Below, piece after piece: positions 1 through 64,000 of a stretch of 64,000 bases of DNA. Source of the DNA: an uncultured Bacteroidales bacterium. Lineage in GTDB: Bacteria; Bacteroidota; Bacteroidia; Bacteroidales; UBA10428. How positions within the stretch are numbered: position 1 is the first letter of the stretch; the number at the start of each line of letters is the position of its first letter. The stretch is taken from the NCBI GenBank assembly GCA_964615995.1, contig CAZTSR010000003.1, positions 64,327 to 128,326 of the forward strand, in the 5' to 3' direction. The translations under genes were made by a program, and so were the position numbers. The notes below the pieces were generated by a model, which saw only the letters and a list, made by a program, of their open reading frames with translations, ran no database searches and was not told where the DNA came from.

Positions 1-620
1 GCTTTAATCTTTTTGTAGAAACCTCCGATACTCGAAACACTATAAGCCAACAGCCATGCAATGATTATAACCGGTAATCCTGTAATAAAAGCATATACCA
101 CAGGAAGGTATAAGCCTGAGGGGCTGGCTATTGAAATTGGAACTAACATTCCAAAATACAACATACCACTATAGGGACAGAAAGCAAGGGCAAAGACTAT
201 TCCCAACAATAATGCGCTTAAACTGCTTCCTTTTTTGGGAGATTCAGTCAGCATATCTGTGAGCTTGTTAAATGCAGGAAATTTGATTTTAAACAAATCG
301 AGCATAAAAATTCCTATCAGTATCAACAGGGGACCTAACAGACGTTCACCATATACCTGAAAGACTTTTGCCACATGAAATTTACTTGCTCCAAAATAAA
401 GTACAATTCCCAGGGCTGTATAACTCAATGCCCTGCCAAGAGTATAAACCAAACCATTAATGAAGATCTTCTGTTTGTTTTCAATATCCTTGCTTATAAA
501 TCCAATAGCCGTAATATTTGTAGCCAAAGGACATGGGCTTATTGCCGTCATAAATCCAAGAATTATGGCAGTAAAGAATGGTGTTCCGGTATTGTCCAGC
601 AAATGCTGCAAGTATTCCAT
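1..620 (-). CDS. CcdA/DsbD-family transmembrane thiol-disulfide protein (ArsG-like permease family); C-terminal part cut by window edge
   Basis: Not in the ORF track because it runs off the window. Manual reverse translation from ATG at 618-620 gives MEYLQHLLDNTGTPFFTAIILGFMTAISPCPLATN...LAFCPYSGMLYFG... and stays open to position 1. It is multi-TM with two Cys-Pro motifs typical of CcdA/DsbD cores. It starts 5 nt after the upstream gene stop. Confidence 0.75.
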   Translation of the reverse strand, partial: MEYLQHLLDNTGTPFFTAIILGFMTAISPCPLATNITAIGFISKDIENKQKIFINGLVYTLGRALSYTALGIVLYFGASKFHVAKVFQVYGERLLGPLLILIGIFMLDLFKIKFPAFNKLTDMLTESPKKGSSLSALLLGIVFALAFCPYSGMLYFGMLVPISIASPSGLYLPVVYAFITGLPVIIIAWLLAYSVSSIGGFYKKIK

Positions 621-625
621 TTTGA

Positions 626-1048
626 TTATTTAAGCATTTTGTCTACAGTGGACTTAACAAGTTTATTCATTTCCTTAGGATTACCGATACCATAGGAAAA
701 TGCCTGTTCGGTTAGTTCAACGGTCTGACCTGAATTATCATTTTTTACGAATAACAGCTTATTCCAGGCAGCTTCATATTTTTCAGCTAAAGCCTTGTTC
801 TGACTTTCTTCAACATTGATTGATTCGAACTTAATAGTTCCATTGTCAAGCTGAGCTTTATATAAAGCGTTTAAAGCATTAACAGTGCCTTTTTCTGCAT
901 TAATACAACCCTGGCAACGGTGTGTGCCATGAAAGAAATAAACGAGAACTTTGGCATTCTTTGTTATTGATGACTTGCTGTTACTCTGCTGGGCGAATCC
1001 ATTACAACCCATGATTACGAATGCAAATGCAAGGATTAAGTTTTTCAT
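626..1048 (-). CDS. exported thioredoxin-fold protein with CxxC motif (resembles ArsF-family proteins of arsenical gene clusters)
   Basis: 140 aa. Signal/lipobox-like N-terminus MKNLILAFAFVIMGC. CQGC redox motif in FFHGTHRCQGC. Lies in an operon with CcdA-like and thioredoxin genes. The family name is from memory and was not searched. Confidence 0.6.
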   Translation of the reverse strand: MKNLILAFAFVIMGCNGFAQQSNSKSSITKNAKVLVYFFHGTHRCQGCINAEKGTVNALNALYKAQLDNGTIKFESINVEESQNKALAEKYEAAWNKLLFVKNDNSGQTVELTEQAFSYGIGNPKEMNKLVKSTVDKMLK

Positions 1049-1083
1049 AATATGAAATGTTTTGATTTAATTGTTGTTTTGTT

Positions 1084-1329
1084 TTATGCAGATGTATTTT
1101 TTGAAATAATTTCCTTTATCTCCTTAACCGAAGGCACACGGCCATACAATGCTACTTTTTCATCAATTACCAATGCAGGTGTTCTCATAATACCGTAGGA
1201 CATAATTTTTTGTATATCCTCCACTTTTTCAATCTGAGCATGAATACCCAACTCAGAAATAGCCAACTGCGTTGCTTTTTCAAGATTTTTGCAATTGGCA
1301 CAACCAGTTCCTAATACTTTTATTACCAT
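1084..1329 (-). CDS. small thioredoxin-family protein (redox-active disulfide protein 2 type)
   Basis: 81 aa. N-terminal MVIKVLGTGCANCKNL with a CxxC motif, typical of the small thioredoxin-like proteins found next to DUF318 permeases and ArsR. Confidence 0.8.
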   Translation of the reverse strand: MVIKVLGTGCANCKNLEKATQLAISELGIHAQIEKVEDIQKIMSYGIMRTPALVIDEKVALYGRVPSVKEIKEIISKNTSA

Positions 1330-1342
1330 GATTTAATAAATT

Positions 1343-2125
1343 TTATACAGGTTTTATTTTATTATAAATTGCTGTTAAATATTGGTCGTAATAACCATTA
1401 ATAGTTTCTTCTACTTCAGCCAAAGGGCGAACGGGAACAAGGTCAGCGACTTCTTCAAAAGTTAAACCGGATTTAAACAGTGTTTCAGTTGAACCTCCCA
1501 GCATTCCGGCAATTGCTGTTTGAGCTTCTTTTTCGTCCATACCAAAGGAAAGGGCAAGTTCCTTAAGTTTTTGAATCTGGAAAAAGAAATACGTATGTCC
1601 CATTGCGCTAATTACAGCATAAGCCTCAATCTTTTCTTCTTTTACTTCAGGAATAAAGCCCAGCGGTTTCAGAATATTTAAAATATTGGTTTTATCCTCC
1701 TGGTCCATTAATGGAGAAAAAGCAATAGGATTTACACCCTGATTGACAATGGCCGATGCGCTTGGATTCATTCTGGCTATGTTTTTAAAACCGTTTAAGG
1801 CAGCTTCCATTTTTTCAATGGTGATTTTAGGCGCCAGGGAAATGAGAACAGAATCTTTGGCAAGATTATCCTTAATTTTACCTAAGCTTTCCATTAAAAC
1901 AGGTGGATGTAAAGCAATAAAAACTATCTGCTTATTTGCTGTTTTTGCAATATCATCTGAAATGGTTGTAATCTCTGGAAATTTGGATTTAAGCGATTTT
2001 AGTACAGTTTCATCTGTATCAAATACAACCGAATCATTAATCTTAATATTGCTGTTTTTTAAGGCTTGCAATATGATGCGCGTTATGCGTCCGCCTCCTA
2101 TAAAGCCGAAAGAATATGTTTTCAT
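1343..2125 (-). CDS. NAD(P)-dependent oxidoreductase, pyrroline-5-carboxylate reductase-like
   Basis: 260 aa. N-terminal Rossmann motif FGFIGGGRITRIIL. ProC-like length and C-terminal helical region. Confidence 0.7.
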   Translation of the reverse strand: MKTYSFGFIGGGRITRIILQALKNSNIKINDSVVFDTDETVLKSLKSKFPEITTISDDIAKTANKQIVFIALHPPVLMESLGKIKDNLAKDSVLISLAPKITIEKMEAALNGFKNIARMNPSASAIVNQGVNPIAFSPLMDQEDKTNILNILKPLGFIPEVKEEKIEAYAVISAMGHTYFFFQIQKLKELALSFGMDEKEAQTAIAGMLGGSTETLFKSGLTFEEVADLVPVRPLAEVEETINGYYDQYLTAIYNKIKPV

Positions 2126-2160
2126 TTCTGAAAATTTATATGTTTAATAAAATATAACTG

Positions 2161-2481
2161 TTAGCAACCCTGGACTTTCTTTTCAAAGAACTCGATAAAG
2201 AGTCTTTTTGCATTTTCCCAATTCTCCTTATTGATGCAATACTTTACTTTAGGCGGTTCAATGCTTCCCTGAATAAGTCCTGATTCTTTCAATTCTTTTA
2301 AATGTTGTGAAACAGTTGCCTGAGCAATAGGCAATTCATTAAGAATATCGGTAAAACAGCAGTTACTCATGGAAGCAAGATGGTTCATAATTGCAACACG
2401 AGCAGGATGTCCTAACGCTTTTGCATACCTGGCAATTACCAACTCATCATTTTTGTAATCTGTACTAACCGGATGTGACAT
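2161..2481 (-). CDS. ArsR/SmtB-family metalloregulatory transcription factor
   Basis: 106 aa. wHTH core ARYAKALGHPARVAIMNHL...CCFTDILNELPIAQATVSQHLKELKESGLI, including the paired Cys typical of ArsR sensors. Confidence 0.85.
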   Translation of the reverse strand: MSHPVSTDYKNDELVIARYAKALGHPARVAIMNHLASMSNCCFTDILNELPIAQATVSQHLKELKESGLIQGSIEPPKVKYCINKENWENAKRLFIEFFEKKVQGC

Positions 2482-2522
2482 AATATTTGAATATTAATTT
2501 ATTACTGTTTAAAACGCGTCTT

Positions 2523-3560
2523 TTAAAAAATAAAATTGAACAGAAAGCCTACTATTATTATCCCAGTTGCTACAATACCAATAAAAGTGAGAATTAAAGG
2601 CATCCTTAGCACTTTGCGAAGTATAATCATTTCGGGTAATGATAAGCCTATTACAGACATCATAAAAGCCAATGCCGTACCCAAAGAAGCGCCCTTTTCA
2701 ATCAAAACGGAAACTATGGGTATTATCCCCGCAGCATTTGAATAAAGGGGTACCCCAATTAAAACCGATAACGGAACGGAATACCAGGCAGATTTACCCA
2801 TTATTGAAGCCATAAAAGATTCCGGTACATAGCCATGTGCGCCAGCGCCTACAGCTATACCCAAAGCAACATAAATCCAGACTTTGCTAACAATATCTTT
2901 TACAGCTACATATCCTAATTGTATGCGGCCCGCAAAACTTAGTTTTTCTTCAATGAGCGAATTGGAGCCCATTTGTGTTTTATATACCCAATCTTCTACC
3001 CATTTTTCTAATTTAAAGCGTCCAATAATCCAGCCTGATACAATTGCGATTGTTAATCCTGTAATCACATAAATAAGGGCTGTTTTCCATCCGAATAATC
3101 CCAAAAGCAGTATAACAGCAACCTCGTTTATCATAGGAGCTGCAATTAAGAATGAAAAAGTTACTCCTAAAGGCACGCCGGATTCGACAAATCCGAGAAA
3201 CAAAGGAATAGCAGAGCATGAGCAAAAAGGCGTTACTACGCCTAAAAGGCTTGCTAAAATATTACCTGTAAATTGCGATTTGCCTTCCAGAATTTTTCGG
3301 GTGCGTTCCGGCGAAAAATAAGAACGGATGATTCCTACAGCAAAAATGATTAAGGCTAATAACATAAGCACTTTCGGGAACTCAAACACAAAGAAACGAA
3401 TTGCCTCAGTCAGCTTGCTGCCTTTTGCCATTCCTGCTAAATCATAAATTAACCAATCTGTTAATGGTTGTAAAAAATGGTAGATTAAATACCATACAGG
3501 CAGTAATAGCAGGGGAATCAGAATTTTTCCAGTTGCGGTATTTAAAGAAACAGCCTTCAT
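2523..3560 (-). CDS. DUF318/ArsP_1-type permease
   Basis: Track ORF is 2523..3671. I prefer the start at MKAVSLNTATGKIL (ATG 3558-3560) because a TATATTTG -7 box lies 20-27 nt upstream. Polytopic membrane protein with a TPFCSCSAIPLF vicinal-Cys motif. Confidence 0.75.
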   Translation of the reverse strand: MKAVSLNTATGKILIPLLLLPVWYLIYHFLQPLTDWLIYDLAGMAKGSKLTEAIRFFVFEFPKVLMLLALIIFAVGIIRSYFSPERTRKILEGKSQFTGNILASLLGVVTPFCSCSAIPLFLGFVESGVPLGVTFSFLIAAPMINEVAVILLLGLFGWKTALIYVITGLTIAIVSGWIIGRFKLEKWVEDWVYKTQMGSNSLIEEKLSFAGRIQLGYVAVKDIVSKVWIYVALGIAVGAGAHGYVPESFMASIMGKSAWYSVPLSVLIGVPLYSNAAGIIPIVSVLIEKGASLGTALAFMMSVIGLSLPEMIILRKVLRMPLILTFIGIVATGIIIVGFLFNFIF

Positions 3561-3579
3561 ATATTTACATTGTTGTTCG

Positions 3580-3615
3580 CAAATATACGAATTGTGTTTC
3601 GTCAAATTACGAAAC
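3580..3615 (-). promoter_or_regulatory. candidate promoter (-7 box TATATTTG, 3580-3587 on minus) plus inverted-repeat operator GTTTCG-N8-CGAAAC (3596-3615)
   Basis: Exact match to the Bacteroidota TAnnTTTG -7 consensus upstream of the permease start. A perfect 6-bp-arm palindrome sits immediately upstream and is a plausible ArsR site. Confidence 0.45.
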
Positions 3616-3946
3616 AAAGTGAAAATTTTTAAAAAAAATATAAGTAAATAGTAATCAATTACAAAAACCACAAATTATCTTTCCCGAAGGGTGGTATTTC
3701 GTGCCCTTCGAAGTGAGGGAACATTTCGGCTGCTAATTCGGGATATTTGATTGTTATGGGTAAATTCCGTTAATGAACGGTGATTGGTAAGCGACAGCCT
3801 TTCAGGAATGAAAAAGATATCCCTATTTAAAAGCAGATTTCCTATGATGCTCTTTCACTGTGCAATATTGGTTGAAAAAAATACGAAACCAAAGATTCAA
3901 ATCAAAGACAAAAAATATAGCTTTAAAGTTTATAAAAATTCCGCCC

Positions 3947-6658
3947 ATGTTTTTATTTCCAGTTACTTTAAAAAAAGTCCAAAAATGGGCTTCCAAAGGT
4001 AAATATGATTTGTTAATTGAAGTCCTTGGTGACCCCAAGTGTAAAACTGACATAAAAATCGAAACCATTCATCTACTTGGCAAAAAGAAAGTAACAAAAG
4101 CCATTCCTGTTTTAACCGCCTTGATTCATGAGTTGCCTCTTAGAAAATCATTAATTGCCTGTTATGGAAATTTAAGGGACACCAGGATATATGATACGTT
4201 AATTAATCTGCTCCATCACGACAAAGAAAACATACCTGAAATTGTTCGTGATTTAGAGAATATCCATTATCCCGATGCAATACCCGTCCTGTTAAAGATG
4301 GTTGCCAGTGGTTCAGCAGATGATGCTATCCTTCATTCGATTAAGGTAATAGCCGACAAAAATGAAAGCTACGATGACATACTGAAAAGTTTCACTCCGG
4401 ATCAAACAGAATCCTGCTTAATTTTGCTTTGCAAAATATTGGCCGGTAATGATAAAAAAGAAATACAGACCAAACTCAATGCGTATATTTTTACAGAAAA
4501 TGCGCTGTTCAGGAAAGAAATAGGTCTTGCAAAAAAAACCAAAAAAGAAAATCAATGGGCTGACTGGCTGAAAGGTGATGCCGACGATTTCCGGCGACTG
4601 GCTGCTTCAGATGAGGAATATGTTTATGATATGCTCATGGATCAATATGAAAAAGGCCATAAAATTTTGGATCCATATCAGGATGTTTTTGCAAACCATA
4701 TTATAAGGATGGCTGATGCTGCATTCAGAGAAAGAGCGCTTTGTTTTATTGAAAAGCATAAGCTGGTTAGGGCGGCTGCAGAACTGGTGAATCATATCAG
4801 TAATTATGATGGCCAAATTCGGTTGAGAATAGCTAAAACACTGTCTGCTTTAGATATTCATGATTATAACGACGTGATAAAAGGAGATACACAGGATTTT
4901 ATACGTTTATTCGATCATAATCCCAGGGAAGGCGGAAATTTACTTAAGGAAATGGTGACGCACACATTTCCGCTTACCAAGGAAGAGCTGCAAATCTTAG
5001 CTGAAATTATTTCCGATTTAGGGAAGTCAAATAAACCAGAAGCTGTTGATGTTTTAGTTGCCGGTGTCAATGAAACATCATCAATAGGAGAAAAATGCTT
5101 TGACGCTATTCAGCAAGCCGGCAATGAAAGATTTGATGCAATTCTTTCCGGTATGTTGATCTCTTATAAAGACAAAACACGGATAAAAGCAGCAAAAAAG
5201 CTTGATCAGTTAGGAGATCATCGATGGGTGGATATTGTAAAGGGTGATGACAATGATATTGAACGCCTCTGTCTAGCTGGTTGTAAAGCTGCAATCGACA
5301 AAGAAATTATTTGCCTTGGAATGGACAGATATATTCGCGAAAAAGCAGCCCATATATTGTTGAAGGTATTGAAGAACAATCCCCAGGATGTTCTGAACTG
5401 GTCAGATATCGGGAAATCGATAACAACGCCTCATAAGGATGTACATGAAGACAATCATTCAGATCATGAAAGGACATCGGATTGCCATAGTGATAACGAA
5501 GGCCGTTCCATACATGAGGATTTGGGTTTTAACCTGACTTTTAATAATGAACAGCTTAAGTTTTTCAATGAGGTCGATTACGCTGACAGACGCAAGAAGA
5601 ATACCATTTCTGAAGAATATCTCATCGAGATGTTTGAGTCAAATCAGGATTCTTTAAGAGAGGATATGTTTGAAGATGCCAGACAGTTCTCCTCGGAAAA
5701 GCTGATTGAAGTAATAGGCAGGCTGGTTGAAAAAGAGGGTAAATATTCAAAAAAAGCATTTGAATATCTTTTGCTGCATAAGGTTGCCGCTTTACCGTAT
5801 TTTATAAAATCATTGTTATCCTATAGAGATGAAGACATCATCAGGGAAATTATTGCTGCCGGAGCACAGTCTTATAAGCTTCTTATTGATTTGTTATCTG
5901 AAAGCAAAAAAGTTCAATATGTAATTGAAGTGTTGGGGTTACTTGGCAATAAGCAGGCCATTGATCATATATTTCCTTATTTAACTTTCCGCGATGATAA
6001 AGCAGTCAGAATGAGTTCTGCAGGTGCTATGATCCATCTGGGTGAAACAGATTGGAAAGATATAATATTTGGAGATGATGATGATTTTGAGCGACTTGTA
6101 TTGAAGTGCGATGTCAGGTTGCTGAGTTGGTATAAAACCTCTTTTGTTGACATTCAATTTAGTTATCTTAAGGTACTTCTTGCCAAAACTTTAGCCCGGT
6201 TGGGTGAGAAGGAATTAGCAGGAGAAGTCAGAGAGCTGTTGATATCACCAAATCATAACGTTACAGATGTTGCCGGGGCCCTGGCCATGATTGACAGTAC
6301 CGACTGGAGTAAAGTAATCCTGGGCAACGAATCGGATTTTAAACGAATTGCCGGGGTTTGTAATATAGATGCTGTTAAAGTTTTGCTTGTCTTTTTAAAA
6401 GCCGCTGAAAGGGGAACCAGGGCAGCTGCAGCAGAAAGTCTGATCTCTATCGCAAAAGTCAATTTTTCTGTTGTTCAGGATGAATGGAAATCTATAACAG
6501 CCACTATCGCTCAGAAACACGAGGACAGCAGCAAACATGTGAGTCACTGGGCCGAAACACGATCGGGTGATTGTCATTCCGATTATATTTCACATACAGA
6601 TACCGGACTGGGTTTGACAATCTCAGATGATTTAGATTTGCGGGCTGATGACAAATAA
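3947..6658 (+). CDS. large HEAT (PBS-lyase-like) repeat protein, internally duplicated, each half ending in a His/Asp/Cys-rich DCHSD module
   Basis: Track ORF is 3860..6658 (932 aa). The ATG at 3947 (MFLFPVTLKK) is preferred because the first 29 codons are low-complexity and promoter-like. HEAT-like repeats are present (KAIPVLTALIHELP, DAIPVLLKMV, LGNKQAIDHIFPYL). The ORF overlaps the downstream rSAM gene by 11 nt. Confidence 0.8.
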   Translation: MFLFPVTLKKVQKWASKGKYDLLIEVLGDPKCKTDIKIETIHLLGKKKVTKAIPVLTALIHELPLRKSLIACYGNLRDTRIYDTLINLLHHDKENIPEIVRDLENIHYPDAIPVLLKMVASGSADDAILHSIKVIADKNESYDDILKSFTPDQTESCLILLCKILAGNDKKEIQTKLNAYIFTENALFRKEIGLAKKTKKENQWADWLKGDADDFRRLAASDEEYVYDMLMDQYEKGHKILDPYQDVFANHIIRMADAAFRERALCFIEKHKLVRAAAELVNHISNYDGQIRLRIAKTLSALDIHDYNDVIKGDTQDFIRLFDHNPREGGNLLKEMVTHTFPLTKEELQILAEIISDLGKSNKPEAVDVLVAGVNETSSIGEKCFDAIQQAGNERFDAILSGMLISYKDKTRIKAAKKLDQLGDHRWVDIVKGDDNDIERLCLAGCKAAIDKEIICLGMDRYIREKAAHILLKVLKNNPQDVLNWSDIGKSITTPHKDVHEDNHSDHERTSDCHSDNEGRSIHEDLGFNLTFNNEQLKFFNEVDYADRRKKNTISEEYLIEMFESNQDSLREDMFEDARQFSSEKLIEVIGRLVEKEGKYSKKAFEYLLLHKVAALPYFIKSLLSYRDEDIIREIIAAGAQSYKLLIDLLSESKKVQYVIEVLGLLGNKQAIDHIFPYLTFRDDKAVRMSSAGAMIHLGETDWKDIIFGDDDDFERLVLKCDVRLLSWYKTSFVDIQFSYLKVLLAKTLARLGEKELAGEVRELLISPNHNVTDVAGALAMIDSTDWSKVILGNESDFKRIAGVCNIDAVKVLLVFLKAAERGTRAAAAESLISIAKVNFSVVQDEWKSITATIAQKHEDSSKHVSHWAETRSGDCHSDYISHTDTGLGLTISDDLDLRADDK

Positions 6659-9011
6659 CCTGATTTCCTGTTCGGCCCGTATTCATAGTAATCCTCATTT
6701 TATGGTGATTCCCAGTAATGCATGCAATGCTTCATGCCATTATTGCTTTGGACCCAACAAAGGAAGAATTATCAATGAAGAGCAATTCAGTGAAAATATC
6801 AGTTTTATTGAAAAGGTCGTTCAAACTACACAACAAACCAAGGTACACATAACATTCCATGGAGGTGAGCCGCTGATGGCTCCGCTGAATATTTGGAAGA
6901 GCGGATTAAAATTAATCGACCGGACTTTCAAAACCCAAAAGCTTAAGCTTCAAATCCAGAGTAATTTATGGAACCTAACCCAGGAACATTGTGCTTTATT
7001 CAGAGATTACGGTATTTCATTCAGCACCAGTCTGGATGGACCTGAGGAAATAAATGATCTACATCGTGGGAAGGGCTATTTTTCCAAAACGATGAACGGT
7101 GTTGATCTTTTGCGGAAAAACAATATGAAGGTCGGGTCAATTGCCACTTTCTCTCCAAAAAACATGGACAAGATAAATGAAATCTTTACTTTTTTCGTCA
7201 GACAAAGGCTTTCATTTGCTGTACATGCTTCATTGCCACCGCTTACCGGTAAGGCAAATTCTTTTGTTTTGAGCCCTCAACAATATGGAACATTGTTATG
7301 TGACCTGTTCGATTTGTATGTGCCCAACCGCAAGTATATCAGTATTTCATCCTTTGATCAGCTTTGCCAATCAATCACGGATAACAGGGGCAAAGTATGC
7401 ACATTCAAGGACTGTACAGGCTCTTTTCTGGCCATTGATCCGGAAGGAAATATATATCCCTGTCAGCGGTTTTCAGGGAACCCTGATTATTGCCTTGGAA
7501 ATGTAATTGATCCGGAGATAATCAGCCGCTTACAGAATAACCCTGTTACCAACAGCCTGGTTGCTCATCATAAACAAATAAAAATTGAATGTAAGGATTG
7601 CGATCATATGAACTATTGTAAGGGTGGGTGTTATTATAACAGCAAAGCATCAAAGGAAACCAAAGACCCTTATTGCGAATCGTATAAAATGATTTTTAAC
7701 AAAATCAGGAATAGGCTGATCGGAGAGATGAGTAGTCCTGATAATTTCCGGGAAATTGTGGATAAACCTTTTACCAGCAATGGGAATCCGCTGCTTCGGA
7801 AAGGTCCTGTTATTGAACTTACGCAAAAGCCGCATCCGGTGACAAAAGCGATCAATTCGGCAAAAATTATTTCAGTTGTTGCCTTATCGCGATCAGCTAC
7901 AATAGACGAGGCCCATCAATCATTGAAAGACCTGGGCATTGGCGTTGAAAAGTCATACCTTGAAAATCTGAAAGAGCAGTTCAGCAGGAACCATTTCAAA
8001 TTAAATAACTGTTACATTCATACGACCTTTAATTGTCAGTTAGCATGCACGCATTGCTATGCAAAAGCCGGAAATTCTTCCGGCGAATCCATGCGTATTT
8101 CCCAGATAGCTGACATTTTAATGCAGGTGAAGGAAAACAAATTCAGACAGGCCATAATTACCGGTGGTGAACCGCTGATCTGCGACAATCTGGATGGTTT
8201 TCTGAACCGGATGATTGAACTTCGCCTGCAAATTGAGCCTGTAATTATTGTGCTTAGGACGAATTTATCCATGCCATTGTCAGACGGATTACTAGCTAAA
8301 ATAGCCCGGGCATTTCATCAGATTGTTGTAAGTGTTGACGGAGACAAAGAATATCATGAAAAGCGGAGAGGAGAAGGAACATACTCCAAAGTAACTGAAA
8401 ACATTCAAAGATATCAGCAGGTTATTCAAAATGTAAATAAGCCTGCTGAGTTATCAATAGGTTGTGTAATGCCTGCTGATGACATTCATGGGGGACCAGG
8501 TCAGAGTGTCCGTGATTTTGCTTATGCCAAAAACATAAGAAGAGTGAGGTTTAAACCACTTTTGCCGATAGGGAGAGCTGCTGACACATACACTTCCCTG
8601 GTTTCTGAGGCTCTGGATAGTTATGTTGACAAGGAAGAAGCCTTAAAGTATCCGTTTAAGCCATTTAAAACCTGTGGTATTGGTTATAATGTATACATAG
8701 AGCCAAAAGGCCATGTTTTTCCCTGTTATGCGTTTCACAAACCTCATACCTATATTGGCAATGTATTTGAATCGGGCTTGAACGGGATAGTGATGAGCGA
8801 GGCATTCAGGACTTTATCCGAACATAATGTGGATACCAACTCAAAGTGCAAAAAATGCGGATTTCGCTATTTATGCGGAGGCGCATGCCGTGCCTGGGGC
8901 CGGAATTTTACGCAGTATGATCTGGATGCACCGCCTCCCGATTGTGAAGGTCTGTATAAAAAGGCCGAAGATATCTATACGGCTGCGCTGGACTATCTGA
9001 AGAGCAGGTAG
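6648..9011 (+). CDS. fused tandem radical SAM/SPASM-domain enzyme (two complete maturase modules)
   Basis: 787 aa. Module 1 has CNASCHYC (6723-6746) and SPASM motif CKDCDHMNYCKGGC (7590-7631). Module 2 has CQLACTHC (8034-8057) and SPASM motif CKKCGFRYLCGGAC (8847-8888). GGEPL motifs occur in both modules. Confidence 0.9.
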   Translation: MTNNLISCSARIHSNPHFMVIPSNACNASCHYCFGPNKGRIINEEQFSENISFIEKVVQTTQQTKVHITFHGGEPLMAPLNIWKSGLKLIDRTFKTQKLKLQIQSNLWNLTQEHCALFRDYGISFSTSLDGPEEINDLHRGKGYFSKTMNGVDLLRKNNMKVGSIATFSPKNMDKINEIFTFFVRQRLSFAVHASLPPLTGKANSFVLSPQQYGTLLCDLFDLYVPNRKYISISSFDQLCQSITDNRGKVCTFKDCTGSFLAIDPEGNIYPCQRFSGNPDYCLGNVIDPEIISRLQNNPVTNSLVAHHKQIKIECKDCDHMNYCKGGCYYNSKASKETKDPYCESYKMIFNKIRNRLIGEMSSPDNFREIVDKPFTSNGNPLLRKGPVIELTQKPHPVTKAINSAKIISVVALSRSATIDEAHQSLKDLGIGVEKSYLENLKEQFSRNHFKLNNCYIHTTFNCQLACTHCYAKAGNSSGESMRISQIADILMQVKENKFRQAIITGGEPLICDNLDGFLNRMIELRLQIEPVIIVLRTNLSMPLSDGLLAKIARAFHQIVVSVDGDKEYHEKRRGEGTYSKVTENIQRYQQVIQNVNKPAELSIGCVMPADDIHGGPGQSVRDFAYAKNIRRVRFKPLLPIGRAADTYTSLVSEALDSYVDKEEALKYPFKPFKTCGIGYNVYIEPKGHVFPCYAFHKPHTYIGNVFESGLNGIVMSEAFRTLSEHNVDTNSKCKKCGFRYLCGGACRAWGRNFTQYDLDAPPPDCEGLYKKAEDIYTAALDYLKSR

Positions 9012-9346
9012 TTTGCATTGAGTCCATATGATATTCCAAAGCATACATGAGCCGCCTAAGATCCCTTAGGGGCTTATTGTATGGCTCAGGCCCTGCGGCT
9101 ATGAGCTTAAGGAGCTCCCGCTCGCGTCTATCTATGTTTTCTTCTTTTTGTTATTCAGTCAATGGTTAGTATGGAGTTTCTTTTACAAGTACAGGAAAAA
9201 TAGTTCTGGAATTAAAATAAAAGATTGATTAAATTATACATGTTACATTCGATTTCAAAACTTTAATAGTCAAAATTCCTAACTCATATCGTAATAGTTG
9301 AGCTAAAATGAGGATATTTGCACTCTTTTTTTAGTTTTATGATTTT

Positions 9347-10705
9347 ATGGCAAGGAAAAGCAGTCCTCATAATTTAGGGACAGAAGGAGTTGGGAAATTG
9401 CTGTTACAGTATTCGGTTCCGGCAATAATTGCAACAGCAGCAGCCTCTCTATACAATATTATCGATCGAATTTTTATTGGGCAGGGAGTTGGTCCCCTGG
9501 CAATTTCAGGCCTCGCCCTTACATTCCCATTAATGAATATTACTGCAGCTTTTGGTGCTATGGTGGGAATTGGTGCAAGCGTTATGGTCTCCATCAGGCT
9601 GGGCGAACACGACAGAAAAGGCGCAACTATGATTCTTGGTAATGCTGTAATGTTGAATATTATACTCGGTATTGTTGTTGCTCTTGTTACCTTTATTTTT
9701 CTTGAACCTATTCTCTATACTCTAGGAGCAAGCAAGGATACCTTGCCTTATGCCAAAGAATTTATGCAGATTATTTTGGCAGGTAATGTTTTTGCTCATC
9801 TTTATCTTGGTATGAACAGTATAATGAGGGCGTCTGGATACCCTAATAAGGCAATGTCCACAACACTCATTACTGTAATAGTTAACCTTGCTCTGGCTCC
9901 GGTATTTATCTTTGTTTTTAAATGGGGCATTCGCGGAGCAGCATTGGCCACTGTTATTGCTCAATTGATTGGTACTGCATCAACAGTTATTCACTTTTCA
10001 AAAATTAATAGTTTCGTGCATTTTCTTCCTGGATACATGAGGTTGAAAAGGGCAATAATTCGGGATATCGTTTCAATTGGAATGTCGAACTTTTTCATTC
10101 TTATAAGTGGTAGCGCTGTATTTATAATAATGAACCTTAGTCTTAAGAAGTATGGTGGAGATTATGCAATTGGTGCTTTTGGAATCATTGGCAGTATTGC
10201 AAATCTGGTGGTTATGATAGTAATGGGATTTAACCAGGGAATGCAACCAATAGTAGGATATAATTTTGGCGCACGAAAAACACCTCGTGTTATAAAGGCT
10301 TTTAAACTGACTATTTTTGCTGCGACATGTGTTACCAGCTTTGCATTTTTGCTTGCAGAAATTTTCCCAAAACTCATTGCAACAGCCTTTAATAATAATA
10401 GCGAACTTATTAATTTGTCGGTCACAGGTATGAGGCTAAACCTTATGATGTTCCCTGTTGTTGGCTTTCAAATAGTAACATCAAGTTTCTTCCAATCAAT
10501 TGGTAAAGCAAAAATCTCTATTTTTCTTTCACTTACAAGACAGGTTTTGTTTCTTATCCCAGCAATCTTAATTCTTTCTCATTTCTTGGGATTGAAAGGT
10601 GTTTGGCTCGGTGGCCCTATTGCCGATTTTTCTTCATCCCTATTGACTTTATTGGTTCTTCAATGGCAAATAAGAAAATTACATAAGACAGTTAACTCCT
10701 TGTAA
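9347..10705 (+). CDS. MATE-family efflux transporter
   Basis: 452 aa, 12-TM-like. The N-terminus LLLQYSVPAIIATAAASLYNIIDRIFIGQGVG is typical of the MATE/NorM family. Confidence 0.9.
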   Translation: MARKSSPHNLGTEGVGKLLLQYSVPAIIATAAASLYNIIDRIFIGQGVGPLAISGLALTFPLMNITAAFGAMVGIGASVMVSIRLGEHDRKGATMILGNAVMLNIILGIVVALVTFIFLEPILYTLGASKDTLPYAKEFMQIILAGNVFAHLYLGMNSIMRASGYPNKAMSTTLITVIVNLALAPVFIFVFKWGIRGAALATVIAQLIGTASTVIHFSKINSFVHFLPGYMRLKRAIIRDIVSIGMSNFFILISGSAVFIIMNLSLKKYGGDYAIGAFGIIGSIANLVVMIVMGFNQGMQPIVGYNFGARKTPRVIKAFKLTIFAATCVTSFAFLLAEIFPKLIATAFNNNSELINLSVTGMRLNLMMFPVVGFQIVTSSFFQSIGKAKISIFLSLTRQVLFLIPAILILSHFLGLKGVWLGGPIADFSSSLLTLLVLQWQIRKLHKTVNSL

Positions 10706-10832
10706 ATACGATACACAAAAAAAAGTTAGCCACCCTTTTCAATTGGTGAGTACAAGATGAACTCCTCAGGAATACAACCAGGGGAGCTTACAAAATTTCG
10801 TCAAAAAAATCATTTTAGTTTTGATATTTAAG

Positions 10833-10866
10833 AAACTTATATATTATATATTGCATATATAAGTTT
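10833..10866. promoter_or_regulatory. perfect 12-bp-arm inverted repeat AAACTTATATAT-N10-ATATATAAGTTT upstream of padR (candidate PadR operator)
   Basis: Read directly from the sequence. It lies 25 nt upstream of the PadR start, and a further ATAAGTTT copy is at 10879-10886. Confidence 0.45.
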
Positions 10867-10890
10867 ATTATATATTAAATAAGTTTAAAT

Positions 10891-11235
10891 ATGATTACGA
10901 CTGAATTACTCAAAGGTTCATTAAAGTCAATTGTACTGAAACTGCTGGCTGAAAACGGACGGATGTATGGTTATGACATTACCCGTAAGGTAGAAGAAAT
11001 AACCAATGGCAAAATTAAGCTCACGTATGGCGCCTTGTATCCTGTGCTTCATAAACTCGAAGTGGATGGGGCAGTGATTACGGAAGCAGAAAATTATAAC
11101 AACCGAACACGGATCTATTATAAGCTCACTCCTAAAGGTAATGGATTTGCAGTGGAAAAGATTAAAGAATTACAGGAATACCTTGAAGTAATGGCATTGG
11201 TACTGAAATCCAATCCTGAACTTGGGGTTGAATAA
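10891..11235 (+). CDS. PadR-family transcriptional regulator
   Basis: 114 aa. Contains YGYDITRKVEE...GALYPVLHKLEVDG, the PadR winged-helix signature. Confidence 0.9.
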   Translation: MITTELLKGSLKSIVLKLLAENGRMYGYDITRKVEEITNGKIKLTYGALYPVLHKLEVDGAVITEAENYNNRTRIYYKLTPKGNGFAVEKIKELQEYLEVMALVLKSNPELGVE

Positions 11236-11273
11236 AATTAGCCCTTATTTCAATCCTAATTTCCGATTCTGTT

Positions 11274-12599
11274 ATGAATTACATTTTGAATATATCGAAT
11301 ATCGAGTTCATCAAAAAAGAGGTGGCTGGTTCCGGACTTACCTATTCTCATTTGATGGATGAACTGATAGATCATGTTTGTTGCGATGTTGAACAGGAAA
11401 TGCGCAATGGCTTATCTTTCGCAAAGGCCTACGAAATGGTAAAAACCAAAATTGGCATGGAAGGTCTGGAACGCATACAACATGAGACCCTTTATTTAAT
11501 TGATAAAAAATATCGAATTATGAAAAATATCATGAAGTTTTCAGGATTGGCCGCGCCCATCGTGCTGGCCTTTGGTTCACTATTTAAAATTCAGCATTGG
11601 CCGGGTGCCGGTGTTATGTTTGTATTTGGCTTCTTTTTGCTTTGTTTTATATTCCTGCCCAGCGCCATTTATGTCAGCTATAAGGAAGTCAGCAACTTTA
11701 CAAGAAAATGGACACATATTGTGGGCTTTCTTGGAACCTTTTTCATTTCAATCGGGTTCTTGTTTAAAGTCCAGCACTGGCCTTTTGCAGGCATTGCCTT
11801 AACCATTGGCATTATAGTAAGCTGTCTGCTTTTTTTGCCCATGGTGCTCCGAAACCAGCTGAAGGATCGAAACAATCCTGTTCCAAAGTTTGTCTTTGTA
11901 ATTGCATTTGCCGGATTCATGGGAGATCTGGCCGGATTTTTACTCAAAATTATGCATTGGCCCGGGGCAGGAGTTATTATGATAGCCGGATGCATTTTGC
12001 TTGTAATTGTTGCATTTCCATTATATGTATATCATGCTTACAAAGATCGTTTGCACATTGCTAACAGCTTTGTATTTATTCTGATTGTGATGATATGGTA
12101 TATCATTCCGATAACTCTAATCTCATTAAATCTTTCAAGGGAAGTTTTGAGCAATGTATATGAACAAAATCAGTCATTGAAAAATGATCTCGAATTTCTG
12201 GAAGAGATCAATCTCGTCACGGTTGAGGGCATAAAGGACAATCAATCTGTATATATTGTTAATGATCAATCAAGGAGCCTGATGGAATTCATCGGAGAGA
12301 TGAAAGTTAAATTACAAGATCATAAAATGCCGGATAGTGTTGAAATGATTCAATTGACCAACCGGGTTAATGCATATGAAAGTCAATTGATGTCTTTAGT
12401 AAATGATGAAAAATACCGTGCAGTTATTAGCCGGACACTTGAAGAACCTTCAGGTTTAAGAGATCAGCCATTTGATAATCCTGATTTGCTTCTGAATCAT
12501 TTAATATTTCTTCAAATGAATATCGGGATAGCTGAACAAACCGCTTTAAAGCATTTACAGATGAAAAATAGTCAGGCAATCCAGGCAATCAACAAGTAA
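11274..12599 (+). CDS. membrane protein with three 60-aa GldL-like TM-hairpin repeats and a GldM-like helix/periplasmic tail
   Basis: 441 aa. FKIQHWPGAG, FKVQHWPFAG and LKIMHWPGAG motifs begin at 11583, 11763 and 11943, exactly 180 nt apart. A later LNLSREVLSNVYEQN segment resembles the GldM N-terminal LNVSKEVL helix. Confidence 0.8.
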   Translation: MNYILNISNIEFIKKEVAGSGLTYSHLMDELIDHVCCDVEQEMRNGLSFAKAYEMVKTKIGMEGLERIQHETLYLIDKKYRIMKNIMKFSGLAAPIVLAFGSLFKIQHWPGAGVMFVFGFFLLCFIFLPSAIYVSYKEVSNFTRKWTHIVGFLGTFFISIGFLFKVQHWPFAGIALTIGIIVSCLLFLPMVLRNQLKDRNNPVPKFVFVIAFAGFMGDLAGFLLKIMHWPGAGVIMIAGCILLVIVAFPLYVYHAYKDRLHIANSFVFILIVMIWYIIPITLISLNLSREVLSNVYEQNQSLKNDLEFLEEINLVTVEGIKDNQSVYIVNDQSRSLMEFIGEMKVKLQDHKMPDSVEMIQLTNRVNAYESQLMSLVNDEKYRAVISRTLEEPSGLRDQPFDNPDLLLNHLIFLQMNIGIAEQTALKHLQMKNSQAIQAINK

Positions 12600-12611
12600 A
12601 ATCATAAAGAA

Positions 12612-13547
12612 ATGAAAAACAAAATATATTATCTCGGAATATTTTCAGGAATAGTAACCGCATCTGGCTGCATTTTTAAAATTATGCACTGGCCGGGGGC
12701 AGGAGTATTATTAACCATTGGATTATTATTTCTATCGTTGCTTTTTCTTCCTGTTGCCATTGCAAACATGGTCAAAATGGAGAACGACAGGAAACTTAAG
12801 ATTTTTTACATCCTGACTGCCATTGTTATGTCTTTTAATTTTTTAGGAGCCTTGTTTAAAATAATGCATTGGCACGGTGCAGGTATTATCATGATGATTG
12901 CTATTCCTTTGCCGTTTGTTGTTTTGTTACCTGTCTGGGTATATTCCAATGGAGCAGTTAATAAGATCAATTGTAAAAATATCCTGGCTGTCATGTTCTT
13001 CTTTGCATACTTTGCAGCGATATCAAGTGTACTTGCACTCAGTGTATCCAAAAGAGTAGTTGAAGATTTTGATACATCCGCACTTATTGTACAGGAAAAA
13101 ACGATGACATTAAAGGAGAATACAGCACTGGTTTCAGGTTATTCTGAGATAAATAATCCGCTAAGCCATGAAGCAGAAAGACTTTGTAATAAAATTGCAG
13201 ATGTGAAAAGCTTGATTCTTAAAGGCGGCCAACAGGAATTATCGAGGAAGCATTTTGTATACCCGGATGTAAAGCCGGTGATTGAAACCCGGTATCTGAC
13301 CGAATTAAAAACAGAAATTATGAATTTCCGCAATCTGGTTCAAAAGCAGTATGGATCAGAGAGTCGGATTTACAAGTATGTTGAAGAAACTTTTACGGTT
13401 TATGCCGATAACGCAGATGATGTTCGCTGGGAGGACGCCTGGTTGAATAAAAACATCATTGCCTCAGCTATAGAAAGTCTGAACCTTTTGGAATTCAGGG
13501 TGAGATTGGTAGTGTTGGCGGGTCTTAGCGAATCGTCACAAATATAG
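12612..13547 (+). CDS. paralogous membrane protein with two GldL-like hairpin repeats and a GldM-like segment
   Basis: 311 aa. FKIMHWPGAG begins at 12675 and FKIMHWHGAG at 12855, 180 nt apart, followed by LALSVSKRVVEDF. Confidence 0.8.
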   Translation: MKNKIYYLGIFSGIVTASGCIFKIMHWPGAGVLLTIGLLFLSLLFLPVAIANMVKMENDRKLKIFYILTAIVMSFNFLGALFKIMHWHGAGIIMMIAIPLPFVVLLPVWVYSNGAVNKINCKNILAVMFFFAYFAAISSVLALSVSKRVVEDFDTSALIVQEKTMTLKENTALVSGYSEINNPLSHEAERLCNKIADVKSLILKGGQQELSRKHFVYPDVKPVIETRYLTELKTEIMNFRNLVQKQYGSESRIYKYVEETFTVYADNADDVRWEDAWLNKNIIASAIESLNLLEFRVRLVVLAGLSESSQI

Positions 13548-13563
13548 TATCTGAACATTTGTT

Positions 13564-13587
13564 AGAGACGCACGGCCGTGCGTCTCT
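13564..13587. terminator. bidirectional hairpin AGAGACGCAC-GGCC-GTGCGTCTCT between convergent genes
   Basis: Perfect 10-bp GC-rich stem followed by ATTTT. It sits between the 311-aa gene and the mnmE stop. Confidence 0.6.
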
Positions 13588-14989
13588 ATTTTCCGATACA
13601 GAAATTCTTGAAGATATTGCCCAATACCTCGTCGGTTGTGATTTCACCGGTAATTTCACCCAGGTAATGAAGTGCTTCACGAATGTCCTGGGCCAGAAGA
13701 TCTCCGTGAAGGTTCTGGTTAAGTCCCGAATTTGCCCTTTTAAGAGCTTCCAGGGCATTATTAAGGGCTTCGTAATGACGAACATTTGTGATGATCACAT
13801 CGTTCTCATTCGTTGCGCTGAGACCCGTAATATCAATCAGGGCTTGTTCCAAAAGGAGCAGATTGGTGCCGCCTTTGGCTGAAAGGGAAATCAAAATTTC
13901 TTCAGGTTTCAGGAATTTCCTGAATTTGTCAGCAACAAGGTTTAGTTGATCTGCCGGTATGCGGTCGATTTTGTTCAACACCACAATTCGTTTGGCGGCA
14001 TCAGGCGATTCAGCCATTTTGGCAGCGAGGGTGACAATTTCTTCAGGATTATCTGAAGGATCCATCAACTGAATGATGACAGAAGCCTGTTCCACCTTTT
14101 GCCAGGTGCGCTCAATGCCCAGTTGCTCAATTACATCTTCTGTGTGACGTATTCCGGCCGTGTCAATGAGCCTGAAATGCACGCCCCTGATGCTGATTAT
14201 ATCTTCTATTGAATCCCTTGTGGTCCCAGCAATCTCAGACACTATCGCTTTCTCTTCGCGAAGAAGGAGGTTGAGAAGGGTAGACTTGCCTGCATTGGTA
14301 TTTCCCACAATGGCAACCGGAATTCCTTGTTTAATCACATTTCCAAAGGAAAACGAATTGCTCAGGCTTTCAAGGGTTGTTGTAATATCGTGGATCAGTT
14401 GCTGTAATTGCTTTCGATCGGCAAATTCCACATCTTCTTCGCTGAAATCCAGTTCAAGTTCTACCAGGGAGGTAAAGCTCAACAATTGATTGCGCAATTT
14501 TTTAATTTCTTTTGTAAAACCGCCCCGCATCTGGTTCATAGCAATGCGGTGCGCAGCTTGTGAGCCTGAAGCAATCAAATCGGCCACAGCTTCCACCTGA
14601 GTCAGGTCAAGCTTCCCATTAAAGAAAGCACGCATGGTAAATTCCCCTGCAGTGGCCATTCGTGCGCCGGATTTCACCAGAAGTTCCAGGATCTTCTTTT
14701 GAATATACGGAGAACCGTGACAGCTGATCTCAATAATATCTTCACCTGAATAGGAGTGCGGTGCACGAAATACAGCGGCCACAACCTGGTCAATAACCTG
14801 GTCCCCGTCGTAAACCGAACAGAAATGAATGGTGTTGGCCGGAACTTCCGAGAGCTTTTGTTTTGAAGGAAGCCTGATGATCCGGTCGCATATGGAAAGT
14901 GCATTGCTGCCACTGCATCTGACTATAGCAATGGCTCCTTTACCGGGCGGTGTGGAAATGGCGCAGATGGTATCTTCTCTTGAGTACAA
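13586..14989 (-). CDS. mnmE: tRNA modification GTPase MnmE (TrmE)
   Basis: 467 aa. G-domain motifs GNTNAGKSTLLN and DTAGIR, plus the C-terminal CIGK motif. Confidence 0.95.
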   Translation of the reverse strand: MYSREDTICAISTPPGKGAIAIVRCSGSNALSICDRIIRLPSKQKLSEVPANTIHFCSVYDGDQVIDQVVAAVFRAPHSYSGEDIIEISCHGSPYIQKKILELLVKSGARMATAGEFTMRAFFNGKLDLTQVEAVADLIASGSQAAHRIAMNQMRGGFTKEIKKLRNQLLSFTSLVELELDFSEEDVEFADRKQLQQLIHDITTTLESLSNSFSFGNVIKQGIPVAIVGNTNAGKSTLLNLLLREEKAIVSEIAGTTRDSIEDIISIRGVHFRLIDTAGIRHTEDVIEQLGIERTWQKVEQASVIIQLMDPSDNPEEIVTLAAKMAESPDAAKRIVVLNKIDRIPADQLNLVADKFRKFLKPEEILISLSAKGGTNLLLLEQALIDITGLSATNENDVIITNVRHYEALNNALEALKRANSGLNQNLHGDLLAQDIREALHYLGEITGEITTDEVLGNIFKNFCIGK

Positions 14990-15075
14990 ATCAATCAGTA
15001 TTGAGCCACAAAATTATTCATAAATCTGGTTTTCATACCCATTTTAATGAGAATTGCACCAAGATACTCTTTGTC

Positions 15076-15159
15076 GTGACAGATTACCGAATACTGATTA
15101 CTGGTTACCCGTTTCCCATCTTCCTCACCTCATCACTTCATTTCTTCTTCACCTTTCTT
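15076..15159. repeat. 7-8 nt periodic degenerate tandem repeats (ATTACYG / TCACYTCA types)
   Basis: Reads gtgacag attaccg aatactg attactg gttaccc gtttccc ... tcacctc atcactt c... in the mnmE-sucD intergenic region. Confidence 0.6.
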
Positions 15160-15191
15160 AACAACTAATTTTTTCAAACCCATTTTTATAT

Positions 15192-15199
15192 TATTTTTG
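15192..15199 (+). promoter_or_regulatory. -7 box TATTTTTG upstream of sucD
   Basis: Matches TAnnTTTG, 23 nt upstream of the ATG at 15222. Confidence 0.4.
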
Positions 15200-15221
15200 A
15201 CGATCACTTTATAATTAGTTC

Positions 15222-16097
15222 ATGAGTATTCTGGTCAATAAAAATTCGAAGATTATTGTGCAGGGCTTTACAGGCGGAGAAGGCACATTTCATGCACAGC
15301 AGATGATTGAGTATGGAACACAGGTAGTTGGTGGTATTACTCCCGGAAAAGGGGGACAAAAACACCTCGACCGACCTGTTTTTAATACGGTTGCTGATGC
15401 CGTAAAAAATACCGGAGCCGATACATCCATTATATTTGTACCTGCTGCTTTTGCTGCTGATGCCATTATGGAAGCTGCTGAAGCTGGCATTAAAGTGGTT
15501 GTTTGTATCACCGAAGGGATTCCGACGCTGGATATGGTGAAGGCAAAACAATATCTTGCCGGAAGAAATACACGATTGATTGGTCCGAATTGTCCGGGTA
15601 TTATCACACCGGGTGAAGCCAAGGTAGGCATCATGCCGGGATTTATTCATAAAAAGGGACACATCGGGATTGTATCTCGCTCAGGAACCTTGACCTATGA
15701 AGCAGTTGACCAGGTAACCAAAGCCGGAATGGGACAATCAACCTGTATTGGTATCGGAGGAGATCCCATTATCGGAACAACAACCCTGGACGCTGTAAAA
15801 CTATTCATGGATGATGCGGAAACCGAAGGTATTATAATGATAGGCGAGATTGGTGGCAGTATGGAACCGGATGCTGCACGATGGATTAAGGAAAACGGAA
15901 AGAAACCGGTTGTTGGATTTATTGCAGGGCAGACGGCTCCCAAGGGAAGAAGGATGGGGCATGCCGGTGCCATTATCGGAGGTGCTGAAGATACAGCAGC
16001 AGCAAAAATGAAGATCATGCGGGAGTGTGGAATTTATGTGGCTGAATCTCCGGCTGATATTGCTGCAACTATGGTTCAGGCAATCAAAAACAGATAA
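15222..16097 (+). CDS. sucD: succinate--CoA ligase subunit alpha
   Basis: 291 aa. Contains [20 protein letters not shown] and GHAGAIIGG (phosphohistidine loop). Confidence 0.95.
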
Positions 16098-16098
16098 T

Positions 16099-16656
16099 AT
16101 GCAGGTTAAAGGTACCGCTCTTCGGACTACAAGGGATTTTGTTCGTACAAACTTCCCCGGGTCGTATGACAAATGGTTGAATGCGCTGACTCCTGAATCT
16201 CAAAAGCTTTTTACATCTACGCTGGATGCTACTGCGTGGTATTCATTCAAGGATGGTTATGCTGTTCCCGTTGGAAAAATCATGGAAATCTTTTACAATG
16301 GCGATAAAAAACGTGGTGGCGAGGAACTGGGTAGTTGGAGTGCCGAATTGGGACTGAAAGGTTTTTATAAGGTGTTTTTATTAATTGCATCCCCACAATT
16401 TCTTTTGCATCGGGCTTCGAAGATCTTTACCACCTATTATGAACCAAGTCAGGTTGAAGCTTCAATTACCGACAGCAATCATGCGATCCTTCGGATTGTA
16501 AAATTCGACGATATTGATGAAGCCATCGAATACCGTATAGCCGGATGGACGCGAAAAGCTTTGGAACTTGCCAATTGCAAGGAACCTACTTACAAGATTA
16601 AGAAATCTTTATCCAAAGGCGATAGTTCAACAGACATTCATTTTTACTGGCTATAG
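16099..16656 (+). CDS. hypothetical protein (possibly DUF2378-like), tightly coupled to sucD
   Basis: Track ORF 16027..16656 overlaps sucD. I use the ATG at 16099 (MQVKGTALRTTRDFV), 1 nt after the sucD stop. The family assignment is a weak recollection only. Confidence 0.6.
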   Translation: MQVKGTALRTTRDFVRTNFPGSYDKWLNALTPESQKLFTSTLDATAWYSFKDGYAVPVGKIMEIFYNGDKKRGGEELGSWSAELGLKGFYKVFLLIASPQFLLHRASKIFTTYYEPSQVEASITDSNHAILRIVKFDDIDEAIEYRIAGWTRKALELANCKEPTYKIKKSLSKGDSSTDIHFYWL

Positions 16657-16662
16657 ATCAGA

Positions 16663-17406
16663 TTACTGTTCCAGTGCTTTAAAATTCCATTTGGTAAAAT
16701 TCTTGCTGCTTTCCAGCCTGGCTTCCAGATCATCAGGAAGCGTTGGGAAAAAGTCAATTCCTGTTATTGTTTCAAGCTCATCGACTGAGATTGCAAAAGA
16801 CTTTGGGGCACCGGAAGCCACATTACTGCGCATGATGAAACCAATAGCACGCTCACCGGTGACATCAAGAATTACCTTATAGTAGCGTAACGGAATACTG
16901 ATTTTATTCTGTCCAAATGTACCAAATGGTGCATCTGTCAATACGGGGCCGGTTACTATATATAAAGTGTTTCCTTCGGCAGCCCATTCGCGGATCAGCA
17001 TTTCCATTTTTTTCCAGACATTTTTATTGAATACCGGTTTATGTGGAGCAGTATTGGAAGTTAAAAACGTTTCTTCCACAGCCTTTGGAGAAGTATACAT
17101 GTCTTCCGGGGGTACCAGTTGACCCATAATGAAACCTGCATCTTTATAATCCTTAACTGAAGGCGACCCGGTGGTGACAAGCGGATCTTCAGAATATTTC
17201 TCTTTGAAGGTGCCTGTTGCCCTTGCCTGTTCAGGAGTTAACTGATATGCTGCCCATGAGGGAAGCTCATATCCTTCATTGTATGAAAGTGTATACATCG
17301 TATGTTTTACCAGTTGCTCACGGTTTCCGACAGACGGTAGCTCGTATTGCTGTGCCAGTCCAGGTAAACAAATCGCTCCGGCGATCAAAAAGAAAAAAGG
17401 TTTCAT
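16663..17406 (-). CDS. DNA/RNA non-specific endonuclease-family protein with a degenerate active-site motif
   Basis: 247 aa with a signal peptide. Family-like blocks are YTLSYNE, TSNTAPH..FNKNVW and TGPVL. The expected DRGH catalytic block reads IMGQ. Confidence 0.75.
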   Translation of the reverse strand: MKPFFFLIAGAICLPGLAQQYELPSVGNREQLVKHTMYTLSYNEGYELPSWAAYQLTPEQARATGTFKEKYSEDPLVTTGSPSVKDYKDAGFIMGQLVPPEDMYTSPKAVEETFLTSNTAPHKPVFNKNVWKKMEMLIREWAAEGNTLYIVTGPVLTDAPFGTFGQNKISIPLRYYKVILDVTGERAIGFIMRSNVASGAPKSFAISVDELETITGIDFFPTLPDDLEARLESSKNFTKWNFKALEQ

Positions 17407-17467
17407 AAGCGTTTTTTTTGATAATTCTCTTACGAAAGCAAGCAGTTTTTTGTTCCCAACATTTTTA

Positions 17468-17537
17468 TTGGTTGATTTGTTGATTGGTTGATTTTCGAAG
17501 AATCTTCACGTCACTTGTCACTTGTCACCCGTCACTA
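17468..17537. repeat. octamer (TTGGTTGA-like x4) and heptamer (GTCACTT x4) tandem repeats
   Basis: Read directly from the sequence. It abuts and slightly overlaps the dnaE2-like stop region. Confidence 0.6.
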
Positions 17538-20477
17538 CTAATATCGTGGGTCTTTCCGGAATGGCAGTTTAGCCATTTTTTCCACCGTAATGCTTGGAAA
17601 TCCAAATTCTTCAGTCACTGTTCCCAGAATCAGATATACCCCGTAACCCCGAAATGGGTATTGCTTTAAGGAATTGGGAAAATTGACTGTGTCAAAGAAC
17701 GCGCCCTGAGTATCCAGGAAACATCCGAAATGCATCCATTCTCCCTTCACGGTGTGAACATATTTGATGGTCACCAGGTTGCCCAGCATCCGTACCTTTT
17801 TACCCACATGCTGCATCAGATCCGCAGAGGTAATGTGACCCCGGAAATGGGTTTCCAGCATATCAAAATGTGTCATGGATATCGGAAATCCAAGCAGTTC
17901 AATTTCGTCATAAGCATCTTCCAGAAGCGTTTGTTCGAGCTCGGGCAACCGGAATTCTTTGGGCTTTTCACAGAACAGGGCAGGCATTCCTGTATTGCTT
18001 TTACTGGCACCCATGAATACATGCGCATCCCATAGCAGTTCTTTTTTAGGTTTGCCGGTGAAACGAAAGGCATCCAGGCGAATGAGAATCACCAACTGCT
18101 CAATTCCGATGGGGATACGGCAGATGAAGTCCTCAAGGCTGAGAAATATGCCGTTATTCCGGCGTTCGGTAAGAATGCATTCTACTACCTGGCTTTCCAG
18201 GTTGGCAATATGAATGAATCCTATATATACGTCGGTCCCGTAAATACAGGTTTTGAGTGTGCTTTTGTTAACACATGGAAGGTGGATGCCGGCACCCGAT
18301 CGCTGTGCCTCGTTGAAATAAACCCAGGTATGATAGAATCCGCCAAAATTGTTGATGACGGCAACCATGAATTCCTGCGGATAGTAAGTTTTCAGATAGA
18401 GACTTTGATAGCTTTCCACGGCATACGATGCAGAATGTGCTTTTGAGAAGGCATATCCTGCAAAGGACGCTACCTGTCGCCACACTTCTGATGTAAGCGT
18501 TTGGGGATAACCACGCGCATCACAATTGTCAAAGAACCGCTGGCGGATCCGTTCGAATTCGCCTTTTGAGCGAAACTTCCCGGCCATTGCACGTCTCAGA
18601 ATATCGGCATCAGCCAGATCAAGATTGGCAAAATGATGACATACCTTAATGACATCCTCCTGGTATACCATTACCCCAAAAGTTTCTTTCAGTTGCTGCT
18701 CCATGACAGGATGCAGGTAGTTGATTTCGTGCGGATTATGAAACCGCTTGATGTATTCTTTCATCATACCTGATTTAGCAACACCAGGCCGGATTATGGA
18801 GCTGGCAGCAACAAGGGTAAGGTAATTGTCGCAGCGGAGCTTTTTAAGAAGTCCGCGCATGGCGGGACTCTCAATATAAAAGCAGCCGGTAGCTTCTCCG
18901 TCGTACAGGCGCTTGTTCACCTTTTCATCCTTTTTAAAATCGGCTACGCGGTGTACGTCAACCTTAACGCCCCGGTTACTGCGGATAATATCCACGCTTT
19001 CATTGATATGTCCGATGCCGCGCTGACTTAAAATGTCAAATTTTTCAAAACCTATGGCTTCAGCCACATACATATCGAACTGGGTGGTGGGGAATCCTTT
19101 TGGAGGAAGATCCAATGCCGTGTAACATGTAATGGGCTCTTCGGAGATCAACACGCCTCCGGCGTGGATGCTCCGGCTGTTGGGAAAGTCCATAAGCTGA
19201 TTTCCCATCTGGAAAATGTTTCCCGTTATTTCATCTGCATGTACAGTTGCCGGTTCGTCCACCAGTCTGTCGATTTCCTCTTTGGGCAGCCCATATACTT
19301 TTCCCAACTCGCGGAATATGGAACGATCCCGGAATGTTGTGATTGTGCCCAGTAAGGCCGTATGCTTACTGCCATAGCGTTTGAAAATATAATCCTGGAT
19401 CTCATCCCGGTCGCGCCAGGAAAAATCAATATCAAAATCGGGCGGGGAAGTCCTTTTGGGATTAATAAAGCGTTCGAAATACAGGTTCAGCTCAATGGGA
19501 TCCACATCGGTAATTTTCAGACAATATGCCACAATGCTGTTGGCACCGCTGCCACGGCCTACATGGTAAAAACCGCGACTCATCGAATACCGGATGATAT
19601 CCCAGGTAATCAGAAAATACGAAGAGAATCCCAGCTTGTCAATAATTTCAAGTTCATGCATGATTCTTTTCCTGGCTTCTTTATTATCTAATCCATAGCG
19701 ATATAGCATGCCATCGAGGGCCAGTTTTTCAAGCAGAAGTTTGTCGTCGTAACGGCTCGCTGTAAATATCTGTTTGTTCTTAACGGAATTAAAGTCCATC
19801 CGGATTTCGCATGCATCTATCAGTCGCTCAGTATTTCTAATTATCTGAGGATAATCAGAATATAAAATAGATATAAAATCCGGGAGTAAAAAAGACTCTT
19901 TTTGAGAAGCCAACTCCGTTGGTGTAATTTTACTTAAAAGCGTATTTTTTCCGATAGCGCGAAGATGACGGTGTAGTTCGAATTCTTCTTTGGAGGCAAA
20001 GGTAACCGGTAGCAGTGCGATCAGATCTTGCTCGTAATAACGGTATCTCGAACGAACCAGTTTATTAATCTCACCGGGCCTGATACCGATAAATTCATTG
20101 TCGCCAGGCTTCAAAGGAATGGGGTGATTAAAGGGATAAATGATGTAAACATCATCTAGCCGGGGGGCACAAACCGGGAGGGGAATTTTTTCGAGATTGT
20201 GCCGGGTAAGAAAGTCGTTTATCTCCCGGTATCCATTGTTGTTTCGGGCAATAGCGATGTATAATAGCTGGAATTGTTCGTCACGGAATTCGACTCCGGC
20301 TATGGGTTTTATATGAGCCTGTCTGCATTCCCTGATAAAGTCCATCATTCCCATGGTGTTATTGATATCTGTCATCGCCAGAGCATGCACGTCATTTTTT
20401 TGTGCTTCTGCCACCAGCTTTTCCACAGGCATGGTTCCGTATTGCAGGCTATAGTATGAATGGCAGTTGAGATACAT
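17538..20477 (-). CDS. dnaE2: error-prone DNA polymerase III alpha-subunit homologue (DnaE2/ImuC-like)
   Basis: 979 aa. PHP-domain N-terminus MYLNCHSYYSLQYGTM...LAMTDINN. Shorter than the replicative DnaE. Linked to a Y-family polymerase and a LexA-like repressor. Confidence 0.85.
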   Translation of the reverse strand: MYLNCHSYYSLQYGTMPVEKLVAEAQKNDVHALAMTDINNTMGMMDFIRECRQAHIKPIAGVEFRDEQFQLLYIAIARNNNGYREINDFLTRHNLEKIPLPVCAPRLDDVYIIYPFNHPIPLKPGDNEFIGIRPGEINKLVRSRYRYYEQDLIALLPVTFASKEEFELHRHLRAIGKNTLLSKITPTELASQKESFLLPDFISILYSDYPQIIRNTERLIDACEIRMDFNSVKNKQIFTASRYDDKLLLEKLALDGMLYRYGLDNKEARKRIMHELEIIDKLGFSSYFLITWDIIRYSMSRGFYHVGRGSGANSIVAYCLKITDVDPIELNLYFERFINPKRTSPPDFDIDFSWRDRDEIQDYIFKRYGSKHTALLGTITTFRDRSIFRELGKVYGLPKEEIDRLVDEPATVHADEITGNIFQMGNQLMDFPNSRSIHAGGVLISEEPITCYTALDLPPKGFPTTQFDMYVAEAIGFEKFDILSQRGIGHINESVDIIRSNRGVKVDVHRVADFKKDEKVNKRLYDGEATGCFYIESPAMRGLLKKLRCDNYLTLVAASSIIRPGVAKSGMMKEYIKRFHNPHEINYLHPVMEQQLKETFGVMVYQEDVIKVCHHFANLDLADADILRRAMAGKFRSKGEFERIRQRFFDNCDARGYPQTLTSEVWRQVASFAGYAFSKAHSASYAVESYQSLYLKTYYPQEFMVAVINNFGGFYHTWVYFNEAQRSGAGIHLPCVNKSTLKTCIYGTDVYIGFIHIANLESQVVECILTERRNNGIFLSLEDFICRIPIGIEQLVILIRLDAFRFTGKPKKELLWDAHVFMGASKSNTGMPALFCEKPKEFRLPELEQTLLEDAYDEIELLGFPISMTHFDMLETHFRGHITSADLMQHVGKKVRMLGNLVTIKYVHTVKGEWMHFGCFLDTQGAFFDTVNFPNSLKQYPFRGYGVYLILGTVTEEFGFPSITVEKMAKLPFRKDPRY

Positions 20478-20488
20478 GGGGGATAATT

Positions 20489-20755
20489 AACAATGAACAA
20501 TGAGTAATGAGTAATAGTATTGGATGCTGGATTTTAGATGCCAGATACTGGATAAACAGTATATTATTTAAGTGATGAAGTGATGAGGTGAAGAGGAGAA
20601 GAAGGCCAGAATAAGAAATTATGAATTATGAATTATGAAATATGAATTTAGGCCTTCCGCTTCATCACCTCTTCACTTCTTCACCTCATTACCTCATTAC
20701 TTCTTCACCTCATTACCTCATCACTTCTTCACCTCATTACCTCATCACTTCATGA
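20489..20755. repeat. mosaic of 7-nt and 8-nt tandem repeats forming a long imperfect hairpin
   Basis: AACAATG/AGTAATG x4 at 20489-20516. TGGATGC-like x5 at 20521-20555. AGTGATGA-like x4 at 20571-20605. AATTATG x5 at 20617-20651. CYTCWTYA octamer x12 at 20660-20755. Confidence 0.85.
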
Positions 20756-20955
20756 AAGCATTCCTTTTTATCTGCAAGATGTGTCCTTAAAGACCGGATC
20801 GGATTTTCCGTGATCAGATAATTTCGGTAGTTCTTACGCTCCATCATGGCATATGCCCAGAGCACTAATTCATCGTGGGGTGCAGAAATGAGTCCTCCGC
20901 TCATTTCTTGCTCAAACCAACCATCCTGGTTTAAAAAGAATAATCTCCTGTTCAT
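20737..20955 (-). CDS. hypothetical small protein (72 aa) at the head of the dnaE2-like unit
   Basis: The ORF lies directly downstream of the duplicated operator module. Its 3' end runs into the octamer repeats, so the C-terminus is uncertain. No recognisable motifs. Confidence 0.35.
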   Translation of the reverse strand: MNRRLFFLNQDGWFEQEMSGGLISAPHDELVLWAYAMMERKNYRNYLITENPIRSLRTHLADKKECFHEVMR

Positions 20956-20962
20956 AAAAAAA

Positions 20963-21003
20963 TGATTATATCATAATCAAAAACGCAGATTATAATATAA
21001 TCA
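20963..21003. promoter_or_regulatory. two-site palindromic operator module, copy 1 (GATTAT-ATC-ATAATC at 20964-20978; GATTAT-AAT-ATAATC at 20988-21002)
   Basis: Two perfect GATTAT-N3-ATAATC palindromes with starts 24 bp apart. The module is about 80% identical over about 48 bp to 23247-23288. Confidence 0.6.
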
Positions 21004-21045
21004 TTTATTGAAACAACAAACGTTTCTTTAACTTTTTTAACAAAA

Positions 21046-21906
21046 TTATTGGCCGGGCTGGATAGAACCTGTGCCAGTGATGTTTTTTACAAGATCCGGG
21101 TTGCCAAAATAGATGATATTGCCGGTTCCTGCCATTGAAGCACTAAGGCTTTCTGTTACAGTGGTTCTGATATCTCCGATTCCGGTAACTGAGCAGTTTG
21201 CTGTTTTTGCATTGAGATCTGTAAGATCAATACTGCCTGATCCGCCCAATTCAACATTCAGATTCTTTACCTGGCCATATGCATAGATATAACCAACTCC
21301 TTCCATATCTACATAAAGATCATCTGAAGTGACGGCGGACCGGAATACCATTTTGCCATTTCCGCTGAGCACGATTTCTGAAAGCTGGTCGACAGGGGAT
21401 TTCACATCAATATTTCCGGTACCGCTGAGTACGATCGAATAGAGTGGGTCAGGGGTGGTGATACGAATGGTTAACCGGCTGTTTTTGACGCAGGTGTTGG
21501 CATATCCGATAACCAGGCGCTGACCGTTCATAGAAAAAGAAACAAAGTCGGCCAGGTTCTCATAATCAGAAACGCTTACCTGATATTCCGTGCCACTTGA
21601 AATTTCAATATTGCCGATTTTATTTACCTCAAGTTCAGTAAAAGCGGATACAGGAACAACTTTGGTGATCACAGAACCTTTTCCCTGAACGACCGGTTTT
21701 CCGGTAGTGTAAATATTAAAAACAGCATTTCCGGCTTGTATGGTATCGGCCGCAATGGGATGGGCAATCACAGTTGGCTCCTCAGATTCCTTTTCACAGG
21801 ATGTTGCCAGAAAAAGAATCAGCAACAGGGACCACACCATTTGAACAACCAGTTTATAACAGTTCTTACGTTTCATTTTTTTCTTTTCTTTATTTGTAAC
21901 TATCAT
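21046..21906 (-). CDS. DUF2807 / head-GIN-domain (putative adhesin-like beta-helix) lipoprotein
   Basis: 286 aa. Lipobox LFLATSC. Repeated G(S/T)G(N/D)I segments (SGTGNIDV, SGNGKMVF, GGSGSIDL, TGIGDIRT, GTGNIIYFG). The start may instead be MKRKNCYK at 21876. Confidence 0.75.
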   Translation of the reverse strand: MIVTNKEKKKMKRKNCYKLVVQMVWSLLLILFLATSCEKESEEPTVIAHPIAADTIQAGNAVFNIYTTGKPVVQGKGSVITKVVPVSAFTELEVNKIGNIEISSGTEYQVSVSDYENLADFVSFSMNGQRLVIGYANTCVKNSRLTIRITTPDPLYSIVLSGTGNIDVKSPVDQLSEIVLSGNGKMVFRSAVTSDDLYVDMEGVGYIYAYGQVKNLNVELGGSGSIDLTDLNAKTANCSVTGIGDIRTTVTESLSASMAGTGNIIYFGNPDLVKNITGTGSIQPGQ

Positions 21907-22031
21907 TCTGCCAATCTTCTATCTTAAATATCCCGTTTAAAGAAATTATCAATCAGATAGTTATTGTAACATGCAGATATACGGAGACCTATAAAAAAAA
22001 GTTGCTGAAAAATTGACGAATGTCAATTTTG

Positions 22032-23192
22032 TTATTGATTTATGTTAACGCGGGTAATGATATTTCGTCCGTATCTTTTTCGCATTTTATCAATTTCCTG
22101 ATACAGATGTACCATTTCCGGAGTGTCTTCAAAAAGATTGAGCTGTGGTGTTCCGCGAACAAGTTGACTGAGCTTAACACCAATGAGCCGGATCAGCATA
22201 CGACGCTGGTATAGTCGCTCAAAAAGCGACTTTGCAATAGCCAGTAATTTATGGTCGAAACATGTATAAGGAATACGCTGTTGCAAAGTATGGGTATCAA
22301 AATTGGAATATCTGATCTTTACGGTAATGCAAGAGGTCAGTTTCTCTTCTGTTCGCAACTCATAGGCGATTTTTTCCACCATTTTGACGAGTGTGTGATT
22401 TAGCAGGATCAGATCCGTAGTATCCGTATCAAAAGTACGTTCGGCGCTAATGGACTTTTGTTCCCAATAGGGAATCACGGGCGTACTGTCGATGCCATTG
22501 GCCTTTTTCCATATGTCAATGCCATTTTTCCCCAACACTTTTTCCATCATTTCGGGTGGAATCTGACCCAGTGTGCCAATAGTCGCCACCCCCATTGAAC
22601 GCAGTAGATGAAAGGTTTTCTCACCTATCATCGGAATTTTACTGATGGGAAGGGGATTTAAAAAAGGTTTTACAAATGGACCGGGCACCTCTTTTTCACC
22701 ATTGGGTTTTGCTTCGCCGGTGGCAATTTTTGAAACCGTTTTATTTATAGATAACCCCCATGATATAGGCAATCCGGTTTGTTTTATAATTTCCTTTCGT
22801 AATTCCTGTGCCCACTTCTGACATCCAAAAAAACGGTCCATTCCCGTCAGGTCAATATAGTGTTCATCAATGGATGCCTTTTCATACACCGGCGACCGCT
22901 CAGCAATGATATCCGTAACAATACCCGAATACTTGCTGTACAAATCCATATCACCCTTCACAACAATCGCATCACCACATAGTTGCCGGGCCATTTTCAT
23001 CGGCATCGCCGAATGCACTCCATATTTACGGGCTTCATAGCTGCAACTGGATACCACGCCGCGTCCCGATAAACTTCCTATTACAACCGGTTTATCTTTC
23101 AATTTTTTGTTAATCAGTCGCTCCACTGATACAAAAAAACTGTCCAGATCCAGATGGACAATGCTGCGTCCCATATTTTCGTTCTCCAACAT
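22032..23192 (-). CDS. dinB: DNA polymerase IV (Y-family)
   Basis: 386 aa. Contains IVHLDLDSFFVSVE and SIDEHYIDLTG, so the catalytic acidic residues are retained. The start may be MGRSIV at 23174. Confidence 0.9.
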   Translation of the reverse strand: MLENENMGRSIVHLDLDSFFVSVERLINKKLKDKPVVIGSLSGRGVVSSCSYEARKYGVHSAMPMKMARQLCGDAIVVKGDMDLYSKYSGIVTDIIAERSPVYEKASIDEHYIDLTGMDRFFGCQKWAQELRKEIIKQTGLPISWGLSINKTVSKIATGEAKPNGEKEVPGPFVKPFLNPLPISKIPMIGEKTFHLLRSMGVATIGTLGQIPPEMMEKVLGKNGIDIWKKANGIDSTPVIPYWEQKSISAERTFDTDTTDLILLNHTLVKMVEKIAYELRTEEKLTSCITVKIRYSNFDTHTLQQRIPYTCFDHKLLAIAKSLFERLYQRRMLIRLIGVKLSQLVRGTPQLNLFEDTPEMVHLYQEIDKMRKRYGRNIITRVNINQ

Positions 23193-23246
23193 ACTTCCTC
23201 ACTTTTACAATGGACATCTGTCTGAATTGTTAATAACTTTTAGATT

Positions 23247-23288
23247 TGATTATTTTATAATCAAAATACATGATGATAATATAATCAT
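23247..23288. promoter_or_regulatory. two-site palindromic operator module, copy 2 (GATTAT-TTT-ATAATC at 23248-23262; GATGAT-AAT-ATAATC at 23272-23286)
   Basis: Same architecture, spacing and orientation as copy 1. It lies in the divergent dinB / LexA-like intergenic region. Confidence 0.6.
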
Positions 23289-23295
23289 ATTTTAT

Positions 23296-23303
23296 TATAT
23301 TTG
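23296..23303 (+). promoter_or_regulatory. -7 box TATATTTG, candidate promoter of the LexA-like gene
   Basis: Exact TAnnTTTG match just downstream of operator copy 2. It would give a 5' UTR of about 210 nt that contains the heptamer mosaic. Confidence 0.35.
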
Positions 23304-23320
23304 CAAGAGGGAAGGGAAGG

Positions 23321-23453
23321 GGTGACTGGTGACAGGTTACAAGTGACAAGAGATGAAGTAATTATGAATTATGAATTATGAATTATGAATGGGATTACAG
23401 TATTACTCATTACTCATTACTCATTATTCTACCTCGTCACTTGTCACTCTGCG
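23321..23453. repeat. 19 consecutive phase-coherent heptamers (GGTGACW, AGTGACA, TATGAAT x4, ACTCATT x3, CTTGTCA)
   Basis: Read directly from the sequence. A single 7-nt register is kept across about 133 nt although the motif changes. The outer GTGACAAG / CTTGTCAC units are inverted. Confidence 0.85.
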
Positions 23454-23518
23454 GTAACATCGAACACTGAATCATGATTTAAGAAGTTTCCTTCAAATTA
23501 AATATAAACATTTACATC

Positions 23519-24322
23519 ATGTTTTTTTCCTCCAATATCAAACTGCTCCGTAAGCGCAAAGGCCGCACTCAGGATGATGTGGCATTTGCTCTCGGAATGA
23601 AACGCTCCACATTGAGCGGATATGAAAATGAGGTGAGCTTACCTACGGTACAAGCCCTGATCGCATTTTCAAAGTATTATGGCATTGCCATTGACACACT
23701 GGTGAAAATCGACCTCCGCAATCTTTCGGAAAGCCAGTTTTCACAGCTTGAAAGAGGTGGTGATGTTTATCTCAAAGGCAGCAACCTGCGTGTGATGGCT
23801 ACTACAGTAAACAGTAACAATGAAGAAAACATCGAACTGGTATCAGAGAAAGCTAAAGCAGGATATGCAACAGGCTTTGCTGATCCCGAGTTTATTAAAG
23901 AACTTCCGGTTTTTCAACTGCCTTTTCTTTCCAGACAAAAAAAATACCGGACTTTTCAGCTAAACGGCGATTCCATGCTTCCTATACCTGATGGCTCTTA
24001 TGTGACAGGGGAATTTGTACAGGACTGGAACAGCATTATCAGTGGGCATGGCTATATTGTGCTGACCCTGGATGAGGGAATCGTTTTTAAAATTGCTGAA
24101 AACCTGCTCAAGGAAGGACAAAAACTCAGGTTGTTTTCGTTAAATCCCATTTATGAACCATTCGAAGTACACGCAGGAGAAATCAAAGAAATCTGGAAGT
24201 TTGTAAACTATATCAGTTCCGAAATTCCTGATCCCATGATTCCTCCGGATGAACTGATCCGTACGGTTGCCGGACTTAAAAAAGATCTGAACGTTCTCAA
24301 AAGCAGGATGGGCAAGTTATAA
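23519..24322 (+). CDS. XRE-family HTH / S24 peptidase LexA-like repressor
   Basis: 267 aa. N-terminal HTH LRKRKGRTQDDVAFALGMKRSTLSGYENE. Possible Ala-Gly cleavage site KAKAGYA. C-terminal S24 motif LNGDSMLP. Divergent from dinB. Confidence 0.85.
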   Translation: MFFSSNIKLLRKRKGRTQDDVAFALGMKRSTLSGYENEVSLPTVQALIAFSKYYGIAIDTLVKIDLRNLSESQFSQLERGGDVYLKGSNLRVMATTVNSNNEENIELVSEKAKAGYATGFADPEFIKELPVFQLPFLSRQKKYRTFQLNGDSMLPIPDGSYVTGEFVQDWNSIISGHGYIVLTLDEGIVFKIAENLLKEGQKLRLFSLNPIYEPFEVHAGEIKEIWKFVNYISSEIPDPMIPPDELIRTVAGLKKDLNVLKSRMGKL

Positions 24323-24439
24323 ACGCATCAGAAACGAAAGGCTTTATTGGACCTAAAATATTGATATATAACCGTTTTATGTACACTAAAATAACAACCT
24401 AAACCCTGCCTGAACGTATACCCGGTATCATATAAAAGG

Positions 24440-25693
24440 ATGATTTACCGGAATAAAATATGTTTTTGCCTGCTGATAGCTGTGTTGGCATTATCAGCTA
24501 TATCTGCCCAGGGACAGCCGGTTGCCCTTGAAAACAGTCCCAGTCGTTTTTTTGACAGCATTGATCACCGCATTGATATTCTTCAGCGGCAGGTAGAAAG
24601 CCTCAAACAAAAGCGCGATGTAGCTTATCTGAATCTGCAGCGTGAGCTGGACCATGCTCTATTTACAAAATCGTTTGAAGAATTTGTAACGGATGAAGAT
24701 CTTGAAAAAGCCAAATCCCTGGTAGAAGAAAAAATCAAAAAATCCGAATTCCGCAGAGATCAGTCGTCAGTTCAGTTTTATCGCGGTTATGAGGATCAGG
24801 TTTATGAATTAATTAAGCAACAGAAAATGCATTACCAGCAGTTATTTCTTAAAGAGAAAAACTTTAAAAAAGAATTTGAAAGATATATGGAACCTGCAAC
24901 ACTTGCTTCGTATCAAAAGGCAGAGCGTGTTGTACAACTTGCCATAAAATATGCAGAAGAAAATAAACTGGCTGAAACAATATTATTGCTGAAAAATTAC
25001 GAAGCATATACTCAGGCCTTGATATTTGACGCAAAATCGGATTATGATCTTGCGGAACTTACCAATCACGCCAAAAGTTTTGAAAGCGTTTTTCTACCCC
25101 TTGTAACAAGTGATAGCATTGAAGGAGTTAAGGAGGCTGAAAATCTGCTTGATTACTGCATTAATTACGGAAGGTTGAGTGGCTCATCATTAAATGGCGA
25201 GTATTTCAGAAAACAAAAGATGATGGTTTCTTCTGCTTTATCAAGCATATTGGAACGACAGGGAAGAGAAAAGGAGCTTGCCAAATATACCGATCAATCT
25301 GTTGTAGCCCAATTTGATGCTTTGAATCCCTGTGGCGTATTCAAATGGCACGACCAGATAATAGTAATCGATGAATTTATGCCAACTTCAGGAATGGAAA
25401 ATGTAAAGAAAGGTGAAGCCATATTACACGCTGATCGTATGCTGGCAACATATCTTCAGAAAAATAAACTGTGCCAGTCTCCGGAAGATCTGAAACTGGG
25501 ATACGCATTTATTATTCCTTATATATCCAATGCAAAGAATACCTCTTTCTTTTATAATAAAAGCACTCAAAAATGGCAGTTTATTGCCTGTTATCAGATT
25601 ATTGAAAGTCCCGAATATACCGCTCAGGTAAGTCGCTACATGCCCCCCTTGTATTTTGAAGATGAAATGAAAGCTGCTTCCGGAAATCTGTAA
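24440..25693 (+). CDS. hypothetical exported protein
   Basis: 417 aa. Signal peptide CFCLLIAVLALSAISAQG, then a helical and charged N-terminal half. No recognised motifs. Confidence 0.7.
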   Translation: MIYRNKICFCLLIAVLALSAISAQGQPVALENSPSRFFDSIDHRIDILQRQVESLKQKRDVAYLNLQRELDHALFTKSFEEFVTDEDLEKAKSLVEEKIKKSEFRRDQSSVQFYRGYEDQVYELIKQQKMHYQQLFLKEKNFKKEFERYMEPATLASYQKAERVVQLAIKYAEENKLAETILLLKNYEAYTQALIFDAKSDYDLAELTNHAKSFESVFLPLVTSDSIEGVKEAENLLDYCINYGRLSGSSLNGEYFRKQKMMVSSALSSILERQGREKELAKYTDQSVVAQFDALNPCGVFKWHDQIIVIDEFMPTSGMENVKKGEAILHADRMLATYLQKNKLCQSPEDLKLGYAFIIPYISNAKNTSFFYNKSTQKWQFIACYQIIESPEYTAQVSRYMPPLYFEDEMKAASGNL

Positions 25694-25740
25694 ACATTTG
25701 GAAGAGCAGCTTGTTATGCTTACATAAATAATCAACATTC

Positions 25741-26388
25741 ATGAATCGGATTCTGACGTTTTCGGTTATCTTTATGATGAGTGGGTATGCAATTTCCTGT
25801 GCTCAAAAAACAAACAAAAATTCAACGCAGCAATCCATGATACCTGTCGAAAAAATGGAAACAGTTACCTTAGGTGCCGGATGTTTCTGGTGTGTGGAAG
25901 CCATCTTTGAGCAATTAAAAGGAGTATACAAGGTTGAATCGGGATATTCAGGAGGTCATGTAAAAAATCCTTCCTATAAGGAGGTCTGTACGGGTACTAC
26001 CGGTCACGCTGAAGTCTGTCAGGTAACTTTTGATCCTTCAGAAATTTCTTTTGAGGAGATTCTGGAAGTGTATTGGCAAACGCATAATCCCACAACTCTT
26101 AACCGTCAGGGTGCTGATGTGGGGACCCAATACCGCTCAGTGATATTCTACCATAATGAAAAGCAAAAAAGAAGCGCTGAAGAAATAAAAGAGCGGCTGG
26201 AAAAGGCGAAAGTATGGGATGAACCCATTGTGACTCAGATTGTCCCGTTTGAATCTTTTTATAAGGCCGAGGATTACCATCAGGAGTACTATTTTAACAA
26301 TTCAACTCAGCCATATTGTAACATGGTCATTACACCTAAGGTAGAAAAATTCAAAAAAGTGTTTTCTGATAAGCTGAAAGAAAAGTAG
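25741..26388 (+). CDS. msrA: peptide-methionine (S)-S-oxide reductase MsrA with N-terminal signal sequence
   Basis: 215 aa. GAGCFWCVEA active-site motif and YHQ(E)Y near the C-terminus. Confidence 0.92.
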   Translation: MNRILTFSVIFMMSGYAISCAQKTNKNSTQQSMIPVEKMETVTLGAGCFWCVEAIFEQLKGVYKVESGYSGGHVKNPSYKEVCTGTTGHAEVCQVTFDPSEISFEEILEVYWQTHNPTTLNRQGADVGTQYRSVIFYHNEKQKRSAEEIKERLEKAKVWDEPIVTQIVPFESFYKAEDYHQEYYFNNSTQPYCNMVITPKVEKFKKVFSDKLKEK

Positions 26389-26425
26389 TATTTTAACCTG
26401 TTTTTTAATCTCAGATAAAGTTAAA

Positions 26426-29400
26426 ATGATCAGAAAGATTGCAGGTTTCCTTTTTTCTCCGGTGCTCATGGCCAGTATTCTTGTTCTATTTGCAATTTCA
26501 ATTGGTGCTGCAACTTTTATTGAGCGATTTTTAGGAACTGGTTTAGCCCGGACGCTTGTGTACAATGCGCGATGGTTCGAACTGATGTTGCTTCTGGGAA
26601 CCATTAATCTTACTGGAAGAATCATTATTCAAAAACTTTACCTCCCATCGCAGTTACCTGTTTTTTTATTTCATATTTCGTTTGTTGTTATTCTTTTGGG
26701 AGCAGCATTAACCCGTTATACGGGATGGGAAGGGATGATGTCTGTCCGTGAAAATGAACAAAGCAATGTAATTGTAAGTGATCAGTTGTCCTTACAGCTG
26801 TTTAGCAAGGAGGTCCGCGGTATGGAATTCAATTTTGACCCTGGTCACTTCCATTCTGCTAAAAGAAGTGTCGTAGTAGGTGATACCCAATATCATATTG
26901 AAGCAAAAGAATTTATATTATCTTCAATTACACTTGAACCGGATCCTCAGGGCAAACCTGCTGCTGAGTTTCTCCTGGTAGATTCGGCAAACAGAATACC
27001 ATTTATCATCACTAAAGGGGAGACCAAGCAATTCAATGACCTGAAGATATCATTCGGAAAGACGTTTGGTAGTTCACAGGGTATTGTCTTGTCTGAGAAA
27101 AATGATTCGCTGCTGGTATTATTTAACAGTCCCGTAGATGTTTCAGGAATGAACAATGAGTCCCCCGCCATGATGAATGGAAATGTACCTGTTGTCATGG
27201 AACCCAGGAAAATATATCAATCAGGGAAGAAGATGCTGGTGTTGATGCAATATTATAAGTCGGCAATTTATAAAATAAAAAATCCAGGAAACCAGCAGGA
27301 AGCATCCCACGCTGCGCTTGTATTGAATATAAAAAGCAATAATGCAGAAATGCCGGTAATTATTGCCAGGGAGCCGGGCGTTGAAATTGTAACCCAAAGA
27401 CTGTCCTTATCAGAAGATACCCTGAATCTGGTTCTTGGTCCTAAAGTTCATCAATTACCTTTTTTTATACACCTGGATGATTTTATACTAAAAAGATATC
27501 CGGGATCACAGAGTCCCTCTTCATTTGAAAGCCATGTTACTTTGTCAGACCCTTCATGCGGACCGAAAGGTGTTCAATATCGTATTTATATGAATAATAT
27601 ATTGAAATACAAAGGATATCGATTCTATCAGACCTCATATGATCCGGATGAACGGGGAACTGTATTAAGTGTGAATCATGACCGCCTCGGAACAAATGTT
27701 ACCTATGCCGGGTACCTTTTGCTTGCATTGGGCATATTGGTGAGCTTGTTCAGGAAAAAAGGCAGGCTGCGGAAGCTTTCCGAAGAAATCAATACATTGA
27801 AAAAGAGTCGTAAAAACCTGTTGCCGTTGCTTCTGTTCTTCCTGTTATTGATTCCCGGTTCGCAGGCATGGGCTGGTAAATCTGATCATAAAAGTGTACC
27901 TGCGGAGCATGCTGAAAGGTTTGGCAAAATGCTTATACAGGACGCACAGGGAAGGATAGAACCTGTTAATACGCTCAGTTCAGAGATCATCAGGAAAATT
28001 TACAAAAAAAGCAGCTATCAGGGTTTAAATTCAGATCAGGTTTTGGTTGGAATGATTTCTAATCCGGAATACTGGCAAAATGAGCCACTGATCAAAGTAG
28101 CAAATCAGGGAGTTGCCGGGTTGTTAGGATCAAAACGTGAATATTTCCCTTATTCGGCGTTTTTCAATGACAGGGGGTATTTGTTGCAGGAAGCTGTGGA
28201 AGCATCATACAGAAAAAAGCCCGCCTTAAGAGATCGATTTGATAATGAATTAATTAAGGTTGATGAAAGGGTGAATATCTGTTATATGATTTTTACAGGA
28301 CAATTGCTGCGTTTTTTCCCGATAAAAGATGATTCTACACAAACATGGTATCATCATGAAACAGTGAAAGGAAGAGTGAGCGGTAAAGATGCTGTATTTG
28401 TTGAGAATATCATTTATCTCTATGTACAGGATGTACAGGAAAGTATGCAAACTGGGAATTGGAAAAGTCCCGATGACATTATTCAGGCCATTACAAACTA
28501 TCAAAGACATACAGCGAACCCATCCCTGATTCCTCCATCATCAAAGGTTAATTTAGAGATATTGTTAAATAAACTTAATCCATTTTCCAGAATATCAAAT
28601 TATTATGGAATAATTGGATTTGTTTTACTTGTTGTTCAGATCCTGAAATTATTCTATACACGTCATTCGTTTAAATATCCTGTAGTAATAGGCATTTCAT
28701 GTATTATCCTATTGTTTTTCTTACATACACTTGGTTTGGTATTTCGGTGGTATGTTTCAGGCCATGCGCCCTGGAGCAACGGATATGAGACACTTATATA
28801 TGTGGCATGGACTACAGTTTTGGCTGGTTTAATATTCAGCTCCAAATCAAATTTAACCATGAGTGTTGCTCCCGTGATAGCCTTTATCACTTTAAAAATT
28901 GCGCACCTGAGTTGGATGGATCCGCAGATTACACAGCTGGTACCGGTCCTAAAGTCTTATTGGCTTATCATTCATGTCGCTACGATTACAGCAAGTTATG
29001 GATTTTTAATTATGGGTGCCTTGATGGGATTTGTTAGTCTGGTCTTTATGATCATGAGACATCAGTCTCAGACAAAGAGCATTATCCGGGAGATCACCTG
29101 TACTATTGAGATGGCGTTAATAGTAGGTTTGGCTCTATTGACAACCGGTATATTTTTAGGTGCCGTTTGGGCAAATGAATCATGGGGACGTTATTGGGGA
29201 TGGGATCCAAAAGAAACATGGGCTCTGGTAACCATGCTGATCTATGCTTTTATACTGCATATGCGGATGATTCCGGGGTTGAAGAGCGATTATTCTTTTA
29301 ACCTGGCTTCTTTGCTTGGAGTCGGCTCTGTTATAATGACCTATTTTGGGGTAAATTATTATTTATCGGGGTTGCATTCCTATGCAAAAGGGGATCCGCT

Positions 29401-29491
29401 GCCTATACCGTCAATGGTATATGTGATCCTGCTGATCATAGCAATTACGGCTTTTGCAGCATATGTCCGTAAAAGAAAGTTGTATGCTTAA
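26426..29491 (+). CDS. ccsBA: fused system II cytochrome c biogenesis protein CcsB(ResB)-CcsA
   Basis: 1021 aa. ResB-like N-terminal half. The C-terminal half carries the WWD-type motif WGRYWGWDPKETWA. Confidence 0.88.
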   Translation: MIRKIAGFLFSPVLMASILVLFAISIGAATFIERFLGTGLARTLVYNARWFELMLLLGTINLTGRIIIQKLYLPSQLPVFLFHISFVVILLGAALTRYTGWEGMMSVRENEQSNVIVSDQLSLQLFSKEVRGMEFNFDPGHFHSAKRSVVVGDTQYHIEAKEFILSSITLEPDPQGKPAAEFLLVDSANRIPFIITKGETKQFNDLKISFGKTFGSSQGIVLSEKNDSLLVLFNSPVDVSGMNNESPAMMNGNVPVVMEPRKIYQSGKKMLVLMQYYKSAIYKIKNPGNQQEASHAALVLNIKSNNAEMPVIIAREPGVEIVTQRLSLSEDTLNLVLGPKVHQLPFFIHLDDFILKRYPGSQSPSSFESHVTLSDPSCGPKGVQYRIYMNNILKYKGYRFYQTSYDPDERGTVLSVNHDRLGTNVTYAGYLLLALGILVSLFRKKGRLRKLSEEINTLKKSRKNLLPLLLFFLLLIPGSQAWAGKSDHKSVPAEHAERFGKMLIQDAQGRIEPVNTLSSEIIRKIYKKSSYQGLNSDQVLVGMISNPEYWQNEPLIKVANQGVAGLLGSKREYFPYSAFFNDRGYLLQEAVEASYRKKPALRDRFDNELIKVDERVNICYMIFTGQLLRFFPIKDDSTQTWYHHETVKGRVSGKDAVFVENIIYLYVQDVQESMQTGNWKSPDDIIQAITNYQRHTANPSLIPPSSKVNLEILLNKLNPFSRISNYYGIIGFVLLVVQILKLFYTRHSFKYPVVIGISCIILLFFLHTLGLVFRWYVSGHAPWSNGYETLIYVAWTTVLAGLIFSSKSNLTMSVAPVIAFITLKIAHLSWMDPQITQLVPVLKSYWLIIHVATITASYGFLIMGALMGFVSLVFMIMRHQSQTKSIIREITCTIEMALIVGLALLTTGIFLGAVWANESWGRYWGWDPKETWALVTMLIYAFILHMRMIPGLKSDYSFNLASLLGVGSVIMTYFGVNYYLSGLHSYAKGDPLPIPSMVYVILLIIAITAFAAYVRKRKLYA

Positions 29492-30237
29492 ATGCTTTTC
29501 GGAGGATTTTGAATGGGTCCGGCAATGATATCGCGGGCTACCTGAATAATTTCTTTCATTTGATCCTCGTTGTATTGCTGAATATCAATGGGCTTATGAA
29601 TGATCATTTTAGCACAGCCGGGCATCAAATTAACCGTTCCTGTGGGAAGAATGTGCTTTGTGCCGATAATCGTAATGGGTAAAATGGGAAGTCCCAGATC
29701 CAGTGCCAACTTAAAAGCTCCTTTTTTAAAATTTTGGATTTGTCCATCGATGCTCCGGGTTCCTTCAGGAAAAATTACCACAGAAGTACCGTCAACCAAT
29801 TTCTTCTTGGCATCATTTAATGACTCAAGGGCAACACGGCTGTTGGAACGATCCAGAAAGATATGACCTACCTTTTTGCTCCCAAAACCAACACCGGGTA
29901 TTTTTGCCAGTTCTTTTTTCATGACCCATTTGATATCAATGCCAAGCCATCCATATACCAGAAAGATGTCATAAATGCTCTGATGATTAGAGATGATTAC
30001 ATACGATTGCCTGGGATTGATATGTTCCTTACCGGAAACTTTTACAAACATGGGAGTCAGGTATCCGTTTACACGCGACCAGATGACACCCCCGAAATAA
30101 CTGCCAATACGTTGGTTTATCAATGCAGAAACCAGTACCGCAATTACACCAAAAATCAGTGTATTTATAAAAATAAAGGGAAAGAAAAACAACCACTTAT
30201 AAGGTTGATAGAATACATATAAAATCTTATTATTCAC
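29488..30237 (-). CDS. plsC: 1-acyl-sn-glycerol-3-phosphate acyltransferase
   Basis: 249 aa. Contains NHQSIYD (HX4D) and FPEGTRS motifs. Its stop overlaps the ccsBA stop in a shared TTAA. Confidence 0.9.
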   Translation of the reverse strand: MNNKILYVFYQPYKWLFFFPFIFINTLIFGVIAVLVSALINQRIGSYFGGVIWSRVNGYLTPMFVKVSGKEHINPRQSYVIISNHQSIYDIFLVYGWLGIDIKWVMKKELAKIPGVGFGSKKVGHIFLDRSNSRVALESLNDAKKKLVDGTSVVIFPEGTRSIDGQIQNFKKGAFKLALDLGLPILPITIIGTKHILPTGTVNLMPGCAKMIIHKPIDIQQYNEDQMKEIIQVARDIIAGPIQNPPKSI

Positions 30238-30314
30238 AACTTTGCTTTTGGTGCAAAATTAAACTTTCCTTCTTTTTTTTAGCAAACCCTATGGATTAAT
30301 TTATTATTTAGTTA

Positions 30315-30322
30315 TACCTTTG
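30315..30322 (+). promoter_or_regulatory. -7 box TACCTTTG upstream of the cold-shock gene
   Basis: TAnnTTTG match 26 nt upstream of the ATG at 30348. Confidence 0.4.
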
Positions 30323-30347
30323 GGATAAATATTTTTAATTTAATGCT

Positions 30348-30539
30348 ATGAAAGAAGGTAAAGTAAAATTCTTCAATGAAAACAAAGGATTTGGATTTAT
30401 TAAAGATGCAGAATCCGGTAACGAATATTTCGTTCATGTATCTGGCCTGATCGACAAGATTAAGGAAGATGATACTGTATCATTTGAACTCCAGCAAGGC
30501 AAAAAAGGATTGAATGCTGTAAATGTGAAACGAATATAA
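30348..30539 (+). CDS. cold-shock domain protein
   Basis: 63 aa. KGFGFI (RNP1) and FVHVS (RNP2-like) motifs. Confidence 0.95.
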   Translation: MKEGKVKFFNENKGFGFIKDAESGNEYFVHVSGLIDKIKEDDTVSFELQQGKKGLNAVNVKRI

Positions 30540-30577
30540 AATTCGAATACTACACGAGGAATTTTTTTAATCCTTAA

Positions 30578-30604
30578 CCCTCCTATAACAGGAGGGTTTT
30601 TTTT
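30578..30604 (+). terminator. rho-independent terminator CCCTCC-TATAACA-GGAGGG + T8
   Basis: Stem-loop followed by a T-run, immediately after the cold-shock gene. Confidence 0.8.
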
Positions 30605-30631
30605 ATATATTTAAAAACCTAAATCACACCT

Positions 30632-31558
30632 ATGTCTGTTTCTAACAACTGGCTTATTATTGTAAATCCCAACGCCGGAAATGGTAATGGCCGCAAAGAC
30701 TGGCCTGTTATTGCCTCATATCTGTCCAAATACGATCTTTTTTACAAAGTAAGTTTTACCCTAACACGCAGACATGCCATTGAGCTCACACAAAAGGGCA
30801 TTGCCGAAGGATTCCGCAAGATAATTGCTGTTGGCGGAGACGGTACGCTCAATGAGGTCGTTAACGGAATATTTACACAAACCATTTGTCCTACCACAGA
30901 TATTGAATTATCGATGATCATGGTTGGAACCGGTAACGACTGGGGCAAGATGTTCGGATTACCGGATTCTTATGAAGCCGCTATCCGGGTTATAAAAAAA
31001 GGAAACGTACGTTTACAGGATGCAGGGATCGTAAAGTTTTATGATGGAATTAAAAGAGATTCCCGATACTTTATCAATATTGCGGGTCTGGGCTTTGATG
31101 CCCTTGTTGTAAAAAGAACCAATCATACGCGTGATAAGGGTTACAAAGGCAAAGCTGTTTATTTTTTAAACCTGCTGAGAAGTCTCATGATGTATGTGCA
31201 TACCAGTACCTCAGTGGAAATTGATGGGAAACGAATTCATCACAATATCCTGTCCATAAGCATTGGAATCGGAAAGTATTCAGGAGGAGGAATGAGGCAG
31301 ACTCCGGAAGCCATTCCTGATGACGGACTTTTTGATATTACAGTCATTAAAAAGATGAAAAAGTCTGAAGTAATCTTCAGCTTAAAGAAACTCTACGACG
31401 GAACACTGCTGGATCATCCTAAAATAGAGAGTTATCAGGGAAGGGATATTTCAATTGATTCTGATCCCTTGATTCATCTGGAAGCGGATGGTGAATCTCT
31501 TGGGCATTCACCCATTTCCTTAACAATCCTTCCTCAAAGCGTAAAAATCATTTGCTGA
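30632..31558 (+). CDS. diacylglycerol/lipid kinase family protein (YegS/BmrU-like)
   Basis: 308 aa. GGDGTLNEV nucleotide-binding motif. Confidence 0.88.
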   Translation: MSVSNNWLIIVNPNAGNGNGRKDWPVIASYLSKYDLFYKVSFTLTRRHAIELTQKGIAEGFRKIIAVGGDGTLNEVVNGIFTQTICPTTDIELSMIMVGTGNDWGKMFGLPDSYEAAIRVIKKGNVRLQDAGIVKFYDGIKRDSRYFINIAGLGFDALVVKRTNHTRDKGYKGKAVYFLNLLRSLMMYVHTSTSVEIDGKRIHHNILSISIGIGKYSGGGMRQTPEAIPDDGLFDITVIKKMKKSEVIFSLKKLYDGTLLDHPKIESYQGRDISIDSDPLIHLEADGESLGHSPISLTILPQSVKIIC

Positions 31559-31872
31559 TTTCTGATCCCCTTTAGAAATAAAATCAACTCTAAAACGAGG
31601 TATACAATTCATTTTCATAAATATTTTACACGATATTTTATAAATATAAATACGTGATTACCTGTTATTTATATTAAAATAATAAAGTTTTTATTTAGAT
31701 AGAATTGCAATATTTTTAGTTTTTGTAATAATATAGTTATATTTAATTTTTTATTTAACAGATAATCAGTTTTTTAATATTGTTTTATAAAGTATTAATT
31801 TAATTGCTTTCAGCATTAATTCTGATCCTGGAAATCATTCTTTTTGCATTTTCATAAAGTTTAAAACAAGTA

Positions 31873-31934
31873 GGTTACAAATGTAAATACTATTGGTTAC
31901 ACAAGTAAATCAAATAATCGTTACATTTGTAATT
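31873..31934 (+). promoter_or_regulatory. three direct GTTACAnnnGTAA repeats directly upstream of the HTH gene
   Basis: GGTTACAAATGTAAAT at 31873-31888, GGTTACACAAGTAAAT at 31895-31910 and CGTTACATTTGTAATT at 31919-31934. They end at the ATG at 31935. Confidence 0.45.
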
Positions 31935-32357
31935 ATGAAAGCAAGACTATTAAGAATCCTGAATCATCTTGGATATTCTGCCACAAAGTTTGCCGATGAA
32001 ATCAACGTTCAGAGATCCGGCATTTCACATATATTAAGTGGCAGAAACCAGCCCTCCTATGATTTTCTGGTTAAGATTCTGACTCGTTTTTCGGATATCA
32101 ATGCTGAATGGCTGCTTTTAGGTACGGGAGACATGTTCAAGCCTAAGCTGGAAGAAACCAATTCACCGGTACTGCCTAAAAATGAACCTGATTTGTTTTC
32201 GGCTTCATTACCATTACATGAAAATGCGAAATTGAATGAAACAACCCCTTTGCCGCAGGTTACAAATGTAACCAATGTAGACATCCCTGTTGAGCGCATA
32301 CTCCTTCTAAAACAAGATGGCACTTTTGATATTTATCAACAATCCAAAAAGGTGTGA
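31935..32357 (+). CDS. XRE-type helix-turn-helix domain protein
   Basis: Track ORF is 31893..32357. The start is chosen at MKARLLRILNHLGYSATKFADEINVQRSGISHILSGRNQPS, which is the HTH. The C-terminal half is low-complexity. Confidence 0.75.
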   Translation: MKARLLRILNHLGYSATKFADEINVQRSGISHILSGRNQPSYDFLVKILTRFSDINAEWLLLGTGDMFKPKLEETNSPVLPKNEPDLFSASLPLHENAKLNETTPLPQVTNVTNVDIPVERILLLKQDGTFDIYQQSKKV

Positions 32358-32367
32358 TTTTTTATGC

Positions 32368-32375
32368 TATCTTTG
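32368..32375 (+). promoter_or_regulatory. -7 box TATCTTTG upstream of pyrD
   Basis: TAnnTTTG match 12 nt upstream of the ATG at 32387. This supports the shorter pyrD start. Confidence 0.4.
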
Positions 32376-32386
32376 TGCAAAACTGC

Positions 32387-33436
32387 ATGTATAAAGGATT
32401 TATCAGACCAATTTTATTCCTTTTGGATGCTGAAAAGGTTCACCGCCTGGTAGTCGTCCTGGTTCGTTTGTTTAATAGCATTCCTTTCTTCAAGAGAATC
32501 GCCAGGAGCCTTTTAACTTACCGCCATCCAATTCTGGAAACACAAATCGCAAATCTGCATTTTACAAATAAGGTAGGCCTTGCAGCAGGGTTCGACAAAA
32601 ACGCTGAATTTTTTGAAGATTTCTCCATTTTTGGGTTCTCTTTTATTGAAATTGGAACTGTAACCTCAATTGGCCAGCCGGGTAACCCAAAGCCCCGGTT
32701 ATTCCGCCTGAAAAATGACAGGGCATTAATCAACCGGATGGGATTTAATAATAAGGGAGTGGACTTTGCGGCCTCAAATCTTCACAAAGCTAAAAAAACG
32801 ATTATTATTGGAGGAAATATAGGGAAGAACACAGCAACATCAAACGATCAGGCTGTAAATGACTATAAGGTGTGTTTTTCAAAACTCTATGCTGAAGTTG
32901 ATTATTTTGCAGTTAATGTAAGTTGCCCAAACATCAAGGATCTGGGGAAATTGCAGGATCAGGACTCCCTCAGGGCAATTCTCACTGCACTTATGGATAT
33001 CAGGAGCACCAAAACAGAGCGTAAACCTGTCTTTCTTAAAATTTCTCCTGATCTTACCTTCCATCAAATTGATGAAATCATACAATTGGTTTTTGAAACA
33101 GGATTGGACGGGATCATTGCTACCAATACTACAACCGACAGGGAATGCCTTATTACACACGGAGCAGAAATTACAAATATCGGACCTGGTGGTTTAAGTG
33201 GCTATCCTTTGAAAAAACGAGCCCTGGAAGTAATAAGTTACATTTGTAAACAATCCGGAAACAAGATCCCAATAATTGGAGTGGGTGGAATTATTGGACC
33301 GGAAGATGCTGTGGATATGATTAAGGCTGGTGCATCACTTGTGCAGGTATATACAGGTTTCATTTATGACGGACCCTTTATCGTACGAAAAATTAATAAA
33401 CACATTGCGCGTTATTTGCTGCATCAAAATGAGTAA
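32387..33436 (+). CDS. pyrD: dihydroorotate dehydrogenase (quinone)
   Basis: Contains GFNNKG, NVSCPN and GGLSG motifs. The start at MYKGFIRPILF is chosen over the track start at 32354. Confidence 0.92.
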   Translation: MYKGFIRPILFLLDAEKVHRLVVVLVRLFNSIPFFKRIARSLLTYRHPILETQIANLHFTNKVGLAAGFDKNAEFFEDFSIFGFSFIEIGTVTSIGQPGNPKPRLFRLKNDRALINRMGFNNKGVDFAASNLHKAKKTIIIGGNIGKNTATSNDQAVNDYKVCFSKLYAEVDYFAVNVSCPNIKDLGKLQDQDSLRAILTALMDIRSTKTERKPVFLKISPDLTFHQIDEIIQLVFETGLDGIIATNTTTDRECLITHGAEITNIGPGGLSGYPLKKRALEVISYICKQSGNKIPIIGVGGIIGPEDAVDMIKAGASLVQVYTGFIYDGPFIVRKINKHIARYLLHQNE

Positions 33437-33447
33437 ATTCACATTGA

Positions 33448-34857
33448 TTGAATCTCAATATCATGAACAGAAAATTACTTGCCTTAATCCTTTGTTTTCT
33501 GTGCCCCTTTTCTTTTTTTACCCTGAATGCACAGGAAAAAAACCTGGTAATCAATCCGGGTTTTGAAAAGTTCGAAAATTGCCCTACGGATTATACGCCG
33601 GAGAACCTTACACATAAGCTGGTTCCAGGCTGGACATATCCTACCCGGGCAACTCCTGATTACTTTAATCGCTGCAGCAAAGGATCGGATAAAGTAGGTG
33701 TACCCAGGAATTTTGCCGGAGAAAGTGAGGCGCATGGTGGTGATGGGTATGTAGGTGCAATCCTGAGCGGAACAGAAGAAAGTTACAGGGAATATATTCA
33801 GGGAACACTTGGAGTGCCTTTAATAAAAGGAAACCAGTATTGCATAAAATTCTATTATAAACTGGCTTCTTATTCACGGTTTGCCGTGGATCAGATGAGT
33901 TTGTATTTCAGCGACGTTGAAATAAAAAATGACGTGAATGTGAATTTGAATTATGTTCCGCAAATTACCAATAAAGTAGGATTATTCCTTGATAATATTG
34001 ATGCTTGGGAAGAATTTTGTACGGTATATACCGCAAAAGGCAATGAGCGCTTTTTTATCATGGGCAACTTTAAAAATTACGACAATACCAACTATGTCGT
34101 AACGGATAAAAATGTTGTAAACATGCGTAATAAGGCTTATGCCTATTATTATTTTGATGATATTTCCATTTCGCCCATTGAAAATTGCCTGACTTGTCCC
34201 TGTGTTTTACATGATTTTGAAAGCCGGGTTATTGAGACACATTATACAGGTGGCCAGGATCAGCAAACGGGGAAAGTTACCCGCATTATCAATGATGGAA
34301 GGATTAAAATCGGGGTATTGGGTGGAACGCAGCCTTATACCATTACATGGAATAACAAAATGTCGGGAGCTGAACTTAAAAACCTGCCTGCCGGCACCTA
34401 TATTTATCAGGCGCATGATCAGTTTAACTGCCGGTCTTCTGATACAGTGGTTTTTATTGAGCCTGTTATTGTTAAAGATGATTTTCTGGAGGGACTCAAA
34501 GCCATTGATGAAGGTTCTGCCATTGTTCTGGAGAACATTTTCTTTGAATTCAATAAAACCGGATTGTTACCGGAATCTTTTGCGGAACTGAATAAAGTAG
34601 TGCAGTTTATGCTTGAAGAAAACATCAAAATGATTGAAATCGGCGGGCATACGGATAATGAGGGCAGTGATTCCTATAATCAGAAATTATCGGAAGGACG
34701 CGCTGCATCTGTTGTTAATTATCTGGCCTCGCAGGGAATCGGAGCAGATCGTATGAAATCAGTTGGATACGGTGAAAGTCGTCCGATTGACACCAATAAA
34801 ACAGAGGAAGGGCGGGCTCAAAACCGCAGGGTTGAGTTTACACTGATTAAGAAATAA
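33448..34857 (+). CDS. OmpA-family protein (N-terminal beta-sandwich-like region + C-terminal OmpA domain)
   Basis: 469 aa with a signal peptide. C-terminal GGHTDNEGSDSYNQKLSEGRA...RRVEF peptidoglycan-binding motif. Confidence 0.88.
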   Translation: MNLNIMNRKLLALILCFLCPFSFFTLNAQEKNLVINPGFEKFENCPTDYTPENLTHKLVPGWTYPTRATPDYFNRCSKGSDKVGVPRNFAGESEAHGGDGYVGAILSGTEESYREYIQGTLGVPLIKGNQYCIKFYYKLASYSRFAVDQMSLYFSDVEIKNDVNVNLNYVPQITNKVGLFLDNIDAWEEFCTVYTAKGNERFFIMGNFKNYDNTNYVVTDKNVVNMRNKAYAYYYFDDISISPIENCLTCPCVLHDFESRVIETHYTGGQDQQTGKVTRIINDGRIKIGVLGGTQPYTITWNNKMSGAELKNLPAGTYIYQAHDQFNCRSSDTVVFIEPVIVKDDFLEGLKAIDEGSAIVLENIFFEFNKTGLLPESFAELNKVVQFMLEENIKMIEIGGHTDNEGSDSYNQKLSEGRAASVVNYLASQGIGADRMKSVGYGESRPIDTNKTEEGRAQNRRVEFTLIKK

Positions 34858-34873
34858 CCCTTATACTTTCAAT

Positions 34874-36859
34874 ATGAAACAGATAAAATTACGGTGCGCT
34901 TTCATAATACTTACGGTGTTTTTAAGTAATGCATATTTAAGTGCACAAAATGCAAAAAGAGGGTTTAAGCTACTTGAAAAGTCGGATTTTCCCAAAGCTT
35001 ATGAATTATTTACCAATGTATTGAATGAAAATAAAGAGGATGGTGCGTCTTTATTAGGAAAGATGCTTGTCCAGGCTGATACCAACAGTACTTATTTTGA
35101 TTTAATTGAAGCCTGGAAAACAGCTGTAGCACTGCAACCTTTGGTGGATAAACTGACGCCTGAAGAACAGGAATATATCGGAGAATATTTCTATAATACA
35201 GAAGTACGGCATATCAGCCGGCCTGTAAAAAAGAAAATCGAATATGCCATTGAAACGGTTGACAACAAGTTAATCAAACATATAAGGGAAGAGAACAACC
35301 TGAATCTGGTTTACAAGGTACTTGAGGAGTTTCCTGACTACAAATACTATGACAACGTTATGCATATCCGCAATCAACTGGAATTCCGAAAATATGAAAA
35401 ACAGAATACGCTCGAAGGATATATGGAATTTCTGAGGAAGTTTCCGGAAGCTGCCCAGGTAGATAAGGCGATCCGCTATCGGAATAAACTTGCTTTTGAA
35501 ATGGCAGCTCAAACAAATACCGTTCAGTCCTATAAAGATTTTGTCCGTCAATACCCGGAGGCCATTGAAACAAATGCTGCAATTAAGAAATTATATGCTG
35601 CTGCTTTTCAGGATGCTAAAAGTAAGAATTCTGTTCAGGCTATGGATCAGTTTATCCAGGAATACCCGGAGGCCTTGGAAATATCAGAAGCCAGGCAGAT
35701 TCAAAAGAAACTGTTATATGAATATGCCCGGAAAATCCAGACGCTTCAGGCCTACAATGAATTTATCAGGAGGTACCCTGAGGGACAGTTTTATATCGAT
35801 ATTTTTAATTTGAAGTCGCAGGACAATGGAAGCCGGTTTTTGCAAAGCCACCCGTTTCCCACACAAAATATTCAATGGGCAAGAAGCTTCGAAGAAGAAG
35901 AAAATGACGGACTCAATGCCTGTTTAGCAGTGGATACCAACAATGCCTATATTGTAGGAGGAACTGTTTTTCGCACGGACACAGCATCAACGGATGCCTG
36001 GATTATTAAGGTAAACGCCGATGGAAAAATGCTATGGAATAAATACGTGGGCGAAGGATTTAATGATGAATTGAATCTTCTTCAGGTTGGCCCTCAGAAT
36101 GATATTATCGGAGCGGGATATACCTGGCTGGGAACAGACAGTTCATCCCGTGAATCCTGGATTTTTAAACTGGGTACTCATGGAGAGAAAATCTGGACCA
36201 GGACGTTGGGAAAAATGCATGTTAACAGCATGATCATCGCATCGACCGGAAACATATATCTTGGTGGATATCTGATCAATGACTCACTGGATCGCTTATA
36301 TTCAATTGTTGTTCTGAATCCCTCAGGTAAGAGGCTATGGGGCAGGACATATACCGGAAAGGGAGAAATAACCAAAATATCCGAATGCCCCGATCGGAAT
36401 ATGGTATTGACAGGAACACAGTGGCGTGCAAAAATTGATCCAAAGGGTTATCTGCTCTGGGAATCACCATTCCAGGAGTCAGACAGTATATCCGGATCTA
36501 TTGTCCTCCCTAAAGGCGAGATTTGCTATTTTGGAATGAGAGGAAACAAGCATCTGATTATTAAAACTACAGCAGACAATAAGACGGTGTTTGAAAAAGA
36601 ATTGCCACTGCCGGAAATTTCTTCGGAAATCCTTTCCATCATCCAGGGGGCATCGAATCAAATTATTCTGCTCATGTCATTTGAGAGCCATCAGTCTTTG
36701 AACTGGGTGAATATACAAACAGGAGCGCTCTTATCCTCATCAAGAATGCCTGCCGGAATTCAGGTGGTTCAGATTGTCAGGGATTTAAACAATAATCTGA
36801 TCCTTCAGGCTTGCAACGGGGAAATTGTGATCATGAAAAACAACGGAACTTCATTCTGA
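34874..36859 (+). CDS. exported protein with tandem 37-aa helical Y-x2-F-x3-YPE repeats and C-terminal beta-propeller-like (SBBP-type) repeats
   Basis: 661 aa. FLRKFPEA, FVRQYPEA, FIQEYPEA and FIRRYPEG recur about 111 nt apart. The C-terminal half has repeated ...GG..-..D.W..K....G...W units. Confidence 0.75.
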   Translation: MKQIKLRCAFIILTVFLSNAYLSAQNAKRGFKLLEKSDFPKAYELFTNVLNENKEDGASLLGKMLVQADTNSTYFDLIEAWKTAVALQPLVDKLTPEEQEYIGEYFYNTEVRHISRPVKKKIEYAIETVDNKLIKHIREENNLNLVYKVLEEFPDYKYYDNVMHIRNQLEFRKYEKQNTLEGYMEFLRKFPEAAQVDKAIRYRNKLAFEMAAQTNTVQSYKDFVRQYPEAIETNAAIKKLYAAAFQDAKSKNSVQAMDQFIQEYPEALEISEARQIQKKLLYEYARKIQTLQAYNEFIRRYPEGQFYIDIFNLKSQDNGSRFLQSHPFPTQNIQWARSFEEEENDGLNACLAVDTNNAYIVGGTVFRTDTASTDAWIIKVNADGKMLWNKYVGEGFNDELNLLQVGPQNDIIGAGYTWLGTDSSSRESWIFKLGTHGEKIWTRTLGKMHVNSMIIASTGNIYLGGYLINDSLDRLYSIVVLNPSGKRLWGRTYTGKGEITKISECPDRNMVLTGTQWRAKIDPKGYLLWESPFQESDSISGSIVLPKGEICYFGMRGNKHLIIKTTADNKTVFEKELPLPEISSEILSIIQGASNQIILLMSFESHQSLNWVNIQTGALLSSSRMPAGIQVVQIVRDLNNNLILQACNGEIVIMKNNGTSF

Positions 36860-36986
36860 ATCCTTGTTGGTTCATGAGGCTCTTTTTGATACCTGGCTGA
36901 ATTCTTTATGGTATTGAAATAAAAAGATGCTTCATACGTTTTGATGTTACGGAACTGTCACTTTTCAAATAGACCAAAGATTTCTG

Positions 36987-37811
36987 GTGAAAAAGGATCA
37001 TGTAAAACAACCCAGCTCGGAGCTTTTTCTCAGGCGACATGATATAGAGATGTCTGAGAGTCTTAAATATGCCAGTTATATTCAACAGGCTATATTTCCT
37101 TCGATAAAGGATATTACGCGTCTATTACCTGATAACTTTCTTTTCTATCAACCCCGGGAAGTCGTCAGTGGCGATTTTTATTATGTATCACGAAGGAATG
37201 ATTTGCTTTTTATAGCCATAGCTGATTGTACGGGACATGGAGTTCCTGGTGCTTTCATGAGCATTCTCGGCATTACTTTTATTAATGAGATCATTTCTCA
37301 CGGTACAGCAGTTCAGGCAGGCGTTATTTTGAACCGGCTGCGTGAGCATGTCATGGAGGCGTTATGCCAGACCGGTGAAGATTTAGAACGAAAAGATGGT
37401 ATGGATCTGGCATTATGCATTATAGATTCTAAAACGAACAAAATGAGTTTCGCCGGTGCTTTCAATCCCTTATACATTATTCGCAATCAGAATTTAATTG
37501 AATATGCCGGCGATATGATGCCAGTTGGCATAGGTGCAGAAGAAGAAAAAAGCTTTACAACGCATTTGGTGCAGTTAATGCCTGAAGATGCAGTTTACTT
37601 ATTTACTGACGGCTTTGTGGATCAATTTGGAGGTCCTCACTGCAAAAAGTTTAAATACAAACCATTCAGGGATTTATTGATTCACATAAGCGCATTGCCC
37701 ATGCAGGACCAGAAATCCGTATTACAGAAAACTTTTAATGACTGGAAAGGAAACCTGCAACAACTAGATGACGTATTAGTGTTTGGTTTTCGTTATCAAG
37801 TTGATTTATAG
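36987..37811 (+). CDS. stand-alone PP2C/SpoIIE-family protein phosphatase domain protein
   Basis: 274 aa. Contains SGDFYYV, ADCTGHGVPGAFMS and TDGFVDQFGG motifs. The track start is a GTG and an ATG alternative is at 37050. There is no sensor domain. Confidence 0.8.
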   Translation: MKKDHVKQPSSELFLRRHDIEMSESLKYASYIQQAIFPSIKDITRLLPDNFLFYQPREVVSGDFYYVSRRNDLLFIAIADCTGHGVPGAFMSILGITFINEIISHGTAVQAGVILNRLREHVMEALCQTGEDLERKDGMDLALCIIDSKTNKMSFAGAFNPLYIIRNQNLIEYAGDMMPVGIGAEEEKSFTTHLVQLMPEDAVYLFTDGFVDQFGGPHCKKFKYKPFRDLLIHISALPMQDQKSVLQKTFNDWKGNLQQLDDVLVFGFRYQVDL

Positions 37812-37839
37812 TACCCTTCACCCAAAACACTCCGCATTA

Positions 37840-40167
37840 ATGAAAATCAGTGCATTTCAAATCAGGAATTACCGCTCCATCATAAATTCCGGTAAATGTT
37901 ACCTCTCACCAGATTCCATTACGGCGCTGATAGGTCAGAATGAATCGGGTAAAACCTCTGTCCTTGAGGCCCTTAAGAGCTTTTATGATGGTCAGATCAC
38001 AGACGACATTTTAAGAAGCGATATGACCTTCCCTGAAATAACCTGTTCCTTCATTCTGGATGAAGACAAAGAACTGGGAGAATATATTGATATGATGCAT
38101 ATACCGGAAGAACTTCATACGGTAGTTTCAACCAAATCAGAATTTTCTCTGACACGAAAATGGTCGGATTCAAAAACAAATACAATAAGCCTTGCTGAAC
38201 CTGAAATTATTGATTATTATAATGAACAGAAAAATAATGCATTATTAACATCAAATAAAATAAACACTTTAATACCTGTTTTGGTGCAGGATGTTGAAAA
38301 TGCAACACGGGATCTTCAATTCACTGAAAAAAAGACAGATCAATTAAGAAGCGAAGCAAACATGTTGCATAGCCGGGTTGAAGAACTGAAAAGACACATC
38401 AGCAAAGCTAAAAATCCGGACGACCGCATCTCAAATGAACAGGAATTTGAAAAAGCACAGAATGATTTACTGACAGCTGAAAACAATTTCAGAGAATCTT
38501 TAAAAGAATTGGAAGAACGGAAAATCAATCTGCAAACTTCTGCTGATAAATTAACCAACTGCAAATCTTTTCTTTCGCTCTCAGATACGGTAAATGTCCT
38601 TCAAAAAGAAATCGAAGCACATGTTGTTTTGATTCACCAGACTGAACATGAGCATGAAACATGCAAAAATGATAGACAGATACGCAGTTTATCGAAACAA
38701 TTGGAGCAAATGCGGTCCCGTCAGGAATATCTGATGAATGAATCAAAACGATTGTCGCATCATCTTTCAATCCAGCTCAGGATTGCTGAAAAAATGGTTG
38801 CAGGAACTCTTTTTAAGGAAGCTGAAGCTGAATCGATTAAAGAGCAGGAACGGGAATCAGCTTATGCTACCCTGGAGGAACTTGGAAATTCTGTTTTTAA
38901 ACACATTCCCATGTTTGAATTTTTCGAAGATTTCGGAAGTCTTTTGCCCAATAAAATTGACTTGGATGATCTACTGAACGAAAATATTCATGCTGAGGGT
39001 TATAAGGCTGCCAGGAACTTTCTAAGCATTGCCGGATTAAACGCCGACTTTTTCAGAGAAAAAAACCACCGTATTTTAAAACAGAAAATAGAAAACCTCA
39101 ATTCGGAAATTACGATTGATTTCCAGGATTATTGGCGTCAAAGTGTAGGTAAGGATGACAAAATCCGCATAAACTTTGAACTGGAACATTATGATAACTC
39201 ACAGCCCGATAAAAGCGGAAAGCCTTATCTGGAGTTTTGGATTAAGGATAAGCAGGAAAGACTATATCCCAAGCAACGGAGTAGGGGCGTAAGGTGGTTT
39301 TTATCCTTTTACCTTGAGTTGAAGGCGACAGCAAAGGAAAAATCAGAAGACAGGGTGATGCTGATTGACGAACCAGGATTAAGTTTGCACGCCCGTGCAC
39401 AGGAAGATGTATTAAAGGTTTTTGAAGACTTGCGACAGAATCTTCAGATTATTTATTGTACACACTCACCAAATCTCATTGATTCTAAAAAGCTATACCG
39501 GATTATAGCTGTACAGCGCGAACGGGATACTGATGAAAAGAGTGAAACGATCATACTGGATGCGCGGAGACTCAACGCTGCTTCGGCGGATACGCTTTCT
39601 CCCATATACGCTTTAATGGGCACGCAACTGAATGAAAGGCAGTTTATTTTTCCCAAAGACAATCTGATTGTTGAAGATTCTGTTACTTTTCATTATCTGG
39701 AAGCTTTCTGCAAATTAATACACCCGGAACAAAATTTTCATTTCATACCTGCCTCCGGAAATGATAGCGTCCCCATCATGGCTAACTTGTTTTTTGGTTG
39801 GAAAATTGAATTCCGCATACTTCTGATGGATAATTCGCATAACAGAGCACTCATTGAACATCTGAGGTCGTCGATGTTTTTTCCTGAGGACCGGACGGCA
39901 GAATCCAGAGTTCAAATAATGCCGGATTTTCCTGCAATTGAAGACCTTTTTTCTACAATTGACTTTAAGCGCTTTGTATTGCAACAACGCGTCGGAATTA
40001 CGATGCGAAATTCGGAATATATTGAAATGAACAAGCTTTCCAGAATGATCCTTGCAAGTGATTTTTGTACCAAACTTCAAAAAGAAGAAATCCGCTTTAG
40101 TGATTTTGATGAGGAAACCCGTGAAAATTTGAGCAAATTTTTTACGCTGATTCAAAAAAATTCATGA
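37840..40167 (+). CDS. ABC/OLD-type AAA ATPase with long coiled-coil insert and C-terminal Toprim-like region
   Basis: The start is chosen at MKISAFQIRNYRSI (ATG 37840). Walker A GQNESGKT (about 37930). Coiled coil about 38290-38950. Signature-like RSRGVRWFLSF. Walker B VMLIDEPGLSLH (about 39355). H-loop YCTHSP. The tail has NLIVEDSV (39661) and ILLMDNS. Confidence 0.8.
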   Translation: MKISAFQIRNYRSIINSGKCYLSPDSITALIGQNESGKTSVLEALKSFYDGQITDDILRSDMTFPEITCSFILDEDKELGEYIDMMHIPEELHTVVSTKSEFSLTRKWSDSKTNTISLAEPEIIDYYNEQKNNALLTSNKINTLIPVLVQDVENATRDLQFTEKKTDQLRSEANMLHSRVEELKRHISKAKNPDDRISNEQEFEKAQNDLLTAENNFRESLKELEERKINLQTSADKLTNCKSFLSLSDTVNVLQKEIEAHVVLIHQTEHEHETCKNDRQIRSLSKQLEQMRSRQEYLMNESKRLSHHLSIQLRIAEKMVAGTLFKEAEAESIKEQERESAYATLEELGNSVFKHIPMFEFFEDFGSLLPNKIDLDDLLNENIHAEGYKAARNFLSIAGLNADFFREKNHRILKQKIENLNSEITIDFQDYWRQSVGKDDKIRINFELEHYDNSQPDKSGKPYLEFWIKDKQERLYPKQRSRGVRWFLSFYLELKATAKEKSEDRVMLIDEPGLSLHARAQEDVLKVFEDLRQNLQIIYCTHSPNLIDSKKLYRIIAVQRERDTDEKSETIILDARRLNAASADTLSPIYALMGTQLNERQFIFPKDNLIVEDSVTFHYLEAFCKLIHPEQNFHFIPASGNDSVPIMANLFFGWKIEFRILLMDNSHNRALIEHLRSSMFFPEDRTAESRVQIMPDFPAIEDLFSTIDFKRFVLQQRVGITMRNSEYIEMNKLSRMILASDFCTKLQKEEIRFSDFDEETRENLSKFFTLIQKNS

Positions 40168-40184
40168 TTTTTTTCGATAATTAA

Positions 40185-40208
40185 ATAACTTATTAATCAA
40201 TAAGTTAT
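40185..40208. terminator. AT-rich perfect hairpin ATAACTTATT-AATC-AATAAGTTAT after the ATPase gene
   Basis: Perfect 10-bp stem read from the sequence. There is no GC content or clear T-run, so terminator function is uncertain. Confidence 0.3.
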
Positions 40209-40422
40209 AGCGTTATTAACAATTTTATAGCTGCTTCTATTCAAATAATTTTGACGAACATGCAACTTTCGTTGACGAAATTGCGTATATTTGATATGAA
40301 TTAAAAAACAAACAGAAAATCTAATACCATGGCAACATTACTGCTTATTTTGGTACCGGCAATTTCCCTTTTTGTTTTAGGATATCTGGTAATTACAGCT
40401 CCTGAATACAGAGAGTTCTAAA

Positions 40423-42111
40423 TTATTCCAACCTGCTGTTTCTTTTGCCAAAGGCAAAATAAACGATCAATCCCAATCCCAACCATATCGAGAACCGCAT
40501 CCAATTGGTAATTCCCAATTTGGTCATTAAGTAAATGCAGCTCAACAAACCCATTACAGGTATTGCAGACAATTTTTGCCTGTAAGTGATTATGGCCATC
40601 ACCAGAAAGATGGTTCCAAAAATGACTGAAGGTGCTTTTTCCCAAAATTGAATTTCAGGTGTAAAGAAACCTTCCCAAAAGTTCCTGTAATACAATAGAT
40701 TTATGATGATTGCTGCAATAAACAGTGCAGGAATAAGCCATTTACCATTAATGTAAGGGACTTTATACCGGCCGCCGGTATTTGCATCCTCCTTCTTTTT
40801 CTGTAAGACCAGTATCCCTCCGCATACAATAATAAATGCAAAGAGCGTCCCGATGCTGGTCAGATCTGTTACTTCCGTCAGGTTCATAAATAAAGCCGGA
40901 ACAGCAACCACAATACCGGTTACAATTGTCGCAAAGGAAGGGGTTCTAAAACGCCTGTGAATTCTTGAGAATGCTTTAGGAAGTAACCCGTCCCTGCTCA
41001 TGCTCATCCATATCCGGGGCTGCCCCAACTGAAAAATCAGGATAACTCCTGCCATTGCAATTAATGCCGAGAACGCAATGATCCCTCCAATCCAGCTCAT
41101 TCCGATTTTCTTAAATACGTAAGCAAGCGGGTCTCCTACACCCAATTCTGAATAATGAACCATTCCCGTTAATACCAGTGCTATTAAAACATATAACACG
41201 GTACAAATAGCCAGAGAATAAAAAATGGAACGTGGAAGGTCGCGTGTTGGATTTTTACATTCTTCCGCAGTAGTTGATATCGCATCAAAACCGATAAAAG
41301 CAAAAAAAACTGCGCTTACCCCTTTTAAGACTCCTGAAACACCTTTCGGGGCAAAGGGACTCCAATTCTCAGGATGCACATAAAAGGAACCAATTACGAT
41401 CACTCCGAAAACCACGAGCAGTTTTAGGATGACCATGATATTATTTACTGTTTTTGATTCCTTAATTCCCACAAAAACAATACAGGTAATTACAAATACA
41501 ATAAACAGGGCGGGAACATCTGCAATCAGTCTGATGTTTCCTAATATTGGCGCAGCATTCCATGCACCTGCAGCCTGTAATATGGTATCAGGTAATTTTG
41601 AAATGTTCTCTGTTTGATTCACGATCGTATGCGCTTTATAAGCTGAGAAATAATCCATTGAAAGGTATTCGGGAAAATTCCATCCAAATCCTTTTACAAA
41701 TTCAGTGAAATAATCCGACCAGGAAATCGCACAGGCTATATTTCCAATGGCATATTCCAGAAGCAAATCCCATCCAATGATCCATGCAATAAGTTCCCCA
41801 AGAGAGTAGTAAGCATAGGTATAAGCGCTACCGGAAACCGGAACCCTCGAAGCAAATTCCGCATAGCAAAGAGCAGAAAAGCCGCATGCTATGGCTGTAA
41901 AAACAAAGAGCAGGCTGATAGCAGGCCCCCCGTTTGCTGCGGCGTTACCGATTGTGGAAAAAATACCGGCCCCAACAATAGCAGCTATGCCAAAAGCGGT
42001 GAGATCTCTTACTCCCAACGAACGTTTTAAGCGAAATTCAGATGCTTTTTCGGATTCATCCTGAAGAATTCCTTCAAGGGATTTGCGGCGCCATAAGCCC
42101 TTAATTGCCAT
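40423..42111 (-). CDS. APC-family amino acid permease (cationic amino acid transporter-like)
   Basis: 562 aa, polytopic. N-terminal LKRSLGVRDLTAFGIAAIVGAGIF is typical of the APC family. It is a paralogue of 59003..60451. Confidence 0.9.
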   Translation of the reverse strand: MAIKGLWRRKSLEGILQDESEKASEFRLKRSLGVRDLTAFGIAAIVGAGIFSTIGNAAANGGPAISLLFVFTAIACGFSALCYAEFASRVPVSGSAYTYAYYSLGELIAWIIGWDLLLEYAIGNIACAISWSDYFTEFVKGFGWNFPEYLSMDYFSAYKAHTIVNQTENISKLPDTILQAAGAWNAAPILGNIRLIADVPALFIVFVITCIVFVGIKESKTVNNIMVILKLLVVFGVIVIGSFYVHPENWSPFAPKGVSGVLKGVSAVFFAFIGFDAISTTAEECKNPTRDLPRSIFYSLAICTVLYVLIALVLTGMVHYSELGVGDPLAYVFKKIGMSWIGGIIAFSALIAMAGVILIFQLGQPRIWMSMSRDGLLPKAFSRIHRRFRTPSFATIVTGIVVAVPALFMNLTEVTDLTSIGTLFAFIIVCGGILVLQKKKEDANTGGRYKVPYINGKWLIPALFIAAIIINLLYYRNFWEGFFTPEIQFWEKAPSVIFGTIFLVMAIITYRQKLSAIPVMGLLSCIYLMTKLGITNWMRFSIWLGLGLIVYFAFGKRNSRLE

Positions 42112-42165
42112 TTAAAAAGGTTTATGCCACTAAGATAGTATAATTAGAAAAGGAAGCTGTTTGCC

Positions 42166-43092
42166 TTACAGGCGAAATGGTATATTTTTTCCGTTTGCTC
42201 CGGCATAAATACCTGTGGCTACATATACATGAGCATCAGCATCGCAGTCATCATTGAATTCAAACACAGTGGTTCCAAGTTCAGGAAGACTGTGATCTTC
42301 AATATCAATAACTCTTAGAATGCTGTTTCCGCTAATGGGACATAAATTGCAGGATGGATTGATTCTTACATCTATCATGGCCTGCTGAACGATTTCAGTC
42401 TCCCTGTTTTGCACTTCCAACAACTGCCCGCCACCACATATTGTATACCGGTCATCTGATTCAATTCCCAGCGTCCCATTCGTATTAACATCAATAAAAT
42501 AGGCACTTTGCTCCACCGCGACATATACATCATTGGGCCTGGGCAAATCGAGTTTCAGAAGTTCGCTTTCAAACTCAAATGTACTCAGATCTAAACTAAA
42601 CAACGCATGTTGATCCGGATTCAGCCGGATGTCCTGTGTAGCCAATAAAATTTCTATATTATTTCCATCACGAATTGCCGGAACAGTCTGTATACCTAAA
42701 AAGCTGATGGTTTGTGTAACACTGTTATAATCGGTATAAAGCAGGGAGAAAATGGCTGTATTGGCGTCTGACCATAATCCAACTACAGTGATATGGGAGG
42801 CTTTATTATCGAGAAATGGATATCCATAATCATCCTCCATGCTTAGGATCAATTTAGTAATACAAGGAAAATTGCCTGTGCTTCTTTCATAATAGGTCTC
42901 ATCAGAAGGATTGGCTCCGCTCATTTTGCCCATGGCAGCCGATACAGCGTAACCGGTTAAAGTTGCAGTATGTATTGTTTCAATAAGTGGTTCTGGATCA
43001 GGATCTTTAAAATACTCTTTTAAAGGATTACAGGAAGAAAATGCCAGGATGGAGATTCCTGCAACCTGAAAAAAAAGCCTGAATTTCAGCAT
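42166..43092 (-). CDS. hypothetical lipoprotein
   Basis: 308 aa. Lipobox ILAFSSC. No recognised domains. Confidence 0.7.
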   Translation of the reverse strand: MLKFRLFFQVAGISILAFSSCNPLKEYFKDPDPEPLIETIHTATLTGYAVSAAMGKMSGANPSDETYYERSTGNFPCITKLILSMEDDYGYPFLDNKASHITVVGLWSDANTAIFSLLYTDYNSVTQTISFLGIQTVPAIRDGNNIEILLATQDIRLNPDQHALFSLDLSTFEFESELLKLDLPRPNDVYVAVEQSAYFIDVNTNGTLGIESDDRYTICGGGQLLEVQNRETEIVQQAMIDVRINPSCNLCPISGNSILRVIDIEDHSLPELGTTVFEFNDDCDADAHVYVATGIYAGANGKNIPFRL

Positions 43093-43149
43093 GTCTTTTT
43101 TTGCATGTTATACTGAAATCAGACCTTATAAGTTACGATGGACATTGAA

Positions 43150-43875
43150 TCACTTGCTTCCAAATACTTTCTTAAGCAGATCTGTGGTTCGTGCAACAGG
43201 GTCTTTACGGATACGAAGTTCTTCTTTGGCTATCATTACAAATAATCCCTCGATAGCTCTGTCTGTCACATATGCAGTGAGATCGGGATTCATTTTCTGC
43301 ACCAAAGGAATTTTGTTGTATGTATTCATAACATCGGACCAATAGCGGGTGGCGTTTACTTTATTCAGTGAATTTTGGATCATCGGTTCAAATTTTGCCT
43401 TAAGTTCTGAAGTTGTGGTTTTCTTAAGGTATTCTGTAGCGGCATTTTCTTTACCTGTGACAATTTGAATCGCATCAGTAATGCTCATTCCTTTAATTGC
43501 CGCGACAAAAATAGGTTTTGCTTCTTTTGCGGCATCTTCAGCTGCCCGGTTAATGGACAACACAGCCTTATCAACCTGTTTTCCCAGTCCCACAGATCTG
43601 AGTCTGGTTTCAATGGTGACGGCTTCAGGAGGAAAAGGAATCTTAATCTCAGGATTCATAAAATAACCATCAATAACCGATACGGTGCTCACTCCTTTAT
43701 CTGTTCCATTGATCAGTGCCTGCCTGATAGCATCCGCAGCTTCTGCTTCGGTATAAACCGAAGAAGAAGAGGAACCCAGTGCTTTGGCTATTTTTTTAAG
43801 AAACTGCGCCTGAGAACCCAATGGAAACAACAATGCCACCATACAAACCATTATTAACCTGCTGCTCTTTTTCAT
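43150..43875 (-). CDS. exported DUF4197-like protein
   Basis: The start is chosen at MKKSSRLIMVCMVALLFPLGSQAQ (ATG 43873-43875), while the track ORF extends to 43953. The family name is from memory of similar helical periplasmic proteins. Confidence 0.65.
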   Translation of the reverse strand: MKKSSRLIMVCMVALLFPLGSQAQFLKKIAKALGSSSSSVYTEAEAADAIRQALINGTDKGVSTVSVIDGYFMNPEIKIPFPPEAVTIETRLRSVGLGKQVDKAVLSINRAAEDAAKEAKPIFVAAIKGMSITDAIQIVTGKENAATEYLKKTTTSELKAKFEPMIQNSLNKVNATRYWSDVMNTYNKIPLVQKMNPDLTAYVTDRAIEGLFVMIAKEELRIRKDPVARTTDLLKKVFGSK

Positions 43876-44013
43876 AGGATTGATTTTCATTACCATTTCA
43901 AAATATATGCCATAAAATGCAAAATAATGATAACATGTTTTGCATGTTATCATTCTTTATGTAATTTAGTTATCAACCTGTTCTGTTTTTCAAACCAATC
44001 TACTCCTATAACT

Positions 44014-44385
44014 ATGAGCACAGTAAGCATTTATCTCCGATCAATTGAACAAGGGGACAGACTTCGTCTGGCCATGTTCGACTCAAACCGAAACGGTGCG
44101 ATTGATGATCTGATTACAGTGGTTCATCCGGGTGATACCATTATATGGAAACCCGATTATAAAAGTGGCATTAAAGCCATTAAACGGATCGCGGCAAAAG
44201 CAGCCAAGAGCAATATTTTCGGCCGGGAGCCGGTTAAAAAATTGTTCTGCAGGCATTTTGTACTTCACATACCCAAAGATGCCAAGGGGGAAGAAGCATA
44301 TCTAATAGAATATGTTCTCTGCAATGGAAAAAGCCAGATCCTTGATCCTTATATCCGCATCAAACTCCCAGATCCCGAAGGATGA
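44014..44385 (+). CDS. hypothetical small protein, translationally coupled to the TPR sensor kinase
   Basis: The start is chosen at MSTVSIYLRSIEQGD. Its stop overlaps the kinase start in ATGA at 44382-44385. Confidence 0.6.
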   Translation: MSTVSIYLRSIEQGDRLRLAMFDSNRNGAIDDLITVVHPGDTIIWKPDYKSGIKAIKRIAAKAAKSNIFGREPVKKLFCRHFVLHIPKDAKGEEAYLIEYVLCNGKSQILDPYIRIKLPDPEG

Positions 44386-46277
44386 TCAGAATTTTCCCTG
44401 CTATGTTTTGTGTTGCCCTGTTTCTGGCAATTCATTCACCGCTGATTGCAGGCAATCGTGAAGCAGACAGCCTGATTCAACTGATTGAGAAAAATGTCGT
44501 TCCCGACGAAAGGGCCAAATATGATGTGTTATGTGATATTGCACAAAACGCTGATGATGCGGACTTAATCATTCATTACAGCAACCTTGCAATTAAGCTG
44601 GCTGACGAACTGGATCTTAGCCTGGCCGCACCCACAGCAATGAAAGGAATTGGTTATCTGAATTCAGGTAAACTTTCCCTGGCGCTGGAATGTTTTCTTA
44701 AATCAGCCTCTCTCTATAAATCCGAGGGGAACAACATAGGGTTGGCATCTGTATATACCTACATTTCGGAAACCTACAATATGCAGGAGAATCATCGCAA
44801 TGAGGTCATCTATCTGAAACATGCGATATCCATTTTCCGGAACGAAAAAGATTCTGTTAACCTTGCCTCAGCGCTTCATAATTTGGGATATGCGCAATAC
44901 AGCATGAAACAATATGATACAGCGCTTTCATTGTTTTCTTCAACGGCTGAAATCTACCGGAAACTGGGATACAGTCAGCAATATGCCTATTGCCTGGGCA
45001 ATGCGGGACTGGTATATTCAAAAAAAATGGAACTGGAAAAGGCCGAAAAAAACCTGCTTTCAGCCATTGGAATTCTCAAACCCCTGCACGATGAATATGC
45101 AGTTACAGAGTACCTGATTGAATATGCCCGGGTTCTTCAGCATAAGGGTAATATCCCCGCTGCCCTGGACAATGCCCGAAAGGGATATGTTTATGCCCGG
45201 GATAATGATATCATGGAATTCAAACGTGATGCTGCATACAGACTTGCACAGCTATATATTGCTTCCGGAAGGTATGACAGTGCCTGCCATTATCAATCGT
45301 TGTATATCAGCATGAATGACAGTATTAAAAATTATGCCAATGTTCAGAAAATGGCTGATTTGAGAACTGAATTTGAAGTAGCCCGGAAACAATCGGAAGT
45401 GGATGTGCTGGAAAAAAACAGAACCATTCAACAAATTGTGATCATCAGTCTCGGCCTTATTCTTTTGCTTACCGTTTGGTTGATGATCCTTTATTACACC
45501 AACTTAAGAAAACTGCGCCGATTGAACGATGTACTGGATGAAAGGCGATCATTGCTCGAAAAACAGAGTTCGGAACTTAAGGAACTCAATCGCATCAAAG
45601 ACAAATTTTTTTCACTGATTTCTCATGATTTAAGAAGTCCTATCAGTGCCATCGGTGGCATTTCGCATCTGATCAAAGAGAGCATTGATGAAAACAATCC
45701 CGAAATGCTGAATGAAATCTCAGAATATATCGATAAAACTGTATTTTCTCTTACCGGATTGCTTGAAAATCTCCTGAACTGGGCACAAAACCAGCAGGGG
45801 AAAATCCCTTATTCTGAAGAAAAGCTGGACTTGAAAGAAGTGATTCTGGAAGTAATGACGCTGTTTTCGACAGTGGCTGTTTTGAAGAGCATTAAGCTTG
45901 AAATGAAACTTGATTCGGGTTTGTTTATTAAAGGCGATCGGAACAGCATGATGATGATTGTCAGAAACCTGATCAGCAACGCGCTGAAATTTACACGAAA
46001 TAGCGGTACCGTAAAAGTCGATGCAGCTTCCACATCTGATACCCTGGCTGTAATCACGGTTTCTGATAACGGTGTTGGGATTGAAAAAGACCGGCTTGCG
46101 ACGTTGTTTGAGTTCAGAGAGAATAAAAGCACGTTTGGCACCGAAAGAGAAAAGGGGGTGGGACTTGGATTGAACCTGGTATATGAATTTGTGAAGCTCA
46201 ACAGGGGACACATTGAAGTAAAAAGTACCGAAGGGAAGGGAACAACATTCATTTTGAAATTTCATAAGGCGCTTTAG
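44382..46277 (+). CDS. TPR-repeat sensor histidine kinase
   Basis: 631 aa. Signal/TM segment, then TPR-like repeats, then a TM segment. H-box FSLISHDLRSPISAI, N-box NLISNALKFT, G-boxes DNGVGI and GVGLGL. Confidence 0.9.
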   Translation: MIRIFPAMFCVALFLAIHSPLIAGNREADSLIQLIEKNVVPDERAKYDVLCDIAQNADDADLIIHYSNLAIKLADELDLSLAAPTAMKGIGYLNSGKLSLALECFLKSASLYKSEGNNIGLASVYTYISETYNMQENHRNEVIYLKHAISIFRNEKDSVNLASALHNLGYAQYSMKQYDTALSLFSSTAEIYRKLGYSQQYAYCLGNAGLVYSKKMELEKAEKNLLSAIGILKPLHDEYAVTEYLIEYARVLQHKGNIPAALDNARKGYVYARDNDIMEFKRDAAYRLAQLYIASGRYDSACHYQSLYISMNDSIKNYANVQKMADLRTEFEVARKQSEVDVLEKNRTIQQIVIISLGLILLLTVWLMILYYTNLRKLRRLNDVLDERRSLLEKQSSELKELNRIKDKFFSLISHDLRSPISAIGGISHLIKESIDENNPEMLNEISEYIDKTVFSLTGLLENLLNWAQNQQGKIPYSEEKLDLKEVILEVMTLFSTVAVLKSIKLEMKLDSGLFIKGDRNSMMMIVRNLISNALKFTRNSGTVKVDAASTSDTLAVITVSDNGVGIEKDRLATLFEFRENKSTFGTEREKGVGLGLNLVYEFVKLNRGHIEVKSTEGKGTTFILKFHKAL

Positions 46278-46440
46278 AATGGCTGCTATTTGTCTGTTAT
46301 TCTTTTGCTTACACAATAAACCAATAGGCGGTTTATTTGGATAAATCCCAGTGAAAACGCAGGATTTGGGCAAAAATGATTAGCTTTGAAACTGCCGGGT
46401 AATCCGGCATCGCAAAACCTCAATTTTTAAATTTGTACCT

Positions 46441-47499
46441 ATGAAAGTTCTCTTTGCTGTTGGCTTTCTCTTCCTGTTCCTGCAAACATCTTGTAAAAAA
46501 GAGCAGCAATCAGGAGACACCCGTTTGACTGATTTATTAGTTACCGGTTTGAGCTGGGATAGTTATACGCTCGATACTGTTATTATTGAAGAACGGGATA
46601 AAACAATTAACCTGCTCTTTAAAGAGGGCATACCCGCTGAGGCCTTTCCGGTACAGTTTTCGGCAGTTCCCGTACTGTCTGCCGAAGCCAGTTCATTTCC
46701 GGCTTCCGGTGAAACGGTTACAATTAATTCTAAGGATGATGCTTTTAAGTATACCATTACTGCAGAGGATGGTTCCAGGGAAGATTATTACATTCTGATT
46801 CGTGATAACCAACTTGCTGATGCCGGATTCGAGAACTGGTTTACCAAGTCGGGTTTGAACGGTAATACGTATAAAGAACCGGGCAAAAATGCGGCGACCA
46901 CCTTCTGGGCAACTGCTAATCAGGGAACCAGCATTTACAGCGTTTATGGCACCCAGCCGGTTGTTTTGCCGGGCAATACCTTAGCGCAAATTTCTACCGG
47001 AGAAACATCATCGGTTCCGGTTACTTCCGGTACGTTGTTTACCGGAAAATTTGATATCAACGGGGCCATCAATCATCCCACCGATCCCAAAAAAGCCACA
47101 CAATTCGGCATTCCGTTCATCCTGCAGCCCGATTCCATCCAATTTGAATATTCGTATCAGCCGGGCAGCAGATATGTGCGTGCCACGCTCAATGATCCCT
47201 CCAGCATCTTTGGCGGATTTACGGTAACCGACATTGCCGGGTCGGATTGTTTTACAGCCTATGCGATGCTTGAAGCGCGGGATGGCGAACAGATTACTGA
47301 ATTAGCCCGGGCTGAAATAGTTTCGGGTGCTCTCCAACCGGAAATGAAGCGGATTTCTATTCCCTTTGTATATCAGTCGTCTCAAAAACCAACCCATATA
47401 ACCGTTGTTTTTGCCTCCAGTAAAGATGGAGACCTCTTTACCGGGGCTGTAGGCAGTACCCTGAAAATTGACAATGTGGTGCTCATTTATAATGAATAA
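46441..47499 (+). CDS. PCMD-domain lipoprotein (putative carbohydrate-metabolism domain)
   Basis: 352 aa. Lipobox LQTSC. DAGFENW and FWATANQGT motifs are typical of the PCMD family. Confidence 0.75.
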   Translation: MKVLFAVGFLFLFLQTSCKKEQQSGDTRLTDLLVTGLSWDSYTLDTVIIEERDKTINLLFKEGIPAEAFPVQFSAVPVLSAEASSFPASGETVTINSKDDAFKYTITAEDGSREDYYILIRDNQLADAGFENWFTKSGLNGNTYKEPGKNAATTFWATANQGTSIYSVYGTQPVVLPGNTLAQISTGETSSVPVTSGTLFTGKFDINGAINHPTDPKKATQFGIPFILQPDSIQFEYSYQPGSRYVRATLNDPSSIFGGFTVTDIAGSDCFTAYAMLEARDGEQITELARAEIVSGALQPEMKRISIPFVYQSSQKPTHITVVFASSKDGDLFTGAVGSTLKIDNVVLIYNE

Positions 47500-47530
47500 C
47501 CAATCGCAATGATAACTTTCCGGAACTGAT

Positions 47531-48265
47531 ATGAAAAAAATTGCCGTACTGATCGGGTTGCTTTTTCCCCTCATGATCCATGCCCAGCCTTTAAAATGGC
47601 AAATAGCGCCTATACTTGGTGTCAATATGGGATTTGCCATTCCGTACCCCTTTTCAGATATTCCAAACGGTTCCAGGGTGACGCCCAGGATTAATCCGAA
47701 TATAGGACTGGGAGTGAAATACCGCCTTTCCGAAAGGTGGAATTTGGAATTTGAAGTAAGCTATCACACACTGGCTTTTTCCGCAAAAGCGGATGTTCGC
47801 AGTCAGCCTTTTTTCTTTGATAACCACGTGGATGTTTTATATTTTTCAGGTGAAACGAGCACAAAAATCAGAATTCAGTGCATCGAATTTCCCATATTGG
47901 CAGCGTATCAAATCAATTCAAAATGGACATTTATGCCGGGAATCTATTATTCGCGTATCCTTGATGGCTCTTTCCGGACTAAAGGAATAAACGGTGTGCT
48001 TTCCGACGATAAAGCCATTACGGATAATGCACAATTACCCAATGTGGCCAATACTCAATACGATTTCAACGACTATATGGACAAATGGGATGCAGGGTTG
48101 TTGATCGGGTTTCAGTATCGGATGTATCATCGGGTGTCATTATGGAGCCGTTTGCAGGTAGGCTTTAAGAGCATTTTTGTTAAGGAATTCTCAAACATTG
48201 AGTACGAAATGTACCAGGTGGGAATCCAGGCAGGTGTATCTGTGCCGCTGTTTCCAAATGAATGA
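47531..48265 (+). CDS. outer-membrane beta-barrel protein (PorT/OMP_b-brl-like)
   Basis: 244 aa with a signal peptide. It shows an alternating beta-strand pattern and a C-terminal aromatic-rich strand. Confidence 0.75.
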   Translation: MKKIAVLIGLLFPLMIHAQPLKWQIAPILGVNMGFAIPYPFSDIPNGSRVTPRINPNIGLGVKYRLSERWNLEFEVSYHTLAFSAKADVRSQPFFFDNHVDVLYFSGETSTKIRIQCIEFPILAAYQINSKWTFMPGIYYSRILDGSFRTKGINGVLSDDKAITDNAQLPNVANTQYDFNDYMDKWDAGLLIGFQYRMYHRVSLWSRLQVGFKSIFVKEFSNIEYEMYQVGIQAGVSVPLFPNE

Positions 48266-48357
48266 TTCTGCAATTACCACTTGTTTTTTTAATATATTTA
48301 TTATGAAATGTTGATTTATACTTCTTCCTTATTCATAAACAAAAATTCAAAAATCTT

Positions 48358-49779
48358 ATGAAAAAACTATTATTCCTGGTATTAATAATTTCCACGTTTG
48401 TGTTCAGTTCCTGCGATCGTTCGAACCCCATACTGACTATTGAAGGTGGCAAGGTAATCGGAGTAGAAACCGCAACTAAAGGAATTATTGCCTATAAAGG
48501 CATTCCATTTGCTGCGCCTCCTGTAGGCGATTTGCGCTGGAAAGAACCCCAGCCGGTTGTTCCTTGGGAAGGCGTCATGACAGCTGATTCATTTGGTGCA
48601 GCTGCCATGCAGGTGACCTGGGATTCCAACAGCTTCTATGGCCGGGAATGGCATGCCAGCGGATCCGTTCCTTTCAATGAAGACTGCCTTTATCTGAATG
48701 TATGGACATCTGCAGCTGGTAAAACCGATATGAAACTTCCTGTCGCCATGTGGATACATGGGGGTGGCTATCGTGAAGGCTTCGGTTTTGAACCCGAAAT
48801 GGATGGGGGAGAAGATTGGGCATCAAGAGGTGTTGTATTCGTATCTGTTACATACCGTCTGGGTGTCTTCGGATTCTTTTCACATCCTCTTTTATCTGAA
48901 GAAAGTCCCAATGGCGTTTCAGGCAACTATGGATTAATGGACCAGGCAGCTGCACTGAAATGGATTCAAAAAAACATTGAACAGTTTGGCGGTGACCCCA
49001 ATAACATCGCCATCTTTGGTCAGAGCGCCGGGGCCGGCAGTGTTCAGTCGCTTTGTGCCTCGCCAAAATCCAAAGCTATTATAAGCAAGGCTATCAGCAT
49101 GAGCGGAGGCGGATTAAGCGACAGGCGCCCGGGTCTTCCTCTGGATACGGCACAGATAATGAATAAAGCCATGATGGATTTCTTTGGAAAAACCACGCTT
49201 CAGGATATGCGCGCACTTTCGTTTGATGAGCTTACCAAAATGGCCAAAACATATTCTGATACAACAAAGACACGGATATTCCTGGGTCCTGTAATCGACA
49301 ATTATTTCCTTACCGGAACATTCAGCGAATTAGCCCGCAAGGATGAGATTGCCGACGTTCCTTACATTTTTGGTTTCACGGCCAATGATATGTTTGATAT
49401 GCGTCAGGATGTGGCAGATTTTTGCCTGTTACGGGAGAAAGAAAGCGACAAACCGGCATATGCCTATTTGTTTTCACGTCAGCTGCCGGGCGACACAACA
49501 TCGGGAGCTTTTCACTCTTCCGATTTGTGGTATGTATTTCATTCGTTAAGGCACAGCTGGAGACCCTTTACAAAAGCAGATGACGCCTTAAGTTTGAGTA
49601 TTGTAGATTACTGGACAAACTTCGTCAAGTTCGGCGATCCAAACGGAGCAGAACCCGGTAAATGGACTCCATATACCACTGCAATTCCTGAGTATATGAT
49701 ATTTGATGTCATAAAAGATTCTGCTTCCTGCAAAATGACGCGTACACCGGAGTTTCTGGGACCGGCGAAGCTGCAGTAA
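48358..49779 (+). CDS. type-B carboxylesterase/lipase family protein
   Basis: 473 aa. Contains EDCLYLNVW and the nucleophile elbow GQSAGAGS. Confidence 0.9.
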   Translation: MKKLLFLVLIISTFVFSSCDRSNPILTIEGGKVIGVETATKGIIAYKGIPFAAPPVGDLRWKEPQPVVPWEGVMTADSFGAAAMQVTWDSNSFYGREWHASGSVPFNEDCLYLNVWTSAAGKTDMKLPVAMWIHGGGYREGFGFEPEMDGGEDWASRGVVFVSVTYRLGVFGFFSHPLLSEESPNGVSGNYGLMDQAAALKWIQKNIEQFGGDPNNIAIFGQSAGAGSVQSLCASPKSKAIISKAISMSGGGLSDRRPGLPLDTAQIMNKAMMDFFGKTTLQDMRALSFDELTKMAKTYSDTTKTRIFLGPVIDNYFLTGTFSELARKDEIADVPYIFGFTANDMFDMRQDVADFCLLREKESDKPAYAYLFSRQLPGDTTSGAFHSSDLWYVFHSLRHSWRPFTKADDALSLSIVDYWTNFVKFGDPNGAEPGKWTPYTTAIPEYMIFDVIKDSASCKMTRTPEFLGPAKLQ

Positions 49780-49783
49780 ATTA

Positions 49784-49835
49784 GTGACAAGGGACGAGGG
49801 ACGAGGGACGAGTGGGTATCACTCGTCCTTTTTTT
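49784..49835 (+). terminator. heptamer repeats (GTGACAA, GGGACGA x3) merging into terminator hairpin GGACGAGTG-GGTAT-CACTCGTCC + T7
   Basis: Read directly from the sequence. The hairpin is at 49806-49828 and the T-run at 49829-49835, immediately after the esterase stop. Confidence 0.7.
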
Positions 49836-50492
49836 ATTTATATAATTTGAAAAGGACGCCGCTGCAGATAAATTGCTCTTTTCTTGTCACTTTTTGTCGC
49901 CACAAAAAGTAACCAAAAAAGGCATACGGCCAGAACGCACTCCGTCTCGTGCCTCGACTTCGTTTGATCGGCTGGCCGTCGGATATGGTATTTTTTATTT
50001 TGCTCCGCACACGCTGTAGCCAGGTTGCTACATTCAGTAACACTTTGCAACAAAGGCAATACATACCCCGGAGCGGTTAAGGTATTGTAGCTCATGTCGT
50101 GTATACAAACATCTTTCCCCGGAGGGGATAGGGTATAAAATTCGGATTCTTCTATTACATTATTTTTGCGGAGTGACAAGTGACAAGTGACAAGCGGGCA
50201 GAGGGAGTGGAGTGTGTTGTAGCTCATCCTTAGTTATTTATATTATGTGAAGAAGCAATAGAAATTTCGTGTACGTTGGCAAAAATCAAAGCACCGTGCG
50301 GTGGCCGTGACAAAACGCGGAGCTGGTGTGGCTGTGAATGACGGAAGGCATGGAATTTCTTGTAAAGAGCCTTGGTATCATCAGAATTGGATGGAAAAAT
50401 TTCTATTAATTATTACCTGAATGTACTTTATCAGGTATTGAATCAACAAATCACTGTTGTCCGGAGAAAATTTGTAAGATTTCTTAAAGATC

Positions 50493-50747
50493 AATATTTA
50501 TATCGTCCCTACGGGACTTTTAGGTTTTAGCGGTACCTTTTTTTCTACCAATATTTGGTTTCCCGCACAAGCGGGACAGGCTCTAACGGAACCATATCAT
50601 TGGGTTCAAGGTCACATTTCTTTCTAACGATATAGGTTTCCGCAAAAACGAGACGGGCTCTAACAGGGTTGTCCCGTAGGGACTTAATATTGGTAGAAAA
50701 TGAATTCACATTAAAACAAAGTCCCGTATGGGACGATATATAAATAT
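50493..50747. repeat. nested palindromic REP/MITE-like element built from AATATT-N-GTCCC-loop-GGGAC units
   Basis: The outer arms 50493-50520 and 50718-50747 are inverted copies. The inner units are 50543-50577 (+) and 50671-50699 (-). Internal 33-nt direct repeats lie at 50557-50589 and 50635-50667. Confidence 0.7.
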
Positions 50748-50875
50748 ACCGGACAATAATGATCAACAAATCAACAAATGGTTTATGGATGGTTTCCTGT
50801 GGACCTAAGCGATTCAAATAAAAATCAGAATTATGGACCGATAATTAATATTATGTTAAATAGAAAATATGAAAG

Positions 50876-50906
50876 AAAAGGGAAGATTTTGATGTCTTCC
50901 CTTTTT
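50876..50906 (-). terminator. hairpin GGGAAGA-N8-TCTTCCC with flanking A/T runs downstream of the TPR gene
   Basis: Read directly from the sequence. It lies about 20 nt after the stop at 50924. Confidence 0.6.
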
Positions 50907-50923
50907 TGATCTATTTAATACGA

Positions 50924-52249
50924 TTAAAGTTCTTTGAGTCTTTCAATTACCTCCTGCCGTTTGTCTTCCATTTTCAGTCTGTAATAAATGGTTTTTAAAG
51001 TTTCCAGTGCTGACTTTTTGGTGTCATAATTTGCAGGATCATCACCATCTATGTTAGCAACTTTTTCCATGTAAGGAATGGCTAATTTTACTGCTTCATC
51101 TCCTTCTGCCTGTTTGGCATCAAATCTGGCATTATCAGAAATGTGTGAAGCTTCTTCATATATTTTCACAGCTCTGTTGTAATACATAACACCCAGATTG
51201 TAATGCGCAAAATGATAATCCGGATTTTTAGCGATGCATTCCTTATAAGCAGCAACAGATTCATCGAATTTGCCCATCTTGTCATATAAAGTGCCTTCAG
51301 TGAACATATAGGAAGGATTGTTAGGATCACCTTCTTTGGCCTTTGCAATGAGTTTTAATGCCTCATCACCTTCATTGGCATCCAGATAGTAATTGATCAT
51401 CTCAATCATGATGGCTTGCTCTTCAGGATATTTCTGAAATCCTTCTTTAATAACATCTACACCTTTTGCTGTGTCACCTTTACCAAAATAAGCCTGTTTA
51501 CGGAATATGGGTAACAAGGTATCACGATAATTATAAGCAGCTGCCTGATCAAGCAATCTTACAGCTTCATTATAGTTCTTATCGTCCAAAGCAGCACGAC
51601 CGGCAAAATAGATGATAACAGTATCAACGGGATTTTTCATTACCGGCAGCTTGTTGATTTCAAGCATATTCATAAAATTGTTATAGGAGACATTATACTC
51701 CTTGCTTTCGTATTTTACGACGGCTTCGTTCTGATAAGCAGCTTTCAGATTTTGTGCGGTTTTTTTAACGTCAGCATCTGCTTTACCGTCACCATTTAAT
51801 TCAACAGCTTTATCTAGAGCCTTTTTTGCTTCAACCAGCGGAGTCGGATGAATCGGATTTTTATCTGTCCAGCTATCCAGTCTTCCATTGATAAACTTAA
51901 GATCTACCCTCTCATAAACAAAGACCTCAACCTTATCTGATCCAATTTGTGTTGTTTGAATATCTCTCGGCTCTTTAAGAAAGATTTTTGCACTCATCTG
52001 ATCCATACCCCGATCAAGAATGTCGTTATAGATGTTATAAACATCTAAAAATACCTGAGCTCTGGAGGTATAGGTTTTAGCTTTGGTATTTTTCTTTTCA
52101 TTCAGCAGATCTTCATCGCTTTTCTGAATTTTCTTTGTAAGACCGGAATAATCCAGTACACTTGTTCCTCCGGTGGCAGGTGTTTGTGATTTCGCATTGA
52201 AACCTGCAAACAATACCAACGCAACAAGAAACACACTAATTCGCTTCAT
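50924..52249 (-). CDS. tetratricopeptide-repeat protein (exported)
   Basis: 441 aa with a signal peptide and multiple TPR-like A..Y...G/A units. It lies downstream of gyrA. Confidence 0.8.
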   Translation of the reverse strand: MKRISVFLVALVLFAGFNAKSQTPATGGTSVLDYSGLTKKIQKSDEDLLNEKKNTKAKTYTSRAQVFLDVYNIYNDILDRGMDQMSAKIFLKEPRDIQTTQIGSDKVEVFVYERVDLKFINGRLDSWTDKNPIHPTPLVEAKKALDKAVELNGDGKADADVKKTAQNLKAAYQNEAVVKYESKEYNVSYNNFMNMLEINKLPVMKNPVDTVIIYFAGRAALDDKNYNEAVRLLDQAAAYNYRDTLLPIFRKQAYFGKGDTAKGVDVIKEGFQKYPEEQAIMIEMINYYLDANEGDEALKLIAKAKEGDPNNPSYMFTEGTLYDKMGKFDESVAAYKECIAKNPDYHFAHYNLGVMYYNRAVKIYEEASHISDNARFDAKQAEGDEAVKLAIPYMEKVANIDGDDPANYDTKKSALETLKTIYYRLKMEDKRQEVIERLKEL

Positions 52250-52350
52250 ATGATTTTTTTTAAAGTTGATAGTAATTCTTTATTGGTTTAGATCAAAAAT
52301 TCTGCCAAATATAAATTCAATTTGTTTATTGTGCAAAAAAACACCGCATA

Positions 52351-54852
52351 TTAGAGTGTTGAGCTATCATTATCCTCTACATTATCAAGTGCTTCCTTAT
52401 CGTCTTCTTCACTGGCAGCAACAACATCAGTAACTGCAGCAATCGAATCACCGCTCTTAATATTGATTAACCGGACACCTTGTGTGGCTCGTCCCATCAG
52501 TCTCAGATTTGCAACAGCCAGGCGGATGGTCAATCCGGATTTATTAATAATCATGATGTCATCATTGTCGGTAACTGATTTAATAGCAATCAATAAACCT
52601 GTTTTAGTGGTGACATTAATGGTTTTAACACCCTTCCCTCCCCGATTGGTAATCCTGTAATCGTCTAATTCTGTGCGTTTTCCATATCCGTTTTCGGAAA
52701 CTACCAGCACCGATTTGGATGGATCATCAATGCAGATCATACCAATTACTTCATTTGAACTATCTGAGAACCGTATTCCTGTTACACCGGATGCTGTTCT
52801 TCCCATAGGCCTTACCGTGCTTTCATTAAACCGGATGGCTTTTCCGGAACGAACTGCAATAAGAATTTCGTTTTTACCATTGGTGAGTTGTGCTTCCAGC
52901 AAACTATCGCCTTCACGAATGTTAATGGCATTAATCCCGTTTTGTCTTGGACGCGAATATGCTTCAAGGGAAGTCTTTTTAATCACCCCTTTTTTGGTAC
53001 ACAGCACGATAAAATTGTTGCTGATATAATCGGTATCTACAAGGCTCTTAAGATTGATAAAGGCTTTCACTTTATCGCCCTGTTCAATGCTTAACAGATT
53101 TTGAATAGCCCTGCCCTTTGAAGTTTTTGTGCCTTCAGGGATTTCGTATACTTTCAACCAGAAACAACGACCTTTTTCCGTAAAGAAAAGCATGGTATTG
53201 TGCATGGTAGCAGAATACATATGCTCCAGGTAATCTTCATCTCGGGTTTCAGAGCCTTTCGATCCTTTGCCTCCCCGTGCCTGTGTTTTAAATTCGCTTA
53301 AAGGAGTACGTTTTATATATCCTAAATGAGATACTGTAATGATCATCTCGTCATCGGCATAGAAATCTTCCGGATTAAACTCTCCTTCATCAGGAATAAT
53401 GGAAGTGATTCTTTCATTGCCGTATTGCTCTATCATCGAGTTCAGTTCATCTTTAATTACCTGCATTCTAAGGCTTTCATCGGCCAACAGACTTTTAAGG
53501 TATGCGATGGCCTTCAGAAGCTCGTCGTATTCGGCCTTGATTTTATCTCTTTCCAATCCGGTAAGCCGTTGAAGTCTCATTTCCAAGATTGCTTTGGACT
53601 GAGCTTCACTTAAATTGAAAGATTGCATCAAACCATCACGTGCTTCGTCCACATTTTTTGATGCCCTGATTAATGTGATTACAGCGTCAATATTATCAAG
53701 GGCAATCAGCAATCCTTCTAAAATATGAGCTTTCTTTTCTGATTCTTCAAGATCAAATTTGGTACGACGAATGACAACTTCATGCCTGTGCTCCACAAAA
53801 TATTTGATGCTTAGTTTTAATGAAAGCATTTTAGGGCGGCCATGCACCAGTGCGATGTTGTTTACATTAAATGTGCTTTGAAGTTGTGAATGCTTGTAAA
53901 GGTTATTGAGTACTACGCTTGATTGTGCTTCTTTTTTACAAATAATCACGATGCGAACGCCATTACGGTCACTCTCATCGTTTATATAGGAAATGCCTTC
54001 AATTTTCTTTTCATTGATCAGTTCGGCAATTCTCTTGATCATTTCGGCTTTATTTACCTGATACGGTACTTCCTTAACTACAATCACTTCCCTGCCGCTG
54101 GAGGTTACCTCAATTTCTGTACGGGCTCTCATGACGATCCTTCCCCTGCCCGTTTCAAAAGCTTCACGAATTCCCTGGTATCCGTATATGATACCGCCTG
54201 TTGGAAAATCCGGTCCCTTTATATGAACCATCAGTTCTTCTGTCGTAATATCATAATTATCTATATACGCGATGGTGGCTTTACATACTTCAGTAAGATT
54301 ATGAGGCGGCATATTTGTAGCCATACCTACTGCTATTCCTGATGCTCCGTTAACGAGAAGATTGGGAATTTTTGATGGCAATACTGTAGGTTCCTCCAGG
54401 GTATCATCAAAATTGAGTTGCATATCCACTGTATTCTTGTCGATATCAACCAGCATTTCCTCTGCAATCTTTCTGAGCCTGGCTTCTGTATACCTCATGG
54501 CGGCTGCACTATCGCCGTCCATGGAGCCAAAGTTTCCTTGTCCTTCAACAAGCGGATACCGGAGCGACCAATCCTGGGCCATGCGCACCATTGCCTCATA
54601 TACTGAAGAGTCGCCATGCGGGTGGTATTTACCAAGTACTTCCCCTACAATACGAGCGGATTTTTTATATGGTTTGTTAGAATATACGCCTAAGTCCTGC
54701 ATACCAAATAAAACCCTGCGATGAACAGGTTTTAATCCATCCCTGACATCAGGTAAAGCACGGGAAACAATAACCGACATCGAATAATCGATGTAAGCGG
54801 ATTTCATTTCCTCTTCTATGTTAATCTGAATAATTTTTTCTCCGTCAGCCAT
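52351..54852 (-). CDS. gyrA: DNA gyrase subunit A
   Basis: 833 aa. Contains [11 protein letters not shown], the active-site [10 protein letters not shown], and the C-terminal beta-pinwheel repeats. Confidence 0.97.
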
Positions 54853-55000
54853 TTTCTATGATACTTATACTAAGTGAAATAATTCAGAGTTTGATGCTCT
54901 GAAACAAGATTGCTAAAGTAGGCATTTAATGCCGTTTTAACGTTTTTTTTTCATTGATTATATTAACAAATGCTGTTAAAAACCTTAAACAATTAATTCG

Positions 55001-55008
55001 TATATTTG
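55001..55008 (+). promoter_or_regulatory. -7 box TATATTTG upstream of clpC
   Basis: Exact TAnnTTTG match 39 nt upstream of the ATG at 55047. Confidence 0.45.
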
Positions 55009-55046
55009 CTATATAATAGAAATAAGAACCTGGAGTTATAAAATAT

Positions 55047-57626
55047 ATGGATGCAAAATTTTCGCAACGAATAAAAGATGTCTTATCCTTTAGCAAGGAA
55101 GAGGCGATAAGGCTGGGAAACAATGAAATAGCACCCGAACACATGCTATTGGGAATTCTGCGTGAAGGAGAAGGTGTTGCCATTGATATTCTGGTTTCTC
55201 TTGGGGCCAATTTATACCAGTTGAAAAAAGATGTTGAAGCCATTATAACGCCTACAGGACCAATTAAAATAACTGATACAGATAATGTACCTTTATTAAA
55301 AACATCTGAACGGATTTTAAAACTGGTTTATCTGGAGGCAAAATCTCTTAAGAAAAGTACCATTGATACCGGGCATTTGCTGCTGGCCATCATAAAAGAT
55401 GAAAACACCTCTGTTGCCCGTGTTATGTTCGATCACAATATCGATTATGAAAAAGTAAGAAAAGAACTTCTTCACGAGCATATGGCAGATTCAGAAGACA
55501 ACGAACCCCGTGCAGATTACCCGCATGAAGATGATGAACCCATGGGATCATTTGGATCTCAGGGTGGAAAAGGTTCCAATCCTGAGTCAGGTGCAAAATC
55601 CAATTCTGAAACTCCCGTGCTGGATAATTTTGGGACGGACCTGACTAAAGCAGCTGAAGAAGACAGGCTTGATCCTATTGTTGGCCGTGAGAAAGAAATC
55701 GAACGGCTTGCCCAGATTCTCAGCCGCCGCAAAAAGAATAACCCAATTCTTATTGGCGAACCCGGCGTTGGTAAATCAGCAATTGTAGAAGGTTTAGCGC
55801 TGCGGATCATTCAAAAGAAGGTTTCAAGAGTATTATTTGGCAAAAGAGTTGTTACGCTTGATTTGGCTGCAATTGTTGCCGGAACAAAATACCGTGGACA
55901 GTTTGAAGAGCGTATGAAAGCCATTCTGAATGAACTTTCAAAGACTTCCAATATTGTTTTGTTTATTGACGAGATACATACCATTGTCGGAGCTGGCGGA
56001 GCTACCGGATCACTGGATGCTGCCAACATGTTAAAACCTGCCCTGGCACGTGGAGATATTCAATGTGTTGGCGCAACTACCCTGGATGAATACCGTCAGC
56101 ATATTGAAAAGGACGGTGCTTTGGAACGCCGCTTTCAAAAAGTGATGGTGGAACCGACCTCACCGGAAGAAACCGTTGAAATTCTGAATAACATTAAAGA
56201 GCGTTATGAAGATCATCACAATGTAATTTATACAGATGAGGCCATTGACGCTTGTGTTAAACTTACCAACCGGTATATATCCGACAGGCATCTCCCGGAC
56301 AAGGCCATTGATGCATTGGATGAATCCGGATCAAGAGTTCATATTTCCAATATTCATGTTCCTGAGAAGATCATTGAACTTGAAAAGAAGATAGAAGAAA
56401 CCAAGAAGGAAAAAATAAAAGCTGTAAAGAATCAGAATTTTGAAAAAGCAGCAAGCTTCCGGGATAAGGAAAAAGAACTTCTTGAGTCGCTCGATGATGA
56501 AAAGAATAAATGGGAAAAAGAACTAACCCGTAACCGCCAGACTGTTGACGCTGAAAAGGTAGCTGAAGTAGTAGCCATGATGACGGGCGTTCCGGTTCAA
56601 CGTATTGCACTTGAAGAAGGCCAAAGACTGCTGAAAATGGGAAATGAGCTTAAAGGCAGTGTAATCGGTCAGGATGAAGCCATTAACAAAGTCGTAAAAT
56701 CCATTCAGCGAAACAGAGCCGGATTGAAAGACCCGAACAAGCCTATTGGAACCTTTATATTCCTTGGTCCCACCGGTGTTGGTAAAACCCAACTCGCTAA
56801 AGTTCTGGCTCAGTATCTGTTCGATTCCTACAATAACCTGATTCGCATTGACATGAGTGAGTATATGGAGAAATTTTCCGTATCGCGTCTTGTTGGAGCG
56901 CCTCCGGGTTATGTTGGGTATGAAGAAGGTGGCCAGCTCACTGAAAAGGTGAGAAGACGTCCATACAGCGTTGTGCTGCTCGATGAAATTGAAAAGGCGC
57001 ATCCTGATGTCTATAATATTCTGTTGCAGGTATTGGACGAGGGACAATTAACTGACAGCCTGGGCCGCAGGGTGGATTTCAGAAATACCATTGTAATCAT
57101 GACTTCTAACATTGGAACCCGGCAGTTGAAAGATTTTGGCCAGGGTGTTGGTTTTACCACACGTTCCAAAGAGGAAACTTCCAATGAATACACCAAAAGT
57201 GTTATTCAGAACGCTTTAAAAAAAGCTTTTTCGCCGGAATTTCTGAACAGAATCGACGATGTGATCATCTTTAATACCTTGACCAGAGAAGATATTCACC
57301 AGATTATTGATATTGAATTGAAGGGATTGTATAGCAGAATCATTGCAATGGGCTATCAGATAAAAATGTCAGAAGCAGCAAAAGATTTTATTGCAGAAAA
57401 AGGCTTCGATATTCAGTTTGGAGCCAGGCCTCTGAAGAGAGCCATTCAGAAATATCTGGAAGATCCTATGGCAGAGGTGATTATTAAATCAAATATGCGT
57501 GAAGGAGATAAGATTGTCATCAGCTTCAATAAAAAGAAGGAAGAAGTGATGATGAAGGTTTTGCCTGCAGCAGAAGCTGCAACCAGTGCAACCATCGAGG
57601 ATGTCGATGATGAGGCTACGGAGTAA
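55047..57626 (+). CDS. clpC: ATP-dependent Clp protease ATP-binding subunit (ClpC-type, with UVR-like linker)
   Basis: 859 aa. Clp_N repeats, Walker [10 protein letters not shown] and GPTGVGKT, and a UVR-like segment [17 protein letters not shown]. Confidence 0.93.
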
Positions 57627-57649
57627 TTTATTTTTATAATATGTTGCAG

Positions 57650-57677
57650 AGACGCCATGAATGGCGTCTTTTTTTTT
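57650..57677. terminator. bidirectional terminator AGACGCC-ATGAAT-GGCGTCT + T9
   Basis: Hairpin plus T-run between the convergent clpC and rimO genes. Confidence 0.8.
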
Positions 57678-57686
57678 GAACGGTCT

Positions 57687-59006
57687 CTACAGAATGGTAG
57701 CGAACAGGTCGAACTCAGCAGCATCTGTAACCTGAACCCGGTAAAAATCTCCAATTTTTACATGGGGTGTACTCACGGGAATCAGAATTTCATTGTCTAT
57801 TTCAGGTGAATCAGACTCTGAACGGGCGGTGTAAAAATCTCCTTCCTTACCATCAACTATAACTTTAATTATTTTACCTATCTTATTATCATTCAATTTT
57901 TTTGATATGTTTTGCTGCAATTCCATCAGCATGTCAGCGCGCTCCTTTTTGATGCGTTCTGCAAGGGTATCTTTATAATTTTTCGCGGCGTACGTATCAT
58001 CTTCCTCAGAATAAGTAAACACCCCCAGCCTGTCGAACTGTATTTCCGTTACGAACCTTCGTAATTCGTCAAATTCTTTTTTTGTCTCCCCCGGATGGCC
58101 TGTAATTAAGGTGGTACGTAATGTAATATCAGGAATTTGAGTACGTATGTAATTAATCAGATCATAGTTCTGCTGACGGTTGTGCCCTCGTTTCATCAGT
58201 CTCAATACTACATCGCTGCTGTGTTGAAAAGGAATATCCAGGTACTTGCAGATGTTATCTCTTTCTTTCATAATCCGGATGACCTTTTTGGGAAAGCCGG
58301 CCGGATAAGCATAATGCAGGCGAATCCATTCAATGCCTTTCACATCAGACAGTTGTTCCAGTAATTCAGGTAAAGCCCGCCTGCCATATAAGTCTGTACC
58401 ATAACGGGTAATATCCTGAGCAATTACTATGATCTCCTTAACACCCTGTAAAACCAGATTTTTGGCTTCCTGAACCAGTGATTCCAACGGCCGGGAAACA
58501 TGTTTGCCCCTGATCAAAGGAATGGCACAAAAAGAACATCTCCTGTCGCATCCTTCAGATATTTTCAGGTAAGCATAATGAGATGGGGTTGTAACCAGGC
58601 GGTCACTCACCAGATCCTTTTTATAATCTAAATGTAAATGTTTAATAACCGACTCTAAGTCGTTTACTCCAAAATACTTATCAACATCCGGGATTTCATT
58701 TTCCAATTCTTTTTTATAACGCTGCGACAGGCAGCCCATAACCAGAACATGGTTAATGGAGCCCTTTTTGCGGGCATTGATGGCCTCAAGAATGGTGTTA
58801 ATGGATTCCTGCTTGGCATCCTTTATAAAGCCACAGGTATTGATAACCACAATCCGGGCCTGTTCTCCTCTTTCATCTTCGCTATGAATTACCCGGATGT
58901 CATTGGCCTGAAGTTGCCTTAAAAGCACTTCAGAATCCACGCGATTTTTAGAACATCCTAAAGTAATGACCTTAATATAGGTGCTTTTATCAGATCGTAC
59001 CTTCAT
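57687..59006 (-). CDS. rimO: ribosomal protein S12 methylthiotransferase RimO
   Basis: 439 aa. MTTase N-domain VITLGCSKN, radical-SAM motif GCDRRCSFCAIP, and a C-terminal TRAM domain. Confidence 0.9.
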   Translation of the reverse strand: MKVRSDKSTYIKVITLGCSKNRVDSEVLLRQLQANDIRVIHSEDERGEQARIVVINTCGFIKDAKQESINTILEAINARKKGSINHVLVMGCLSQRYKKELENEIPDVDKYFGVNDLESVIKHLHLDYKKDLVSDRLVTTPSHYAYLKISEGCDRRCSFCAIPLIRGKHVSRPLESLVQEAKNLVLQGVKEIIVIAQDITRYGTDLYGRRALPELLEQLSDVKGIEWIRLHYAYPAGFPKKVIRIMKERDNICKYLDIPFQHSSDVVLRLMKRGHNRQQNYDLINYIRTQIPDITLRTTLITGHPGETKKEFDELRRFVTEIQFDRLGVFTYSEEDDTYAAKNYKDTLAERIKKERADMLMELQQNISKKLNDNKIGKIIKVIVDGKEGDFYTARSESDSPEIDNEILIPVSTPHVKIGDFYRVQVTDAAEFDLFATIL

Positions 59007-60451
59007 TTTTTGGCCAGCCTGCTTTTCCTAATACCATAAGTAAAATAAATCACCAGTCCTATTATCATCCATATAATCAGTCGCTCCCAGGTTTCCCAGG
59101 GCAAACTCATCATCTGCATCAGGCAAATAACTGCACCGATAATGGGTATAAATGGCACCAGAGGAGTTTTAAAGGGTCGATGTATGTCAGGACGTTTTTT
59201 TCTGAGTACAATAATGCTGATGCAAACAATTGTAAATGCCAGAAGGGTTCCGATGGATACCAGTTCACTCAGTATATTAATGGGCAGAATTCCAGCTACA
59301 AAGCAAGCGACAGCACCTGTAACAATGGTGGTTACATAAGGCGTGCGAAACCGCGGATGCACTTTTGAAAAGCTTTTTGGCAAGAGGCCGTCATTGGCCA
59401 TAGTAAAAAAGATTCTCGGCTGTCCCATTAACATCACCAGTATCACTGAGCTTAATCCGGCGATAGCGCCAATTTTAATCATTGGCCTGAGCCACAGTAA
59501 TGCATCACCTGTTTTATCAATGGCTAAAGCCAGAGGTGCCGGAACATTCAATTCTGTATAGTGAACTATACCTGTCAGCACTCCGGCGACCAAAACATAT
59601 AAAATTGTACAAACAAAAAGTGAGCCTAATATTCCAATGGGCATATCGCGTTGTGGATTTTTGGCTTCCTGGGCAGCGGTAGAAACAGCATCAAAACCAA
59701 TATAGGCAAAGAAAATAACCGCAGCTCCACGCAATACTCCGGTAAATCCGAAATTTCCAAACTCACCTGTAGGATTGGGCGGAATAAAAGGTTTCCAATT
59801 GGAAGTATCAATGAATGACAGTCCAAAACCGATAAAGAGCAATATAACAATAACTTTTACGGCCACTATCAGGTTATTAAATCTTGCTGATTCACGGATG
59901 CCAATAACTAACAGTGTTGACATCAGGGCAATGATAAACACTGCAGGAAAATTCACAATGCTTCCTGTTAATATCCATCCTTCCCCTTTAATGTAATCAA
60001 TGGGGGCGCTGCAAAGCTGAGCCGGGATGTTCAAACCATAATCTCCGAGAAAACTCACCATATATCCCGACCATCCGACAGCAACTGTAGAAGAAGCAAA
60101 AAGGTATTCAAGTATGAGATCCCATCCAATAATCCATGCAATAAACTCGCCCAGGGTAGCATAGGAATATGTATACGCACTGCCTGAAATAGGGATCATG
60201 GATGCGAATTCAGCATAACAGAGGCCTGCAAAAACGCATCCCAAGGCCGATATAATAAATGATAATACCAGTGCAGGTCCTGCATAATTTGCAGCTACAG
60301 TGCCGGTAAGAACGAAAATTCCCGTTCCTATTATAGCACCGATTCCCAGTGTAACCAGACTGGTTCCGCTAAGTGCCCGCCTGAGTCCGTGTTCTTTATC
60401 ACCAGCCTCCAGGAGAAGCTGGTCAACCGGCTTGGTTCGGAATATATGCAT
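59003..60451 (-). CDS. APC-family amino acid permease
   Basis: 482 aa. LRRALSGTSLVTLGIGAIIGTGIF is typical of the APC family. Its stop overlaps the rimO start by 4 nt. Confidence 0.9.
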   Translation of the reverse strand: MHIFRTKPVDQLLLEAGDKEHGLRRALSGTSLVTLGIGAIIGTGIFVLTGTVAANYAGPALVLSFIISALGCVFAGLCYAEFASMIPISGSAYTYSYATLGEFIAWIIGWDLILEYLFASSTVAVGWSGYMVSFLGDYGLNIPAQLCSAPIDYIKGEGWILTGSIVNFPAVFIIALMSTLLVIGIRESARFNNLIVAVKVIVILLFIGFGLSFIDTSNWKPFIPPNPTGEFGNFGFTGVLRGAAVIFFAYIGFDAVSTAAQEAKNPQRDMPIGILGSLFVCTILYVLVAGVLTGIVHYTELNVPAPLALAIDKTGDALLWLRPMIKIGAIAGLSSVILVMLMGQPRIFFTMANDGLLPKSFSKVHPRFRTPYVTTIVTGAVACFVAGILPINILSELVSIGTLLAFTIVCISIIVLRKKRPDIHRPFKTPLVPFIPIIGAVICLMQMMSLPWETWERLIIWMIIGLVIYFTYGIRKSRLAKK

Positions 60452-60526
60452 AGTAAATGATTTGATGTCGGGATCAAATATATTCTTTCTTGCAATACAA
60501 TGGTTGTGGAAAGTGAAAAAGGCGGA

Positions 60527-61483
60527 TTATTTTTCAGAAAAGAGCGTTTCAACAAAGTCTTCTCTGTCGAAAATCTGGAGGTGCTCAAGTTTCTCACCGA
60601 TGCCGATATAACGCACAGGAATGTTAAACTGATCGGAAATACCAATAACTACCCCACCCTTGGCTGTTCCATCTAATTTAGTAATAACCAATCCATTAAC
60701 CTGCGTTGCTTCAGTAAATTGTTTAGCTTGTTCAAAGGCATTTTGACCGGTTGAACCATCCAGAATCAATAACACTTCATGTGGTGCATCAGGAACAACT
60801 TTCTGAATAACACGCTTGATTTTGGAAAGTTCGTTCATGAGGTTGGTCTTATTATGGAGACGACCAGCAGTGTCAATGATCACAAGGTCTGATTGTCCTG
60901 CTTTTGCAGAATTTACAGTATCAAAGGCTACTGATGCAGGGTCACTTCCCATTTGCTGTTTTACAATAGGAACGCCCACTCTATCGGCCCAAATGGTAAG
61001 CTGATCAACTGCAGCAGCACGGAATGTATCAGCTGCTCCAAGAAGTACTTTTTTTCCGGCATTTTTATAGTGCCATGCCAGTTTTCCGATGGTTGTGGTT
61101 TTTCCAACGCCATTCACACCAACAACCATAATTACGTATGGTTTATGGGGAAGCGGAGCAGCAAAATCAACAGGGTGATCAGATTTATTTTCAGCAAGAA
61201 GTGCGGTAATCTCCTCTCTTAAAATATGATTGAGTTCACTGGTATTTAGATACTTATCGCGGTTTACCCGGTTTTGCAACCGCTTAATGATTTTAAGTGT
61301 TGTATTAACACCCACATCCGAAGAAATCAAAGCCTCTTCCAGGTTATCAAGTACTTCTTCATCCACTGAAGACTTTCCAATCACTGCCCTGGAAATTCTT
61401 TTCACAACACTTTCCTTGGTCTTCTCAAGACCCCGGCTCAGATCTTCCTTTTCTTGCTTTCCGAATAATCCAAATAGTGCCAT
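60527..61483 (-). CDS. ftsY: signal recognition particle receptor FtsY
   Basis: The start is chosen at MALFGLFGKQEKE (ATG 61481-61483). Contains GVNGVGKTTTIGKLA, DTAGRLH and TKLDGTAKGG. Confidence 0.93.
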   Translation of the reverse strand: MALFGLFGKQEKEDLSRGLEKTKESVVKRISRAVIGKSSVDEEVLDNLEEALISSDVGVNTTLKIIKRLQNRVNRDKYLNTSELNHILREEITALLAENKSDHPVDFAAPLPHKPYVIMVVGVNGVGKTTTIGKLAWHYKNAGKKVLLGAADTFRAAAVDQLTIWADRVGVPIVKQQMGSDPASVAFDTVNSAKAGQSDLVIIDTAGRLHNKTNLMNELSKIKRVIQKVVPDAPHEVLLILDGSTGQNAFEQAKQFTEATQVNGLVITKLDGTAKGGVVIGISDQFNIPVRYIGIGEKLEHLQIFDREDFVETLFSEK

Positions 61484-61572
61484 ATAAGGGTGTTTCAGTA
61501 GAACGATTGTAATGTAAAAAAAAAGGCTTTCTTCATATAAAGAAAGCCACATTTTTTATTGAGTAAAGATAT

Positions 61573-61728
61573 CTATTTTTCAGTAAAGAAGTCTTTTACA
61601 TGGTCCATATGGACAATTTCTTCCTTAAACATGTATGCATTGGTTTTGGGTGATTTCACCATTTTAATGCACTTTGCAAAGGATTTACCTGCTCCGGTCT
61701 TTAATGTTGCGATTACTTTCTTTGCCAT
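61573..61728 (-). CDS. DUF4295-family small protein (51 aa)
   Basis: Below the track size cutoff. Manual translation gives MAKKVIATLKTGAGKSFAKCIKMVKSPKTNAYMFKEEIVHMDHVKDFFTEK. It sits in the conserved Bacteroidota position between rpmG and ftsY. Confidence 0.8.
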   Translation of the reverse strand: MAKKVIATLKTGAGKSFAKCIKMVKSPKTNAYMFKEEIVHMDHVKDFFTEK

Positions 61729-61734
61729 GGTGTA

Positions 61735-61917
61735 CTATTTTATTTCACGATGTACGGTTACTTTTTTAAGAACGGGATTGAATTTTTTCATTTCAAGCCG
61801 TTCTGGAGTGTTCTTCCGGTTTTTGGTGGTGATATACCTTGAAATTCCGGGTAAACCACTATTCTTGTGTTCTGTGCACTCAAGAATTACCTGTATTCTG
61901 TTACCTTTCTTTGCCAT
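61735..61917 (-). CDS. rpmG: 50S ribosomal protein L33
   Basis: 60 aa. The sequence is [18 protein letters not shown]... Confidence 0.95.
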
Positions 61918-61934
61918 ATCCTGATGTGCTTATA

Positions 61935-62177
61935 TTAAAATGTTTTAATGTAACCTTTGGTTTTGGCTTCTTCCAATGCTTTTTTCAGTCCTACCTTATT
62001 GATCAATCTTATTCCGGCAGCTGATACCCGAAGATTGACCCAACGGTTTTCTTCCTGAAGAAAAAGTTTCTTATCGAACAGGTTCACATCGAAAGTTCTT
62101 TTTGTTCTGTGTTTGGAGTGGGAAACATTATTTCCAACCATTGCAGTTTTTCCTGTAATTTGACAAATTCTCGACAT
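61935..62177 (-). CDS. rpmB: 50S ribosomal protein L28
   Basis: 80 aa. The sequence is [21 protein letters not shown]... Confidence 0.95.
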
Positions 62178-62265
62178 TTTCTAAATCAGTTTATTCGCTT
62201 TCTAAAAACAGGTTGCAAAGAACGTGATTTTTTTTCGAAATTTCAAGTATGCAATTAAAAAATAT

Positions 62266-63516
62266 TTATAAACAATTCATTATCTCTTCCCGTAGCATGA
62301 AAAGGGCAGCAATAGCGGCCTTTTGGATATTTCTGCTACGTTCATCCCCAAAGTTATACACACGGGCAACAATTCTTTTTTCTGAAGCCACGGCAATCCA
62401 TGTAGTACCAACAGGTTTATCTTCTGTAGCACCGTCAGGACCAGCAATTCCGCTTACAGATACAGCATAATCCGTTTGAAACTTCTTTCTGATGCCATCT
62501 GCCATCTGTTCAACAACAGCCTGGCTTACAGCTCCGTTCATCATAAGGGTATAGGAGCTCACGTTCAGTTCAGCTGTTTTGACCTCGTTGGAATAGGCAA
62601 CAATACCTCCTTTAAAATACCGCGAGGATCCCGGCACAGAAGTAATCATTGAACTGATGGTACCTCCGGTACAACTTTCGGCACAAGAGACAGTCTGGTT
62701 TTTCATAACCAGAAGGTCACCAACCACTGTTTCCAGGCGATCTTCATTATTTCCAAAGATATAAGGGCCAATCAAAGCTTTCAGATGATCTGTTTCCTGA
62801 TTTAATTTGGTTCTCAGGTCCTCAATACTGCCGGTGGCATAACCGGTTAACCGCAGCCGCAAAATGCCCGGAGCAGGTAAATAAGCCAGCTTAATTTCAT
62901 CGGGAAGATTCTTTTCCCAATCCTGAATGATATCAGCCATTTTCGATTCGGGGAGTCCGTGTGTCAGCAATGTATGGTGGAGAATCGGCGGCAAAGGAAA
63001 ACGCTCTCTGAACCGCGATTCAAGTTCTTCATAATAAATCGCTTTCATCTCATAAGGTACACCTGGCAGTGAAATAACGTTACATCCGTTTTTTGTAAAC
63101 CACATGCCCTGTGCTGTACCGGCACTGTTATGCAAAATTTCGCAATGATCGGGAAGTTCGGCCTGTTTAATGTTACGCTCATTGATAATGACGCCTTTAG
63201 CCCCTAAAAGTTTCCGGATATGCTGCAACACGTCTTCATTGTGTATCAGGGTGCATCCAAAGTATTCAGCAAAGGCAGGTTTGGTAATATCGTCGGCAGT
63301 AGGTCCCAAACCGCCCGTGCAAATCACCAATTGGGCGCGGCCAATGGCGTCGTCCAATGCATGAATGATCTCTTTACGGCTATCGGGGACTGAGGTAATG
63401 CGGATGACCCGGATCCCCAGTTTGTTTAACTCCATTCCCAGGAATGCTGAATTAGTGTCTACTACCTGCCCGATCAATAATTCATCACCAATGGTGATAA
63501 TTTCTGTCTGCATCAT
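62266..63516 (-). CDS. cinA: competence/damage-inducible protein CinA (MoCF-binding + nicotinamide-nucleotide amidase domains)
   Basis: 416 aa. Contains EIITIGDELLIGQVVDTNS and GGLGPTADD, plus the C-terminal CinA domain ESCTGG. Confidence 0.92.
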   Translation of the reverse strand: MMQTEIITIGDELLIGQVVDTNSAFLGMELNKLGIRVIRITSVPDSRKEIIHALDDAIGRAQLVICTGGLGPTADDITKPAFAEYFGCTLIHNEDVLQHIRKLLGAKGVIINERNIKQAELPDHCEILHNSAGTAQGMWFTKNGCNVISLPGVPYEMKAIYYEELESRFRERFPLPPILHHTLLTHGLPESKMADIIQDWEKNLPDEIKLAYLPAPGILRLRLTGYATGSIEDLRTKLNQETDHLKALIGPYIFGNNEDRLETVVGDLLVMKNQTVSCAESCTGGTISSMITSVPGSSRYFKGGIVAYSNEVKTAELNVSSYTLMMNGAVSQAVVEQMADGIRKKFQTDYAVSVSGIAGPDGATEDKPVGTTWIAVASEKRIVARVYNFGDERSRNIQKAAIAALFMLREEIMNCL

Positions 63517-63571
63517 GAATTCCTCATTTATTTTCTATGCAAAGTAAATGAAGCATGAGTGATTTTTTGCT

Positions 63572-64000
63572 TTATTCTTGAACAAATTTTGACGTTTTGA
63601 AATGGAAACATAATCCAAAATTCAAATGCATGGCTTTAAGAAACGTGTCATTGTGCAGTTGGCTCTCAACAGGAGTATAAGAATAACCTCCTTCGGCAAA
63701 AGCGCTTAGATTTCGGGCAAAAGTATAATTGACACCCGCACTGATTTTATACCCCAATGATCCTGATTCTCTTTCAACCTTGTTCATATCAGATGGTAAA
63801 GAAAACAAGGGGGGGGGCAATTGAAACTTTTGTATTGGCGTAAAAAGGACTTATTACAGCATAGAGTTGCATATTGTTAAAAATACCTTCATACTTGAAT
63901 TTGGAATGCACTTTAATAATAATGCCAAACCTGGTTATAGCAGAAGAAGCATTATTAAAAATGCCGACGTCTTCTCCATAATTCCATTTATCAAATCTGA
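63572..64000 (-). pseudogene. outer-membrane beta-barrel protein gene interrupted by a frameshift at a G9/C9 homopolymer (5' end beyond window)
   Basis: The upstream reading frame (...FYANTKVSIAPPP) and the downstream frame (PPPLFSLPSDMNKVERESGSLGYKISAGVNYTF...HFKTSKFVQE) join in frame only if the 9-nt run at 63809-63817 were 8 nt. Confidence 0.6.

Follow-up and report, generated by a model that had tools for sequence, protein, structure and literature searches.

A PadR operon of Bacteroidales encodes two membrane proteins built from GldL- and GldM-type motor modules that may form an envelope sensor

We analyzed a 64,000-nucleotide stretch of DNA from an uncultured Bacteroidales bacterium (hereafter, the window). 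It contains a compact operon in which padR is followed by genes for two membrane proteins, here called A and B:

10891–11235, plus strand: padR, 114 aa, PadR-family winged-helix transcription regulator
11274–12599, plus strand: protein A gene, 441 aa
12612–13547, plus strand: protein B gene, 311 aa

The open reading frames lie as described in an earlier note, which was made from the sequence alone, and its claim that padR precedes two paralogues was borne out by BLASTP (E = 4e-18, 31% identity, A148–313 vs B6–181). The regulator matches the Pfam PadR model PF03551 (E = 3e-17, 62.8 bits), and among NCBIfam models it fits TIGR03433 (padR_acidobact) best, at 64.4 bits and under the cut-off of that model. 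Every database entry that we saw for members of the A/B family is annotated as 'hypothetical protein'.

The motif [FL]K[IV]xHW recurs at residues 104, 164, and 224 of A and at residues 22 and 82 of B. The corresponding nucleotide positions (11583, 11763, and 11943 in A; 12675 and 12855 in B) are spaced by exactly 180 nt, and the earlier count of three 60-aa two-TM modules in A and two in B was exact. The modules, with the helices of the AlphaFold2 (AF2) models, are as follows:

11505–11687, plus strand: A hairpin 1, residues 78–138, FKIQHWPGAG; best GldL_N stretch, 91–138; aligned to 7sau_C; AF2 helices 78–106 and 112–138
11697–11864, plus strand: A hairpin 2, residues 142–197, FKVQHWPFAG; GldL_N stretch; AF2 helices 142–166 and 172–197
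11886–12041, plus strand: A hairpin 3, residues 205–256, LKIMHWPGAG; GldL_N stretch; AF2 helices 205–226 and 232–256
12612–12950, plus strand: B hairpins 1 and 2, residues 2–56 and 60–113, FKIMHWPGAG and FKIMHWHGAG; AF2 helices 2–25, 30–56, 60–85, and 90–113

All five modules align gap-free over 60 columns and share invariant G20, K24, H27, W28, A31, G32, and P48. Pfam GldL_N (PF22827) matches A in three stretches (67.6 bits) and B in two (47 bits; cut-off 24), which, as scored from sequence, is far beyond chance. Moreover, the family profiles matched the GldL chain 7sau_C (E = 3e-4 for the A family and 6.9e-6 for the B family), and the proposed GldL homology therefore holds both at the Pfam threshold and against the GldL chains of solved motors. 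The full-length GldL equivalog TIGR03513 was not reached (A 34.1 bits and B 24.9 bits vs a cut-off of 68.3); its match to A and B is confined to profile positions ~5–50 of 247, and neither protein has the GldL cytoplasmic C-domain. Each of the five hairpin positions makes up an orthologous class of its own, the nearest neighbor of a hairpin being of the same class in 374 of 375 cases. The second hairpin of B has a conserved Pro-rich TM2 (P-F-P-Y conservation).

Beyond the hairpins, the earlier note had described further TM segments followed by a GldM-like helix. Further TM sequence is present, but it amounts to one segment per protein rather than several, with LNLSREVL (A) or LALSVSKRVV (B) at its periplasmic end. 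The homology of this helix to GldM was upheld, and its extent proved larger than claimed: the C-terminal ~170 aa of A and of B correspond to the whole GldM/PorM TM helix together with a complete D1 periplasmic domain:

12063–12596, plus strand: A GldM/PorM-type TM helix (residues 264–287, ending LNLSREVL) and complete D1-type periplasmic helical domain (288–441)
12972–13544, plus strand: B GldM/PorM-type TM helix (residues 121–142, ending LALSVSKRVV) and D1-type periplasmic domain (143–311)

Evidence for this assignment came from family profiles, orthologues, and structure models. Searched against the PDB, the A-family profile matched GldM 7sau_A (E = 2.1e-15, profile positions 272–470 to GldM 14–223), PorM 7sat_A and 7cmg_A, and GldM 6ys8_A, while the B-family profile matched PorM 7sat_A (E = 1.1e-21) and GldM 7sau_A (9.4e-18). 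These alignments stop at the end of D1; GldM D2–D4 are absent from A and B. Of 16 A orthologues, 9 matched Pfam GldM_1st (PF12081; best 1.2e-14); with the window A and B alone this model stayed below Pfam significance, and the window A alone gave a weak match to TIGR03517 (E = 0.042, 12.6 bits vs a cut-off of 180). In a Foldseek search with the B model, the top 11 matches were all GldM/PorM, the best being 7sau_B (E = 4.9e-4, probability 1.00, 218 columns, TM-score 0.59 on the target); the A model gave no significant Foldseek match. The AF2 models comprise seven TM helices and D1 for A (pLDDT 87.5, pTM 0.65) and five TM helices and D1 for B (pLDDT 88.4, pTM 0.72). The topology is N-in, with the hairpin turns and both D1 domains in the periplasm, and with short, K/R-rich cytoplasmic loops between hairpins and before the GldM-type helix.

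The survey of PadR adjacency had been named beforehand as a test that could overturn the reading of this locus. We found that padR immediately precedes the A orthologue in every related locus with enough contig and that, where the contig permits counting, the order padR, A (three hairpins), B (two hairpins) on one strand recurs in 80 related loci from Bacteroidales/Bacteroidia metagenome-assembled genomes. Of the 80 loci, 72 have the full set of three intact genes (73 of 81 with the window); in the other eight, contig ends or frameshifts interrupt the set. Overall identity of A falls to about 31% across these loci; the padR and A reading frames share 8 nt in 51 of 79, the median gap between A and B is 20 nt, and the A and B genes are never separated. 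Only padR, A, and B are conserved across the loci. The family is sizeable, with ~1,160 A-type proteins in a set of 5.8 billion proteins, 2,099 hairpin-bearing cluster representatives, and 292 species-level genomes. Sister variants differ in architecture: one (L081) pairs PadR with an N-domain, two hairpins, and the GldM-type TM helix and D1, without a second gene; another (P0241) has an N-domain, four hairpins, and one TM helix, without D1 or a partner; and two (P0263 and P0260) have three hairpins and the GldM-type TM helix and D1 without the N-domain.

Protein A alone of the pair begins with a soluble domain, which had been put at about 70 aa and was found to span ~77, with three predicted helices:

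11274–11504, plus strand: A N-domain, residues 1–77, cytoplasmic three-helix domain (AF2 helices 7–19, 25–44, and 49–76); putative PadR-binding domain of HAAS / perm_prefix_1 type

No other part of A is as well conserved as this domain, which retains more than 15 invariant residues at 31–87% overall identity, among them the motif SHL-x5-DH-x-CC-D-x-E. The NCBIfam model NF038403 (perm_prefix_1) matched 17 of 24 orthologous N-domains, always in the same region (best E = 3.4e-6), at scores that on individual inspection were 14–20 bits, under the cut-off of 30. The N-domain of the window A had no NF038403 match. Pfam, with its DUF1700/HAAS models, and the PDB sequences gave no match to this domain. 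Proteins matched by NF038403 and by TIGR03433 are probably gene neighbors: the acidobacterial PadR accompanies duplicated-orphan FtsX permeases that carry the perm_prefix_1 domain. Both models match at our loci, all scores being below the curated cut-offs, and MacB_PCD/FtsX permeases lie downstream in about 30% of A/B loci. The prefix domain, however, sits on a permease in the acidobacterial system and on GldL-type hairpins here, in Bacteroidales.

In HAAS-PadR dyads, an N-terminal three-helix domain of the DUF1700/DUF1129/DUF1048 superfamily, with a GxP kink, is joined to multi-TM sensors of various kinds, and a standalone PadR is invariably adjacent (10.1101/2020.09.24.301986). Judging from the FtsX/MacB example in that work, NF038403 would itself describe the HAAS domain, and we tentatively suggest that the A N-domain may be a PadR-partner domain of this type. 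The A/B operon resembles these systems in the standalone padR immediately upstream (often overlapping in A/B loci) and in the short, predicted three-helix cytoplasmic domain on a multi-TM module. It also differs from them. The N-domain of A gives a sub-threshold match and carries the SHL…DHxCCDxE signature, the published GxP motif not being evident in it; an N-domain-less second paralogue, B, is obligatory; and a GldL/GldM-derived sensor is not among the HAAS modules named (PspC, LiaI-LiaF-TM, Toastrack, FtsX/MacB, FtsW/RodA, VanZ, and 'uncharacterized 6TM, 4TM, 2TM'; 10.1101/2020.09.24.301986). The N-domain accompanies PadR even in variants with different TM modules (L081, L086-89), and hairpin and GldM-type proteins without the N-domain also lack a PadR neighbor (L084); such co-variation is as expected for a partner domain.

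Upstream of padR, and overlapping its promoter, lies a candidate operator:

10833–10866, plus strand: candidate PadR operator, 24 nt upstream of the padR ATG

Two 12-nt arms, AAACTTATATAT (10833–10844) and ATATATAAGTTT (10855–10866), form a perfect inverted repeat around a -7-like box, TATATATTGC. The word ATATATAAG occurs four times in the window vs 0.76 expected; the operator pair accounts for two of these occurrences, and the remaining two are isolated copies inside genes. A Bacteroidetes-type TAnnTTTG box was found in 66 of 76 related loci and an inverted repeat of the form TATAWAN-N0-8-NTTWNATA in 54 of 76 (shuffled mean 1.7), and the everted arrangement seen in the window in 8 of 76. From this pattern we infer that PadR would bind the 10833–10866 palindrome.

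Collectively, these observations lead us to favor, with moderate confidence, a PadR-based one-step membrane signaling operon of the HAAS-PadR type, whose sensor is A together with B and is built from components of the type IX secretion (T9SS)/gliding motor. Association of A with B would involve the GldM-like helices and the D1 domains of both. The TM bundle might then be altered by a membrane or periplasmic change, such as an envelope-active compound or envelope stress, and this alteration would reach the A N-domain, which would hold or release PadR. Free PadR would repress its own operon via the promoter-overlapping palindrome and probably also nearby efflux genes. A sequence from membrane signal to helical domain to PadR release has likewise been proposed for HAAS-PadR systems, and the resemblance of the N-domain to a PadR-partner domain gives a concrete mechanism to the 'sensor' half of the 'sensor or mini-motor' that the earlier note had envisaged.

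The mini-motor half fared less well. A and B share with the GldL5GldM2/PorL5PorM2 motor (PDB 6YS8, 7SAT, 7SAU, 7SAX, and 7SAZ) the two-TM hairpin with an FKIxH(W)xGA turn of GldL and the TM helix ending LN(V/L)SK/R-E-V, with helical D1, of GldM/PorM; both the motor and the A/B family are restricted to Bacteroidota. The motor, however, consists of seven chains with one hairpin per GldL, whereas in A and B the parts are fused into two polypeptides with three and two hairpins. Moreover, A has its extra N-domain, padR always precedes, and, unlike the motor genes, A and B are not encoded with gldK/gldN: neither these nor other T9SS genes were found among the conserved neighbors of the 80 loci or in the window. 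The protonatable Glu in GldL TM2 (Flavobacterium johnsoniae Glu49) is required for function. Published structures show a Glu49(GldL)-Arg9(GldM) pair conserved in true GldLM/PorLM motors (10.1101/2022.01.28.478170). No copy in A or B has an equivalent of Glu49: the glutamate of 7sau_C aligns to the invariant Leu123 of A, and the position reads L/G/L/L/P in the five hairpin classes (70+ loci). The Arg9 position, 18 residues before the Asn of LN(V)S, is hydrophobic in A and B, with K/R in 0% across ~70 loci, and no TM-core position in either protein is charged (70+ loci), whereas 5:2 ion-driven rotary motors (MotAB, ExbBD, TolQR, and GldLM) have a protonatable carboxylate within the membrane and a stator that can turn freely against its axle. 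Furthermore, a loop of ~7 residues ties A hairpin 3 and B hairpin 2 to their GldM-like helices, the stator thus being covalently linked to the axle, which precludes free rotation. Since the charged residues needed by a motor are gone, A and B most likely form an undescribed envelope sensor, and the A/B complex is not a proton-driven rotary motor. That A and B should nonetheless be a working alternative stator for type IX secretion or gliding is suggested by their clear homology to both motor components and by hairpin and helix counts (five and two) equal to the motor stoichiometry; we regard it as highly improbable, given the lost charges in all copies and loci, the short loops, the missing GldL cytoplasmic C-domain (TIGR03513, 34 bits vs 68), the lack of D2–D4 to span to the GldKN ring at the outer membrane, and the absence of T9SS genes nearby.

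Two other readings keep the PadR link and assign A and B a different role. They might be regulated cargo, that is, envelope-protective or structural membrane proteins whose production is switched on by direct binding of a small molecule to PadR, the N-domain of A having some other role. Many PadR repressors do bind ligands directly, and an autoregulatory palindrome is just as compatible with the cargo role. For LstR and LltR of Listeria, the main targets are their own TM-protein operons (PMC6624303), and deletion of the Listeria gene lftS left LftR repression of lieAB unchanged (PMC4517056). We nevertheless consider the cargo explanation unlikely, given that conservation in A is highest in the N-domain, that this domain stays with PadR when the TM modules differ, and that hairpin and GldM-type proteins lacking it lack a PadR neighbor too. 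Less likely still is that A and B serve to mimic or monitor the genuine T9SS motor, with their hairpins or GldM-type helix and D1 co-assembling with PorL/PorM and reporting or modulating motor assembly to PadR. The FKIxHWPGAG turn and the LNVSK...D1 features of true GldL/GldM are kept, and pairing of D1 domains is known from the GldM motor (10.1101/2022.01.28.478170). However, T9SS genes are linked in none of the 80 loci, and the divergence of the five hairpins into fixed, position-specific classes suggests that they pack with each other.

If A and B do form the proposed sensor, its architecture might be more specific. In motors of the 5:2 type, five stator units encircle two axle TM helices. 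The three and two hairpins and the two GldM-type helices reproduce the counts of GldL5GldM2, and the 3 + 2 split is invariant in 80 loci. A 1:1 complex of A and B could be a covalently stitched replica of the motor core, with ten hairpin helices ringing two GldM-type helices and the D1 domains paired in the periplasm. Such a motor, 'frozen' by fusion and charge loss, would now serve as a receptor, with the N-domain and PadR registering a small residual rotation or tilt that is driven by cues from the membrane or periplasm. We put this forward tentatively and with some doubt; the idea is weakened by the other hairpin counts of the sister variants. Somewhat better placed, if still short of an even chance, is the alternative that A and B are self-contained helical bundles (seven and five TM helices) that at most dimerize via D1, the total of five hairpins having no structural meaning. 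Sister families with two, three, or four hairpins and no partner are in keeping with separate bundles, as is the confident prediction of each monomer alone (pTM 0.65 and 0.72). Against them stand the constant split in the PadR-A-B clade, the A and B genes that are never apart, and the distinctness of the five orthologous hairpin classes. A stitched 5:2 core, if real, would be the first 5:2 motor scaffold repurposed for transcriptional signaling and a natural, asymmetric, single-copy model of five non-equivalent stator positions, its distinct hairpins giving access to the asymmetric contacts between stator and axle that averaging hides in true motors.

To our knowledge, the only role described for GldLM/PorLM so far is that of a dedicated type IX secretion/gliding engine. 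In the sensor reading that we favor, the A/B family would represent a machine recycled into a regulatory receptor, its membrane components fused, multiplied, stripped of ion-coupling residues, and joined to a PadR-partner domain, and the HAAS-PadR systems in Bacteroidota, which have received little study, would gain a new class of sensor.

Lastly, we noted efflux genes near some of the operons. Same-strand OEP-HlyD-ABC-MacB_PCD/FtsX pump genes follow B in 25 of 80 loci, and a divergent TetR-OEP-HlyD-ABC cluster lies upstream in 26 of 80; adjacency to such tripartite pumps of MacAB-TolC type is limited to about one locus in three, and these loci all belong to related genomes. HAAS-PadR systems are likewise linked to MacB/FtsX-type pumps and envelope stress. 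In Listeria, both efflux pumps and the repressors' own TM-protein operons are under PadR control (PMC4517056, PMC6624303). Judged from the genes alone, the A/B operon can be likened to these Listeria operons (LftR/LftS-LieAB, LstR-Lmo0421, and LltR-Lmo0600/0601), in which an autoregulated PadR is co-transcribed with one or more membrane proteins and controls efflux in response to envelope-active compounds; they are, however, found in Firmicutes and have unrelated membrane partners without motor-derived modules. Given the pump adjacency in about a third of loci, abundant environmental Bacteroidales may use the A/B system to regulate how they respond to envelope-active compounds. In the window, the gene immediately upstream of the operon encodes a MatE exporter.

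The earlier note had described a padR gene followed by two genes for paralogous membrane proteins, and the ORF positions bear this out:

10891–11235, + strand, padR (ORF)
11274–12599, + strand, protein A, 441 aa (ORF)
12612–13547, + strand, protein B, 311 aa (ORF)

A and B are paralogous by BLASTP (E = 4e-18). The 60-aa two-TM modules reported previously, three in A and two in B, are present: the [FL]K[IV]xHW motif recurs at A residues 104, 164 and 224 (nt 11583, 11763 and 11943) and at B residues 22 and 82 (nt 12675 and 12855), spaced exactly 180 nt apart in both genes, and the five modules form a gap-free alignment in which seven columns are invariant. A further TM helix follows these hairpins, ending in LNLSREVL in A and in LALSVSKRVV in B; it had been placed after several additional TM segments, but each protein has just this one. 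Since Lys and Arg abound in the predicted cytoplasmic loops (KKYRIMK, YKEVSNFTRK, RNQLKDRNNPVPK and YKDR, read from the sequence) but not in the HWPGAG turns, the predicted topology is N-in, with the C-terminal ~155–170 residues in the periplasm. A and B are also in frame with each other, with a stop codon and 12 nt between them (12612 − 11274 = 1338 = 3 × 446); this is probably coincidental because most orthologous loci lack the relationship.

Homology of A and B to GldL and GldM, components of the T9SS (type IX secretion system) motor, is virtually beyond doubt. Pfam GldL_N scored 67.6 bits over three stretches of A and 47 bits over two stretches of B, against a cut-off of 24 bits, and family profiles matched GldL chains of solved motors (7sau_C, E = 3e-4 and 6.9e-6). 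A profile of A orthologues reached GldM (7sau_A, E = 2.1e-15), as well as PorM 7sat_A and 7cmg_A and GldM 6ys8_A, while the B-family profile found PorM (7sat_A, E = 1.1e-21). These searches uphold both homologies proposed in the earlier note, which had however understated the second as a GldM-like helix: the match to 7sau_A spans the end of the TM helix and the whole of the periplasmic D1 domain (GldM residues 14–223). Pfam GldM_1st was found in nine of 16 A orthologues (best 1.2e-14) and, in precomputed tables, in many A and B homologues. It did not match the window's own A and B, whose sequences are too diverged for this model; the GldM assignment is based on the orthologue family. AlphaFold2 models of both proteins were confident (A: pLDDT 87.5, pTM 0.65; B: pLDDT 88.4, pTM 0.72). 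With the B model, the top 11 Foldseek matches were all GldM/PorM chains (7sau_B: E = 4.9e-4, prob 1.00, 218 aligned columns). The full A model had no significant match in the PDB (best E = 0.31, QseE/QseG helical bundles), a result that we read as uninformative rather than negative; GldM is recovered both with the B model and by sequence profile.

In genuine GldLM/PorLM motors, two GldM helices lie inside ten TM helices contributed by five GldL chains, and proton flow is believed to be coupled to rotation by a conserved pair, GldL Glu49 and GldM Arg9 (10.1101/2022.01.28.478170). The counterpart of Glu49 is an invariant Leu123 in our alignment. Across more than 70 loci, the five hairpins have Leu, Gly, Leu, Leu and Pro at the Glu-equivalent position, the Arg9-equivalent position is never Lys or Arg, and no TM-core position is charged. 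Moreover, A and B lack the GldL cytoplasmic domain and GldM D2–D4, and a search of the window and of locus neighbours found no T9SS genes near the trio. It is therefore very probable that A and B are not a motor. Of the "sensor or mini-motor" put forward earlier, the mini-motor is unlikely, given the lost Glu49 and Arg9 equivalents and a loop of ~7 residues that tethers the last hairpin to the GldM-type helix. Of the five hairpin classes, hairpin 2 of B diverges most; its TM2 is Pro-rich and conserved (window 12879–12950, B residues 90–113; consensus I-x-I/L-P-F-P-Y-V-V) and lies where GldL has its Glu. Of 72 loci, 64 and 71 carry the prolines, and a helix break is predicted at B residues 98–99.

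A scan with one genome per species returned 292 relatives, the best 80 of which, all from Bacteroidales/Bacteroidia MAGs, were examined as loci. Every locus with enough contig kept the same order on one strand: PadR, then a protein with the N-domain, three hairpins and GldM TM/D1, then one with two hairpins and GldM TM/D1. The trio was complete in 73 of 81 loci (window included), padR and A overlapped by 8 nt in 51/79, the A–B gap had a median of 20 nt, and only these three genes were conserved throughout. The PadR adjacency for which the earlier note had suggested a survey thus holds among these loci, and we are nearly certain that the linkage is obligatory.

The soluble N-terminal domain of ~70 aa attributed to A was also recovered, as residues 1–77, predicted to form three helices; no other part of A is as well conserved. 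Invariant positions in A are S25, H26, L27, D33, H34, C36, C37, E40, M43, G46, F49, A52, Q69, T72 and Y80. The signature S-H-L…D-H-x-C-C-D-x-E (window 11346–11393, A residues 25–40) is invariant in all ~100 aligned orthologues, and its adjacent Cys-Cys pair, with His and Asp on either side, hints at a site that binds metal or is thiol/redox-sensitive.

In the HAAS–PadR dyad, an N-terminal three-helix domain is fused to varied multi-TM sensors, among them FtsX/MacB permeases and "uncharacterized 6TM, 4TM and 2TM domains"; HAAS always adjoins a standalone PadR, whose release on a membrane signal has been proposed (Ravi et al., 10.1101/2020.09.24.301986). This description fits the trio, with its predicted three-helix N-terminal domain, multi-TM part and standalone PadR neighbour. 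The SHL…DHxCCDxE signature is absent from the published description of HAAS and is a feature of A's N-domain. NCBIfam perm_prefix_1 (NF038403), which we infer to be HAAS from the FtsX/MacB example in Ravi et al., matched the N-domains of 17 out of 24 orthologues, each time across the same 36-residue stretch (best E = 3.4e-6), although matches inspected individually scored 14–20 bits, under the cut-off of 30. It did not match the window's own N-domain. For the domain in general, Pfam gave nothing consistent and a PDB profile search only a spurious GLD-1 match. The co-variation across variants is telling: where the same N-domain sits on a different TM part (related loci L081 and L086–89), PadR is kept, and where a hairpin-plus-GldM protein lacks the N-domain (L084), there is no PadR. 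We consider A's N-domain a probable HAAS-type partner domain.

Upstream of padR, by 24 nt, lies a perfect 12-nt inverted repeat whose arms flank a -7-like box:

10833–10844, AAACTTATATAT, one arm
10855–10866, ATATATAAGTTT, the other arm

Over the 64 kb, ATATATAAG has only four matches, where 0.76 would be expected. Two are the half-sites of this repeat; the others are single and intragenic, giving no further operator copies in the window and no regulon definable from it. A TAnnTTTG box was present upstream in 66/76 loci and a TATAWAN–N0-8–NTTWNATA inverted repeat in 54/76 (1.7 in shuffles), and orthologous candidate PadR sites take the form TATATAAG-N-CTTATATA. The palindrome, as a putative PadR site, fits autorepression.

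The signalling logic is of a known kind, in which PadR is paired with a membrane protein whose N-terminus bears a helical partner domain. The sensor module is a fused, multiplied and de-charged GldL/GldM, undescribed within the literature searched: searches for GldL with PadR, or for GldL-like, PorL-like or GldM-like proteins, found nothing relevant, and database entries for A/B homologues all read "hypothetical protein". The earlier proposal of a membrane-embedded sensor co-opted for signalling rather than canonical T9SS is supported and sharpened. We lean towards a sensor role for A and B and infer a plausible mechanism acting through PadR.

Three plus two hairpins with two GldM-type helices equal the GldL5GldM2 counts exactly, and A and B might accordingly rebuild the motor core as a closed pseudo-motor, which we think unlikely but of substantial upside if true. 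With cytoplasmic loops this short, the hairpins could sit side by side in a ring, and the 3+2 split is invariant within the clade. The five hairpin positions also form five fixed orthologous classes, with a same-class nearest neighbour in 374 of 375 cases and identities of 47–68% within versus 25–37% between classes. The invariant split and fixed classes speak against the alternative that A and B each form a self-contained bundle, with at most D1 joining them. That alternative, which we rate somewhat above the closed pseudo-motor but still below even odds, draws on sister families that break a sum of five. A rule of five was rejected on the following loci, together with L084, where hairpins occur as 2+3+1:

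L081 720–2006, sister protein P0350: N-domain, two hairpins and GldM TM/D1; sole gene after PadR, without partner
L090 98–1165, sister protein P0241: N-domain, four hairpins (63-aa period) and one TM; without D1 or partner

A hairpin profile searched against 1.84 billion cluster representatives returned 2,099 proteins; the best 150 had two or three hairpins, plus one with four, and included no natural A–B fusion or five-hairpin protein, which counts against the closed pseudo-motor. L084 further encodes a 288-aa membrane protein with two FKxxHWPGAG-type hairpin motifs (3994–4860) and a 118-aa one with a single such hairpin (6878–7234), both without a GldM part, sharing a distinct C-terminal TM region and adjoining a giant nSTAND1–WD40 protein. 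These small proteins make the hairpin look like a TM module that Bacteroidota reuse outside GldL.

In 25 of 80 loci, all within L011–L069, an OEP (TolC-like)–HlyD–ABC–MacB_PCD/FtsX tripartite pump cluster lies 3' of B on the same strand, ~200 nt after the B orthologue, for example:

L064 8611–9930, same strand as B, pump cluster
L029 7941–9230, same strand as B, pump cluster
L022 12174–13394, same strand as B, pump cluster

A divergent TetR–OEP–HlyD–ABC cluster stands upstream of the trio in 26/80 loci. For efflux and envelope responses, parallels in function come from PadR systems of Listeria (PMC4517056, PMC6624303). In the window, three ORFs directly upstream of padR (3860–10705) together resemble a peptide-modification/export cluster:

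3860–6658, + strand, 932-aa ORF
6648–9011, + strand, 787-aa protein with two radical-SAM domains and SPASM, overlapping the preceding ORF by 11 nt
9347–10705, + strand (as padR), MatE exporter, just upstream of padR

Follow-up and report, generated by a model that had tools for sequence, protein, structure and literature searches.

Two pairs of palindromes beside a repressor gene and a set of polymerase genes in an uncultured Bacteroidales bacterium are, very probably, two-site operators of the adjacent repressor, a non-canonical LexA whose dimers would block its own promoter and the polymerase units until RecA-stimulated cleavage relieves the block. This proposal draws on the sites themselves, their conservation, the position of a −7 promoter box, the genes with which they associate and, for the repressor, its family membership by sequence and its conserved catalytic residues; from these we infer which protein binds the sites, cooperativity between them, repression of the leftward genes and RecA as the trigger. 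A system of this kind was already described in 2021 and is less novel than the original prediction held, and the core finding is confirmatory, not surprising. It extends that damage response, run by a phage-type repressor, to uncultured Bacteroidales of bioreactors, sediments and soils, and offers pairs of GATTA-N5-TAATC sites 23–24 bp apart as a well-supported, predicted operator word for annotating these genomes. It also suggests how such a circuit may be kept up in evolution: where an operon is split by inserted DNA, a whole two-site operator is found again before the detached part.

Four palindromes in two modules

The window, by which we mean the whole 64-kb stretch of DNA analysed here, carries four palindromes of the form GATTAT-N3-ATAATC, which were read again from the sequence at the coordinates originally predicted and to which no strand is assigned. 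In copy 1, site 1 on the side of a 72-codon gene (ORF72; 20964..20978, GATTATATCATAATC) and site 2, far from that gene (20988..21002, GATTATAATATAATC), are exact matches. In copy 2, site 3 (site A, on the dinB side; 23248..23262, GATTATTTTATAATC) is exact and site 4 (site B, on the repressor side; 23272..23286, GATGATAATATAATC) has one mismatch, a GATGAT variant that recurs in eight related loci. The offset, start to start or centre to centre, is 24 bp in both pairs, and the flanks are common to both copies: a T precedes the first site, AAAA separates it from what follows and AT comes directly behind the second. An AATAT centre is found in site 2, in the repressor-proximal site of copy 2 and in that of most orthologues, and this AATAT-centred site is the gene-distal one in both pairs, so that the two copies are oriented alike towards the minus-strand genes. 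The original prediction was accurate as to coordinates, offset, flanks and polarity.

Copy 2 lies between two divergent genes, one encoding a 267-residue repressor (23519..24322, plus strand; HTH_3 PF01381 at 2.8e-13 and Peptidase_S24 PF00717 at 4.4e-08) and the other dinB, for DNA polymerase IV (22032..23192, minus strand; IMS at 1.3e-47 and IMS_C at 1e-24), whose start codon is 55 bp from the sites. Copy 1 is 8 bp from the ATG of ORF72, a conserved small gene and the first after this module (20737..20955, minus strand), and roughly 490 bp from the start of a dnaE2-like gene for a C-family polymerase of 979 residues (17538..20477, minus strand; DNA_pol3_alpha, finger, HHH_6 and PHP domains). 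Copy 1 was thus rightly described as preceding the ORF72/dnaE2-like unit; left out of that description were these two distances and a DUF2807 gene (21046..21906, minus strand; PF10988 at 7.3e-34) between dinB and copy 1. This gene occupies this position only in the window and in locus L001 of those compared below, and is a lineage-specific insertion, belonging to the inserted DNA in these two alone. Downstream of dnaE2, a gene for a DNA/RNA non-specific endonuclease (16663..17406, minus strand; PF01223 at 4.5e-35), syntenic in five related loci, is possibly co-transcribed with it.

The DinB protein passes model NF002677 (273.9 bits, cut-off 256), and its catalytic motifs, HLDLDSFF and SIDEHY (DxD and DE), are retained, which makes it DinB-like and not ImuB-like; its sequence predicts an active Y-family polymerase. 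The dnaE2-like polymerase passes only the superfamily model TIGR00594 and fails that for 'error-prone DNA polymerase' (NF004225; 477 bits, cut-off 939), so its name is owed to context and length. No imuA gene is present at the locus.

At one mismatch or fewer, GATTAT-N3-ATAATC has four matches in the 64-kb window compared with a shuffle mean of 0.34, and none of 100 shuffles reaches four. At three mismatches, the 77 matches found (65 expected) are at background level, so the palindrome is not a common AT-rich word; a motif common throughout AT-rich DNA would have spoken against the original prediction, and within the window only the four matches at up to one mismatch are seen. Two-site modules number just two in the whole window. 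Two further core matches with one mismatch, at 34845 and 52538, one at the end of a gene and the other inside one, were rejected as additional members of the regulon, being at chance level in the window.

The motifs published for related repressors (CTAA-N5-TTAG, GGA-N5-TCC and TTAC-N5-GTAA) are all missing from the two intergenic regions, and CTAA-N5-TTAG has no match anywhere in the 64-kb window; consequently, we infer the operator specificity here rather than inherit it. The CTGT-N8-ACAG box of canonical LexA is also absent.

Conservation and promoter context of the module

We compared 80 loci from species-level Bacteroidales genomes, with repressor orthologues of 68–96% identity. In 68 of them, the 900 bp preceding the repressor gene contain a two-site GATTA-N5-TAATC module, with a spacing of 23 bp in 43 loci and 24 bp in 25. 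The 63 kb of repressor-upstream DNA hold 67 modules, compared to 11 in the other 745 kb and 0.025 in shuffled upstream DNA, and seven of these 11 directly precede homologues of ORF72. Information content is about 2 bits per position in the core GATTA/TAATC and about 1 bit or less at most flank and spacer positions, save the bases abutting the core; these values are inflated by the choice of sites by motif match, the module count being the independent statistic. As positions 6 (T) and 10 (A) of GATTAT-N3-ATAATC are variable, GATTA-N5-TAATC is the more apt form of the motif. A dinB–dnaE2 operon runs divergently from the repressor gene in most of the 80 loci, with one module in between, and in most of them dinB and dnaE2 are adjacent or operonic.

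These data bear on whether the palindromes regulate anything, since they do contain TATAAT-like hexamers and might be AT-rich promoter elements, or else copies of a dispersed repeat, in a genome that has many short intergenic repeats, some of them in these very spacers. Such a non-regulatory origin is extremely improbable, given that the window holds only two modules, that their spacing is fixed and that the most conserved bases are the outer G/C and the symmetric ATTA/TAAT, not a −10 hexamer. Matches to sigma-70-type promoters are likewise at chance level, as are terminators in the same scan, the sigma-70 consensus not being appropriate for Bacteroidetes.

The promoter consensus of Bacteroidetes consists of TTG near −33 and TAnnTTTG near −7. 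An exact TAnnTTTG ends on the first G of site A, on the dinB side, in 52 of the 68 modules, and 50 of these 52 boxes also have a TTG 16–24 nt upstream; the repressor ATG follows the second site by 9–11 nt in most lineages. With its −7 box on site A, transcription of the repressor gene would start inside the operator in most lineages. The window has such an exact box (23241..23248, plus strand, TAGATTTG), the last base of which is the initial G of site 3, as a second candidate, without a correctly spaced TTG. Its first candidate −7 box for the repressor gene is another exact TAnnTTTG (23296..23303, plus strand, TATATTTG), 9 bp after site 4. This position is characteristic of the sub-lineage to which the window belongs, where a conserved box reading TATATTTG, TATATTTA or TATATTAG stands 8–9 bp after the second site; at one mismatch or fewer, such a box follows site B by 8–9 bp in the window and in each of its 12 closest module-bearing relatives (L001–L005 and L007–L013). 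For dinB or ORF72, the window has no exact leftward −7 box, its own copies having two mismatches, and a one-mismatch leftward box in the spacer recurs weakly, in 29 of 63 orthologues. As the leftward promoters are not placed, repression of dinB and ORF72 is proposed from proximity.

A second module accompanies the separation of ORF72 from dinB. Modules precede ORF72 in eight related loci (L001, L002, L009, L010, L011, L012, L015 and L107). The second module is present, about 8–10 bp from the start of ORF72 and with the same polarity, where the gap between dinB and ORF72 is 159–2860 bp (the window, L001, L002 and L009–L011), absent where it is 43–95 bp (L003, L004, L007 and L008) and degenerate in L012, with a gap of 216 bp. 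Since the second module tracks this separation, copy 1 can be read as an operator that would restore control to a detached ORF72–dnaE2 unit.

ORF72 itself is restricted to the sub-lineage of the window, where it lies between dinB and dnaE2 (besides the window, L001–L012, L015 and L107). It has homologues in 77 protein clusters, with a conserved core of 52 residues, 11 of them invariant, and a structure model with a mean pLDDT of 79.7. It has no match in Pfam, NCBIfam or PHROGs, and Foldseek against the PDB returned nothing at E ≤ 0.001. As a conserved gene predicted to be under the same control, it may encode an unrecognised partner of error-prone polymerases or a damage-induced effector.

To see the module beyond these loci, we scanned metagenome contigs for the exact two-site pattern, which occurs in at least 120. 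Among the 120 listed, 64 have the module adjoining homologues of the repressor, dinB, dnaE2 or ORF72, 45 represent repeats of two unrelated kinds (one a GATTAATC microsatellite, the other a long hairpin element) and 11 are of other kinds, several with the module at a contig end. One of these other contigs has it 1 bp from a gene for an SOS response-associated peptidase (SRAP). No recA, uvr, ruv or other classic SOS gene stands beside a module among the matches listed, and 'SOS regulon' may therefore overstate what could be a polymerase-only circuit. The paired-site circuit visible in these sequences thus appears small and polymerase-centred, with one SRAP gene besides the polymerase unit and the repressor itself. 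The window sequence itself occurs in bioreactor metagenomes; the sequencing runs that contain it are DNA metagenomes, and a single RNA run holds 5% of the sampled words.

The repressor and the predicted circuit

The non-canonical LexA proteins described in Bacteroidetes combine an S24 peptidase with an HTH_XRE domain of CI type (Sánchez-Osuna et al., NAR 2021, PMC8565304). Their binding sites, which read GGA-N5-TCC or CTAA-N5-TTAG, lie in their own promoters and before dinB, umuDC, recA, imuA-imuB-dnaE2, SRAP and other genes, and the family is supported by electrophoretic mobility shift assay (EMSA) and mitomycin C induction data (PMC8565304). The same work lists many further candidate dyads of 4-N5-4 geometry, and tandem sites 19–23 bp apart are common (Table S5, PMC8565304).

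The repressor of the window shares the properties of this family. Its HTH_XRE match (PF01381) spans residues 7–60 and takes the place of the LexA winged helix, for which there is no match (PF01726), nor is there one to any LexA model of NCBIfam. The S24 domain comes with an Ala-Gly cleavage site, A114-G115, in a KAKAG motif, and with a catalytic dyad of S152 (in GDSM) and K191 (in VFK); the motif and these residues are invariant in 30 orthologues, and in a published alignment the Ala-Gly, Ser and Lys align with validated members of the family and with lambda CI. On C-terminal parts only, its relatedness to validated members amounts to 47% identity over 162 residues (E = 6e-51) with the EMSA-validated WP_025606010.1 of Pontibacter actiniarum and 32% (E = 3e-23) with WP_075324850.1 of S. 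agarivorans. The dyad-N5-dyad motif is present in its own promoter region in 68 of 80 species, overlapping the −7 box in 52 of these 68, and precedes error-prone polymerase or SOS genes (dinB, dnaE2, ORF72–dnaE2 and one SRAP gene). Neither CTAA-N5-TTAG nor GGA-N5-TCC is present, so that the locus falls outside both described motif groups; these motifs define the two ortholog groups and not the family. Canonical LexA, with its winged helix and a lineage-typical SOS box, does not describe this protein.

The closest relatives of the repressor are from uncultured Bacteroidales, and some relatives are named 'LexA family transcriptional regulator' by NCBI. Among the complete genomes analysed in the 2021 study, those of the order Bacteroidales lacked both published ortholog groups (PMC8565304), a contrast that should not be over-read, as the environmental metagenome-assembled genomes compared here may owe their 'Bacteroidales' label to a broader taxonomy in which Marinilabiliales-like lineages are included. 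A PDB sequence search returned weak XRE-domain matches only (for example, HipB and CylR2), so the repressor has no solved relative. An AlphaFold model built with 30 close orthologues has five confident helices at residues 3–63, corresponding to the HTH, and a pLDDT below 50 in the S24 or C-terminal domain.

The original prediction, that the palindromes are operators of a self-cleaving XRE-HTH/S24 repressor over an SOS-type mutagenesis unit, finds support in the comparative evidence, that is, in the modules of 68 of 80 loci, their overlap with the −7 box, the gene association and the invariant residues. That prediction also set the CI-like HTH and the non-CTGT box apart as unexpected; both are present, and they are not puzzling, being defining properties of non-canonical LexA (PMC8565304).

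In the circuit we propose, a repressor dimer would occupy each GATTA-N5-TAATC site, and two dimers 23–24 bp apart would probably aid each other's binding, pairwise cooperativity being an attractive idea by analogy with the spacing of lambda operators. Copy 2, in the divergent region, would shut off both the promoter of the repressor itself (autoregulation) and dinB. Copy 1 would place under the same control ORF72, the dnaE2-like polymerase and perhaps the endonuclease, a unit that appears to have been parted from dinB by inserted DNA in the lineage of the window. Upon DNA damage, RecA–ssDNA filaments would prompt the repressor to cleave itself at Ala114-Gly115, with Ser152/Lys191 as the catalytic residues; the cleaved repressor would leave the DNA and the error-prone polymerases would be made.

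A different transcription factor could in principle bind the palindromes with the XRE/S24 protein as a mere neighbour, as the module is also found at five dinB-like genes that have no repressor gene beside them. We regard this as very unlikely: the module sits at the repressor's own promoter in 68 of 80 species, where it overlaps the −7 box, validated relatives bind sites of this dyad-N5-dyad shape, and the repressor gene may sit elsewhere in those five genomes.

The trigger is a separate matter, in that the same operators and XRE/S24 protein could respond to something other than RecA-stimulated self-cleavage, be it another signal, a partner protease or anti-repressor, or another cleavage route. 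Such a trigger would fit a regulon this small, in which the polymerases and the repressor are joined by an SRAP gene and neither recA nor a uvr gene stands beside a module among the matches listed, and the S24 domain is modelled at low confidence. It nevertheless seems unlikely, because the Ala-Gly, Ser and Lys are invariant in the 30 orthologues and aligned with validated members and lambda CI, and because validated members of the family are induced by mitomycin C (PMC8565304).

Phage copies of the module and known systems

The module also occurs in 12 viral contigs. Six contigs of related phages, namely L205, L207, L209, L210 and L211 together with L090 from the metagenome scan, have GATTA-N5-TAATC twice, 23 bp apart, with the module 2 bp from the start codon of a gene for an 83-residue membrane protein; no repressor homologue is present in the available stretches of these six. 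In other phage contigs the module stands before portal or head-protease genes. Chance alone is expected to give about one to three matches in the whole viral collection, and only one phage family is persuasive.

Canonical LexA silences some phages of Proteobacteria and Firmicutes until DNA damage. By analogy, the operator module of the host SOS system may have been adopted by phages that infect these Bacteroidales, so that the non-canonical LexA of the host would silence phage genes until its DNA is damaged. With that chance expectation and a single persuasive family, we hold this takeover to be rather doubtful. If true, it would make the module a portable damage-sensing cassette common to host mutagenesis genes and phages. 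Separately, the window shares a 16-nt flank, ATTGTTAATAACTTTT, with phage contig L210, while sister phages have it with two differences; we rejected it as a meaningful tie between window and phage, as it is a single short AT-rich match that could be due to chance.

The phage copies also bear on whether the locus could be a prophage immunity region, with the XRE/S24 protein as a prophage CI and the palindromes as phage operators unrelated to polymerase control. The best PHROG match of the repressor is phrog_4, 'transcriptional repressor' (9.2e-17), the same module is seen in the 12 viral contigs and its spacing equals that of neighbouring lambda OR operators. Yet the neighbours of the locus are dinB, dnaE2, sucD, msrA and a 417-residue gene of no known function, phage genes are absent, and the order of repressor, dinB and dnaE2 is kept in dozens of species-level genomes, which is unexpected for a prophage. 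A prophage origin is hence barely conceivable, and we rejected it on gene context (no cro, integrase or lytic genes, and synteny kept across species).

The lambda OR operators are 17-bp sites with spacers of 6 and 7 bp, that is, 23 and 24 bp from centre to centre (PMC1920246). Lambda CI at OR1-OR2-OR3 thus resembles the present system in both spacings, as well as in its CI-type HTH and self-cleaving S24 domain; in contrast, the repressor described here would be a chromosomal regulator of polymerases and not a prophage switch, and has 15-bp sites, no third site and no cro-like partner.

As in canonical LexA acting on imuA-imuB-dnaE2, an S24 self-cleaving repressor is predicted here to govern a cassette of Y- and C-family polymerases together with its own gene. 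Unlike that system, the repressor has an HTH_XRE in place of the winged helix, there is no CTGT-N8-ACAG box and no imuA, and the Y-family protein is DinB-like; the ImuA–ImuB–DnaE2 cassette, defined by imuA and a catalytically dead ImuB, is therefore not what this locus encodes. It does have an active (predicted) Y-family gene linked to a DnaE2-type gene without imuA or imuB, as in the DnaE2B–PolY–RecA association, a putative mutasome of Bacteroidetes (NAR 2026, PMC12926913). The passages of that work considered here deal with protein associations and make no mention of operators or regulation. At the present locus the polymerase genes have, in one sub-lineage, ORF72 between them.

A diverged member of the non-canonical LexA family, WP_078407279.1 of Elizabethkingia anophelis, has a dyad of the same geometry, TTAC-N5-GTAA; its gene and one for an error-prone polymerase point away from each other, and mitomycin C induces the two (PMC8565304). 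The dyad differs from ours, and a single site 15 bp from the start codon there compares with an obligatory pair and a duplicated module here.

The CTAA-N5-TTAG group of Pontibacter actiniarum shares with the present locus an HTH_XRE and S24 architecture, a KA-x-AG motif and a dyad-N5-dyad that stands both in the promoter of the repressor itself and ahead of error-prone polymerases; tandem sites separated by roughly two helical turns are common there as well. With (G)ATTA here and CTAA there as the half-site, two of four dyad positions differ, and an outer G/C is additionally conserved here. Spacing is 23–24 bp, compared to 19–23 bp for the published tandem sites of non-canonical LexA, the regulon seen here extends no further than the repressor, the polymerase unit and one SRAP gene, and the lineage is one of environmental Bacteroidales. 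Judging from these sequences, what appears to be new is the half-site (G)ATTA, its presence in an environmental Bacteroidales lineage, a small, polymerase-centred regulon and a second module where the operon is split before ORF72.

Retention of the putative operator pair amid shifting surroundings

Whereas the two-site module in front of the repressor gene is retained in 68 of the 80 species-level loci (L001–L080), the −7 box of that gene shifts between sub-lineages. In 52 of these 68 species the last base of the box coincides with the first base of the site on the dinB side, while among the closest relatives of the window it lies 8–9 bp past the other site; the window itself carries exact candidate boxes at both positions (23241–23248 and 23296–23303).

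The intergenic DNA is filled by short tandem repeats, mainly heptamers. An AATTATG repeat of roughly 4.5 copies occurs at two places, in the gap between the 72-amino-acid open reading frame (ORF72) and dnaE2 (20617–20648) and in the repressor leader (23360–23390), and further short tandem repeats lie at 20662–20751, 23402–23426, 17467–17536, 49786–49812 and 50172–50194. Because such repeats have lengthened the leader, 232 nt separate the operator from the repressor ATG in the window, compared to 9–11 nt in most orthologues.

Between dinB and the second module of the window, the inserted DNA includes a gene for a DUF2807 (adhesin head GIN domain) protein (21046–21906, minus strand), an arrangement found only here and in the closest relative, L001; in the remaining relatives with a split operon the insertions differ or none is recognisable. 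Likewise, a metagenome contig (L152) has a small ORF (211–624) inserted between module and repressor gene, whose product, judged by eye, resembles four-helix-bundle proteins, and a similar ORF (376–738) lies roughly 100 bp beside the module near the end of another contig, L110. These two ORFs are a further case in which the operator is retained while the spacer takes up insertions.

Modules at other genes and in phage contigs

Beyond the polymerase genes, the sole target among the matches listed is an SOS response-associated peptidase (SRAP) gene on one metagenome contig (L089:2049–2896; PF02586 at 7.3 × 10−35), which starts 1 bp from the module. A more distant lineage of DinB, 405 amino acids long and 57–59% identical, has the module roughly 80–110 bp upstream among the matches listed (L120:3030–3068, L153:874–1514, with two tandem modules, L161:10456–10494, L170:6968–7006 and L197:657–694). 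No repressor gene adjoins the module in these five contigs, and a LemA-family gene neighbours it in L120 and L170. One species-level locus, L032 (84–3045), carries an additional repressor gene, diverged (38% identity) and apparently broken by stop codons, that has its own GATTA-N5-TAATC pair (901–938), and dinB fragments adjoin the intact locus; together, these suggest a decayed duplication of the entire unit.

A pattern scan of viral and metagenome contigs found the module in phages as well, where a rough estimate predicts 1–3 matches by chance in the whole viral collection. In one phage family (L205:6814–6851, L207:7262–7299, L209:2799–2836, L210:1571–1608, L211:639–676 and L090:2010–2047), a gene for an 83-residue membrane protein starts 2 bp from the module and is followed by a 68-residue gene, and both a small SSB-like gene and a 66-residue gene converge on it from the opposite side. 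In other phage contigs (L202:999–1036, L203:2136–2173, L204:10633–10671 and L208:1857–1895), it lies before the portal gene or between the head-protease and portal genes. The examined stretches of these phage contigs contain no repressor homologue.

The search pattern also matched, by accident, a 38-bp perfect hairpin, GATTATTCACTAATCTGCTAGCAGATTAGTGAATAATC, that is unrelated to the module. It recurs in at least 24 metagenome contigs from a few sample series (among others L084, L088, L095, L100, L105, L106, L108 and L113–L116) and is probably a dispersed palindromic element from another organism.

Candidate members of the polymerase unit

Downstream of dnaE2, across a 131-bp gap full of repeats, lies a gene for a DNA/RNA non-specific endonuclease (16663–17406, minus strand), whose position is syntenic in several relatives and which may be part of the predicted damage-induced unit.

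ORF72 (20737–20955, minus strand) is a genuine small gene whose 3′ end is overlapped by a 24-nt repeat; it is conserved, with homologues that form 77 clusters. Its product combines a 52-residue core (MNKRLFFL..DGWFE...ELVLWAYAMMERKNYRNYLITENP) with a variable tail, matches nothing in Pfam, NCBIfam, PHROGs or the PDB, and adopts a β-β-α-β fold in a confident structural model. As the gene sits between dinB and dnaE2 behind the same putative operator, its product could assist the polymerases as an accessory factor or, alternatively, act as a damage-induced effector.

Follow-up and report, generated by a model that had tools for sequence, protein, structure and literature searches.

Two adjacent genes on the forward strand of a contig from an uncultured Bacteroidales bacterium raise the question of whether a phosphatase and an ABC-type ATPase with a nuclease-like tail constitute an anti-phage defence module, as was originally predicted from the sequence, or a unit with a different role in the cell. 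The pair was analyzed within the window, that is, the whole 64,000-nt stretch of DNA studied, and its relatives were traced in other genomes.

Organization of the locus

Two same-strand ORFs separated by a 28-nt gap were confirmed (Table 1), with the coordinates and spacing given in the original prediction, and all the motifs quoted there were found in the translation. The ORF of the ATPase spans positions 37783–40167, and the ATG at 37840 gives a product that aligned with all homologues from residue 1. The true start of the phosphatase may be the ATG at 37050, because sequence conservation starts near residue 24. The neighbours of the pair in the window encode a dihydroorotate dehydrogenase, an OmpA-family protein, an amino-acid permease and a DUF4197 protein, in agreement with the housekeeping-type flanks that had been proposed. 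The anticipated AT-rich downstream spacer was also observed (24% GC at 40168–40328); it nonetheless holds a 30-codon ORF and a hairpin, which starts 18 nt past the ATPase stop codon and was not called by a simple terminator scan.

Table 1. Features of the phosphatase–ATPase locus (window positions; aa, residues of the ATPase in all rows that give a residue range)
Feature	Position	Strand	Remarks
Sensor-less SpoIIE/PP2C (RsbU/SiaA-type) Ser/Thr phosphatase, 274 aa, GTG start	36987..37811	+	Pfam SpoIIE
OLD-family ABC ATPase, 775 aa, with expanded coiled-coil insert and degenerate Toprim tail	37840..40167	+	Pfam AAA_15, AAA_21
Walker A/P-loop GQNESGKT, aa 32–39	37933..37956	+	Invariant in 40 orthologues; kept in unlinked relatives
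Coiled-coil insert, aa 121–353	38200..38898	+	AlphaFold helices, mostly pLDDT >90
Near-invariant ATPase C-lobe, aa 357–560	38908..39519	+	Long runs of invariant columns among orthologues
Signature-like RSRGVRWFLSF, aa 480–490	39277–39309	+	In C-lobe
Walker B VMLIDEPGLSLH, aa 506–517	39355–39390	+	In C-lobe
H-loop YCTHSP, aa 539–544	39454–39471	+	In C-lobe
OLD-type Toprim-derived C-terminal domain, aa 601–775	39640..40164	+	Transitive profile homology; tail-only model
Possible terminator, perfect 10-bp AT-rich hairpin	40185..40208	+	Inverted repeat ATAACTTATT/AATAAGTTAT, 4-nt loop
30-codon ORF, hydrophobic peptide MATLLLILVPAISLFVLGYLVITAPEYREF	40329..40421	+	Conserved by tblastn

The phosphatase

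Pfam identified SpoIIE as the sole domain of the phosphatase (4.8e-20, aa 74–269, 72.8 bits against a 25-bit cutoff), which bears out the earlier description of a protein without a sensor domain. The NCBIfam equivalog SiaA (NF038263) matched through its catalytic C-terminal part only (2.2e-51; profile positions 410–657 of 658), and the score of 175 bits fell far below the 700-bit cutoff for a full-length SiaA. The motifs SGDFY, DCTGHGVPGA, KDGxD, DGxxDQFGG and QxDD were conserved among 78 orthologues, and the catalytic domain together with the metal-binding Asp motifs places the protein in the SpoIIE–RsbU–SiaA group of PPM/PP2C phosphatases.

Phosphatases of the RsbU/SiaA type normally work on small STAS- or SiaC-type proteins. 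No SiaC-like ORF was present within the window, and the window locus did not contain the linked STAS- or SiaC-type substrate and kinase of the SiaABC and RsbUVW partner switches; in most loci, likewise, no SiaC, STAS or kinase gene was found near the pair. In one sub-lineage only (loci L074, L103, L106 and L108), the pair was adjoined by a gene for a SiaC phosphoprotein (PF09345, 6.8e-31) and by one for a PP2C that bears a sensor. Thus, the window phosphatase shares the catalytic-domain subfamily and the DCTGHG, DG and DD motifs with SiaA, RsbU and SpoIIE, whereas it has neither an N-terminal sensor nor a membrane domain, and its operon contains an OLD-family ATPase instead of a SiaB-type kinase and a SiaC/STAS substrate.

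The ATPase head and its coiled-coil insert

The second gene product was matched by Pfam AAA_15 (8.4e-25) and AAA_21 (1.1e-17) and, among the PADLOC models, by the generic AriA (4.6e-24, the best) and Old (4.8e-23) as well as by PtuA and GajA; AriA was also its best match among PDB sequences (5.8e-7). Full-length orthologues had 43–75% identity. The protein has the N-terminal ABC ATPase expected of the OLD family, with K38, D510, E511 and H542 invariant. Residues S481, G483, D510, E511 and H542 were conserved in phosphatase-linked and unlinked relatives alike, whereas F404, K414, Q415, E418, L420, Y451, E465, K469, R474 and R482 were conserved in the phosphatase-linked clade only; the clade-specific invariant residues of the tail include R717 and G719. 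Judging from this pattern of conservation, the clade-specific positions of the C-lobe and tail could form an interface with the partner.

The helical insert of about 220 aa that had been proposed at 38290–38950 corresponded closely to the AlphaFold helices (aa 121–189, 193–274, 278–320, 325–340 and 345–353). Its sequence varies among orthologues, and it is far longer than the helical or dimerization insert in the ATPase of Thermus OLD or of GajA. In structure comparisons, the full model resembled the coiled-coil heads of SMC, Rad50 and JetC, as well as Thermus OLD; the matches of the full-length model were dominated by SMC/Rad50, and the most conserved segment (aa 407–601) was modelled at pLDDT <50. 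The linker ASxDTLSPIYxLMG (aa 581–594), which contains Ser/Thr residues, was invariant and had low model confidence. It was considered as a target of the phosphatase and rejected, since relatives lacking a phosphatase conserve it to the same extent.

Homology of the C-terminal tail

The tail carries the motifs NLIVEDSV (aa 608–615), IPASGNDSV (aa 636–644) and ILLMDNS (aa 660–666), on which a Toprim-like domain had been proposed. Searches with the isolated tail against Pfam and PADLOC returned nothing at E up to 10, DUF4435 included, and the tail profile found only a spurious Tetrahymena p82 match among PDB sequences. The tail-only model was of good quality (pLDDT 87.9, pTM 0.85) with a beta-alpha-beta-alpha-beta-alpha-alpha-beta core; Foldseek against PDB and BFVD gave nothing below E = 0.06, and the best TM-scores (0.30–0.42) belonged to the Toprim proteins GajA, Thermus OLD and T7 primase, with the values for GajA (0.38–0.42) being non-significant. 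From the structure search alone, the Toprim assignment would therefore have been wrongly discarded.

Profile searches gave a different answer. The tail profile retrieved 634 representative proteins, with relatives linked at E ~1e-19. Distant relatives of about 600 aa carry the PF20469 OLD-like_TOPRIM domain above the cutoff (P0269: 1.6e-6, 29 bits) and match the Thermus OLD crystal structure 6p74 through the Toprim (E = 2.9e-19), and alignment of the tail with these relatives by hhalign had a probability of 99.94% (E = 4.7e-37). According to this chain of profiles, the tail is a true OLD-type Toprim and the 775-aa protein shares homology over its whole length with OLD-type ATPase–Toprim proteins. 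The proposed OLD-family architecture, in which an ABC ATPase is interrupted by a coiled coil and ends in a Toprim-derived domain, was upheld by the profile chain and the modelled insert. The variant of the original prediction in which the protein is a fused PARIS-like gene found no confirmation, as there was no DUF4435/AriB signal and the tail aligned with the OLD-type Toprim of PF20469 and Thermus OLD. A STAS-like phospho-acceptor was also considered for the tail and rejected, since no STAS structural matches were obtained and IPASG was not conserved.

Decay of the Toprim catalytic site

The catalytic residues were assigned from an ungapped register based on the invariant G653–W654 and F658, in which T616, M663 and N665 correspond to D381, D431 and D433 of Thermus OLD. 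At metal site A (Thermus E377, D431 and D433), the glutamate is kept as E612, but both aspartates of the DxD motif are replaced by M663 and N665, the motif reading M663–D664–N665. Metal site B (Thermus D381, S478 and E480) is occupied by T616, A699 and E701, with E701–D702 retained. [quoted passage not shown] Residues of the D431, D433 and D381 type are needed for the nuclease activity of Thermus and P2 OLD (PMC7049728). The acidic motifs, originally described as partly degenerate, proved to be more so, with both DxD aspartates and the D381 equivalent lost. Residual single-metal or nicking activity may persist in the window protein, since E612, D613, E701 and D702 are still present.

In the neighbour-joining tree, the DxD motif was lost in most phosphatase-linked proteins, many separate times, with MDN, FDN, FDT, GNH, DES, EGD, DGD, FGN, FEN, IGN and LGE found in separate lineages and DDD kept by a minority. 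The Toprim glutamate also varies across the phosphatase-linked clade, while no variation is seen in the motifs of the ATPase or in those for PP2C catalysis. A minority of linked orthologues keep the complete E/DDD/ED set, and the ancestral linked system was therefore probably nuclease-competent.

Conservation and inheritance of the gene pair

The original prediction had named the phosphatase as a possible partner and adjacency as a point to be checked; the pairing proved to be strictly conserved, with one exception among the about 115 distinct proteins whose loci were testable. In 80 of the 83 loci of the first set, a SpoIIE gene directly precedes the ATPase gene in the same orientation, and the remaining three have no more than 95 nt of sequence 5' of the ATPase. 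The intergenic gap is typically 1–70 nt. When only unique proteins whose genes are preceded by 900 nt of sequence or more were counted, those that had lost the DxD motif were linked to SpoIIE in 85 cases and unlinked in one, whereas those with intact motifs were divided almost equally (18 linked and 17 unlinked). The phosphatase-linked ATPases formed one clade in the neighbour-joining tree.

Coincidence of two functionally unrelated neighbours would agree with the fact that no family-level link between such genes is known and that no description of a PP2C/SpoIIE–OLD pairing was found in the literature searched. However, adjacency, orientation and the short gap persist even though both flanks change completely between sub-clades, and the pairwise distances of the ATPase correlate with those of SpoIIE at r = 0.90. 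Together with the single exception among about 115 proteins, these data effectively refute chance association, which we regard as extremely improbable.

The distances of the ATPase also correlated with those of flanking genes (r = 0.62–0.93), and the ATPase, SpoIIE and these genes evolve at a similar rate. The flanks are conserved block-wise inside each sub-clade and include no integrases or defence genes, and in over 100 species-level lineages the pair keeps its synteny with housekeeping neighbours and diverges together with them. Judging from local synteny and distance correlations, the pair looks vertically inherited across many Bacteroidales species. Relatives are encoded by at least 488 species-representative genomes.

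The question of defence

The distribution of the pair did not bear out its designation as an anti-phage defence gene. It is syntenic with housekeeping genes, neither defence genes nor mobile elements adjoin it, and the phage and plasmid collections contained only relatives at ≤32% identity and not the pair itself. On viral contigs, only distant relatives occurred, without SpoIIE and with intact E-G/E-E motifs. The PADLOC comparison did not yield a system, as the ATPase matched generic models only and the phosphatase matched none at E up to 1. The defence-like contexts are those of sister proteins that have an intact Toprim and no phosphatase; these unlinked proteins are encoded on viral contigs and plasmids, within a type I restriction operon, and next to a DNA methylase or resolvase.

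It is still conceivable, although unlikely, that the pair has remained an anti-phage or abortive-infection system that became fixed in these lineages, with the ATPase sensing infection as in PARIS, Septu and Old and the PP2C acting either as an effector that dephosphorylates proteins of the host or phage or as a safety regulator. The ABC-ATPase sensor architecture and the ancestry of the family are linked to defence, as reflected in the AriA, Old, PtuA and GajA matches and in the type I restriction–modification, methylase, resolvase, viral and plasmid contexts of the sister proteins; some linked orthologues keep the full catalytic set, and class 1 OLD genes are known outside defence islands (PMC10568477). 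Against this stand the unmatched phosphatase, the synteny and co-divergence with housekeeping genes over 43–75% identity, and the lack of counterparts at meaningful identity in the phage and plasmid collections. Moreover, repeated decay of the nuclease site while the ATPase and PP2C are strictly kept would be unusual for a nuclease-based immune effector. Defence is no longer the favoured reading of the pair.

Comparison with known systems

Like class 1 OLD proteins (P2 Old and Thermus scotoductus OLD, PDB 6p74), the window protein is a single chain with an ABC ATPase, a helical insert and an OLD-type Toprim; homology was traced by profiles, and Thermus OLD was among the structural matches. It differs in its coiled-coil insert of about 230 aa, in the replacement of D381/D431/D433 by T/M/N, and in the vertical, not phage-carried, inheritance of the pair. 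In addition, class 1 genes are solitary, whereas an obligate PP2C partner, SpoIIE, lies upstream in essentially all testable loci. PARIS (AriA ABC ATPase and AriB DUF4435 Toprim nuclease) is similar in its AAA_15-type ATPase, in the best PDB and PADLOC matches to AriA, and in the idea of a scaffolding ATPase that governs a partner enzyme. In the window protein, however, the ATPase is fused to its Toprim, which is of OLD type; a phosphatase takes the place of the nuclease as the separate partner, and the mobile-element context is missing, so that assignment to class 4 is not appropriate. Gabija (class 2) shares the OLD-family ATPase–Toprim and gave, with GajA, the top, non-significant tail TM-scores, but no UvrD/PcrA-like helicase (GajB) adjoins the pair in the window or at any locus, and the Toprim catalytic residues are lost. 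No reverse transcriptase, as in class 3 (retron) systems, was found among the called or clustered neighbours.

RecR, a Toprim protein without catalytic activity, works together with an ABC ATPase. By analogy, RecF–RecR may resemble the window system as an SMC-like ABC ATPase combined with an inert Toprim as a binding module; these are separate proteins, however, that have neither a coiled-coil insert nor a phosphatase, and no close relationship in sequence is detectable. Cran1, a class 5 OLD protein of Sulfolobales, forms a clade confined to one taxon; it is transmitted vertically as part of a conserved operon, beside a partner outside defence, and is apparently not antiviral but chromatin-associated and tied to the cell cycle (PMC12796447). 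Set side by side by description only, Cran1 and the window clade share restriction to a single taxon, a pattern of vertical inheritance, a conserved operon with a non-defence partner and an apparent lack of antiviral function, whereas Cran1 is archaeal, keeps a potent nickase activity and is paired with a membrane protein (Sulfolobales U11 clade) instead of a PP2C.

These two cases bear on a further, rather improbable reading, in which the ATPase is itself the working part on DNA or chromatin, either non-nucleolytic or with residual nicking, in the manner of RecF–RecR, RecN, SbcC or Cran1, and the PP2C is its dephosphorylating switch. The RecR precedent, the chromatin association and cell-cycle role of Cran1, the SMC, Rad50 and JetC heads matched in structure by the full model, and the invariant low-confidence linker with its Ser/Thr residues are all consistent with it. 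The linker, however, is not specific to proteins with a phosphatase, no clade-specific conserved Ser/Thr was found, no kinase is linked to the pair, and the usual substrates of RsbU/SiaA-type PP2Cs are small STAS- or SiaC-type proteins.

Proposed role

We propose that the pair is an operon for a phosphatase-coupled, nuclease-degenerate OLD-family module with a cellular role, derived from a defence nuclease, and assign this reading a probability of somewhat less than one half (about 0.45). The ATPase would no longer be a two-metal nuclease, because the metal-A aspartates and one metal-B ligand are gone while the Toprim fold is retained. Its role would be that of a sensor or scaffold, built on a coiled coil and driven by ATP, in which the remnant Toprim persists as a surface for binding; it would bind and gate the active-looking PP2C, which lacks the usual N-terminal sensor domains. 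As its output, the module would dephosphorylate a phospho-Ser/Thr protein whose gene lies elsewhere; the most plausible candidate is a partner-switch protein of the SiaC or STAS type, in line with the SiaC gene beside the pair in one sub-lineage. The job of the module would be signalling or housekeeping, in parallel to archaeal Cran1, which sets a precedent for a non-defence OLD class with vertical inheritance; a cellular role is suggested because the pair looks vertically inherited across many Bacteroidales species. Counted against this are the E612, D613, E701 and D702 retained in the window protein, the complete E/DDD/ED set in a minority of linked orthologues, the defence association of the nearest family relatives, and the lack of a SiaC, STAS or kinase gene near the pair in the window and in most loci.

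As inferred from sequence comparisons, a new PP2C-defined, nuclease-degenerate OLD branch serving as a cellular ATP-driven sensor–phosphatase module is more likely than a classical defence nuclease. OLD classes are set by genetic context, with classes 1–4 being antiviral and class 5 an archaeal cell-cycle factor; the pair would add a bacterial class to these, recognizable by its obligate PP2C partner. Only tentatively do we suggest that either a decayed OLD ATPase turned ATP-dependent PP2C sensor or a dephosphorylating defence system would represent a sixth, PP2C-linked class. The repeated decay of the nuclease site beside a fixed ATPase and phosphatase amounts to a natural experiment, and the ATPase sensor module therefore arguably has a function that is separable from nucleic-acid cutting. 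The case thus bears on the cellular repurposing of ABC-ATPase immune sensors and on the input of sensor-less PP2C phosphatases. If the proposed role is correct, the ATPase would be a kind of input device for Ser/Thr phospho-signalling in bacteria that has not been described before; if the pair is still immune, its effector would be protein dephosphorylation and not nucleic-acid cleavage. The family is sizeable, unannotated and widespread in uncultured environmental Bacteroidales. Current annotations call its members no more than "AAA family ATPase" or "predicted OLD endonuclease".

With regard to the surrounding genes, the upstream OmpA and TPR/beta-propeller genes were considered as obligatory parts of the module and rejected, as they occurred in the closer sub-clade only (48 of 83 loci). 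The membership of the 30-codon ORF in the module is uncertain. It is present as a single copy in the window, and tblastn detected it on the same strand 3' of the ATPase in roughly 45 related loci (52–100% identity), where it is kept even at loci with another downstream gene.

Gene pair and its surroundings

The two adjacent genes named in the original prediction were found as listed in the table below, separated by 28 nt, and every motif quoted for them was present in the translation. In Pfam, the first gene contained SpoIIE as its sole domain (aa 74–269, 4.8e-20), and its match to NCBIfam SiaA (2.2e-51) was confined to the C-terminal catalytic part and lay far below the equivalog cutoff; the absence of a sensor domain was thus borne out. 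The second gene matched AAA_15 (8.4e-25) and AAA_21 (1.1e-17), and its residues 121–353 formed long, confident helices in the AlphaFold model, which confirmed the proposed coiled-coil insert. The GC content of the pair was that of the surrounding sequence, and the AT-rich downstream spacer was also as described.

Features of the SpoIIE–ATPase locus (window positions)
Feature	Position	Strand	Remarks
OmpA-family and beta-propeller-like genes	33448–36859	+	469 aa (with SprB-repeat match) and 661 aa (weak beta-propeller similarity); 17 nt apart
SpoIIE phosphatase gene	36987–37811	+	ORF list; 274 aa
ATPase gene	37840–40167	+	ATG at 37840; 775 aa; residue 1 onward aligned with all homologues
Signature, Walker B, H-loop and DTLSP linker of ATPase	39058–39642		aa 407–601
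Spacer 3' of ATPase	40168–40328		24% GC
Inverted repeat	40185–40208		perfect, 10 bp, AT-rich; 4-nt loop
30-codon ORF	40329–40421	+	hydrophobic peptide

The stretch of the ATPase from the signature to the DTLSP linker was the most conserved in the protein, yet had pLDDT < 50 in the full-length AlphaFold model, whereas the variable coiled coil was modelled confidently; the low values are likely due to a shallow, low-diversity alignment. The inverted repeat (ATAACTTATT/AATAAGTTAT), located 18 nt past the ATPase stop codon, may be a terminator, and a consensus terminator scan made no call at this site. The 30-codon ORF, encoding MATLLLILVPAISLFVLGYLVITAPEYREF and ending 1 nt before a convergent permease gene, was kept in about 45 related loci (52–100% identity) on the same strand 3' of the ATPase, even where the next gene was different. 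In several other loci, similar micro-ORFs with the ending '...APEY(I/V)E' occupied the space that separates the TPR protein gene from SpoIIE, in the opposite orientation (e.g., 6730–6653 in locus L036). The OmpA and beta-propeller gene pair lay directly 5' of SpoIIE–ATPase in 48 of the 83 loci compared, which form the closer sub-clade, and was missing from more distant loci; it may represent a separate conserved cell-envelope operon.

C-terminal domain of the ATPase

The isolated tail (aa 601–775) had no match in Pfam or PADLOC at E-values up to 10, and its profile found nothing credible among PDB sequences. The tail-only model (pLDDT 87.9, pTM 0.85) contained a beta-alpha-beta-alpha-beta-alpha-alpha-beta core with additional helices; Foldseek returned no match below E = 0.06 in PDB and BFVD, and the best TM-scores (0.30–0.42) were those to GajA, the Thermus scotoductus OLD nuclease and T7 primase. 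The tail profile retrieved 634 representative proteins out of 1.84 billion, many of them ATPase-plus-tail proteins of about 600 aa, and in some of these relatives PF20469 (OLD-like_TOPRIM) was located precisely at the position of the tail match (protein P0269: 1.6e-6, 29 bits against a cutoff of 23.2 bits). The profile of the ~600-aa relatives matched the Thermus OLD crystal structure (2.9e-19) with an alignment spanning the Toprim domain, and hhalign aligned window-type tails with these relatives over 176 columns (probability 99.94%, E = 4.7e-37). Thus, according to this transitive sequence evidence, the tail is a divergent OLD-type Toprim and not of the DUF4435/AriB type, so that the Toprim part of the original prediction stood and its PARIS-like variant was not supported. 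Direct searches of the tail had failed.

In the alignment, the motif 'vvvEGisD' of the relatives corresponded to 'LLVEGYGD' of Thermus OLD, and 'lDkd' to 'HDED'. Mutation of the metal ligands of Thermus OLD crippled or abolished cleavage, and the equivalent residues of P2 Old were needed in vivo (PMC7049728). The ligands were mapped onto the window ATPase in an ungapped register anchored at the invariant G653–W654 and F658.

Metal ligands of Thermus OLD (PMC7049728) and the corresponding residues of the window ATPase
Metal	Thermus OLD	Window ATPase	State
A	E377	E612	kept
A	D431	M663	lost
A	D433	N665	lost
B	D381	T616	lost
B	S478	A699	changed
B	E480	E701	kept

In the window ATPase, metal A has therefore lost two of its three ligands and metal B one, so the description of the motifs as partly degenerate was right in direction and understated. 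Even the position of E612 was occupied in orthologues by E, Q, K, N, P, S or G.

Linkage to the phosphatase

At least 488 species-representative genomes encoded a relative, the best 80 of which were full length, 43–75% identical and all from uncultured Bacteroidales or Bacteroidota. In 80 of 83 loci, the ATPase gene was directly preceded by a co-oriented SpoIIE gene, and the three others, with no more than 95 nt of sequence 5' of the ATPase, cannot be counted either way. The set was then widened by 80 metagenomic loci, which a profile built from more distant relatives had retrieved, and the comparison was limited to unique proteins preceded by 900 nt or more of sequence: those that had lost the metal-binding aspartate pair (DxD) were linked to SpoIIE in 85 cases and not linked in one, whereas those with both the glutamate and DxD intact were divided into 18 linked and 17 unlinked. 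The conserved adjacency upheld the proposal that the phosphatase is a partner.

In a neighbour-joining tree, all linked proteins fell into one clade, whose sister group comprised unlinked 'LEE...DDD' proteins. In the only nested member without a phosphatase (locus L102), the gene was cleanly missing, and 180 nt (4822–5000) separated the ATPase from the gene before it; this member had an intact E/DDD/ED set, which a minority of linked proteins also retained. Loci L052 and L100 are examples of linked orthologues with DDD. The DxD was substituted in many separate lineages of the clade (MDN, FDN, FDT, GNH, DES, EGD, DGD, FGN, FEN, IGN and LGE), in contrast to the ATPase motifs, which were invariant, as were the PP2C motifs SGDFY, DCTGHGVPGA, DG..DQFGG and Q.DD. 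Twelve positions in the ATPase C-lobe (F404, K414, Q415, E418, L420, Y451, E465, K469, R474 and R482) and tail (R717 and G719) reached a conservation of 95% or more among linked proteins and differed in unlinked ones; these are candidates for a partner interface.

Genomic setting and place in the OLD family

The pair was flanked, as originally noted, by housekeeping genes, kept as blocks inside each sub-clade: pyrD, OmpA, TPR/beta-propeller protein, permease and DUF4197 genes in one set, SPOR and RlmN, or G6PD, 6PGL and a DnaQ-GIY-YIG protein, in others. No integrases or defence genes were found in these flanks. Pairwise distances of the ATPase correlated with SpoIIE distances at r = 0.90 and with distances of the flanking genes at 0.62–0.93, and mean divergence was similar. 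Together with the matching GC content, these features speak for vertical descent. IMG/VR contained only five distant relatives, all without SpoIIE, and those checked had E-G or E-E motifs; GenBank phages gave one weak partial match, and plasmids carried relatives at no more than 32% identity, annotated as OLD-like. Unlinked relatives with intact Toprim, in contrast to the window's clade, occurred in typical conflict contexts: between HsdM and HsdS/HsdR in a type I RM operon (L161, 2646–10235), beside an N6_N4 DNA methylase gene (L095, 1147–2697), or near a resolvase or Schlafen-AlbA_2 gene. The phosphatase matched no PADLOC model. A still-functional immune system with the PP2C as effector or regulator is a less likely reading than a cellular role. 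The pattern of descent resembles that of Cran1, an archaeal class 5 OLD ATPase: its vertical inheritance pointed away from defence, and experiments then demonstrated a function in the cell cycle (PMC12796447).

By sequence homology the window ATPase is placed in the OLD family, and it departs from the catalytic residues that serve as a family criterion. The pair does not fit class 1 (solitary gene, whereas this ATPase has a PP2C partner), class 2 (GajB helicase partner), class 3 (retron), class 4 (split AriA/AriB) or class 5 (Sulfolobales, membrane partner). Window-type proteins might be included in one of the 11 uncharacterised OLD clades noted in the Cran1 paper (PMC12796447). A search of the available literature found no paper joining SpoIIE or PP2C to OLD-family proteins; a prior mention in the 2020 ABC ATPase classification is possible. 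The clade is a sizeable, unannotated and PP2C-linked offshoot of a family of immune enzymes, in which the nuclease is presumably dead for the most part.

Proposed mechanism

PP2C phosphatases of the RsbU/SpoIIE/SiaA group, to which the window phosphatase belongs, normally carry or bind a sensor, and the window protein has none of its own. As the simplest model, we infer that the coiled-coil OLD ATPase would act as the sensor or scaffold of this PP2C; ATP-driven head engagement, possibly with ligand binding via the Toprim relic, would gate the phosphatase, which would then dephosphorylate a small phosphoprotein encoded elsewhere. Nuclease function would be dispensable in such a module, which would explain the repeated decay of the Toprim site. 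The reverse arrangement, in which the ATPase works on DNA or chromatin and is regulated by the PP2C, is less likely.

As to the target in the ATPase-gated model, no SiaC-like ORF was found in the 64-kb window. In one sub-lineage (L074, L103, L106 and L108; L106 333–8372), a 1121-aa sensor PP2C (Reg_prop, Y_Y_Y, SpoIIE) directly 5' overlapped the start of the sensor-less SpoIIE gene, and the ATPase was followed by a Peptidase_C26/GATase gene and a convergent gene for a SiaC-family phosphoprotein (PF09345, 6.8e-31); their presence beside the pair is a slight hint of a phosphoprotein target.
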